Shown here piece after piece: positions 1-35,111 of a stretch of 35,111 bases of DNA. Origin of the DNA: Alphaproteobacteria bacterium. GTDB lineage: Bacteria; Pseudomonadota; Alphaproteobacteria; SMXP01. The position numbers and the translations under genes are program-made. The notes beneath the pieces are model-generated. The model was given only the letters and a program-made list of their open reading frames with translations. It did no database searches and had not been told where the DNA came from. Within the stretch, counting starts at the first letter, position 1. Each line of letters opens with the position of its first letter. Location: NCBI GenBank assembly GCA_021774995.1, contig JAJFIM010000109.1:1-35111 (forward strand), written 5' to 3'.

Positions 1-552
1 AAAATGCTTGGCAGGGATACCGTTAAATTTCCGCATGTGACGCTTGGCCTGGTTCCAAAAATTCTCAATCCCGTTGATATGATTATGCTTGTTTGCAAAC
101 AATTTTGAGTGGTTGATCCGGTAGTGCTTAAACTCGGAAACATCGAGCACATTATACCCGCGCCAACAATCAGAATAGACGATGCTGTCGGGCTGTATTT
201 TGTCACGAATGATCGGCATTAACGTCTTGCTGGCCGCATCGGGAATGATCTGTGTGTAAACCCTGCCGCCACGTTTGAGGATTCCGAACACGGGAACCTT
301 ACCGGCAGCGCCGCGCCCACGCTTGCCTTTTCTGGTGCCTCCAAAGTAGCTTTCATCGACTTCAAACTCACCGGAAAGCAATGCCTCATTTTTGCATTCA
401 AGGGCGATAATTTCACGCAGTCGCCGGTAATAATACGCCGTCGTTTTGAAGTTAACGCCGATCAAATTAGCAGCACAACGCGCCGTCGTGCCGGCCACAA
501 AATGCTCCATCAAACGCTGCTGTTTTTCTCTACTTAAACGACTCTTTCGCAT
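1..552 (-). CDS. IS1595/IS1016-type DDE transposase (3' end outside window; absent from the ORF track)
   Basis: Manual translation: MRKSRLSREKQQRLMEHFVAGTTARCAA...EFEVDESYFGG.RKGKRGRGAAGKVPVFGILKRGG...IVYSDCWRGYNVLD...HINGIENFWNQAKRHMRKFNGI. Alternative start at 558. Confidence 0.92.
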   Translation of the reverse strand, partial: MRKSRLSREKQQRLMEHFVAGTTARCAANLIGVNFKTTAYYYRRLREIIALECKNEALLSGEFEVDESYFGGTRKGKRGRGAAGKVPVFGILKRGGRVYTQIIPDAASKTLMPIIRDKIQPDSIVYSDCWRGYNVLDVSEFKHYRINHSKLFANKHNHINGIENFWNQAKRHMRKFNGIPAKHF

Positions 553-593
553 GACCATACTGATAACCTTTCGTAGTTATCTGGTACAGCCCC
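1..593 (-). mobile_element. IS1595-family (IS1016 group) insertion sequence, partial (runs off window edge)
   Basis: Minus-strand end at 593 reads GGGGCTGTACCAGATAAC, matching the GGGGCTG terminus of IS1016-group elements; it is followed by an AT-rich flank and contains the transposase below. Confidence 0.85.
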
Positions 594-728
594 TATATGT
601 TTTTATATATAAACATAATATTGAATACTTGATTATTCATCCCAATCATATTATTACTAGCACTGCACGTTACGAGGCATTTACGGCCCCGACGCGTAGG
701 CCCCATAAACATCTAATAGCTTATAAAT

Positions 729-1442
729 ATGATACGCGCTTTATTTGACAGTTTCCGTGACCTGCTGCCAATCATTTTGGTCATTGCATTCTTTCAAATT
801 ATTGTCCTGCAACAGCCTTTCCCTAACCCGAACGATGTTCTTATCGGGCTGATTGCGGTGATATTCGGCCTCGCCTTATTCATACAAGGTCTTAATCTTA
901 GCCTGTTTCCTGTCGGCGAAGGCGTCGCAGAAGCTTTTGCTAAAAAAGGCAGCGTGTTCTGGATAGTCGTTTTCGCCTTTGCGCTTGGTTTTGGGACGAC
1001 AGTGGCCGAGCCGGCTCTCATTGCCGTTGCCGGTGAAGCGGCAGAAGCCAGAATCACGAGCGGCATGCTGGAGAATACCGCATCCGCTAAAAACGCCTAT
1101 GCCAATGGCTTGCGATACGTCGTTGCTGTTTCTGTCGGGCTGGCGCTTGTCGTGGGCGTCTTGCGTATTATTAAAGGCTGGGCGATACACAAAATCATCA
1201 TCGCCGGTTACATTACTATCCTCGTTCTGACTCAGTTTGCTCCGCGCGAAATCATCGGCATTGCCTATGACTCCGGTGGCGTTACAACCTCAACCATTAC
1301 AGTGCCGCTGGTCACTGCCCTTGGCATCGGTCTGTCGACTGTTATCAAGGGGCGGAACCCGATGATTGACGGCTTTGGATTGATCGCCTTTGCAAGCCTG
1401 TTTCCCATCGCCTTTGTATTGCTTTACGGAATGGTGATGTAA
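729..1442 (+). CDS. DUF1538 family multi-pass membrane protein
   Basis: Hydrophobic 237 aa; [23 protein letters not shown] and [13 protein letters not shown] motifs. Confidence 0.9.
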
Positions 1443-1443
1443 A

Positions 1444-2238
1444 ATGGAGGAATTAGCGGGCACGATCATATTAACTTTTCTGAGCACATTACGAGATGTG
1501 GCCCCAATTATCATTCTTCTTGTCTTCTTCCACTATGTCGTGCTGCGGAAACCCATTCGCAATTTACGGCGGGTCATCGAAGGTTTCTTCTATGTGATTG
1601 CCGGACTGGCCTTGTTCCTAATCGGTCTGGAACAAGCGTTATTCCCGCTGGGTGAACTGATGGCACAGCAACTGACATCTCCCGATTTCATGGGCAAAGC
1701 GCTCGATCAGCTAAGTTGGGCAGACTATTACTGGGTGTATATTTTTGCGACCGCCATTGGATTTGCCACAACAATTGCCGAGCCTTCATTAATCGCCGTT
1801 GCGATGAAAGCGGCACAAATGTCCGGCGGTGCAATCAGTCCGTGGGGACTGCGGATTGCCGTTGCCATTGGTGTTTCCGCCAGTATTGCGCTCGGCGCCT
1901 TCCGCATTGTTACAGGTACGCCGCTACATATATATATGATGGTGGGCTATCTGGTCGTTGTTATACAAACCATGTTCACCCCCAAATGGCTGGTCCCCCT
2001 TGCCTATGATTCCGGCGGCGTGACAACATCAACCGTGACCGTACCGTTGGTTGCGGCATTGGGTTTGGGGCTGGCGAGCACCGTCCCCGGACGTAGCGCG
2101 CTGATCGATGGTTTTGGCCTGATCGCCCTGGCCAGCCTATTCCCGATGATTACGGTCATGGGCTATGCTCAGCTTTCGGAATGGCAGACAAAGCGTAAAA
2201 AAGGAAATACAGAGAATGATCTCAATGATTCAAAGTGA
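1444..2238 (+). CDS. DUF1538 family multi-pass membrane protein (paralog)
   Basis: [23 protein letters not shown] and DGFGLIALASLFP motifs; starts 1 bp after the previous gene. Confidence 0.9.
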   Translation: MEELAGTIILTFLSTLRDVAPIIILLVFFHYVVLRKPIRNLRRVIEGFFYVIAGLALFLIGLEQALFPLGELMAQQLTSPDFMGKALDQLSWADYYWVYIFATAIGFATTIAEPSLIAVAMKAAQMSGGAISPWGLRIAVAIGVSASIALGAFRIVTGTPLHIYMMVGYLVVVIQTMFTPKWLVPLAYDSGGVTTSTVTVPLVAALGLGLASTVPGRSALIDGFGLIALASLFPMITVMGYAQLSEWQTKRKKGNTENDLNDSK

Positions 2239-2268
2239 TAATGTGTTACTAGAAAATGGAGACTGAAC

Positions 2269-2619
2269 ATGGACTTTAAACTGATTATTGCCCTGGTGTC
2301 TGATGATTGCACCGAAAAAGTTATCGAAAAAGCCCGGGAAGACGGGGCCACAGGCGCTACCGTCATCACAAGCGGACGCGGCGAAGGACTGACCCCGGCG
2401 AAAACATTTTTCGGCCTGACGCTGGAAGGGCAGATGGACATGATTCTGTTTATTGTCGAAAAACATTTAAGCCGTCACATCCTCGAGGGGATTGCTGATA
2501 TCGCCGAATTTGATAAAGAAAAAGGCACCGGCACCGCAATACAGATCAATATTGAGGATGCCATCGGATTAAAAGCCCAACTTGAGACAATTGAAAAAGA
2601 AATCGAGGATCAGATATGA
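2269..2619 (+). CDS. PII-like signal transduction protein
   Basis: MDFKLIIALV...AREDGATGATVITSGRGEG...GTGTAIQINIEDAIG pattern; GGAG RBS. Confidence 0.88.
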   Translation: MDFKLIIALVSDDCTEKVIEKAREDGATGATVITSGRGEGLTPAKTFFGLTLEGQMDMILFIVEKHLSRHILEGIADIAEFDKEKGTGTAIQINIEDAIGLKAQLETIEKEIEDQI

Positions 2620-3026
2620 GTAAGCCATCAAAATTTTATGTTAAAGTAAGCGATGTTATGACGCCACATGTAGAAACGATTGACGGTCTGACTACCGTTG
2701 ATATTGCCATCGCACAGATGAGAGATAAACGCTATGGCGCTTTAATTGTCGCACGCCGTGATGAGAGTGATGAATACGGGCTTGTCACAGTGCAAAATAT
2801 CGCCCGCAGTGTTATTGAACCGGATTTGTCGCCAGACCGAGTCAACGTCTATGAAATCATGGAGAAGCCCGTCCTGACCATACATTGTGATATGAACATC
2901 CGCTACGCGATCCGCTTGCTTGAACAGGTGGGCCAGCTGCGTGCGCTTGTCATTCGTGAAAATCAGGCTGTCGGTATTATTACTATGCTGGATATGGTGA
3001 CACGTTATCTGGATCATAAAGAGTAA
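2616..3026 (+). CDS. CBS-pair domain protein
   Basis: VSDVMT...YGLVTVQNI...EIMEKP...VGIITMLD; ATGA overlap with the PII-like gene. Confidence 0.88.
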   Translation: MSKPSKFYVKVSDVMTPHVETIDGLTTVDIAIAQMRDKRYGALIVARRDESDEYGLVTVQNIARSVIEPDLSPDRVNVYEIMEKPVLTIHCDMNIRYAIRLLEQVGQLRALVIRENQAVGIITMLDMVTRYLDHKE

Positions 3027-3193
3027 AGATAATATAGGCCAGCGATAGAGTTGGCTGTGAAATATTTATCCCCCTCAGACGGGAAAACAAACTTTGTAGA
3101 AGTAATCACAGGCGTTGGCCATACTGCTCGCCCATAATTACTGCTTCCCTCATAAACAAGCCCTTCATTTTTCTCGATTCCAATATTGATCAT
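3014..3193 (-). pseudogene. 5' fragment of a hypothetical gene downstream of hipA (59 codons)
   Basis: AAGGA RBS, then MINIGIEKNEGLVYEGSSNYGRAVWPTPVI...; runs into the end of the CBS gene. Resembles the start of a longer proteobacterial hypothetical (recollection, unverified). Confidence 0.45.
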
Positions 3194-3206
3194 TTGCCGT
3201 TCCTTA

Positions 3207-4036
3207 CTATTTCGCTTTTTCTAAATCTTCATGCTCAAAGGCGGAGGCCATGCGATCAATTTCTTTATTGGCCAGACCACCCGCGCAGTACCTTCGCGAT
3301 CAAAACGCCTGATAATCAGCACTGGCTTTTCTGCTATATTTTCCAGCCGCCAAACAGGGGTTTGAAGCCCCGCATTTTTCGCCAGTGTGAGCGCAACCGC
3401 CTCCCACACAACGATATTATATTCATCATCCTTTTTAGGAAATTTAGCGATGGCCAGATGCCCGTCTTTATCCCGCACAGATGCTTTTGGCCGCGCGCCG
3501 CCAAGAGAAGACCCCGGCGCAAGCAGGATTTTCAAATCCTCTGCTGTCTCATCATCATCTAAAAATCTCTCAGAAGCGGATAATAATTTAGGCAAATCAA
3601 TGAGCGGTGGAATGCTTGTCGTATCTTTTGGGCTAAGATATGGCCCTTCCGGCGCAGCAGAAAACCGCAATGCCCCCTGGCGCGCCTCATCATTAACGCC
3701 AAGAAGATAATCCATCTCAAGAAGTGTCCTTGGTGTTTCATTATTTTCTTTGGCGCGCGCAGTTTCCCCGCGTCGCATCAAAACCCGCCCCCAGCGATCC
3801 GGCGCAGAATCTCCAATAGCGCCAAACAGCATTTGTCCCGCTTGCGTGTGAAACGCTCCTTCGGTGAGTTGCAAGGCAGGCTCTAGCGCAAATTTTTCCG
3901 GGTGGCTTAGCCAATTTTGATCATATTCAAACGTAGTGCTTTCCCGTCCGCCGCGCTGATGCCCCCATAATTTTCCTACAAGGTGGCATTCATCGCCAAG
4001 CTGAATGGAGACATAGACTTCTTTAGCGCTCATCAT
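3207..4036 (-). pseudogene. hipA: HipA-family kinase toxin with internal deletion and frameshift
   Basis: N-part has DSAPDRWGR, SSLGGARPKA, AKFP and RRFDR. At ~3281 it jumps to a C-terminal tail in another frame (GLANKEIDRMASAFEHEDLEKAK*, stop at 3207). The catalytic DxHxxN region is absent. Confidence 0.88.
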
Positions 4037-4364
4037 CGCCTCCCGGCTTTTTGTTTCGCGGCAATCTCACGCGCTTTGGCAAATTTTCTTCCTCAAGCGC
4101 CCGCCCGACCAGATCATGACTGGCATCCGCCAGATCACGCAAATTATCCGTCAAACCCAACACAAACAGCGCCGAAGCATAAGCTCCCATGGATACAGAC
4201 GGTTCGCCTTTCTCAATTTTTGAAAGCGTTATGCGCGAAAACCCGGCGCGCTCGGCCATAAGCTCCATCGTAATGCGGCGACGACGGCGAGCATCACTGA
4301 TATCCTGACCCAGCTTGCGCAAAGCCTTTTTCATGGGAATAGCTAAATGTATCTTACGGCTCAT
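4023..4364 (-). CDS. XRE-family HTH antitoxin (HipB-like) upstream of hipA
   Basis: LGQDISDARRRRRITMELMAERAGFSRITLSKIEKGEPSVSMG; overlaps the hipA start. Confidence 0.88.
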   Translation of the reverse strand: MSRKIHLAIPMKKALRKLGQDISDARRRRRITMELMAERAGFSRITLSKIEKGEPSVSMGAYASALFVLGLTDNLRDLADASHDLVGRALEEENLPKRVRLPRNKKPGGDDER

Positions 4365-4374
4365 ATCGGCACCT

Positions 4375-4509
4375 TAATGTGTTTAATAGCATGCATTATT
4401 ACACTCAATGTTAACTATAAGGCGCATTAAGTAATTTTTCAAGCTTTTTTAGTTTAATGTAATCTATAGCAACCATTATGCCGCATTAAGTGCGTTATAA
4501 GGCACATTA
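4375..4509. promoter_or_regulatory. Four 24-bp quasi-palindromic operators (TAATG-N14-CATTA) upstream of the XRE-hipA operon
   Basis: Copies at 4375-4398, 4406-4429, 4455-4478 and 4486-4509, i.e. two pairs with 31-bp internal spacing. Confidence 0.7.
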
Positions 4510-4557
4510 AACTTTCCTACATTAAAATTAGCGCTGCAAGTAAACTCTCAGTTTATC

Positions 4558-4684
4558 TGCAGAAAGAAATATGAGGATTGCAGAAAGAATCCAACGGAAA
4601 ATCACTTTAACCATTTGAAATTAAAGGAAAGTGGTCAAAAAATTGCAGAAAGAAAAAGTATAAATGCAGAAAGAATGCAGAAAG
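4558..4684 (+). repeat. Five TGCAGAAAG(AA) direct repeats, probable integrase arm-type sites
   Basis: Copies start at 4558, 4579, 4644, 4665 and 4676 (spacings 21, 65, 21, 11); an IHF-like TAACCATTTGAAA lies between the groups. Confidence 0.7.
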
Positions 4685-4739
4685 CTTTTCGTGACTTTAC
4701 TGTTGAACACTAACATCAATATACTTGATATTAAGCTGT

Positions 4740-5074
4740 TGGTACCTAAACTTAAAAATGATTTAGGTTTTGGAAGCACTGAGTTCTTTGTTTTGCGTAG
4801 TAATACAAAAAGAATGCTTCCACGTCTCTTATTTCATATTACTAAATCAAAAGACTTCAGAGAAAAGGCAGAAAAAGCAATGACCGGTGCTTCTGGGCAT
4901 AGGCGTGTACCTAAATCTTTTGTTGAGAGCTATCCTATTCCTGATATACCTATATCGAAACAACAAAAAATTGTTTCTGAAATTGAAAACATAGAGAATA
5001 AAATTTCTGATCTACAAAATCAGTTAGATAGAATTCCAGAGAAGAAAAAAGAAGCTTTACAGAAATACCTTTAG
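4740..5074 (+). pseudogene. hsdS: C-terminal fragment of a type I RM specificity (HsdS/TRD) domain
   Basis: GFGSTEFFVLR...MTGASGHRRVPKSFVESYPIPDIPISKQQKIVSEI; the start of ORF 4664 is read from the repeat region. Confidence 0.8.
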
Positions 5075-5115
5075 TAAATTTACGATATATTTTTTCGCGA
5101 TTATCCCTTAATTGG

Positions 5116-5144
5116 TTGACATAATCACCAATCTACGCTATAAT
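5116..5144 (+). promoter_or_regulatory. Perfect sigma70 consensus promoter
   Basis: TTGACA (5116-5121), 17-bp spacer, TATAAT (5139-5144), upstream of the transposase ATG at 5170. Confidence 0.85.
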
Positions 5145-5169
5145 TAAAGTATAGGGAAGGTGATTATTT

Positions 5170-5802
5170 ATGAACATTATAGAAGTATTTGAAAAATTCC
5201 CAACACAAAAAGACTGTATTGAACATCTTGAAAAAATCAGATGGGCGGGCGGGATTTATTGCCCGTATTGCGGGGATTTAAACATCAACTCATATGACAA
5301 CGAAACCCGCCATCATTGTAACGGGTGCCGGAAATCTTTTTCCGTGACCGTGAACACCATCTTCCACGACACACGGCTTCCATTACAGAAATGGTTTCTG
5401 GCCATTGCGCTTATCTTGAACGCAAAGAAGGGAATATCAGCCAAACAATTGCAACGGGATTTGAGTGTCACATATAAAACTGCATGGTCAATGGGTCACA
5501 GAATTCGGGAAGGCATGAAAGACCAAGAGACTCTTTTGACTGGTATTGTAGAAATGGATGAAACATATGTCGGCGGCAAACCCAAGAAGGGAAGCAACAA
5601 AGACGGTGATGGAAATCTCATAAGCAAGCGCGGGCGCGGAACAAAGAAAATACCCGTTGTTGGCATGGTCGAGCGCGGTGGGAAGGTTAAAGCCGAAGTG
5701 AAGAATAAAGACCAACTGAAATTTAAAGATTTGTCGGAACTGGTGCGAAAGAATGTTGCACTTTTAGACGCGGTTCTGGTCACGGACGAATATCGCGGGT
5801 AG
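5170..5802 (+). pseudogene. IS1595-family transposase, 3'-truncated
   Basis: Zn ribbon CPYCG...CNGC, EMDETYVGG and KRGRGT; ends abruptly at VTDEYRG, lacking the last catalytic-motif region. Confidence 0.9.
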
Positions 5803-5958
5803 CTGGAGTCGCGCATATTGCTTTATCAAATAAAGCGCATCATCTTCTTTTTCGTACTCCTCAATATCATTGTCAAAAACATGAAGCGCGTCCACCCATT
5901 TTTGCAATGGCGTGCGGTATGTATTTTCTTGCCCGCGTTCTTGTTGCTGTTCTTGCAT
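5800..5958 (-). pseudogene. 5' fragment of a hypothetical gene colliding with the IS remnant
   Basis: Strong AAGGAG RBS, MQEQQQERGQENTYRTPLQKWVDAL...; the frame continues into antisense transposase sequence. Confidence 0.45.
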
Positions 5959-6159
5959 TTCTCATATCTCCTTTTTTGTTTTGCAACAAGGGGAATTTGC
6001 CCCTCTCACTATTACTGGTATTCGGTTGCTGCAAAAAACGACGACGAAAAATGAAAAATATTTTTAGGATGTGAATATTCATCCATGAACGCCATAGATT
6101 TCTTGTGACATCAAGATAAATAGAATTGAAAAAGTCTTTTTGTCTTTTTGATTCCTTCC

Positions 6160-6190
6160 TGCGGGGGTAGGATTTGAACCTACGACCTTC
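6160..6190 (-). repeat. 31-bp copy of the tRNA-fMet 3' half (att remnant)
   Basis: TGCGGGGGTAGGATTTGAACCTACGACCTTC matches 14610-14640 with one mismatch. Confidence 0.9.
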
Positions 6191-6390
6191 CGCAAAGCAG
6201 CCGGACTGGAGGACGTGCGCATCCACGATTTGCGCCACAGCTTCGCCTCATACGCCGTCTCCGCCGGGCATTCCCTGCCGATGATCGGAAAACTCCTCGG
6301 CCACACCCAAGTGCAAACCACCGCCCGCTACGCGCATTTGATGACAGACCCGATGCATAAAGCGGCGGATGATATTGTGGGGAATATGGC
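6191..6390 (+). pseudogene. C-terminal fragment of a tyrosine recombinase/integrase
   Basis: RKAAGLEDVRIHDLRHSFAS...IGKLLGHTQVQTTARYAHL (HxxR, LLGH, catalytic Y); directly abuts the att remnant. Confidence 0.9.
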
Positions 6391-6643
6391 TCGACACTTT
6401 ATTACCTGGCTGCCGCTAAGTAAGGCACATGCACGCAAGATTGAACCGGATGGGGATGGTGCGATTATCCTGACTTGGCAAACGGATCAAGAGCGTATTA
6501 TGCTTACGATAGATGGAAGTCTGATTCACCTCTCTCACGAACAAACGGGGCAAGATACTGTATTTGTAAATGATGTCCCGTTCTTTGATCAAGATGATAG
6601 AATACTTCCCAGCAGGATAATTGATCGTATCCCAAGAGTTTAG
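6391..6643 (+). pseudogene. C-terminal part of an unrelated hypothetical gene fused in frame to the integrase fragment
   Basis: ORF 6215-6643 switches from integrase to ...IEPDGDGAIILTWQ..., with a visible drop in GC near 6390. Confidence 0.5.
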
Positions 6644-6661
6644 TTATAAAAGGGAAGAATT

Positions 6662-7000
6662 TTGACATTGAGAGCTGTTGCCATCAATGATGACGATGAA
6701 GTTAGTCGCTTGGTATTCAGACCAAAGGACTTTCTTGACGGTATTGGCCCTTTGAAGATCTCAAAACATTTATACTTCAATGAGAAGCATAATTATAAAG
6801 AGTCCGTGAATTGCCGCAGGCTTGTAACGAATTATCCTAAAGACTTGCACCAGCAAGGACATGAAAAAGCTGCTAACGATAGCAGCAAAAAGAAACAAGA
6901 AGGTAAGGATCCCGTGACCTATGAAGGGTTCGTTTCTATAGGGGTTGGAAGCGTGGCGATAAATCCTGTTTTTATATCGTCGGAGAAGCCTTCATTCTGA
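6662..7000 (+). CDS. Hypothetical protein, probably truncated near 6950
   Basis: TTG start with GGGAAG RBS; the last codons are antisense to the AbiEii fragment. Confidence 0.5.
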   Translation: MTLRAVAINDDDEVSRLVFRPKDFLDGIGPLKISKHLYFNEKHNYKESVNCRRLVTNYPKDLHQQGHEKAANDSSKKKQEGKDPVTYEGFVSIGVGSVAINPVFISSEKPSF

Positions 7001-7168
7001 AAAAGGTGGTACACATCAAATAAATCACGCGGATGCTGACGATCCAGTGCAGCACAAATCTTTCCGCCGAACAATTCCTGATGAGAGACAACCTTTATAG
7101 CCGCAAACTTCCCAAATTCATCCTGAACGGCATCAGCAACGGACATCATGCGGACCGGCCATAAATGG
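6949..7168 (-). pseudogene. abiEii: Internal fragment of an AbiEii-type nucleotidyltransferase
   Basis: HLWPVR...ELFGGKICAALDRQHPRDLFDV...GFIATL (K-x-x-A-x-x-x-R-x-x-x-RD-x-F-D motif). Confidence 0.88.
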
Positions 7169-7699
7169 GCGGCTGATATATTGCCCCAGTTGCACTTTCT
7201 CAAAAATGAAGCTGTCGAAATTGACGGCGTTCATTTTTTCGGTGGCACAATGTGGACCAATTTCAACAATGAAAATCCGCTGGCGATGCAGATTGCCCGG
7301 CGGGGCATGAGCGATTTCAGACTGATATACAAAGATGATGGCAGCCATTTTATGCCCGAAGACACATTGTCACTGCATCGGGATTACACTGAAAAGCTAC
7401 TTTCATGGTTTGAAACGGGGCTATCAGGGCCGCGCGTTGTCATCTCTCATCATGCGCCGGTCGTTAATTCGAACACCCAGTACGTAAACACCCCGCTCAT
7501 GCCTGCTTTTAATTCTCTGGATATGATTGAAATCATTGAAAGGCATCAGCCCGATCTCTGGGTTTACGGCCACACACATGAGTGCGATGACCAGAAGATC
7601 GGCAAAACTAGGATTATTTCCAACCAGCTTGGCTACCCTCATCGCACAGGGTTTGAATGTGCCGGTTTTGATCCGGCGGGAAAGCCTGTGGATTTATAA
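7160..7699 (+). pseudogene. 5'-truncated calcineurin-like metallophosphoesterase (paralog of 9349-10119)
   Basis: GGTMWT, SHHAP and WVYGHTH present; DxH, GD and GNHE motifs missing. Confidence 0.85.
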
Positions 7700-8647
7700 T
7701 TTTTTGATATGATCTCGAATAATGCTCAATACATCTCCAAAAGCGGGCTGACCACGATAATAAAGGCCCCGGCGTTTTTCGTATTCCTGCTTATATAGCG
7801 CATGTGTATTTCTATCTCTGAGCAAAAATGCCTCATTCTCATATAAAGGAACTTTAAGGTCAGCCTTTGGAAACCGCTTTTCTTTATGACTTTCATAGGC
7901 TGGCGTGCCGATGAACTCTAAAACGGACTTATTTTGAAGCAAACAATAGACATCATAATAATGCCGCATAAAGTTTTCGGGAAATCCGCCTTGTTCCTGC
8001 TGCTTTCGATATTTTGTAGCAATCGTTTGCAGTTTTTCAACCAATGTGTAGCCGGGATCATAGCATAAAATGTCACGAGCCCTATTATCCAATACAGCCA
8101 CATTTCGCTCAATCGCAAAATCTAATGCCCAGGATGAAATATCGACCGCATGGTTAGGAGCCACATCGTCAAACCCGGCTTCAAGCAATACGCCGTCTTT
8201 TGCAGTGCCATCTGAGGCGAAGTGCGCTTGATAAAAAAGCCTGATACCGCCGCTAAAATATTTTGGGATGCCATCGAATAGCGTATCACGGTCTGCTCTT
8301 AGAACACCTGGGATTGTAATTGTTTGCGCAAGATAATCATAAAAATCCTTACGGCTTTGGCGGTGCTGTTCCTTATCCTGATTTTTTAGAGTTTTGACAT
8401 CCATATCTTTTGGCGGACTGATATGAATATCAATATCCTCAGAAAAGCGGTCTATAATACCAAACCCTTTTGAAAGCGATGTCCCACCCTTTAACTGAAA
8501 ATCGTATCCCGCCTGTTTCAGACCAAAAAGGCAGTGCATGATCCAATAGTCTTTCTCCGCCAGATACGGATCTATGCCTTGCTCTGCCGCAACTGTGCGT
8601 ATCAGATCTGTAAATTCTGGATGATCGTGTAAAAAAGGATCAGGCAT
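7694..8647 (-). CDS. AbiEii/AbiGii-family nucleotidyltransferase toxin (intact)
   Basis: EKDYW, LKGGTSLSKG, RFSEDIDI, EKL and RHYYD motifs; start taken at the ATG overlapping the upstream stop. Confidence 0.9.
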   Translation of the reverse strand: MPDPFLHDHPEFTDLIRTVAAEQGIDPYLAEKDYWIMHCLFGLKQAGYDFQLKGGTSLSKGFGIIDRFSEDIDIHISPPKDMDVKTLKNQDKEQHRQSRKDFYDYLAQTITIPGVLRADRDTLFDGIPKYFSGGIRLFYQAHFASDGTAKDGVLLEAGFDDVAPNHAVDISSWALDFAIERNVAVLDNRARDILCYDPGYTLVEKLQTIATKYRKQQEQGGFPENFMRHYYDVYCLLQNKSVLEFIGTPAYESHKEKRFPKADLKVPLYENEAFLLRDRNTHALYKQEYEKRRGLYYRGQPAFGDVLSIIRDHIKKL

Positions 8648-9221
8648 CGGCAAGTACACTTTCAAAGAATTTCTTGCTTCTGACCCCGGCGTAATCACGC
8701 ACAGCTTTCATCAGTTTTTGCTGATCCATTGAGCGTGCTTTTTTAGCAACGTTATCTTTCAACTTTTCTTTATCCTCCGCTAAAAAATCAAGATTATTCA
8801 TCAGATCAACCAGTAAGAATTCAGGGCTGGCGGTTTTTGGAAAGCGAGGCCGCTTTACAAAGAAAAAAGGGCGTCCGGCCAGCGTAAAATGTCCATCACG
8901 TTTATGATTATACACAAGCCTTTCATTATATAGCTGAGTCGTACCAACGCCCAAAGAATTATAAGCATTTAGTGACGCCAGATAAAAGTTGTCCTCTTTT
9001 AAGAAGGTGCTCACCAGCTTTTCATCGTCTGGCGGAACAGCCCCAAAGGAAGCCTTTTTAGGGTAGTAATAAACGCCATTCCTGAGCTTCTGGAGAGTGT
9101 TATCAGCCATAAGCAGCTGCAGGTGCCTGTCAACGGCGCTGCTAAAGCGTGCCAGATCAGCCCGCCGGTAGACCTGGCCGGGGCGAAGATGCTTTCTTAA
9201 TTGTACTACTGCATTGCTCAT
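8640..9221 (-). CDS. AbiEi-like/DUF6088 antitoxin (winged-HTH N-terminus)
   Basis: GQVYRRADL...LQKLRNGVYYYPK...YNSLGVGTTQ; coupled upstream of the nucleotidyltransferase. Confidence 0.8.
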   Translation of the reverse strand: MSNAVVQLRKHLRPGQVYRRADLARFSSAVDRHLQLLMADNTLQKLRNGVYYYPKKASFGAVPPDDEKLVSTFLKEDNFYLASLNAYNSLGVGTTQLYNERLVYNHKRDGHFTLAGRPFFFVKRPRFPKTASPEFLLVDLMNNLDFLAEDKEKLKDNVAKKARSMDQQKLMKAVRDYAGVRSKKFFESVLADA

Positions 9222-9348
9222 AACTTCATTATAAGGAAAAATAGTTAAAAAATCAATTTTTTAGTCTAAAATTCATGCAAATATAGATTTGACTGTCCCT
9301 GCGAATGAAGCGTTCATCATCCAAAACGCTTCTAACGAAAGGGATCTC

Positions 9349-10119
9349 ATGAAAATACTCACCTACAGCGATGTGCATCTGGAATTCGGGCACAACTGGC
9401 ATCCACCGACTGATATTGACGGCGATGTCATGTTACTGGCCGGAGATATTGTCAGCTTTAAACATTATAACCCGCTTAAATTCCTGCTGAAGTTCTGGAA
9501 CAAGCCGGTGATCTACATTTCCGGCAATCACGAATATTATGACACCAATATGGACGTGGCCGAAAGAGTGGCTCTGGAATGGATCAGCCGGAAATTGCCA
9601 AATGTTCATTATCTGAAAAACAGCGCCATTAAAATTGACGGTGTTCATTTTTATGGCGGCACGATGTGGACGGATTTTGATGGCGGTAATTATCAGGCTA
9701 TGCGTTATGCGCAGGAATACATGAATGATTACTGGGTTATCCGCACCGATAAAGCGCAAAAACTAACGCCGGAAGATACACTCAAATTCCATGAGAAATA
9801 TGTTGAGAACCTGATTAAATGGTTTGAGGCTGATCTATCAGGGCCAAGGATTGTGTTATCACATCATGCGCCGATACCGGGGCCGACAGGATTAAACCGT
9901 CATGGGAACAGAGAGATTGAGCCCGCATACACATCCCGTGATATGATCAAAATCATCGATAAATATCAACCCGATCTTTGGGTGTACGGCCACACGCACC
10001 AACCCAATGATCAGACCTTTGGCAAAACCAGGATTATTTCCAACCCGCGCGGTTATGCCTTCAGGCACGAGTTGTGCGAAGGTTTCGACCCTTACGGCAA
10101 GCCGGTGGAGGTAAAATGA
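9349..10119 (+). CDS. Calcineurin-like metallophosphoesterase (intact)
   Basis: SDVHLE, LAGDI, GNHEYY, SHH and GHTH motifs; ATG at 9349 with AAGGGA RBS. Confidence 0.92.
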   Translation: MKILTYSDVHLEFGHNWHPPTDIDGDVMLLAGDIVSFKHYNPLKFLLKFWNKPVIYISGNHEYYDTNMDVAERVALEWISRKLPNVHYLKNSAIKIDGVHFYGGTMWTDFDGGNYQAMRYAQEYMNDYWVIRTDKAQKLTPEDTLKFHEKYVENLIKWFEADLSGPRIVLSHHAPIPGPTGLNRHGNREIEPAYTSRDMIKIIDKYQPDLWVYGHTHQPNDQTFGKTRIISNPRGYAFRHELCEGFDPYGKPVEVK

Positions 10120-10322
10120 GCGAGAACGACAATCAGAAAACAAAACATATCCGGTTCAAAACCTATTGGATTATCCAGCGCGCCGTTGAAGAAGGCATAG
10201 CTTACGGCTTAAATCGGGCGCACAAACATACGGATAATCCCGATAATAATCATATCGCCCTGGAAATTGAACAGGCAGTAATGTCTGCGCTGGATGAGAT
10301 CATCGATTTTGAGAGAAGCTGA
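10116..10322 (+). CDS. 68-aa hypothetical (phage-type) protein coupled to the phosphoesterase
   Basis: ATGA overlap, GGAGGT RBS; RAVEEGIAYGLNRAHKHTDNP motif recalled from small phage proteins. Confidence 0.7.
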   Translation: MSENDNQKTKHIRFKTYWIIQRAVEEGIAYGLNRAHKHTDNPDNNHIALEIEQAVMSALDEIIDFERS

Positions 10323-10336
10323 GGCTATTTCTACAG

Positions 10337-10687
10337 TTAAGATGTGGTGCCGTTCAGTTTATCTTCCAGCGCATTCAGGAGATCTTTGTGTTTGTCGGGA
10401 TTCTGCCGGATCAGTTTTTGAATATTTTGCAGTTTCCACCGGATGGCAGGCATGTCTTTCAAGCCAGGGACCGGGAACAAATCCCAGTCCGGTTCCCCCT
10501 TTTTGAAACTGATCAAAAAACGCTTATCGTCATCATTAAGCGCTGAATGGATCTTGGCAATCAGCTCTTCCCGCGTGGCTTCGAATTGTTCATAAGTAAA
10601 GGGATCTGCTGTCATACCCGCGAATTTATGCTGGAATGCAGATCTCTGATCCAGAAAATTTGGATAGATCAATTCATTAATCGGCCT
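10337..10687 (-). pseudogene. abiEii: C-terminal fragment of an AbiEii-type nucleotidyltransferase
   Basis: RPINELIYP...FAGMT...KRFLISFKKGEPDW...PAIRWKLQNI. Confidence 0.82.
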
Positions 10688-10973
10688 TCCGCCACCTAGA
10701 GCCGCCCGCTCCATAAGTGAAGATAATCATAGTTTTGATATTATTCATTCACCAATTAAAAATAATCAAGCACACTGTGATATAGAACTTACTTTTCCAG
10801 ACACAAAGCCACAAAAAGCGCAAAGAAATTTGATAATTCAAAAACTTGCCGAAGGGTTCTCAGAAATTTTAACGCCTGTACAGGCTTGATTATCCTCAAT
10901 AATATAACTGGATGTTTTCCTTTTTTCACGCCTTCATGCTGATGATGCAATCATCACAAAAGCAAGGTTTGAT

Positions 10974-11240
10974 ATGACCAGTCCCAATCTCTCCGCCGAT
11001 ATTGCCGAAATGCTGCTGGCCAAGGGCTATACCGAGGCGCCCAGCGATAATAAACAGTGGCGCATTTTCTTTCAGCCTGCGAGCATGGACACGCGCTGGT
11101 TCGTGCATGAGGGCGGGAAAGTCCGGCGTGGCAAAAGCGTTCATAATTCCACCGCGATCACGCAGGAAGCCCGCCGCATGCTGGGGCGCTACTGGCTGGA
11201 AAAACGCGGCGGCAACCTCTGCAACAGATGGCCGGGATGA
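10974..11240 (+). CDS. 88-aa hypothetical lying inside the broken abiEii on the opposite strand
   Basis: AAGGT RBS, plausible composition; 3' end coincides with the abiEii breakpoint. Confidence 0.5.
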   Translation: MTSPNLSADIAEMLLAKGYTEAPSDNKQWRIFFQPASMDTRWFVHEGGKVRRGKSVHNSTAITQEARRMLGRYWLEKRGGNLCNRWPG

Positions 11241-11543
11241 ACTGCATAATAACTTTGCTTCTGTGCCGTCAGTTTGTTCAAGGATTTGCGTATTGACTTC
11301 GGGCGCTGCTTTTCCCAGACGCTCCTTAATCCGGCGCAAGCCTGCAGCGATATTTTCCAGTCCCGTTTTTCTATCATCCAAAGGCAGATATGTAAGGTCT
11401 ATATCAACCGACAGGCGCGGCATATCTCGAATAAAAAGGTTAATCGCTGTGCCGCCCTTTAGCGCGAAAACTTCTTCCTCCGCCACATGCGGCAAAATTC
11501 GGAGAAGCAGGTCAACCTGTGCACGGTAGCGGGGATCAATCAT
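11237..11543 (-). pseudogene. abiEii: N-terminal fragment (~102 aa) of AbiEii toxin
   Basis: FALKGGTAINLF.RDMPRLSVDIDL; family resemblance stops at AKLLCSS. Confidence 0.9.
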
Positions 11544-12307
11544 ACGTTTGCCAGCTCCTCTGGTATGCTGATTTTGAATTTTGAGACATAAACACCGCCT
11601 TTAACGATAGCGCGGTCGCCAGTTCCCAGATCAAATCGGTCTGTATCAAGGAATGTCCGCCATTGATGCCCTGCTTTATCCGCCATATACAGGAACAAGC
11701 GCTTCACCTTCACTGACTTGCATGATTCCAGCAATTCCTGCAACAGCTTCGGACGTAAATTGGCAAGTCCTTCCATCAGTTGATAGCATTCCACCAGATC
11801 CATTCGTTCTGGCGCAAGATACAGGCATTCCAGTATTGCCCGTTCGGATGATGAAATACGGATAGTAAAATTTTGTTCCTGATGTTCGCTCAGCCCTATG
11901 TCTTCTGGCAAAAAGGAGGTTCGGATATATTCTAAGGGCGCACCCCATTCGTAATCAGAAAACCATTTCGGCAATGTTCGGCCAGTGCCAGAAAACAAAA
12001 AGATCGTCTCACCACCAAGCCGCACATAGCGGGCCGTACCTTGCCGCGACAGAGCCGTCAGCGCTCCTGCGTGAACCGGAAAGGCCAATTGCTCCTGCAG
12101 CGCACACAGCGCGCCTGGCCAGGCCACAGAATCATGCGGCCTTTTATAAGCGCCTGCACCCAACGAAGACAACCAGCCGCTCTTCCGGTATCTTTTCTGC
12201 AGATCGCGCGATATGCCATGCTGCTCCAGCCATCCGGCAAGAAAAGGAACACCGGATTTATGAGCCTCCAGCATATACTTTAATTTATCTTCTTTTTTGG
12301 TACTCAT
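11540..12307 (-). CDS. abiEi: Type IV TA antitoxin AbiEi (AbiEi_3 type), intact
   Basis: WLEQHGIS...SGWL..LGAGAY...SSSERAILECL...LRPKLLQELLESCKSVKVKRLFLY; ATGA overlap with abiEii. Confidence 0.9.
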   Translation of the reverse strand: MSTKKEDKLKYMLEAHKSGVPFLAGWLEQHGISRDLQKRYRKSGWLSSLGAGAYKRPHDSVAWPGALCALQEQLAFPVHAGALTALSRQGTARYVRLGGETIFLFSGTGRTLPKWFSDYEWGAPLEYIRTSFLPEDIGLSEHQEQNFTIRISSSERAILECLYLAPERMDLVECYQLMEGLANLRPKLLQELLESCKSVKVKRLFLYMADKAGHQWRTFLDTDRFDLGTGDRAIVKGGVYVSKFKISIPEELANV

Positions 12308-12577
12308 AGTACCTATAATACAGTTTTTTTAATGAAAAGCCAGTTAAATAATCTGCTTCCAAAAACCTGAAGGTCGCATATTTCCGGCACCTAACGCATT
12401 GATTTTGCATGCGTGAATTATTCATAAAGTACAATAGGGTATTATTCCTAAGTCAATTTTCGCTTGTTTTCGAAGGGGTTGTCAGGAATTTGCTTCCGGA
12501 TTGCTTCCAAATCCGATGTAGGGTATCGATCTGCATCGCATCGAAATGACGGTTAAGTCATTGAAATATAAAGGAAA

Positions 12578-12627
12578 AAATTGGTTGCGGGAGTAGGATT
12601 TGAACCTACGACCTTCAGGTTATGAGC
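12578..12627 (-). repeat. 50-bp exact duplication of the tRNA-fMet 3' half (att site)
   Basis: Identical to 14602-14651; identity ends just past the anticodon loop; IHF-consensus sites at 12392-12404 and 12644-12656. Confidence 0.95.
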
Positions 12628-12970
12628 TTAAAAGGCCATATGCTAACCTATTGATTTTAAATGTAAAAATTGCCATTGACATATTAATGTGCGAACGCGT
12701 GTGCGACTGATTCGGCCTATTTTACAAGCCATTCCAAGCACTTGCTTGCTGAGCAACGATTTTCGAGTTTTTACTCAGAATTACGCTCTTCAGGTTTTTG
12801 ACTCGAAGGTCGCAGAGACGCCTAAAAACCTATGCGAATTCGAGTATATTTATACCACTTTATAAGAAAACCAATACTTTACAACAATGCAGTTTGTACG
12901 AATTTTTGTGCGAGAAATAAAACATTCCCGTTCGGGAATATTTCCCTCTAAATGCTATTCAAACGTGACT

Positions 12971-13228
12971 TCACGGCTCGCATAATAGTGCATCCGCTAA
13001 CATTGTTTGTTTTGTTCTTTCATTTATTCGGAGTTCTAAATCTAAGGCAGACAGAACAGCCAAAATCGTTTCCAGCTTTGCCGCCGGATTTCCATTTTCG
13101 ATGAGAGATATGGTTTCTTGGCGCAGCCCCGCCTTTTCACCCAATTCGGATTGGCTCATGCCGCGCTTTTTACGGGCGCGGCGAATAGTGTTTCCAAGTT
13201 GTTCAGGGCTACGTGCTAATTCAGACAT
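12971..13228 (-). CDS. HipB-like XRE antitoxin, orphan (no hipA downstream)
   Basis: ARSPEQLGNTIRRARKKRGMSQSELG...QETISLIENGNP; AAGGAG RBS supports a start at 13228. Confidence 0.85.
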   Translation of the reverse strand: MSELARSPEQLGNTIRRARKKRGMSQSELGEKAGLRQETISLIENGNPAAKLETILAVLSALDLELRINERTKQTMLADALLCEP

Positions 13229-13249
13229 AATCGACTCCTTCGACATCAT

Positions 13250-13348
13250 TATGCGCCAAATCGCATAAAACGTCAATATCGGAATTAACACATAAAATGG
13301 AATTATGCGCCAAATCGCATAAAATTAAATTATCGGATTTGACGCATA
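13250..13348. promoter_or_regulatory. Four 18-bp HipB-type operators at an exact 27-bp period
   Basis: TATGCGCCAAATCGCATA (13250, 13304), TATCGGAATTAACACATA (13277), TATCGGATTTGACGCATA (13331); same 5-N8-5 geometry as E. coli TATCC-N8-GGATA. Confidence 0.85.
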
Positions 13349-13375
13349 AGAAATATTGGCGGCTAAAATCAAAAA

Positions 13376-13545
13376 CTAAAGTTTAAGCGTACTCATTAGC
13401 GTTTCAATTTTCTGCAAAAGCTCATCAAAAGTCACTATTTCAACATTTTTCTGATTGTTTCTGAGCAGTTCAAAACATTCCTTTTGTTCATCTGACAAGC
13501 TAGATTTACGCCCCGCAATCAATATTACTTTGGGATCAAGGCTTG
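13376..13545 (-). pseudogene. C-terminal fragment of a Shedu (SduA/DUF4263)-like nuclease
   Basis: PKVILIAGR...FELLRNNQKNVEIVTFDELL. Confidence 0.75.
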
Positions 13546-13574
13546 GATATAGTGGAACTAAAACGGCCTGGCAT

Positions 13575-13767
13575 ACCCATCCACATGCCTTTACGTTTGG
13601 AAGCCGCCAATTTATCGCGGATGCGCTCCCCAATGACCTCACGCTCAAATTGGGCAAAGCTCAGCAGGATATTTAGCGTCAAGGCTGTTAAATTCTTGAT
13701 CTAGACCTTCCTCTGTAGATTTACGGGTGTAAATGGCGCAGCGGATATTGCTTTTTTCTTTGCTCAT
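13575..13767 (-). pseudogene. Large serine recombinase remnant (internal deletion plus truncation)
   Basis: [31 protein letters not shown] joined out of frame to [36 protein letters not shown]. Confidence 0.9.
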
Positions 13768-14201
13768 GATATCCGCTCCTTACGAGAGGTCAGGCCAAAA
13801 AAGGCATTCCCGCTCCAGCGCGTGCCTGTAATCAATGTAGCAATCGCGCTCAGGCTTTTATAATGGTCACCCTGATATTCAAAGCCTTTGCTGAGCACTG
13901 TGACATAATGATCTGTGCCACCATGTTCCCGCATCAGGCGCGTACCAGCGACAGGGCGGAAGGCTTTGACGCGGCGTTTGATTTTTTTGCCTTTAATCAG
14001 GTCACGGAGCATATTATGGGTATCAGTCGATAGTCCGCCAAATTCCAGCTCTTGCATACGGTAGGCCAGCTTATTGACCAGTGTGGCTTTGTTAAATAAA
14101 GGGGCAGATTCATCAAAATAGCTCTCCCACAAATCTTTTAAATAGGGCATGGACTGATTAGCAAGCCCGGCTATTTCTTTTTCTAATTCACTGTTATACA
14201 T
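13764..14201 (-). CDS. DUF2924 domain protein
   Basis: LAYRMQE..FGGLS...GTRLMREHGG..HYVTV...YKSLSAIA..ITGTRWSGNAFFGL; usual position upstream of a serine recombinase. Confidence 0.92.
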   Translation of the reverse strand: MYNSELEKEIAGLANQSMPYLKDLWESYFDESAPLFNKATLVNKLAYRMQELEFGGLSTDTHNMLRDLIKGKKIKRRVKAFRPVAGTRLMREHGGTDHYVTVLSKGFEYQGDHYKSLSAIATLITGTRWSGNAFFGLTSRKERIS

Positions 14202-14555
14202 CGATTTTTCTCCGTATTCGTCTTACACACATGAATGCTTCACCGGGGCAGTAAGTCCAGCTAAAGCTCTCTCTTTCTTCTGGTATGTGAATGGCTTTAA
14301 AAACGACGACGAGAATTCAAACTTTTTCAAAGAAAACCGCATAGCAAACGATACAAACGGAATCTTCTGGTTGGGAATATGTGGGTTTTGTTCAAAATCA
14401 ATGCGTTACAACCTGAATACTTTTTGCGAAAGAGTCTTCAGCTTTTGAGAGAATGGGCACAATTTCGCCTTTGAACAGAGGAAATGGGGGAGAGATAGTA
14501 TTGAGCCTGTGAACAGCTCTACCTCGAAAACCCCGCAAAGACTGGGCTTTCGGGC

Positions 14556-14591
14556 AAAGAAAAACCGCCCAACATTGCTGTTAGAGCGGTT
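14556..14591 (-). terminator. Probable intrinsic terminator after tRNA-fMet
   Basis: Minus strand AACCGCTCTAACA-GCAA-TGTTGGGCGGTT followed by TTTCTTT. Confidence 0.6.
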
Positions 14592-14605
14592 CGTAATTAG
14601 TAAAT

Positions 14606-14682
<77 letters not shown>

Positions 14683-14775
14683 TCACCGAGAGATCTAGGG
14701 TTATAAACAACCCGCCTCTATTAATCAAGCAGCTTCTTTTTCCCGCTTCTTTTGCGATACCTCAGGCGCAGTGGT

Positions 14776-15570
14776 CTAATTCCCGAACAGATTTTTAATA
14801 CCGTTGGTTAAGGAGTCACCAAATCCTTCGCCTGTTTGTTTTGTAAAAGAACGGCCCAGATCAAGTTGTGCGCCTATTTCCGCCAGCGCTTCTTGTGACA
14901 TGCCCTGTAAAAGCCCGCCGGATCCGGCCGATTTCATCGCTATTTTCACAAACTGATCTGTAATGTCGGAAACGGCTTGCGCCGGTGCGATCCCTCCCTC
15001 TTTTTGACCAAGATTCTGCATATGAATATTGGGAAGGGCTATGGCGGCCATTTCCTGATCCAGCAGCGTGATAAGCGGTTTCATTGTCGCATCATCAATA
15101 TGTAGATTGTTAATGATGACTTTTGTAGCGGATGTGGCTGGATCTTTCGCCGGTTTATCGGCTTGTTTTTTGCTGCTCATCGCATTGTCGCGTAATGCCG
15201 TCAGGTTTGTCCCCTGTGCGCCAACCTCCAGATTTAAGGTCGTACCTGTCACAATAATTTTGTCAAAAACAAGTTTTTCACGAGAAAGACTGTTTGCTGT
15301 TACAGAAATGTTCTCAACCGTTAAAGCATGGGGGGCGCTAAATCCTGCTGGATTACCGACATGAAGACCTGTTAATTCGACCGTTAACTCAGCAAGTGAA
15401 ATATCCAATGTATCAATTGTAACCTTTACATCCAAAGCCTTGCTGGCTACTTTTTCAATGGCTGTTTTTGCTACGGACCCCATATTCAAATACAGGGCTA
15501 CGGCTCCGATTAACAAAAGCGCTATAATGCCGCCGATAACAGGCATTTTATTTTTTTTCTTCTCGCTCAT
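14776..15570 (-). CDS. AsmA/DUF748-like membrane-anchored protein
   Basis: N-terminal TM anchor; GLHVGNPAGFS, GTNL and LGQKEGG motifs; beta-rich body. Confidence 0.65.
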   Translation of the reverse strand: MSEKKKNKMPVIGGIIALLLIGAVALYLNMGSVAKTAIEKVASKALDVKVTIDTLDISLAELTVELTGLHVGNPAGFSAPHALTVENISVTANSLSREKLVFDKIIVTGTTLNLEVGAQGTNLTALRDNAMSSKKQADKPAKDPATSATKVIINNLHIDDATMKPLITLLDQEMAAIALPNIHMQNLGQKEGGIAPAQAVSDITDQFVKIAMKSAGSGGLLQGMSQEALAEIGAQLDLGRSFTKQTGEGFGDSLTNGIKNLFGN

Positions 15571-15681
15571 CTGATGTTTTCCTTTGAGGGTAAAATTTTA
15601 CTTATGCTGCCTAACTTTCTGGACTCAATCAAGTGAAAGCTTTTATGTAACTGTTTTTCTCAACAATACGAATTTAAGACT

Positions 15682-17118
15682 ATGGATAAAATAAAAAAAT
15701 ATATGCCTCTCGCTGTTCTGATCCTGTTGATCGCCGGAGCCTATGCTAGCGGTTTACATGAAATGTTGAACCTTGAGACATTACAGGCTCATAAAGGGCA
15801 ATTGAAAGCCTATGTGACAGAGAAACCCGTTATGACCGCGATGGGTTTTACGGCGGCCTATCTTGTGGCGGTGGCCTTGTCTTTGCCCGTGGCAACGTTA
15901 TTAACGCTTTTGGGCGGGTTCTTGTTTGGTAAATGGTTGGGCACGTTGTTTGTGGTGTTGGGCGCGACCCTTGGGGCAAGCATTATCTTTCTGATCGCCA
16001 AAAGCTCTTTGGGAACGGTTTTGCGTGAGAAGGCCGGGCCGTTATATAAGAAAGCCGCCAAAAATATGGAGGAGAATGCCTGGGGTTATCTCTTTTTTAT
16101 GCGCCTTGTCCCCGTGTTTCCTTTTGTTTTGGTCAATATTGTTCCGGCCCTGTTTAACGTGCCTCTGCGTATGTATTTTATAACGACCTTTTTTGGCGTG
16201 ATGCCCGGCACATTCGTTTTCGTCAATGTCGGCGAAACACTGGGGGAGATTGAGTCTCTGAATGATCTGGTGTCGCTGAAAACTTTATTTGCCGTGGCGC
16301 TGTTTGGCGTTTTTGCGTTGATCCCGGTTATTTATAAACAGGTGAAAGCCCGTAAAGCCACGGTTGAAATGGTACTTTTTGCACTTGCTTTGGGTGTGGC
16401 AACACCGGCGCAAGCCTCGGATTATAATCGTTTTCTGACATTGTATGACGGCCTGTTGCAAGATTATGTTCATCAGGCAGACTTCCGAACCTTTTCGTAT
16501 AATGCCGTGGATTATGAGGGCTGGGCGCAGGATCCCCGGTACAAACAGGCCCGGGCAGCGATTATAAAATCCGTGCCACAAGACGGAGAGACTCGTGATG
16601 AGGAAATGGCATTTTGGATCAATACCTATAACTTTCTGACGATTGATTTGATAGTCAGTCACAACGAAAATGAGAGCATTAAAAATCTGGGTAGTTTTTT
16701 TCACTCTCCCTGGGAAAAAGCAGAGTGGGTAATCGGCGACAGGTCTTTAACATTGGATGACATAGAGCACGATATTCTGCGACCCATGGGGGAGGCACGT
16801 GTTCATTTTGCCATTAATTGCGCTTCCTTGTCTTGTCCGGATTTACGCCCGGAATCTTACCGTGCCGAACGGTTGGATGAACAGCTTGAAAATCAGGCCC
16901 GGCTTACATTGAAGAATCATGGTAAAGGCTTTTACTACGACAACGAAAATGATACAGCTTACGTCACAAAGATACTGGACTGGTTTGGCGATGATTTTGG
17001 TGATCTTTACACATGGCTGCAAGACTACAAGCCCGGTGTTATGAATTCGGAAACGACAATTCGCTTTCTTCCCTATGATTGGTCCCTCAACAAGAAAAGG
17101 ACGGAAATTCGTTCATGA
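15682..17118 (+). CDS. TVP38/TMEM64 (VTT/DedA) domain fused to DUF547
   Basis: N-half SLPVATLLTLLGGFLFG...MRLVPVFPF; C-half AFWINTYN...LTLDDIEHDILR...RVHFAINCASLSCPDL...YDWSLN. Confidence 0.88.
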   Translation: MDKIKKYMPLAVLILLIAGAYASGLHEMLNLETLQAHKGQLKAYVTEKPVMTAMGFTAAYLVAVALSLPVATLLTLLGGFLFGKWLGTLFVVLGATLGASIIFLIAKSSLGTVLREKAGPLYKKAAKNMEENAWGYLFFMRLVPVFPFVLVNIVPALFNVPLRMYFITTFFGVMPGTFVFVNVGETLGEIESLNDLVSLKTLFAVALFGVFALIPVIYKQVKARKATVEMVLFALALGVATPAQASDYNRFLTLYDGLLQDYVHQADFRTFSYNAVDYEGWAQDPRYKQARAAIIKSVPQDGETRDEEMAFWINTYNFLTIDLIVSHNENESIKNLGSFFHSPWEKAEWVIGDRSLTLDDIEHDILRPMGEARVHFAINCASLSCPDLRPESYRAERLDEQLENQARLTLKNHGKGFYYDNENDTAYVTKILDWFGDDFGDLYTWLQDYKPGVMNSETTIRFLPYDWSLNKKRTEIRS

Positions 17119-18554
17119 GTGAAGATGCAAAAAATATAATCGTCGATTTATGCGTTATTGGCGCCGGGTCAGCCGGGTTGTCCGTTGCCTCCGGTGTTGT
17201 TCAACTGGGCCTTGATGTGGCTCTGATTGAAAAAAGCAAAATGGGCGGCGATTGCCTGAATACAGGCTGCGTTCCTTCCAAGGCATTGCTGGCGGCGGCT
17301 AAAGCGGCGCAAGTTATGCGCACTTCTGATAAATATGGCATAGCAGAGCAGGAGCCCGATATAGATTTTAACGCTGTTAAGACTCATGTTTCTGATGTCA
17401 TCAAAGTGATTGAGCCGCATGACTCTGTAGAGCGTTTTGAAGGTCTTGGCGTGAAGGTTATCAAGGGCGCTGCCGCGTTTACATCAGCCCACACCGTGCA
17501 GGTTGGTGAGCAGACGATCACGGCACGCTATTTTGTGATCTCCACAGGATCACGGGCTGCAATTCCGCCTATTGAGGGGCTGGACCCTGATAAAATCCTG
17601 ACCAATGAAAATATCTTCGAACTGCGTGAAAAACCGGATCATCTGATTATTGTAGGGGGCGGGCCGATTGGTATTGAAATGGCGCAAGCCCATAAACGGC
17701 TAGGCTGCAAGGTCACCGTTCTGGATATGGGATCCATTCTGCCTCATGATGACCCTGACCTGACGGCGGTCGTTCGTGACTCTCTGGACAATGAAGGCGT
17801 GCGGCTTCTCGAAAATATAAAAATAGAAAAGATCGCTCATGCGGAAAAGGGTGTGCGCGTTTATGTTGAAAAAGATGGTGAGCAGAATGCCATTGACGGC
17901 TCCCACTTGCTCATAGCTGCCGGACGGCAGGTGAATGTTGACGGGCTGGAGCTGGAAAAAGCCGGAATCGTTTATGACAGGCGCGGCATTCAGGTCGATG
18001 CGCGTCTGCGTACGAACCACAAGCATATTTATGCCGCCGGTGATGTGGCGGGAGGCCCTCAGTTCACCCATGTCGCGGGGTATCATGCCGGTATTATCAT
18101 TCGTAATATGATTTTCAAGACTCCGGCAAAAATCGATTACAAAGCGTTGCCCTGGGTTACATATACAGACCCGGAGCTGGCCAATGTCGGAATGACCGAA
18201 AGCAAGGCACGTGAAAAATATGGCGATAGCATCAAAGTGGTGAAGTGGAAATTCAAGGAAAATGACAGAGCCACAGCAGAGCGCCGCACCGACGGCATGA
18301 TTAAGGTTGTGACGCGGAAAAATGGTAAAATCCTGGGGGCTGCGATTGTCGGCCCTCATGCCGGGGAACTGATCGGCGTTTGGGTGCTGGCCATTTCCAA
18401 AGGTCTAAAAATCGGGGCGATAACGGGTATGATTGTGCCCTACCCGACATTTGGGGAAATCAGCAAACGCGCTGCCGGGGCCTTTTATACAGCGTCCTTA
18501 TTCAGCGATCGTACGAGAAAGATTGTGGGCCTGTTGCAGAAGCTTCCGTTTTAG
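17115..18554 (+). CDS. FAD-dependent pyridine nucleotide-disulfide oxidoreductase (MerA/Lpd family)
   Basis: GAGSAG, GGDCLNTGCVPSK, GGGPIG, AAGDV and PYPT motifs; ATGA overlap with the previous gene. Confidence 0.92.
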   Translation: MSEDAKNIIVDLCVIGAGSAGLSVASGVVQLGLDVALIEKSKMGGDCLNTGCVPSKALLAAAKAAQVMRTSDKYGIAEQEPDIDFNAVKTHVSDVIKVIEPHDSVERFEGLGVKVIKGAAAFTSAHTVQVGEQTITARYFVISTGSRAAIPPIEGLDPDKILTNENIFELREKPDHLIIVGGGPIGIEMAQAHKRLGCKVTVLDMGSILPHDDPDLTAVVRDSLDNEGVRLLENIKIEKIAHAEKGVRVYVEKDGEQNAIDGSHLLIAAGRQVNVDGLELEKAGIVYDRRGIQVDARLRTNHKHIYAAGDVAGGPQFTHVAGYHAGIIIRNMIFKTPAKIDYKALPWVTYTDPELANVGMTESKAREKYGDSIKVVKWKFKENDRATAERRTDGMIKVVTRKNGKILGAAIVGPHAGELIGVWVLAISKGLKIGAITGMIVPYPTFGEISKRAAGAFYTASLFSDRTRKIVGLLQKLPF

Positions 18555-18630
18555 GGCCTGTTGCCGGACCATGTTTTCACATAAAACAGTTGCGTAATGC
18601 GATTTTTTATGTTTTCATAATTGTGTTCTT

Positions 18631-19269
18631 ATGGAGATTATGATTTTGAAAGCGCTCGTACAACATATTAAATCAAGGCTTGAAGACTTTGATGAGCAGG
18701 CTTTTGTCCTTGCCGGACGCTCCCCGACATACCTTATGCGGAAAGACGGCTCCCATTTTGAGTATCCATTACTCGGCCATGTCATGCCGGCGTTGGATTT
18801 TGAAGAACGTACAAAACTATCAGGCGTTGCCGGTGGCTATCGTTATTTACCCGGTCTGGAAGCTCATGAAATTGAAAATTATGCGCTGGCTATATGCGCG
18901 CTTGCGCGGTTTGACGTTGATGTTGTGCGTGAATGTAATGAGAGGCTGCCTTTAATATGGACGGCCTTAAAAAAGTTAAATCCAAAACTTGGGGCTGTCC
19001 GTATTGATGAGACGGACCGGGAGGATATTTATGACGCTGTAATTGGCGTTTTAAGCAATTATAATCCACGGGATATAGAGGCTTATATCAATGTCGGGCA
19101 TGGCATAATAAGAGCAAAAGGCGACGCTTATCAGGCCTGTCGCACATGGGTTGAAAATAATGCCGGTGAAATGCAATGGGTTCCCAGCTATCACACATTA
19201 ATTTCAATCAAAAGTCAGATAGAACAAAGAGCTCAAAAGAAGACGGGGCCTTCCTTCCGTCCTGTATAA
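18631..19269 (+). CDS. Hypothetical protein
   Basis: 212-aa ORF; probable start at 18640 after GGAGA; no motif recognised. Confidence 0.65.
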   Translation: MEIMILKALVQHIKSRLEDFDEQAFVLAGRSPTYLMRKDGSHFEYPLLGHVMPALDFEERTKLSGVAGGYRYLPGLEAHEIENYALAICALARFDVDVVRECNERLPLIWTALKKLNPKLGAVRIDETDREDIYDAVIGVLSNYNPRDIEAYINVGHGIIRAKGDAYQACRTWVENNAGEMQWVPSYHTLISIKSQIEQRAQKKTGPSFRPV

Positions 19270-19463
19270 ATGTTACGCAGGATGCTATGCGCCGGGGAGA
19301 AGATATCTATAAAGAACAGAACCTTTCTGCCCCGGATTTATCACGACAAGACTTGCTTGGCGCTATGGAAAAATATCCCGTTTTGATCGAGCGGCCCATC
19401 GTCGTAACAGAAAAAGGAACACGCATTTGCCGGCCTCCGGAATGTGTGCGGGAGATTTTGTAA
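19270..19463 (+). pseudogene. arsC: C-terminal fragment of an ArsC (glutaredoxin-type) family reductase
   Basis: MRRGEDIYKE...YPVLIERPIVV...RICRPPECVREIL; the N-terminal catalytic Cys motif is missing. Confidence 0.8.
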
Positions 19464-19512
19464 ATCATTGGCGTTGATTTTTGTGGCGGATCGTTGTAAA
19501 TACCCCTTCATT

Positions 19513-19602
19513 GGAGATGTGGCCGAGTGGCTTAAGGCGCACGCTTGGAAAGCGTGTTAGGGTTCACGCCCTACGTGGGTTCGAATCCCACCGTCTCCGC
19601 CA
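19513..19602 (+). tRNA. tRNA-Ser (GGA)
   Basis: 90 nt; anticodon arm CACGC-TTGGAAA-GCGTG, long variable arm, GGTTCGAATCC, CCA end. Confidence 0.97.
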
Positions 19603-19681
19603 TTAACCCAATAGCGTAAAGTCTCTCCCCTTTGCGGCACCGCTCGCTAAACCGCAGGGATACTAAGGCTTTGCGCTTTAT

Positions 19682-19792
19682 TTGCGCCCCCCTAAAATGA
19701 CAATGGCTATCGCGTTAAAACCCTTAAAAGTCTCTATATACCCCCTTATCTCTACACTTGCGCCCCCCTTACAAAATTTTAGGGGGGCGCAA
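19682..19792. repeat. TTGCGCCCCCCT direct/inverted repeat set
   Basis: Direct copies at 19682 and 19758; inverted copy 19776-19792 is a perfect 17-bp complement of 19682-19698. Confidence 0.85.
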
Positions 19793-19882
19793 CTTTCCCA
19801 GCATTTCTACGGCTTTGCGGGGAGGTCAATTTTTGTATTCTAAACGAACTATTGCCTATCGGTTGAAACGGTTTAAATTCAT

Positions 19883-19914
19883 TTGACTCTGGAGTATGGT
19901 CTAGAGTTTAGACT
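19883..19914 (+). promoter_or_regulatory. MerR-type promoter with ZntR-like operator
   Basis: TTGACT, 20-bp spacer, TAGACT; dyad ACTCTGGAGTATGGTCTAGAGT (19886-19907) resembles the E. coli zntA operator ACTCTGGAGTCGACTCCAGAGT. Confidence 0.85.
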
Positions 19915-19934
19915 GTAATTATAGGAGATAAATT

Positions 19935-20336
19935 ATGCTCATCGGTGAATTGGCAGAAAAGACAGGCGTAAGCATTGATACCATTCGTTATTACGAACGG
20001 GAGGGACTTATAGAGCCTGTCTCTGTGCGCGACTCCGGCTATCGTGAGTTTGATAAAAAATCGGTTAAAACCATGATTTTTGTTGTTCGTGCAAAAGATT
20101 TGGGGTTCTCACTCAAGGAAATTCAGAATCTTTTAATTTTAAAAAATACCCCTGACACTACATGTTCCAACATACAGAGCTTGGCAAAACAAAAATTGGA
20201 GGATGTTACAAGCAAAATCAAAGAGCTTCGCAGAATTGAAACTGAGCTTAAAACACTGGTGAAAGAATGCACAGGCGGAAATGCCGGACTGGAAGCCTGT
20301 CCGATTGTAAGCACGCTGGAAAAGGAAGACGATTAA
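19935..20336 (+). CDS. MerR-family heavy-metal-responsive regulator (ZntR/CadR-like)
   Basis: IGELAEKTGVSIDTIRYYEREGLI, AKDLGFSLKEI; three Cys (TC, EC, CPI), the divalent-metal pattern. Confidence 0.92.
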   Translation: MLIGELAEKTGVSIDTIRYYEREGLIEPVSVRDSGYREFDKKSVKTMIFVVRAKDLGFSLKEIQNLLILKNTPDTTCSNIQSLAKQKLEDVTSKIKELRRIETELKTLVKECTGGNAGLEACPIVSTLEKEDD

Positions 20337-20392
20337 ATGAGAAAGCTTTTTGGTGCTTTCTCGTTCTACTCATATCAATGACCCTCCTTTGG

Positions 20393-21037
20393 TCATAAAA
20401 AGTAGCTTAACACCCTGTCCAACGAAGTAGGACCACCTCTTCCCTGTCCAAGGGTTTTCTTTAAACGTTCTATTCTACAGAGTGGCTTGCTATATTCCAA
20501 AAGGGGACAAACACCTAAGCTCATATATGCAGAAAATGTTTTAGCATTGCTTTGTAATAGCCCTGTATAAGCAAGACTTGCACCTGACATGCGCCCGATA
20601 AGAATAACCGGCATTGGAGAGGATAATGCTTCACTCTGTTTAACAGACGTAATCAAGTTTTGTAGAGGCATCCCTACATTCGTGCATTCACCCTCTTGAG
20701 CATTTAATTGCTTTAGAAATTCATGATTATTAATCCATATAACCATATTACCTTGCCAGGACAGGGGGATAATTACCGGAGCTAAATTTATTCTCCAGCT
20801 ATCTTCTTCTGCTAAAATTAAAATAAGGCGTTTAATTGCACCATCAGGCTTATAGCTCTGTATGTGTTGAATAAAGCCGTAATCAAGTGCCTCACTCTCG
20901 TCCGTCTTTGTTGTTTCTGTATCAACAGGCAATTCTTTTTCCGAGTGCGACACCTCCCCAACAATCCAGAAGATAAAAACTGCTAGAGTTACAAAAATAA
21001 AGAAATTTCTTAGCTTAAGAGATGTTTTATGCTTCAT
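20393..21037 (-). pseudogene. N-terminal half of an AcvB/VirJ-like hydrolase, probably truncated
   Basis: N-terminal TM; PVILIGRMSGASLAY...SLGVCPLL..SKPLC resembles the first alpha/beta-hydrolase domain of AcvB; no VirJ domain follows. Confidence 0.6.
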
Positions 21038-21040
21038 ATT

Positions 21041-22447
21041 CTATCCTTCTTTCTCCAGACTGGAACTGCTTTCATAACGCTTGTCCTTGCCGACAATCCA
21101 GAGCCATGTATATCCGGCGATACCGGAAATAAGCGAAGCTGCCAGTATGCCTGTCTTCGCTATTTTTAATAGATTTTCATCGCCATCGAATGCAAGCTGA
21201 GCAATAAAAATTGACATGGTAAACCCAATACCGGCCAGAAGGGCCGCCCCAACAATTTGGGAAAAGCTTGTGTTGCTCGGTAATTGCGCCAGTTTTAACT
21301 TCAGCGCAATCCAGCAAGTGCCCGTAATTCCTAAAAATTTACCCAGTACCAGGCCAAATGTCACCCCCAGCATGACAGAGCTGTCAGCCATATCGCCAAA
21401 ACTTTTCAGGCTCAAGACAACGCCTGCGTTAAACAAAGCAAAAACGGGAATGACAAAAAATGCTACGGGCATATGCCAGATATGTTCCAGCCGTTGCAAC
21501 GGGGTCATAACACTTTGAATCAGTTCTTCCATCGTTTGCACGAGAGACTTCATTGTCATGTTTGTCATCATGTGATGATCAATATCATAGCTTGTATCAA
21601 ATTTAGACATCAGGTCATCGCTCTGCTCCCTAAAGTATTTGGGATCATATTTGGGCCGGGCAGGCACGGTAAAAGCACCAATTATACCGGCCAATGTCGG
21701 ATGAACACCGGAATATAGCATGGCAAACCACAGCAACACAGCAACAAGGAAGTAAGGAATTGGCCATCTAATACCTATAAAATTAAATATGATAAGAATG
21801 GCAGTAAAACCCGCTGCCCACATCAATGCTTCAATGACGACGGTATCAGTATAGAACATGGCAATAATGACAACCGCCCCCAGATCATCGGCAATAGCTA
21901 ATGCGACAAGAAAGGCCATTAATGAGCGCGGAACACGGTTACCAAGCAAAACCATTATACCCACGGCAAACGCAATATCAGTGGCCATCGGTATGGCCCA
22001 GCCATTTGCCGCATTACCTGCAGGATTAAAGAAGTAATAGATGAGAGCAGGCACAGCCATGCCACCAATAGCAGCAATAATCGGCAAGGCTGCTTTACGG
22101 GGACTGGCCAGTTCGCCAACAAGAATTTCCCGTTTAAGCTCTAACCCTACAACAAAGAAAAAAAGCGCCATCAGGCCATCATTGACCCAGTGGTGGAGTG
22201 TTTTTTCTAAATATAGAGAACCGAGAGAAAACCCAAGTTTCATATGGGTAATATCGTAATACAGCGTCTGCAAGGCACTGTTAGCGAGAATCAACGCAAG
22301 GATTGTTGTGGCAATAAGCAACAGAGAGCTTGTCGTCTCTCTGTGAACAAAACGTTCAAAGGGCGTTATAATACGGTCAGCGGATTTTTCCCACGGCGCA
22401 TAATAAATACCTGTTTCCAGTTCTGATCTTCGCCATCTTTTTTCCAT
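21041..22447 (-). CDS. nhaA: Na+/H+ antiporter NhaA
   Basis: WVNDGLMALFFFVVGLELKRE, GWAIPMATDIAF, LAIADDLGA, LAGIGFTMSIFIA. Confidence 0.96.
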   Translation of the reverse strand: MEKRWRRSELETGIYYAPWEKSADRIITPFERFVHRETTSSLLLIATTILALILANSALQTLYYDITHMKLGFSLGSLYLEKTLHHWVNDGLMALFFFVVGLELKREILVGELASPRKAALPIIAAIGGMAVPALIYYFFNPAGNAANGWAIPMATDIAFAVGIMVLLGNRVPRSLMAFLVALAIADDLGAVVIIAMFYTDTVVIEALMWAAGFTAILIIFNFIGIRWPIPYFLVAVLLWFAMLYSGVHPTLAGIIGAFTVPARPKYDPKYFREQSDDLMSKFDTSYDIDHHMMTNMTMKSLVQTMEELIQSVMTPLQRLEHIWHMPVAFFVIPVFALFNAGVVLSLKSFGDMADSSVMLGVTFGLVLGKFLGITGTCWIALKLKLAQLPSNTSFSQIVGAALLAGIGFTMSIFIAQLAFDGDENLLKIAKTGILAASLISGIAGYTWLWIVGKDKRYESSSSLEKEG

Positions 22448-22474
22448 ATATTCGAATGTCCTTTTATATTAAGC

Positions 22475-23506
22475 TCAGTCCATAAAACGGTTATTCTCTT
22501 CAGTATCCAGAGCTTCTTCAAATATATCGACATGTTCTTCAACGGCGTTGGCATCTTCAAATGTAGCCACATGAAAAACGGCATCGCCGCTATTTAACAA
22601 AGGCAGGGTTGCCGCGCCTATGATGATCCCGGTTCTACGGGCGGTAATTTCAAATTTCTCTCTGCCAAATGGATCAGAAATGATGCCCATCGTCTGGCCT
22701 TTTTTCACGCGCGCGCCCAGTTTTGTCTTAACCGATAGTATGCCGCTATGTGGAGCGCGTATCCAGTGGCTGGAGCGGGCGATAAAAGCCTCATGCTGAA
22801 TGGGTTTCTTTTTTAAAGGATTTAGCATTCCAATTTCACGCATGACAGACAAGACACCATTAAGACCGCTTTTAATAACTCTTCCGTTAAAACGCAGAGC
22901 CTCCCCCCCTTCGAATAGCAGAGTCGGGATATTGCGCTCGCGTGTTGATTCCCGTAACGATCCATCCCTTAATGTTGAGTGCAACAGTACAGGAACATTA
23001 AAGGCGTTTGCCATTCTTTGCGTTTCTGGGTCGTCAAGGCAGGCACGTATTTGTGGCAGATTTATACGGTTGATGGCCGCACAATGCAAATCAATACCAT
23101 GGGTACATTTTTCGACAATTTCAGTCATAAATACGTGAGCTAAATGCGCTGTTAGTGAACCATTTTCTGATCCGGGAAAATTGCGATTTAAGTCGCGACG
23201 GTCGGGCAAATAGCGCGATTTGCTGTTAAACCCGAACACATTGACGATCGGTACGGCAATCAATGTGCCCTTAATGCTGTTCAGGGATTTTTTGCATAGA
23301 AGTTGCCGGATAATTTCCACGCCGTTGATTTCATCGCCGTGCACAGCCGCGCTCACAAACAGGGTTGGTCCATCGGTTTTGCCGCGTACAACTTCCACAG
23401 GAATAGTCATGTCTGTAAAATCATACAGCTTTGCAATATCAAGCAGGACACGTTTCCGTTCTCCTGGGCCCACATGCTGGCCCGCTATAATAAATTCCTC
23501 TGCCAT
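22475..23506 (-). CDS. Succinylglutamate desuccinylase/aspartoacylase (M14-like) peptidase, RimK-associated type
   Basis: AAVHGDEING, RRDLNRNFPG, GIDLH, FEGGEALRF; C-terminal barrel-sandwich domain. Confidence 0.92.
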   Translation of the reverse strand: MAEEFIIAGQHVGPGERKRVLLDIAKLYDFTDMTIPVEVVRGKTDGPTLFVSAAVHGDEINGVEIIRQLLCKKSLNSIKGTLIAVPIVNVFGFNSKSRYLPDRRDLNRNFPGSENGSLTAHLAHVFMTEIVEKCTHGIDLHCAAINRINLPQIRACLDDPETQRMANAFNVPVLLHSTLRDGSLRESTRERNIPTLLFEGGEALRFNGRVIKSGLNGVLSVMREIGMLNPLKKKPIQHEAFIARSSHWIRAPHSGILSVKTKLGARVKKGQTMGIISDPFGREKFEITARRTGIIIGAATLPLLNSGDAVFHVATFEDANAVEEHVDIFEEALDTEENNRFMD

Positions 23507-23509
23507 GTC

Positions 23510-24412
23510 TTATCCTTTATTTGCCCTACTTTTTTTGTCTGACAGTGCATATTTTTCTACATACTCAATCATCAGCCCGGCGATGTCTTTGCCTGAAGTT
23601 CTTTCTATTCCTTCAAGGCCGGGGGATGAGTTCACCTCCAGTATCAGGGGACCACGATCAGAGCGCACAATATCAACACCGGCGACATCAAGCCCCATTG
23701 CTTTGGCACCGGCCACTGCCAGTTTTCTTTCTGCAGGGGTAATCTTTATTTTCTCAGCAGAGCCGCCAGCATGCAGGTTGGAACGGAAATCACCGTCCTG
23801 TGCCTTGCGCATCATAGCGGCAATGACCTTATCGCCAATGACAAAGCACCTTATATCCGATCCGGCGGATTCTTTTATAAATTCCTGTACCAGAAAATGG
23901 GCTTCCAGACCGCGAAAAGCCTCAATAACACTCTCTGCTGCTTTTTTAGTTTCTGCCAGTATAACGCCTTTGCCCTGCGCCCCCTCCAAAAGCTTAATAA
24001 CCAAGGGTGCACCGCCCATCATAGTAATTAAATCATCTGTATTTTTTGTGGAATGGGCATATCCTGTAAGAGGCATACCTAATTTTTTTCGCGAGAGTAT
24101 CTGATGCGCCCGCAACTTGTCCCGCGCCCTTGTAACAGCCAGAGAGCCGTTAAGAGCATAAACACCGCCCATTTCAAACTGCCGCAAAGACGCCGTGCCA
24201 TAAAAGGTCACAGACGCGCCGATCCGGGAAACCACCGCATCAAAATCAAGAACTTCTTCATTGTAATGAACCTCCGGTTTGGTCGAGTTGATATTCATAA
24301 AGCATTTCAAAACATCAACAACCCTCACTTCATGCCCACGCTCTTCAGCAGCTTCAACCAGCCGTTTGGTTGAATAAAGTTCCGGTCCACGTGAGAGAAT
24401 TCCTATTTTCAT
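23510..24412 (-). CDS. rimK: RimK alpha-L-glutamate ligase (ATP-grasp)
   Basis: MKIGILSR...[48 protein letters not shown]; 300 aa from ATG 24412. Confidence 0.95.
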
Positions 24413-24413
24413 G

Positions 24414-25505
24414 TTAGTTCTTTCTCCCAATCCAGCCCTTGCGCCAAAAATAAATTAAGAGTCCGGCAGCAAATAGAGCCATTAGTCCCAATGCAAACGG
24501 ATAGCCAAAATACCAGCGCAGTTCGGGCATGTTAAGAGGCGAGACATCCGGGTCGAAATTCATGCCGTACAGCCCGGCTATAAAGCCCAGAGGCATAAAG
24601 ATCGTGGCGATGATGGTCAGAACTTTCATAACTTCATTCATTTTGTTGGACAGGCTGGACAAATAAAGGTCTGTAAGGCCCGCCGCCCGTTCGCGGTATG
24701 TCTCTAAAATATCGATAATCTGGATCACATGGTCATAGCAATCACGTAAAAATAGCTTCGTTTCGTCATGGATTAAAGGCATATCACCGGACAGGCGGCT
24801 TAGTGCCTCACGCAACGGCCAGATGCCATGACGAAGCACCTGCAAATCACGCTTTATCTCATGCGTTTGTTCCACGACTTGTTTGTCCGGATTGCCGACA
24901 ACCACGTCTTCCAGTGCATTAAGCCGTTCGCTGAAATGTTCAAGAACCGGGAAATAACCGTCCACAATCGCGTCAAGCAGGGCGTAAGCCAGATAATCAG
25001 CCTCCATAAAACGAATGCGCTGTCCGCCCTTGCGGATACGCTCGCGCACAGGTTCGAGGCAATCGCCGGGACGCTCCTGAAAGGAAACTACAAAATTCTT
25101 GCCCAGGAAAAAGCTGACCTGTTCTATGTCCAGCACATCGTTCCGCAGACAGGCCATGCGGGTAATGATAAAAATTTCCTTGTCGTACTCTTCAACTTTT
25201 GGCCTGTGATGCACATTCAAAACATCTTCCAGTGCCAGCGTATGAAGCCCGAAGATTTCCCCCAGTTTTTTCAGCAAATCTGCATCACCAAGACCGTCCA
25301 CATTGACCCATACAATTGTTCCCTTTTTCAGGAACGGCTTTATTTCTTCAGGATTTTCAATCACTTTTTCTGTCAGTTCATCCCGGTTAAACGCCATAAC
25401 CGTTACAACAGGCTCTGGAGCCTGTTCGGGCACAATCAGCGTTCCCGGTGCCGTGCCGGGCAGCTTCAGATGTGATTTTGGTAATAATCTATGTCGTTTT
25501 AGCAT
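24414..25505 (-). CDS. corA: Magnesium/cobalt transporter CorA
   Basis: [14 protein letters not shown]...[24 protein letters not shown]. Confidence 0.96.
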
Positions 25506-26691
25506 GAACCCTCCTTTTTCCCGTTCTGCGGGTGCGCCGCCTTCGCAACAAATTCATCCGTCTTATACCATAAAGCCAGAGCGGTGTTATCACTAACGAT
25601 AAAGCAATAATGGAAACAACGTATTTGTAACCATCCGGCATGATGGCTCCGGTGGTAAGGCCGAGCGCAGCCAGTACAAAGGAGAACTCTCCGATCTGGC
25701 CCAATGCTGCCCCAATCACAATCGAATTGCGGCGTGATAAGCCAAGCCATTTCAAAATAGTGATATTAACCACTGTTTTAAGTGTCATGGCTATTCCCAG
25801 CAATGCCAGAACGCGCCAGAGTTTTTCGACCAGAAAATCAAGATCAATCAAAAGCCCGATGGACAGGAAGAACACCATCATTAACACTTCAAATATCGGC
25901 TTAATATTATCTTCATAGGCTGAACGTTTTGCGGTATTCCCAATCACAAGCCCTGCCAGGAATGCCCCGTACGCTGCCGATAGGCCAAAAAAACCTGCCA
26001 AAGCTGCCGCCGAAAAACACATAGCCAGAGCCGTCACGGCCGTCTGGCTTTCCAGTGGTATCATGCCTACCATCCTCGCAAACCAGTGTGGCTTGCGATT
26101 TAAAATAATTATCAACCCCGACATAAAACCAATAGCCAGAACGATCCTAGGAATTTCCATGACGTCAAAACCATGACCACCCATTGCACCAACAATCAGC
26201 AACATCGGAATAACGGCAATATCCTGCGCGATCAGGATACCAACAGCGGCACGCCCCAACGTGGTATTCAGTTCCCCTATATCCTGCAACAGCTTAATAG
26301 CCACTGCCGTACTGCTCAGCGATACCGAAAAACCGAGTAACAAGATACGAGCCAATGGCCAGTCAAACAGGGAGCCAAGGGCAAACATTGCTCCCACGCC
26401 AATGATAATCTGTGATAGCGTAAGAATAATCGCCGCCCTGTAAACAGGCGCGAATTTCTTTAGATCAAGCTCTAACCCGACAACAAACAGGAGTAAGAGA
26501 ATGCCAAGCCCGGCCAGCGTCTTGATTTGCTCTTCGTCATGAACCACTCCAAGAACAGACGGCCCCAGCACAAACCCGACCAAGATATAACCGACCAGTA
26601 CAGGCTGATGCAGGCGCTGTAATAACGCCCCGCCTGCAAAGGCAGAAGCCAATAATAACGCCAGTTGGGTTAAAGTGCTGTGATCTTCCAT
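25489..26691 (-). CDS. CPA2 cation:proton antiporter (Kef-like, no KTN/RCK domain)
   Basis: LLFVVGLEL, SLSSTAV, GILIAQD, FFLSIG, QIGEFSFVL. Confidence 0.92.
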   Translation of the reverse strand: MEDHSTLTQLALLLASAFAGGALLQRLHQPVLVGYILVGFVLGPSVLGVVHDEEQIKTLAGLGILLLLFVVGLELDLKKFAPVYRAAIILTLSQIIIGVGAMFALGSLFDWPLARILLLGFSVSLSSTAVAIKLLQDIGELNTTLGRAAVGILIAQDIAVIPMLLIVGAMGGHGFDVMEIPRIVLAIGFMSGLIIILNRKPHWFARMVGMIPLESQTAVTALAMCFSAAALAGFFGLSAAYGAFLAGLVIGNTAKRSAYEDNIKPIFEVLMMVFFLSIGLLIDLDFLVEKLWRVLALLGIAMTLKTVVNITILKWLGLSRRNSIVIGAALGQIGEFSFVLAALGLTTGAIMPDGYKYVVSIIALSLVITPLWLYGIRRMNLLRRRRTRRTGKRRVHAKTT

Positions 26692-26694
26692 CTT

Positions 26695-27675
26695 TTACTT
26701 GCCTCGCGGCATCATTTTAGAGACTTCAGAACTTTTAATATGAAGATCACGCTGCGGAAACGGTATTCCAATATGGTTTTTATTAAACTTGCGCCATATC
26801 TCAAACATAACTTCGCTTTGTGGTTCCCAACGTCCCTGCGTCACATCAGCCACCCAGAAATGCAAGATAAAATTCACAGAACTATCTCCGAACCCTCTTA
26901 GAAAGCATTTGGGTTCCGGCTCTGCTATGCAACGCGGATGATCTTTAGCTGCCTCTAATATAAGCTCGCGAGCTTTTTCGATATCAGATCCATAGGATAC
27001 GCCCAGTGCTATCTCTACTCGTCCCTTGGTATTGCTGAATGTCCAGTTAATCACGCGGCTTGTTATAAAATCCTCGTTGGGAATCATTATTTCTTTGCCA
27101 TCAAAGGTTTCGACCAAAGTAAAACGTGCACTGGATTTGCGAACGAAGCCAAAAGTGCCGTCACTAAGCTCCACCAAATCATCCTGCTCCACCGATTTTT
27201 CCAGCAATAAAATAAGACCGCTAATAAAGTTAGACGCTATTTTTTGTAGACCAAACCCCAAACCTATACCAAGCGCACCACTGAAAACAGTGAGAGTCGT
27301 TAAATCAATGCCAAGAATATCCAGGGTGAACAGGAAAGAAACAAAGTAAATAAAAATTTGAATTATTTTTAGAAGCAAGGCGCGGTTAGAAGCCCGCAAT
27401 TTTTTCAGTTTATTGATTCTGCTCTCTGCAACATCAGAAACTATGGCTGCTGTCCAAAAGATTAAGACAATAATCAATAACGACTTCAAGGCCTTGTAGG
27501 CACTAATTTTATAAGCACCCGCTTTAAATGACAAACCATCAGTGTCCAGATATTGTTTGGCGACATCAAAATATCCGGCAGTACCAAGGGCAAGGATGGC
27601 AATCATGGCCAGAAACATCAGCCATTTAGCAAATGCTCCTTTAGGTTTTAGTATATGTAGCCATATATTTTTCAT
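26695..27675 (-). CDS. mscS: Small-conductance mechanosensitive channel family protein
   Basis: GALGIGLGFGLQKIASNFISGLILL, IPN, GVSYGSD, FGDSSVNF, IPFPQRDL. Confidence 0.94.
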   Translation of the reverse strand: MKNIWLHILKPKGAFAKWLMFLAMIAILALGTAGYFDVAKQYLDTDGLSFKAGAYKISAYKALKSLLIIVLIFWTAAIVSDVAESRINKLKKLRASNRALLLKIIQIFIYFVSFLFTLDILGIDLTTLTVFSGALGIGLGFGLQKIASNFISGLILLLEKSVEQDDLVELSDGTFGFVRKSSARFTLVETFDGKEIMIPNEDFITSRVINWTFSNTKGRVEIALGVSYGSDIEKARELILEAAKDHPRCIAEPEPKCFLRGFGDSSVNFILHFWVADVTQGRWEPQSEVMFEIWRKFNKNHIGIPFPQRDLHIKSSEVSKMMPRGK

Positions 27676-27809
27676 GAAATCAGCATACTTATCTGGAGGT
27701 TTTATATCAACTAATCTTTATTGAAACTCAATGGTTTATAAGATGTTTTATGATCGCGGACTTCGGCTAACACCCGTATGGCAATCACCAAAAACCAAGT
27801 TTATAGCTT

Positions 27810-27847
27810 AAAAGAAAACCCCACCTTTACGGAGAAGGCGGGGTTTG
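27810..27847 (-). terminator. Intrinsic terminator
   Basis: Minus strand AAACCCCGCCTT-CTCCGTA-AAGGTGGGGTTT followed by TCTTTT, after the 106-aa gene. Confidence 0.75.
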
Positions 27848-27871
27848 ATCAATTCAATATTTAACTTTATG

Positions 27872-28192
27872 TTATTGCAACGTCCAATCCCCTTTTAACT
27901 CACCGTCACTATCCTCATGCTCGTCCGGTATATCTTCATCCGGCGTTTCAGGGTCCGCAACAACAAACCCTTTTTCGTTCATGCAGGAAGCAAATACAGC
28001 CTCCCATTGTTCCTTCGGATAGCCCTCGGTTTCTGCATCAAAAGCAATATCCTCATTAGCCATATCCGTACAGGATTCATAGGCCATCCCATAAGCATCC
28101 GACTCCTCATATACGTCATCTTCTCCAAATGCTAATTGCGGAGTCATGGACATAAAAACAATGGCTGCCGAAAGTAAAAATGGTTTTTTCAT
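27872..28192 (-). CDS. Small, very acidic secreted protein with two Cys
   Basis: Signal peptide MKKPFLLSAAIVFMSMTPQLAFG; D/E-rich; AAGGA RBS. Confidence 0.75.
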   Translation of the reverse strand: MKKPFLLSAAIVFMSMTPQLAFGEDDVYEESDAYGMAYESCTDMANEDIAFDAETEGYPKEQWEAVFASCMNEKGFVVADPETPDEDIPDEHEDSDGELKGDWTLQ

Positions 28193-28214
28193 TATCTTAT
28201 TCCTTGTCCGGTTT

Positions 28215-28237
28215 CCCTGCGGGACTCACCCGCAGGG
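28215..28237. other. Perfect 9-bp GC hairpin between two small genes
   Basis: CCCTGCGGG-ACTCA-CCCGCAGGG; no U-tract on the coding strand. Confidence 0.7.
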
Positions 28238-28251
28238 CACCAGTTCTATTG

Positions 28252-28392
28252 TTAACCGCAAGAGCCTTTGTGCGAACCGCACCCTGACTCTGATTTGCCT
28301 TTTGATTTTTTGCCCTTTTCTTCCTTTTTGGGCTGGTTTGCCGGAACCGGTTTATTGGCAGCGGATTTTTCAGTTTTTGACTTTTTTAGCAT
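28252..28392 (-). CDS. 46-aa Lys-rich micropeptide ending GCGSHKGSCG (not in ORF track)
   Basis: GGAG RBS 7 nt upstream; MLKKSKTEKSAANKPVPANQPKKEEKGKKSKGKSESGCGSHKGSCG*; own FNR-type promoter. Confidence 0.7.
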   Translation of the reverse strand: MLKKSKTEKSAANKPVPANQPKKEEKGKKSKGKSESGCGSHKGSCG

Positions 28393-28463
28393 GGTTGTTC
28401 TCCATTAAAATTTGTAACCTTTAGCGGCCACAGCGATGACCCGATTCTTCAGATCACGATAAA

Positions 28464-28504
28464 ACTATAAAATTTTCCCTGGCAAAAAACTTGACGATAG
28501 TCAA
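28464..28504 (-). promoter_or_regulatory. FNR/FixK-type box with class II promoter geometry
   Basis: TTGAC-GATA-GTCAA (28491-28504); -10 TATAGT at 28469-28464. Confidence 0.75.
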
Positions 28505-28534
28505 TAAAACAGACTTTGTATGAAGCCACCTGAT

Positions 28535-28732
28535 TTAGTCACTTGAAATGGCAAGATCAATACCGTCACCGTCATCTTCATCGTATTCGTAATCACCATC
28601 TGACATTACATCCTCAATCTCATCAATAAGATCGTTGATCAAGCCATGTATATTACGATTATTGGTAAAGCGATGCGCGTCATGTTTCAAATCCTTGACC
28701 TTGTTTCAAAGCACCTCTAAATTATCTGACAT
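28535..28732 (-). pseudogene. 65-codon acidic small ORF with in-frame TGA at codon 9
   Basis: AAGGA RBS; MSDNLEVL*NKVKDLKHDAHRF...DEIEDVMSDGDYEYDEDDGDGIDLAISSD*. Confidence 0.55.
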
Positions 28733-28745
28733 AACAAAAGATTCC

Positions 28746-28955
28746 TTAATCTATATCTTTATCCATATCTTCGCGGTGAACACCCCAGAAGATGACGTCA
28801 CTTCCAAAATTACCTTTGCCACCAAACAGCGCACCGTTAGCTTTTGGTGTGGATTTTTTTGTTTTTACACCGGGCTTGTTTCCGAACATATTGGCCGGAT
28901 CGGCGGTATGTTTCTTGACATTGTCAGATGTCGTTACAATGGTTGGTGTTTTCAT
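28746..28955 (-). CDS. 69-aa hypothetical small protein
   Basis: GGGAG RBS before MKTPTIVTTSD...; directly downstream of an FNR-type promoter. Confidence 0.6.
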   Translation of the reverse strand: MKTPTIVTTSDNVKKHTADPANMFGNKPGVKTKKSTPKANGALFGGKGNFGSDVIFWGVHREDMDKDID

Positions 28956-28985
28956 GGCTTTTCTCCCGCTACTGGACACACTTAA

Positions 28986-29027
28986 AGTATGAAATAAATC
29001 ACCTTTTTAAAACTTGATGACGGTCAA
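28986..29027 (-). promoter_or_regulatory. FNR/FixK-type box with class II promoter geometry
   Basis: TTGAT-GACG-GTCAA (29014-29027); -10 CATACT at 28991-28986, placing the box centre at about -41.5. Confidence 0.78.
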
Positions 29028-29183
29028 TTTTTTAAGGGACAGGAGAGAATATTTTGGTTCCAGCCTGTGATGTTTTTACCCGGTGCCAGTTTTTCATTAA
29101 GGAGAATTATTAGCTATGGGCACCTCACGGAAAGACATCACAGGCATTACTTAACAATTTGAGTTAAAAAAGGAACCAAAGCT

Positions 29184-29702
29184 ATGGCACATCCTGCTGA
29201 AAAAGAACCTCATACACCTGTCAGCGACAGGCCCGAGGAAAAGATTGATCCGGCAACAAACATGATGTTCGCACCGTTTTTTGTCCTGCAACGGGAAATC
29301 AATCATATGTTTGCCGATACCATTAAAAACTTCGAATTACCCAATAACTGGCATGGTATAGGGAAAAGCCTGCCGTCTGTAGATATCAAGGAAAATGATG
29401 AAGCCTTCAGCGTGCAAACACACCTGCCAAGCAAGCGGCCTGAAGATGTTGAGGTAAGCATTGCTGATGATTTTCTGACGATTAAAGCGCATCATAAAAC
29501 AAACGAGAAAAAAGAGACGGAATTTGGCCCATGGAGTCCTTATACTGCTGGAAACCATCTGCGCACTGTCATGCTGCCGGAAACAGCAAATATAGACAAA
29601 GCAGTTGCTGAAATGAGCGATAACATTTTAACCATCAAAGTTCCAAAAAAGCAGGAAGCGGTCGATAAAACCCGGAAGCTTACGATTAAAAAGATCAAAT
29701 AA
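29184..29702 (+). CDS. Hsp20/alpha-crystallin small heat-shock protein
   Basis: LQREINHMF, PSVDIKEND, LTIKA, RTVMLP...A.MSDNILTIKVPK. Confidence 0.88.
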   Translation: MAHPAEKEPHTPVSDRPEEKIDPATNMMFAPFFVLQREINHMFADTIKNFELPNNWHGIGKSLPSVDIKENDEAFSVQTHLPSKRPEDVEVSIADDFLTIKAHHKTNEKKETEFGPWSPYTAGNHLRTVMLPETANIDKAVAEMSDNILTIKVPKKQEAVDKTRKLTIKKIK

Positions 29703-29733
29703 TTTGTTCACTACCCCTTTAATACCAATCCCT

Positions 29734-29761
29734 GAAGCCCCCATGATGGGGGCTTCTTTTT
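29734..29761 (+). terminator. Intrinsic terminator after hsp20
   Basis: GAAGCCCCCA-TGA-TGGGGGCTTC followed by TTTTT. Confidence 0.85.
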
Positions 29762-30545
29762 ACATTAACTTCAGGATGCGGCAAATATCACAATCTGCTT
29801 TCGTGCAAAGCAGCTTTTCCTTGAGCGTACATTCTGACTCACGGCAACAGTAAATTTCGCAGTAATCCTGTAATTCATCCAGATCACCAATGGTAACTTC
29901 ACGGCCTTTAAACCGCATATCCAAATCATGTTGCAGCCGCCGCATGGCACGGGAAAAGGTTTCCGGTTTCATGCCAAGACGCTCGGCAACAAGAAACTTG
30001 TTAAATGGCAACATCACCTGTTGAACGCCACCCCGGTCAAGACATAGTTTTAAAAGAAAGGCAGCAACGCGCTGTGCCGCCGTTAGCTGACTTGATAGCT
30101 CTAGTACAAATCCTGATTTATTGAGATGATCTGCTAACGATGAAATCATTTTCAGGGCTAATTCGGGGTGATCTCTCAACCGTTCCCGCATGGTAGAGGA
30201 AGGGATAACAAGGCATTTAGCGTCCTTACCCCCGACCTGCGCACTACAGGGATAGGAACGCCCCTTTACAACGCATTCTTCACCGAATGTATCACCCCGT
30301 GTTAGCAGTGCCTGTACGACTTGTTCACCTTCCACGTTGTCATGAAAAAGTTTGATCCAGCCCTCCATAATGACATAAAGAAAATCTGCCGGATCGCCAT
30401 GCTGAAAAAGCAGGTTGTTTTTCTGATATTCAACAAAGCGGGAATGTTTCAAAAACCAGTCAATATCTACATCAGACAATTCCGCAAAAAATGGAACTGT
30501 TTTAAGTAAAAGTTTGTTGTTTATTTCATTCTTTGCGGCAATCAT
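29760..30545 (-). CDS. CRP/FNR-family regulator with C-terminal Cys-rich tail
   Basis: cNMP-fold LFQHGDPADFLY...GWIKL...GDTFGE; HTH VAERLGMKPETFSR; tail YCEIYCCRESEC...LC...DCDIC. Start 30545 preferred over 30593. Confidence 0.92.
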   Translation of the reverse strand: MIAAKNEINNKLLLKTVPFFAELSDVDIDWFLKHSRFVEYQKNNLLFQHGDPADFLYVIMEGWIKLFHDNVEGEQVVQALLTRGDTFGEECVVKGRSYPCSAQVGGKDAKCLVIPSSTMRERLRDHPELALKMISSLADHLNKSGFVLELSSQLTAAQRVAAFLLKLCLDRGGVQQVMLPFNKFLVAERLGMKPETFSRAMRRLQHDLDMRFKGREVTIGDLDELQDYCEIYCCRESECTLKEKLLCTKADCDICRILKLM

Positions 30546-30566
30546 AAATAATAATTCCAATAAAAG

Positions 30567-30608
30567 TTGATGATGGTCAAACTTTTTCACCACTATCCTT
30601 TGTATCCT
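30567..30608 (+). promoter_or_regulatory. FNR/FixK-type box driving the CBS gene and overlapping the regulator's own upstream region
   Basis: TTGAT-GATG-GTCAA (30567-30580); -10 TATCCT at 30603-30608, placing the box centre at about -41.5. Confidence 0.8.
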
Positions 30609-30645
30609 GAGATTGTATCACACATGCAAGCAAAGGGAGACTGTC

Positions 30646-31146
30646 ATGAAAACAAGTAACAATACTTCACCTTTACAAATAATTTTAAATAAACGGCCAC
30701 TTTTAACCGTTTCCCCAACAGACTTGATTCGCATGGCGGCCTGCTTAATGCAGGAACATCATGTTTGTGCAACCGGTGTTGTTGATGATGAAGGCAGGTT
30801 CATCGGTCTTTTAACGGAACGCGATATTATAAAACAGGCCGTGGGGGTCCACAGAAACGTAGATAAAACGATGATTGGTGAGATTATGACCATCCAGCCT
30901 ATCGTTATTCCGATGACAGCAACAATATATGAAGCCTTAACCGCTATGACCCACCACGGCATCCGCAACCTACCCGTTGTTGATGGTGAGAAATTGGTCG
31001 GTATCATTGATATCCGTGATCTGTATGAAGCAATGCAAAACCTGATGCAAAAAGCCATGGATGAAAAAGACCTTGTGATTTCCTATTACTACGGTGAAGA
31101 CTACGGAGGGTGCAAAGAATCACCCCGTCCTTTTGGTGCGGTTTAA
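30646..31146 (+). CDS. CBS-pair domain protein
   Basis: GLLTERDI...EIMT...IRNLPVVDGEKLVGIIDIRDL; GGGAG RBS before ATG 30646. Confidence 0.9.
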   Translation: MKTSNNTSPLQIILNKRPLLTVSPTDLIRMAACLMQEHHVCATGVVDDEGRFIGLLTERDIIKQAVGVHRNVDKTMIGEIMTIQPIVIPMTATIYEALTAMTHHGIRNLPVVDGEKLVGIIDIRDLYEAMQNLMQKAMDEKDLVISYYYGEDYGGCKESPRPFGAV

Positions 31147-31515
31147 ACCTTTTACCCCGTTATAAGATGGCTGGTCTGTTATTTTTGGGATAGTACAAAC
31201 ATCATGAGAATTATCGTTTTTCTTTTATTACTATGTTTTCCGGCCTTGGCTCAGGAGGGCAAACCTACCCCTACTGATGAATTACTGCAGAACATAACGG
31301 ACGGTCCGCATGATAATATTCATCACGCCGGCCTTTGAAAATGACTCCATCGGCCAGAACCTTTATCGTGCTAGAAATAAAATAAAAGAAATCAAAAATA
31401 CTATAACGCCCAATTTCAAAAGATCTGCTTAATCATTTGCTCAAGTAATAGCTATTGCTAGCAAAAGAATTTAACAAATGTTCATTTAAGTTAAGGTAAT
31501 AGGTTATAATTCCCC

Positions 31516-33186
31516 ATGACTAACGAGCCGATGCACTCCCATAAGAATTCTTTTGCTAAAAGTAGGATTGCGTTATACCAAATGCTATCCTTACCTGTTC
31601 CTAAAATATTATCTTTTTTATTGCTTTTATCTGGCGCTGTTTTGCTAATATCAGGGGCCACTCCTACGGATCCATCCTATCTAAAATGGCTGCGTGGAAC
31701 TATACCCTTGCCTGTTCTGGAAGTATCTCACTTAATTACAAATTTGACAGGTCTTCTCCTTTTGCTTTTAGCAAGAGGAGTAAGACTACGGCTTGATGCA
31801 GCTTGGTATGGCAGTGTTATCTTATTGGCATTGGGAATAGTCGCCTCTTTACTAAAGGGCTTAGGGTGGCAAGAGGCTTTATTCTTATGTGCGCTGTTGC
31901 TTTTAGTGCTGCCAACTAAAGGTTACTTTTATCGTAAATCTTCTTTGTTTTCTATGTCGTTTAGTCTTTCATGGGTTTCAATGATATTTGTGATTTTATG
32001 CGGCTCTGTATGGATCGGTATTTTTGCATTTGAATCTGTTGAGTATGACAGGGATTTATGGTGGCACTTTTCTTATCAATCAGACGTATCTCGTTTTTTA
32101 AGAGGTGAGCTTTTAGTTATTATCACATTAACTTTTTACGCCCTTTATAGACTCCTGAATGTTGCTCGTCCTAAATTTCCTCCTGCTTTATCTATGCAGG
32201 AATTAGATGAAGTTCATGAGTTAACAACACAGGGAGAGGACATAAAGGGTTTTTTGGCTTTACTCGGAGACAAACATTTATTTTGGAGCGATGATAGAAA
32301 AGCATTTATTATGTTTGTCGACACCCAAAAATATTGGTTTGCAATAGGAGACCCTATTGGTGAAAAAGCCTTGTTTAAGAAACTTTTGTGGCAATTTCAT
32401 GAGCAGGCTGATCTTTATGGGGCAAAAGCTGTTTTTTATCAAACTAGCCAAGAATATTTATCGAATTACCTTGATCTTGGCTTAGTACTACTAAAAATGG
32501 GTGAAGAAGCAATCTTGTTATTAGAGGATTTTTCTTTAGAAGGAAAAAAACGATCCGATCTTCGTAGTGGACGAAACAAGTTCAATAATTTGAACTACAC
32601 ATTCGCTGTCGTAGGTAAAAAAGAAGTCCCGGACATTCTACCACGCCTAAAGGAGATTTCAGATCAGTGGCTCAACAAAAAGAACGCGCGTGAAAAAGGG
32701 ATCTCATTAGGATTCTTTAATAACTCATACTTAGAGCGTTGCCGTCAGGCGGTAGTTAAAGACGATCAAGGAAAAATTATGGCTTTTGCAAATATTTGGG
32801 AAGCAGAAGGTAATAAGGAAATATCAGTTGATCTAATGAGATATGATCCCCAATGCCCAAATGGAGTAATGGATTATCTTTTTGCTGAATTAATGCTTTG
32901 GGCAAAGAGCGAAGGATTTCAGACTTTTTCTTTTGGAATGGCACCTTTATCTGGTCTTGAACGACATCCACTTGCTCCTCTTTGGCACAAAATTGGTACG
33001 GCTATTTTCGATTTAGGTGAAGAGTTTTATAATTTTGAAGGCCTTTACGAATACAAAGCTAAGTTTGGGCCACGGTGGTTTCCACGCTATCTTGCGGTTC
33101 CTGTAGGGGTATCGATACCTATGATTTTAATCACGCTTTCGCGTTTAATTTCTCAGCCTATTAAATACTCGTCCAGTGTAAAATAA
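31516..33186 (+). CDS. mprF: MprF/LpiA aminoacyl-phosphatidylglycerol synthase (DUF2156) lacking the N-terminal flippase region
   Basis: LLISGATP, LALLGDK, GDPIG, KMGEEA, EKGISLGFF, SVDLMRY, MAPLSGL, YNFEGL..YKAKF; 556 aa. Confidence 0.9.
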   Translation: MTNEPMHSHKNSFAKSRIALYQMLSLPVPKILSFLLLLSGAVLLISGATPTDPSYLKWLRGTIPLPVLEVSHLITNLTGLLLLLLARGVRLRLDAAWYGSVILLALGIVASLLKGLGWQEALFLCALLLLVLPTKGYFYRKSSLFSMSFSLSWVSMIFVILCGSVWIGIFAFESVEYDRDLWWHFSYQSDVSRFLRGELLVIITLTFYALYRLLNVARPKFPPALSMQELDEVHELTTQGEDIKGFLALLGDKHLFWSDDRKAFIMFVDTQKYWFAIGDPIGEKALFKKLLWQFHEQADLYGAKAVFYQTSQEYLSNYLDLGLVLLKMGEEAILLLEDFSLEGKKRSDLRSGRNKFNNLNYTFAVVGKKEVPDILPRLKEISDQWLNKKNAREKGISLGFFNNSYLERCRQAVVKDDQGKIMAFANIWEAEGNKEISVDLMRYDPQCPNGVMDYLFAELMLWAKSEGFQTFSFGMAPLSGLERHPLAPLWHKIGTAIFDLGEEFYNFEGLYEYKAKFGPRWFPRYLAVPVGVSIPMILITLSRLISQPIKYSSSVK

Positions 33187-33285
33187 CATAAATTCACCCA
33201 TTAGCACCCATTAATTTTACAAAGCGGCCTGCCATAAGATGGCCTCGTCCGCCGTTATGTGATATAAAATTTGAGAGTAATTATT

Positions 33286-33477
33286 ATGAATTTAAAGATC
33301 GAAAGAGAAATGGCAGCAAGTCTCGCAAAAACCCTCACCGCCATGTGTGTCAGGAATACTGTGCTGGAAGACATTCATAGCGGCAAGGTCCCTGTGACAA
33401 AGACAGGCGATTATTTCAGCCGTTTTACGGCGAACTGGGATGAACCAAAGCCGGAAATCGATCCGGCGCTGGACTGA
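33286..33477 (+). pseudogene. Hypothetical gene with probable in-frame internal deletion
   Basis: CVRNTVLEDIHSG...TGDY joined directly to ...NWDEPK; homologues as I recall them have a longer middle (unverified). Confidence 0.45.
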
Positions 33478-33602
33478 GTCCGAAAAGAAACCGTGTTCAA
33501 TATTCAAAAAGAAGTCGATAAGATATAGATTGAAACGTTTCATTGTTATAATATTAAAATAAATGGAATTTTTGTCTTATACGTAATATATGATTTGTTT
33601 TA

Positions 33603-33701
33603 TATCAATTACTTACAAAGCGAAAAGTGGAGACTTGTCTTTTTTTTCGTCGCTATCCTCCGCCATTTTTAGTGGTTTTACCGTTTAATATCAATGGGTT
33701 A
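33603..33701 (+). other. Probable att junction: 10-bp tRNA-Ser 3' end flanked by two IHF sites
   Basis: TATCAATTACTTA (33603) and TATCAATGGGTTA (33689) both fit WATCAANNNNTTR; CTCCGCCATT at 33658-33667. Confidence 0.6.
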
Positions 33702-33756
33702 AAAATCACATTTTTCATGGTTGTTATTATTGGTGTGTTACAAAGTGAGTTACACC

Positions 33757-34002
33757 ATGACAATCAGACCCCCAACCTACCTGACCATGCGTAATGGCAT
33801 TTATTACTTCCAGACTCGCATTCCGACTGATTCTGTGCATGATAACGCTAGAAAACATAAGCTTATCCGGCGGTCAACGCGAACAGGGAACCACCGTGAA
33901 GCATTAAAAATAGCCAGAACATGGTACGTAGGCTGCCCGATATCTGACTCCGTACTGATCATGATAGATTTACGGCATTGGGAAGGTTTGAGGCGAGAAT
34001 AG
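33757..34002 (+). pseudogene. N-terminal DUF6538 fragment of a tyrosine integrase
   Basis: YLTMRNGIYYFQTRIP...IRRSTRTGNHREALKIAR; resemblance is lost near 33930; GTTACA repeats upstream. Confidence 0.78.
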
Positions 34003-34351
34003 AGCATAAACCGGGCCGCGATTTTGCACCAATTCCATTAGTCCGTTTGTATATTGTTTGACAAAAAATAACTAAGCTATTGTTTTAACAGGGAACCCCA
34101 TTAGTTTGTTTTCCCGATCCCGCCCATAAAAAAGGCGCACGAAAGGCGCCACTGACTCTCACTATAGCATAAAATCCAACATATTGCAACCTGTGCGCGT
34201 ATGGTTTAAAATCTCACACCTAAATCATAGATGCCCTAACCCTTTGTCAGCAAGGATTACCAACCCTAAGTATACCTTAATAACATTCTATGTAAAATAG
34301 AAAGAATAAAGATAAAATTTTACACAAAGTGTTTTAAACACAAAACGATAT

Positions 34352-34411
34352 ACTGACGGGATGTGGAATATTAACAGGGAAACTGACGGGATGTGGAATA
34401 TTAACAGGGAA
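34352..34411 (+). repeat. Exact 30-bp tandem duplication
   Basis: ACTGACGGGATGTGGAATATTAACAGGGAA twice, with no spacer. Confidence 0.95.
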
Positions 34412-34418
34412 TAAGAAC

Positions 34419-34952
34419 GTGAAACGGTTTGGATTAAAGTATTTGTTTTTCATAGGCTTGTTTTTAGTTCTGGGGGCATGTTTGCCCTCCGAACAAAAGA
34501 CGGAGAAACGAAAAGATATACAAAAAATTTCGATTTCTGGAACGATGTTATGTATTCCACAGAACTATATAAAAGGAAGGGATGACCCGACAAACAGTAC
34601 TGTTCCCATTCAAACAATGTACCCTGATTTTTTGCCATTAGAGAAGCGTCCCAATGAATACTGGAAAGAAGGGGAGTGGTGGCGGCAAGTCAGTATTTTA
34701 TTATCGCATATTAGAACCACTCTTACATATGAGGAATTAGCACAGAAAAAAATAGATGTTTTAAAAGCCTATAAAGTTGTTGGGCTTGAATATGACGGGT
34801 TATTGCACCGTACACAGCCGGAAGGTGAGGTGCAGGATATACAAGACTTATGGGTTGAGCTAGATAATAACAAAGTTGCTATCGCATACATCGCATGTAG
34901 CGAAAAACTAACGGATATATCCAATCCTCAATGCGTCTACGCAGGCCAATAA
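34419..34952 (+). CDS. Putative lipoprotein, possibly 3'-truncated
   Basis: GTG start, basic N-terminus, hydrophobic core and LGAC lipobox. Confidence 0.7.
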   Translation: MKRFGLKYLFFIGLFLVLGACLPSEQKTEKRKDIQKISISGTMLCIPQNYIKGRDDPTNSTVPIQTMYPDFLPLEKRPNEYWKEGEWWRQVSILLSHIRTTLTYEELAQKKIDVLKAYKVVGLEYDGLLHRTQPEGEVQDIQDLWVELDNNKVAIAYIACSEKLTDISNPQCVYAGQ

Positions 34953-35020
34953 TTCTGTTCTCACTGATACAAAAAAGTTATGTCTCTTTCCACGCGTTCT
35001 AAACTGTGCGAAAAGGGGAT

Positions 35021-35111
35021 ATGGATGATAAGACGGTTCTTATACGCGATGAAATACTTGAAGCGCTTTTGCCGGATATAGCCTTTGACGGCTGGATCTG
35101 GGGCGCTGTGG
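35021..35111 (+). CDS. COQ9-family protein, 5' end only
   Basis: AAGGGG RBS; MDDKTVLIRDEILEALLPDIAFDGW matches the L..ALP.V.FDGW start of bacterial COQ9-like proteins. Confidence 0.7.
   Translation, partial: MDDKTVLIRDEILEALLPDIAFDGWIWGAV

Follow-up and report, generated by a model that had tools for sequence, protein, structure and literature searches.

A CRP/FNR-family regulator with a conserved C-terminal cysteine tail travels with its own class of candidate binding sites

INTRODUCTION

Regulators of the CRP/FNR family sense oxygen through two textbook arrangements, an N-terminal cluster in Gram-negative FNR and a C-terminal cluster in Bacillus Fnr. In E. coli FNR the [4Fe-4S] cluster is ligated by C20, C23 and C29 together with C122, and the protein activates from about −41.5 and represses its own gene. 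DNR senses NO through haem, and regulators of the DNR/NnrR class are defined by a barrel domain in which NO sensing depends on haem. Thiol-disulfide switching has been reported for CprK and for Lactobacillus FLP. In Bacillus Fnr the [4Fe-4S] cluster is held by three cysteines of a C-terminal extension and one aspartate (PMC3520743; PMC12937710), in the motif C-x2-C-x4-C with the aspartate as fourth ligand (PMC3520743). Our literature search found C-terminal clusters of the Bacillus type only, and passages of a further paper contain nothing on such clusters (PMC545781).

We have analyzed a locus encoding a CRP/FNR-family regulator with a cysteine-rich C-terminus. It lies in a contig of 35,111 nucleotides, the whole of which is referred to here as the window. 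The source of the regulator is an uncultured marine alphaproteobacterium, and its clade comes mostly from marine, uncultured alphaproteobacteria. The contig itself is probably foreign to the main organism of the bin in which it is found. A preliminary description of this DNA had drawn attention to the regulator and to nearby FNR-type boxes.

RESULTS

A CRP/FNR protein lacking an N-terminal cysteine cluster

The gene and its main elements are as follows.

29760..30545, minus strand: CRP/FNR-family regulator, 261 aa from the ATG, stop codon at 29760-29762 (ORF list, Pfam, AF2 and Foldseek)
29949..29963, minus strand: recognition-helix motif ETFSR, residues 195-199, with E195, S198 and R199 invariant in alignment A1
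29763..29861, minus strand: C-terminal tail, residues 229-261, about 33 residues (from cysteine conservation in 40 homologues)

The protein has the architecture of the CRP/FNR superfamily, with an N-terminal beta-barrel of the cNMP-binding type and a C-terminal winged HTH domain (HTH_Crp_2), as judged by Pfam, AF2 and Foldseek. The Pfam scores are 63.2 bits for cNMP_binding (cut-off 27.5) and 47.5 bits for HTH_Crp_2 (cut-off 27). The AF2 model has a mean pLDDT of 85.9, and its best Foldseek matches are CRP/FNR structures, with 3fx3 found at E = 5e-19. In a profile search of the PDB the regulator scored 163.7 bits with 3fx3, 163.5 bits with 3h3z and 125.8 bits with DNR (3dkw), and the alignments to 3fx3 and 3dkw end at residue 229 or earlier, where the tail begins. 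The best NCBIfam match is FtrB (NF006901), at 103.2 bits, below its equivalog cut-off of 211.

The preliminary description had stated that an N-terminal cysteine cluster is absent and that the recognition helix is ETFSR, and both statements hold. The first cysteine of the protein is residue 91 and residues 1-90 contain none, so an N-terminal cluster is absent; nor is any cysteine outside the tail invariant across the clade in alignment A1. The regulator lacks the E. coli-type arrangement. The E--SR helix and the TTGAT-N4-ATCAA-like boxes beside the gene are features of FNR-type DNA recognition, and the regulator is predicted to bind DNA in this manner.

The C-terminal tail has four invariant cysteines

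The tail has the sequence YCEIYCCRESECTLKEKLLCTKADCDICRILKLM, with the pattern C229-x3-C233-(C234)-x4-C239-x7-C247-x4-C252-D253-x-C255-RILKLM. The preliminary description had a C-terminal tail of seven cysteines, and that count is correct, but the protein does not stop at ...DIC, running on for a further 7 residues (RILKLM). Conservation is uneven. In 40 homologues C233, C239, C247, C252 and D253 are present in every sequence (40/40) and C229 in 36/40, but C234 (18/40) and C255 (5/40) are variable, i.e. only four to five of the seven cysteines are conserved. The tail lies past the point where the closest solved structures stop, and AF2 confidence within it is low (pLDDT 59-68). A Pfam search with the 40-residue tail matched no family, and a PDB sequence search with it returned only zinc-binding TAZ1 domains at non-significant E values of 1.7-6.

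Our best reading is that the tail binds an Fe-S cluster (or acts through thiols or another metal) as a sensor of O2 or redox state, and that the regulator drives a small local regulon. The cysteines had been likened to the Bacillus subtilis Fnr arrangement. The protein does have a cysteine-containing extension, yet its cysteines are spaced differently from those of the Bacillus-type motif. Moreover C-x3-C-x5-C-x7-C-x4-C matches no characterized Fe-S FNR, which counts against an Fe-S cluster.

Given the non-significant TAZ1 matches and the lack of a Pfam family, structural zinc is a live alternative. The tail would then be a structural or metal-sensing knuckle for zinc or another metal, and the signal would either be the metal itself or be sensed in the N-terminal beta-barrel, as haem and NO are in DNR; the local class II regulon and the autorepression would be unchanged. 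Four invariant cysteines within some 20 residues would accommodate Zn(Cys)4 as readily as Fe-S, the TAZ1 domains that were the sole PDB matches bind zinc, and the closest solved relatives by sequence, DNR and the Ruegeria protein, have no tail. We nevertheless consider this unlikely, in view of the genomic contexts described below.

The tail might instead be a metal-free thiol-disulfide switch, oxidation of which locks or releases the DNA-binding domain. Five to seven close-set cysteines, including a C-x4-C pair and the variable CC pair, could serve this purpose, and several targets appear stress-like (Hsp20, the CBS pair, and an old-yellow-enzyme neighbor in locus L085). Yet a disulfide requires two cysteines, while four and an adjacent aspartate are invariant, and the family precedent for C-terminal cysteines is Fe-S (PMC3520743). 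Such a switch therefore seems distinctly improbable. An Fe-S cluster remains our preferred assignment for the tail.

Tailed regulators form a single clade with a cysteine-tailed sister group

We constructed a tree of CRP/FNR sequences with the tail columns omitted; Bacillus sequences are absent from it. The 38 rows with a tail of the regulator type fall into a single tight clade with support of 100. The sister group comprises 82 rows, and 72 of these have a tail of the form C-x2-C-[STAC]-x3-8-C. Its members are uncharacterized proteobacterial regulators from Micavibrio, 'Rickettsiales' and Rhodospirillaceae MAGs, with the tail Y-x-C-x2-C-S-x5-C-x-D. The second and third cysteines of that tail match C233 and C239 of the regulator (in a Tyr-anchored alignment made by eye), but it is shorter, with three cysteines and no counterpart of C247, C252-D253 or the terminal helix. 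We found no paper on these C-x2-C-x5-C-tailed proteins in a literature search.

Sister-branch proteins sit beside a putative ccoN or carry boxes of their own type, and genomes encoding the tailed regulator also contain paralogues of this kind. In one related genome (G002) paralogues with other C-terminal cysteine tails lie inside a narGHJI/narK/hemN/moaA cluster rich in TTGAT-N4-ATCAA boxes. In another (G004) such a paralogue adjoins a gene that we take to be ccoN from its N-terminal sequence. Other C-terminal cysteine tails are found on proteins fused to NIT nitrate/nitrite-sensing domains. Together the nar cluster, the ccoN neighbor and the NIT fusions tie C-terminal cysteine tails to anaerobic respiration. 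These sister and neighboring branches point to control by O2 or N-oxides and so argue against the zinc knuckle. C-terminal cysteine tails are common in neighboring uncharacterized proteobacterial branches of CRP/FNR, and such a tail is no peculiarity of this one protein.

A distinct class of boxes around the regulator

The window contains three matches to TTGAYNNNNRTCAA (TTGAY-N4-RTCAA), all near the regulator as the preliminary description had reported, and no others. The expected number is 0.27, and none of 100 shuffles reached three.

28491..28504, no strand assigned: box 1, TTGACGATAGTCAA, left flank aaaaaac
29014..29027, no strand assigned: box 2, TTGATGACGGTCAA, flanks aaaac and tttttt
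30567..30580, no strand assigned: box 3, TTGATGATGGTCAA, in the interval separating the regulator and CBS genes, flanks aaaag and actttt

A box occupies the position of box 3 in eight further unique homologous loci, and 15 of the 16 homologous loci have a box next to the regulator. The 15 loci together contain 17 boxes (14 of them unique) in 93.7 kb, where about 0.9 would be predicted from the density in the bin (29 per 3.16 Mb). Position 5 of the local boxes is C/G, their spacer is rich in GC and they are flanked by T-tracts, extending the site to a 26-bp palindrome, AAAAAC-TTGAC-N4-GTCAA-GTTTTT, with the T-tract conserved per position in 23-30 of 34 half-sites. These features set them apart from other FNR-type boxes in the bin and in related genomes. 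None of the other 26 boxes of the bin has at least four T on either flank. In the related genomes the extended pattern is found on 4/4 local-box sides compared with 3 sides elsewhere (G001), 2/2 compared with 0 (G002) and 2/2 compared with 1 (G004). The boxes accompany the regulator in loci that range in GC content from 37 to 59% and have differing neighbors. Comparison of the loci thus shows the regulator to travel with its own class of candidate binding sites.

The related genomes encode another 2-5 CRP/FNR paralogues whose recognition helix is likewise ETFSR, and this shared helix makes cross-binding to the local boxes possible. The boxes might then be served mainly by a global FNR-type paralogue of the host, making the tailed regulator one of its targets and not the master. 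The related genomes have 33-35 plain boxes, compared with 5-6 in the control, which speaks for this reading. In G001, moreover, an Hsp20 of 44% identity to that of our locus lies behind a plain FNR-type box next to an ETFSR paralogue. Against this, the local class of box is nearly confined to the locus of the regulator in five genomes and the bin, and follows it across the differing loci noted above, while the type A paralogues have a box type of their own upstream of themselves, TTGAC-AAAA/CAAA-GTCAA. We think there is little chance that a global paralogue is the main occupant, and favor binding by the tailed regulator.

Promoter geometry and probable autorepression

Candidate −10 elements were located relative to each box, spacing being measured from the center of the box to the 5' end of the hexamer.

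28464..28469, minus strand: −10-like TATAGT, 28.5 nt left of the center of box 1
28986..28991, minus strand: −10-like CATACT, 29.5 nt left of the center of box 2
29050..29055, plus strand: −10-like TATTTT facing the Hsp20 gene, 29.5 nt right of the center of box 2
30603..30608, plus strand: −10-like TATCCT within the proposed CBS promoter, starting 29.5 nt from the center of box 3 (class II, about −41.5)
30551..30580, minus strand: predicted promoter of the regulator gene, with TTGACC (one half-site of box 3) separated by 18 nt from AATTAT (promoter scan)

Three of the hexamers, TATAGT at 28.5 nt and CATACT and TATCCT at 29.5 nt, had been described with spacings of 28.5-29.5, and these values are correct; the fourth, TATTTT, had been missed. 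TATAGT or TATATT is found at the offset equivalent to that of box 1 in L001, L002 and L003. Of the 34 unique box sides, 17 carry a −10-like hexamer whose first base is 28.5 or 29.5 nt from the center, at offset 35 or 36; other offsets have mostly 0-2 and none more than 5. This peak is consistent with the class II activation geometry suggested previously, and the predicted promoters fit FNR-dependent class II spacing, with the site near −41.5.

Box 3 is also well placed for the self-repression that had been thought probable. Its center is 28.5 nt from the ATG of the regulator, overlapping the promoter-like site, and the predicted promoter would start RNA at or beside the ATG at 30545. In the window, L001, L082/L083 and L085 alike, 34-35 nt separate the start of the box from the ATG. 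A half-site of the box apparently serves as the −35 element of the regulator's own promoter, which implies autorepression.

Candidate targets

The genes around the boxes are listed from left to right.

27816-27846: terminator-like hairpin of the secreted acidic protein gene (terminator scan)
27872..28192, minus strand: secreted acidic protein, 106 aa, two conserved cysteines (ORF list)
28252..28392, minus strand: Lys-rich microprotein, 46 aa, with a Cys-rich end ...GCGSHKGSCG (ORF list, relatives)
28535..28732, minus strand: acidic microprotein gene, motif HGLINDLIDEIE (sequence comparison)
28746..28955, minus strand: 69-aa orphan ORF, the first gene left of box 2 (ORF list)
29184..29702, plus strand: Hsp20/alpha-crystallin small heat-shock protein, 172 aa (Pfam HSP20, 62.8 bits)
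29734-29756: terminator-like hairpin after the Hsp20 gene (terminator scan)
30646..31146, plus strand: CBS-pair protein of 166 aa, encoded divergently from the regulator (Pfam CBS, 95.3 bits)

A CBS orthologue (43-48% identity) likewise faces away from the regulator in L001, L007, L083, L085 and L087. No orthologue was found elsewhere in G002-G005 at E = 1e-15 or better, and the CBS gene is therefore a target only where it is adjacent. The Hsp20 gene is likely a further target, one that the preliminary description did not name; it is a candidate in this window only. An Rfam scan of 27500-31600 with E up to 1 gave only sub-threshold hits to Phe_leader (25.9 bits) and NsiR4 (21.4 bits), and revealed no heat-shock leader element such as ROSE before Hsp20.

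Box 2 also faces the orphan ORF, which has no Pfam or NCBIfam match and for which a homologue search returns only itself. The acidic microprotein beyond it falls into only three database clusters. Its gene has an in-frame TGA at 28706-28708 where relatives have Trp, leaving an open part of 51 aa from a TTG at 28690, and the same TGA occurs in contigs of four runs from one study. This interruption of a target ORF counts against our favored reading of the locus. We rejected a reading of TGA as Trp, since TGA terminates 9 of the 33 long ORFs in the window.

The Lys-rich microprotein has counterparts behind the equivalent box in L001 (41 aa, ending GCC) and L002 (ending GGCC). A possible conserved RNA fold in the leader of its operon has, over only three sequences, an energy of −6.6 kcal/mol and a covariation term of −0.1. 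Relatives of the secreted acidic protein lie behind a box in L001, L002/L086, L003 and L005/L089, and the best score of this protein in the protein atlas was 0.80, to unnamed clusters. Several of these small proteins are acidic or end in cysteines and could bind metal, which would suit the zinc knuckle.

No respiratory gene is found among the candidate targets in the window, a further point against our favored reading. Those of relatives include radical-SAM or ATP-grasp genes, and L085 has the old-yellow-enzyme neighbor. A gene resembling radical-SAM lysine-2,3-aminomutase lies behind the box in L081 and L084, and it is this that links the targets to low O2. The fit of such radical-SAM targets with low O2 speaks against the zinc knuckle.

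DISCUSSION

We propose that the dimeric regulator binds the extended boxes at about −41.5 and would activate the adjacent promoters in class II fashion. Its predicted targets in the window are the CBS-pair gene, the operon of the orphan ORF and acidic microprotein, the Hsp20 gene, and the operon of the Lys-rich microprotein and secreted acidic protein. Bound at box 3 it would cover the −35 element of its own, probably leaderless, promoter and so repress itself. The tail would house an Fe-S cluster. This would most likely be of the [4Fe-4S] type, with the four invariant cysteines as ligands, and would lie behind the DNA-binding domain, an arrangement like that of Bacillus Fnr. The regulator would be active at low O2 (or free of oxidative or nitrosative stress), and damage to the cluster would abolish its activity. 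The output would be a small local gene set of the stress or dormancy type, and not a global respiratory regulon. In this full form, a specialized CRP/FNR activator of a local class II regulon, autorepressed, active at low O2 and with a tail Fe-S cluster most likely of the [4Fe-4S] type, the proposal stands at about even chances.

A broader interpretation can be offered more tentatively, and we would lean against it at present. The tail would be a third independent placement of an O2- or redox-sensing Fe-S cluster on the CRP/FNR fold, an all-cysteine site of four invariant residues behind the HTH domain, at the tip of a large undescribed radiation of FNR-type sensors with C-terminal cysteines in Alphaproteobacteria and neighbors. 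Simpler members, of the C-x2-C-x5-C type and the NIT-fused C-x2-C-D... type, would take the place of FNR with its N-terminal cluster and control cbb3 oxidase and nitrate respiration. In this view the tailed clade is a dedicated hypoxia- or dormancy-like switch insulated from the global regulon by its 26-bp site, its module comprising the CBS pair, the small Hsp, a nucleoid-like Lys-rich microprotein and a periplasmic acidic protein.

The conserved proteobacterial clade found here has a different arrangement of C-terminal cysteines, with sister branches bearing such tails in nar and cbb3 contexts. If these tails bind Fe-S then the division into Gram-negative N-terminal and Gram-positive C-terminal clusters is wrong, and they would provide a natural series for examining the effect of ligand geometry on the reactivity of the cluster. 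Insulation of paralogues is a second point of interest, and the locus offers a compact example: the regulators share a recognition helix, and one class of site is told from another through position 5, the spacer and the flanking T-tracts. The targets are few and defined, and among them are conserved but uncharacterized microproteins.

In its output the locus resembles the DosR regulon of Mycobacterium tuberculosis, a hypoxia-type response that includes the alpha-crystallin HspX and the stand-alone CBS-pair protein Hrp1. The likeness is one of alpha-crystallin and CBS pair alone, an analogy for which we claim no homology; DosR is an unrelated two-component response regulator, whereas the protein described here belongs to CRP/FNR. 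By sequence and fold the closest proteins are DNR of P. aeruginosa (3dkw) and the Ruegeria pomeroyi structures 3fx3 and 3h3z, which take Foldseek ranks 1-4 and 11, but these end where the tail begins. The FNR proteins of E. coli and Aliivibrio fischeri (Foldseek matches 8qto and 9qly, among others) share the E--SR helix and a box of the TTGAT-N4-ATCAA type. They differ in having the N-terminal cysteine cluster, the profile score of the regulator to FNR chains is only 68-69 bits, and their boxes are distinguished from ours by position 5, spacer and flanks. The nearest parallel for the tail is Fnr of Bacillus subtilis and B. cereus, where the sensor cysteines likewise lie behind the DNA-binding domain and not at the N-terminus, those of the regulator having this role by prediction. 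The spacing is C-x4-C-x2-C-x3/4-C in Bacillus and C-x3-C-x5-C-x7-C-x4-C-D here, and the regulator has four invariant cysteines in a longer tail with a terminal amphipathic RILKLM. Bacillus Fnr is a global regulator, while its alphaproteobacterial counterpart is predicted to control a local regulon.

A CRP/FNR clade with a cysteine-rich C-terminal tail

The regulator encoded in the window is real and conserved, and belongs to a new CRP/FNR clade with its own cysteine tail, its own extended binding site and a small local regulon. Comparison of homologous loci supports its DNA-side logic well; for the sensing chemistry of the tail we infer a mechanism below. Our literature search found no description of the clade, nor of the wider proteobacterial branches of CRP/FNR proteins with C-terminal cysteines. 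Part of this ground may be covered by older reviews of the CRP/FNR family, such as that by Körner et al. (2003).

29760-30545, minus strand: CRP/FNR regulator, 261 aa counted from the ATG

The protein comprises a cNMP-binding-type barrel (Pfam, 63.2 bits) and an HTH_Crp_2 domain (47.5 bits). Of the NCBIfam models FtrB scores highest, yet its 103 bits are well below the cut-off of 211. As the preliminary description had it, there is no N-terminal cysteine cluster (the first cysteine is residue 91), the recognition helix contains ETFSR, and seven cysteines lie within the final 33 residues, YCEIYCCRESECTLKEKLLCTKADCDICRILKLM. The chain does not end at "DIC" as had been thought; seven further residues follow. 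Among solved structures, the Ruegeria protein 3fx3/3h3z (~164 bits) and DNR 3dkw (126 bits) come nearest to the regulator, and their alignments to it end at residue 229 or before. The AF2 model has a mean pLDDT of 85.9, with values of 59-68 in the tail, which it models with two short helices. A Foldseek search with this model returned CRP/FNR structures across ~223 columns.

A word-indexed search gave 132 relatives, and the tail is present in all of the first 40 (45-100% identity). C233, C239, C247, C252 and D253 are each conserved in 40/40 of these homologues, and C229 in 36. Conservation of the tail is thus borne out for four cysteines and nearly so for a fifth, but C234 (18/40) and C255 (5/40) are variable. 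In the 34-row homologue alignment there is no invariant cysteine outside the tail. When 1.84 billion representatives were searched exhaustively with a profile, a single one fell in the clade (P0016, 434 bits) and the next match scored 286 bits; the clade is therefore narrow.

A FastTree phylogeny was calculated from 218 proteins of 215-300 aa, longer and shorter proteins being excluded together with six rows in which the helix was not matched by the search pattern. Sequences were trimmed 27 residues past the recognition helix, so the tail had no influence on the tree. All 38 rows with the regulator's type of tail fall on one side of a single branch with support of 100. The sister group (82 rows, support 85) has a shorter tail, C-x2-C-[STAC]-x3-8-C, in 72 members. 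Aligned by eye with the preceding tyrosine as anchor, its second and third cysteines match C233 and C239, which makes the tail of the clade look like an elaboration of the sister group's.

An extended site at the regulator loci

The 35-kb window has three matches to the pattern TTGAYNNNNRTCAA, where 0.27 are expected, and none of 100 shuffles reached three. The three boxes first noticed near the regulator are thus confirmed.

28491: box 1
29014: box 2
30567: box 3

The comparison took in 16 loci that encode close homologues of the regulator, at 46-77% identity (L001-L007 and L081-L089); three pairs among them are identical, leaving 13 unique loci besides the window. At least one box is present in 15 of the 16. 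Over the 93.7 kb of these 15 loci there are 17 boxes (14 unique), and ~0.9 is predicted from the density in the bin. Locus L004 begins 18 nt ahead of the regulator gene, and its upstream side lies outside its sequence. Counting the window, 13 unique loci include upstream flank, and in nine of them a box lies no more than 100 nt upstream of the regulator; in the remaining four (L002, L003, L081 and L084) one lies 13-390 nt past its stop codon.

Position 5 of the box is C in 24/34 half-sites and the spacer is GC-rich. The flank has G/A followed by five bases that are each T in 23-30 of the 34 half-sites, giving a complete site AAAAAC-TTGAC-N4-GTCAA-GTTTTT. A flank with four or more T is found at none of the 26 other boxes in the bin. 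Three related genomes, G001, G002 and G004, have the one-sided extended pattern on every side of the local boxes and elsewhere on just 3, 0 and 1 sides, respectively. Plain boxes in them number 35, 33 and 34, against 5-6 for a control pattern.

Promoter geometry and autoregulation

For a −10-like hexamer we required at least four of six matches, including A2 and T6. Such hexamers start at offset 36 in 12 of 34 unique box sides and at offset 35 in five; at other offsets the count is mostly 0-2 and never exceeds five. A class II site at −41.5 would be expected to have its −10 hexamer at this distance.

Predicted promoters in the window
Box 1, leftward: TATAGT; Lys-rich microprotein, then secreted acidic protein
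Box 2, leftward: CATACT; 69-aa orphan, then acidic microprotein
Box 2, rightward: TATTTT at 29050; Hsp20
Box 3, rightward: TATCCT at 30603; CBS gene

Measured from the box centres, the three hexamers originally named start at 28.5, 29.5 and 29.5 nt, all at class II distance; a set of three promoters overlooks the predicted one of Hsp20. Both outer operons end in terminator-like hairpins in a terminator scan.

The regulator's ATG lies 34-35 nt from the box start in the window, L001, L082/L083 and L085. A promoter scan found TTGACC, the distal half-site, followed after 18 nt by AATTAT, which ends six bases ahead of the ATG. This arrangement suggests a leaderless mRNA whose −35 element is masked when the box is occupied. 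The regulator bound at its upstream box would then cover its own −35 and repress itself.

Genes adjacent to the boxes

Gene types beside a box
CBS pair: window, L001, L007, L083, L085, L087
Secreted acidic 2-Cys protein: window, L001, L002, L003, L005
Lys-rich Cys-ended microprotein: window, L001, L002
Acidic HGLINDLIDEIE microprotein: window, L001, L002
~100-aa three-helix membrane protein with PQ motif: L001, L084, L085
Radical-SAM lysine-2,3-aminomutase-like enzyme: L081, L084
Methyltransferase-ATP-grasp fusion: L006, L088
Hsp20 and orphan ORF: window only

No CBS orthologues were found elsewhere in genomes G002-G005. In G001 a plain box precedes an Hsp20 of 44% identity beside a type A paralogue, a CRP/FNR protein with its own box type, and the −10 spacing there is non-canonical. 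The acidic microprotein is also encoded in L083, where the contig stops short of any box.

28535-28732, minus strand: acidic microprotein ORF
28393-28458, minus strand: leader of the Lys-rich microprotein

The acidic microprotein ORF has an in-frame TGA at codon 9 (28706-28708), where the L001 and L082 orthologues have Trp. TGA is an ordinary stop in the window (9/33 ORFs), and contigs of four runs of one study have the same codon here, which may represent a nonsense allele with restart at TTG 28690 or may be read through. The leader of the Lys-rich microprotein, ~65 nt from −10 to start, is alignable as DNA with those of L001 (5469-5543) and L002 (5107-5180), whereas the encoded proteins are only ~65% identical. 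Its predicted fold is weak (−6.6 kcal/mol), the 5′ end pairing with the Shine-Dalgarno region.

Among the genes under predicted box control in relatives, that for the radical-SAM lysine-2,3-aminomutase-like enzyme is followed by one for a Ddl-like ATP-grasp protein, and others encode the methyltransferase-ATP-grasp fusion (L081 3910-5337, L084 3334-4886, L006 1971-3923, L088 956-2887). Together they may form a small pathway to a beta-amino-acid compound whose production is confined to low O2.

Other genes of these neighbourhoods are as follows. Directly 3′ of the CBS gene lies an MprF-like gene (31516-33186, plus strand; phosphatidylglycerol lysyltransferase C-terminal domain, 316 bits), ahead of which no box was seen. 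Several loci have a gene for a RimK ATP-grasp ligase a few kb away from that of the regulator (window 22475-24430, L001 1702-3151, L081 521-2981). It is accompanied in the window by an AstE/AspA-like deacylase; its companions in relatives are an M42-like peptidase and a retropepsin-like protease. The window also encodes the ion-homeostasis proteins NhaA, a Na/H exchanger, CorA and MscS, and an ORF (7694-8698, minus strand) with an AbiEii nucleotidyltransferase toxin domain of type IV toxin-antitoxin systems (Pfam, 99 bits).

Origin of the contig

GC content is 44.5% in the contig and has a median of 54% in the bin. Six genomes from the same family as the bin, among them one of its genus at 92% completeness, yielded no copy of the regulator, nor did 34 further genomes of the class. 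A housekeeping-type disulfide oxidoreductase of the window is 68% identical to that of G001 and 65% to that of G002, but only 57% and 55% to those of the same-genus and same-family genomes. On these grounds the contig is probably mis-binned, acquired or otherwise foreign to the bin, GCA_021774995.1. The CRP/FNR genes on two other bin contigs (C371 and C484) may thus not be housemates of the regulator. One biofilm study has four DNA runs whose contigs are identical to this region over the parts that they cover.

What the tail may sense

Other CRP/FNR paralogues of related genomes also have C-terminal cysteine tails and no N-terminal cluster, with tails of the types C-x2-C-S-x5-C-x-D and C-x2-C-D-x7-C-x7-C...

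L187 9481-10215: paralogue, G002
L188 3774-4478: paralogue, G002
L183 1039-1761: paralogue, G004
L180, L182, L184: further paralogues

One, in G002, lies within a narK-narGHJI-hemN-moaA cluster with eight TTGAT-N4-ATCAA boxes, the genes being named by size and N-terminal sequence rather than family scan. Another, in G004, adjoins a gene taken for ccoN from its N-terminal sequence only. The Cys-tailed paralogues may be global O2 regulators of their organisms. A NIT nitrate/nitrite-sensing domain is fused to a CRP/FNR module with a further type of tail in P0141, P0154 and ~20 more proteins of 500-530 aa; in such fusions, with their Cys-rich tails, a single chain may combine the signals of nitrate and O2. 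Unlike these, P0121 is a tandem double CRP module.

The tail may bind Zn or act as a thiol switch, or the signal may be sensed in another part of the regulator. The most likely reading, with about an even chance of being right, is in our view that the four invariant tail cysteines hold an O2-labile Fe-S cluster. It is favoured by the indirect evidence of the paralogues' contexts, by the radical-SAM targets in two relatives and by Bacillus Fnr, which provides a precedent for the cluster proposed here (PMC3520743, PMC12937710).
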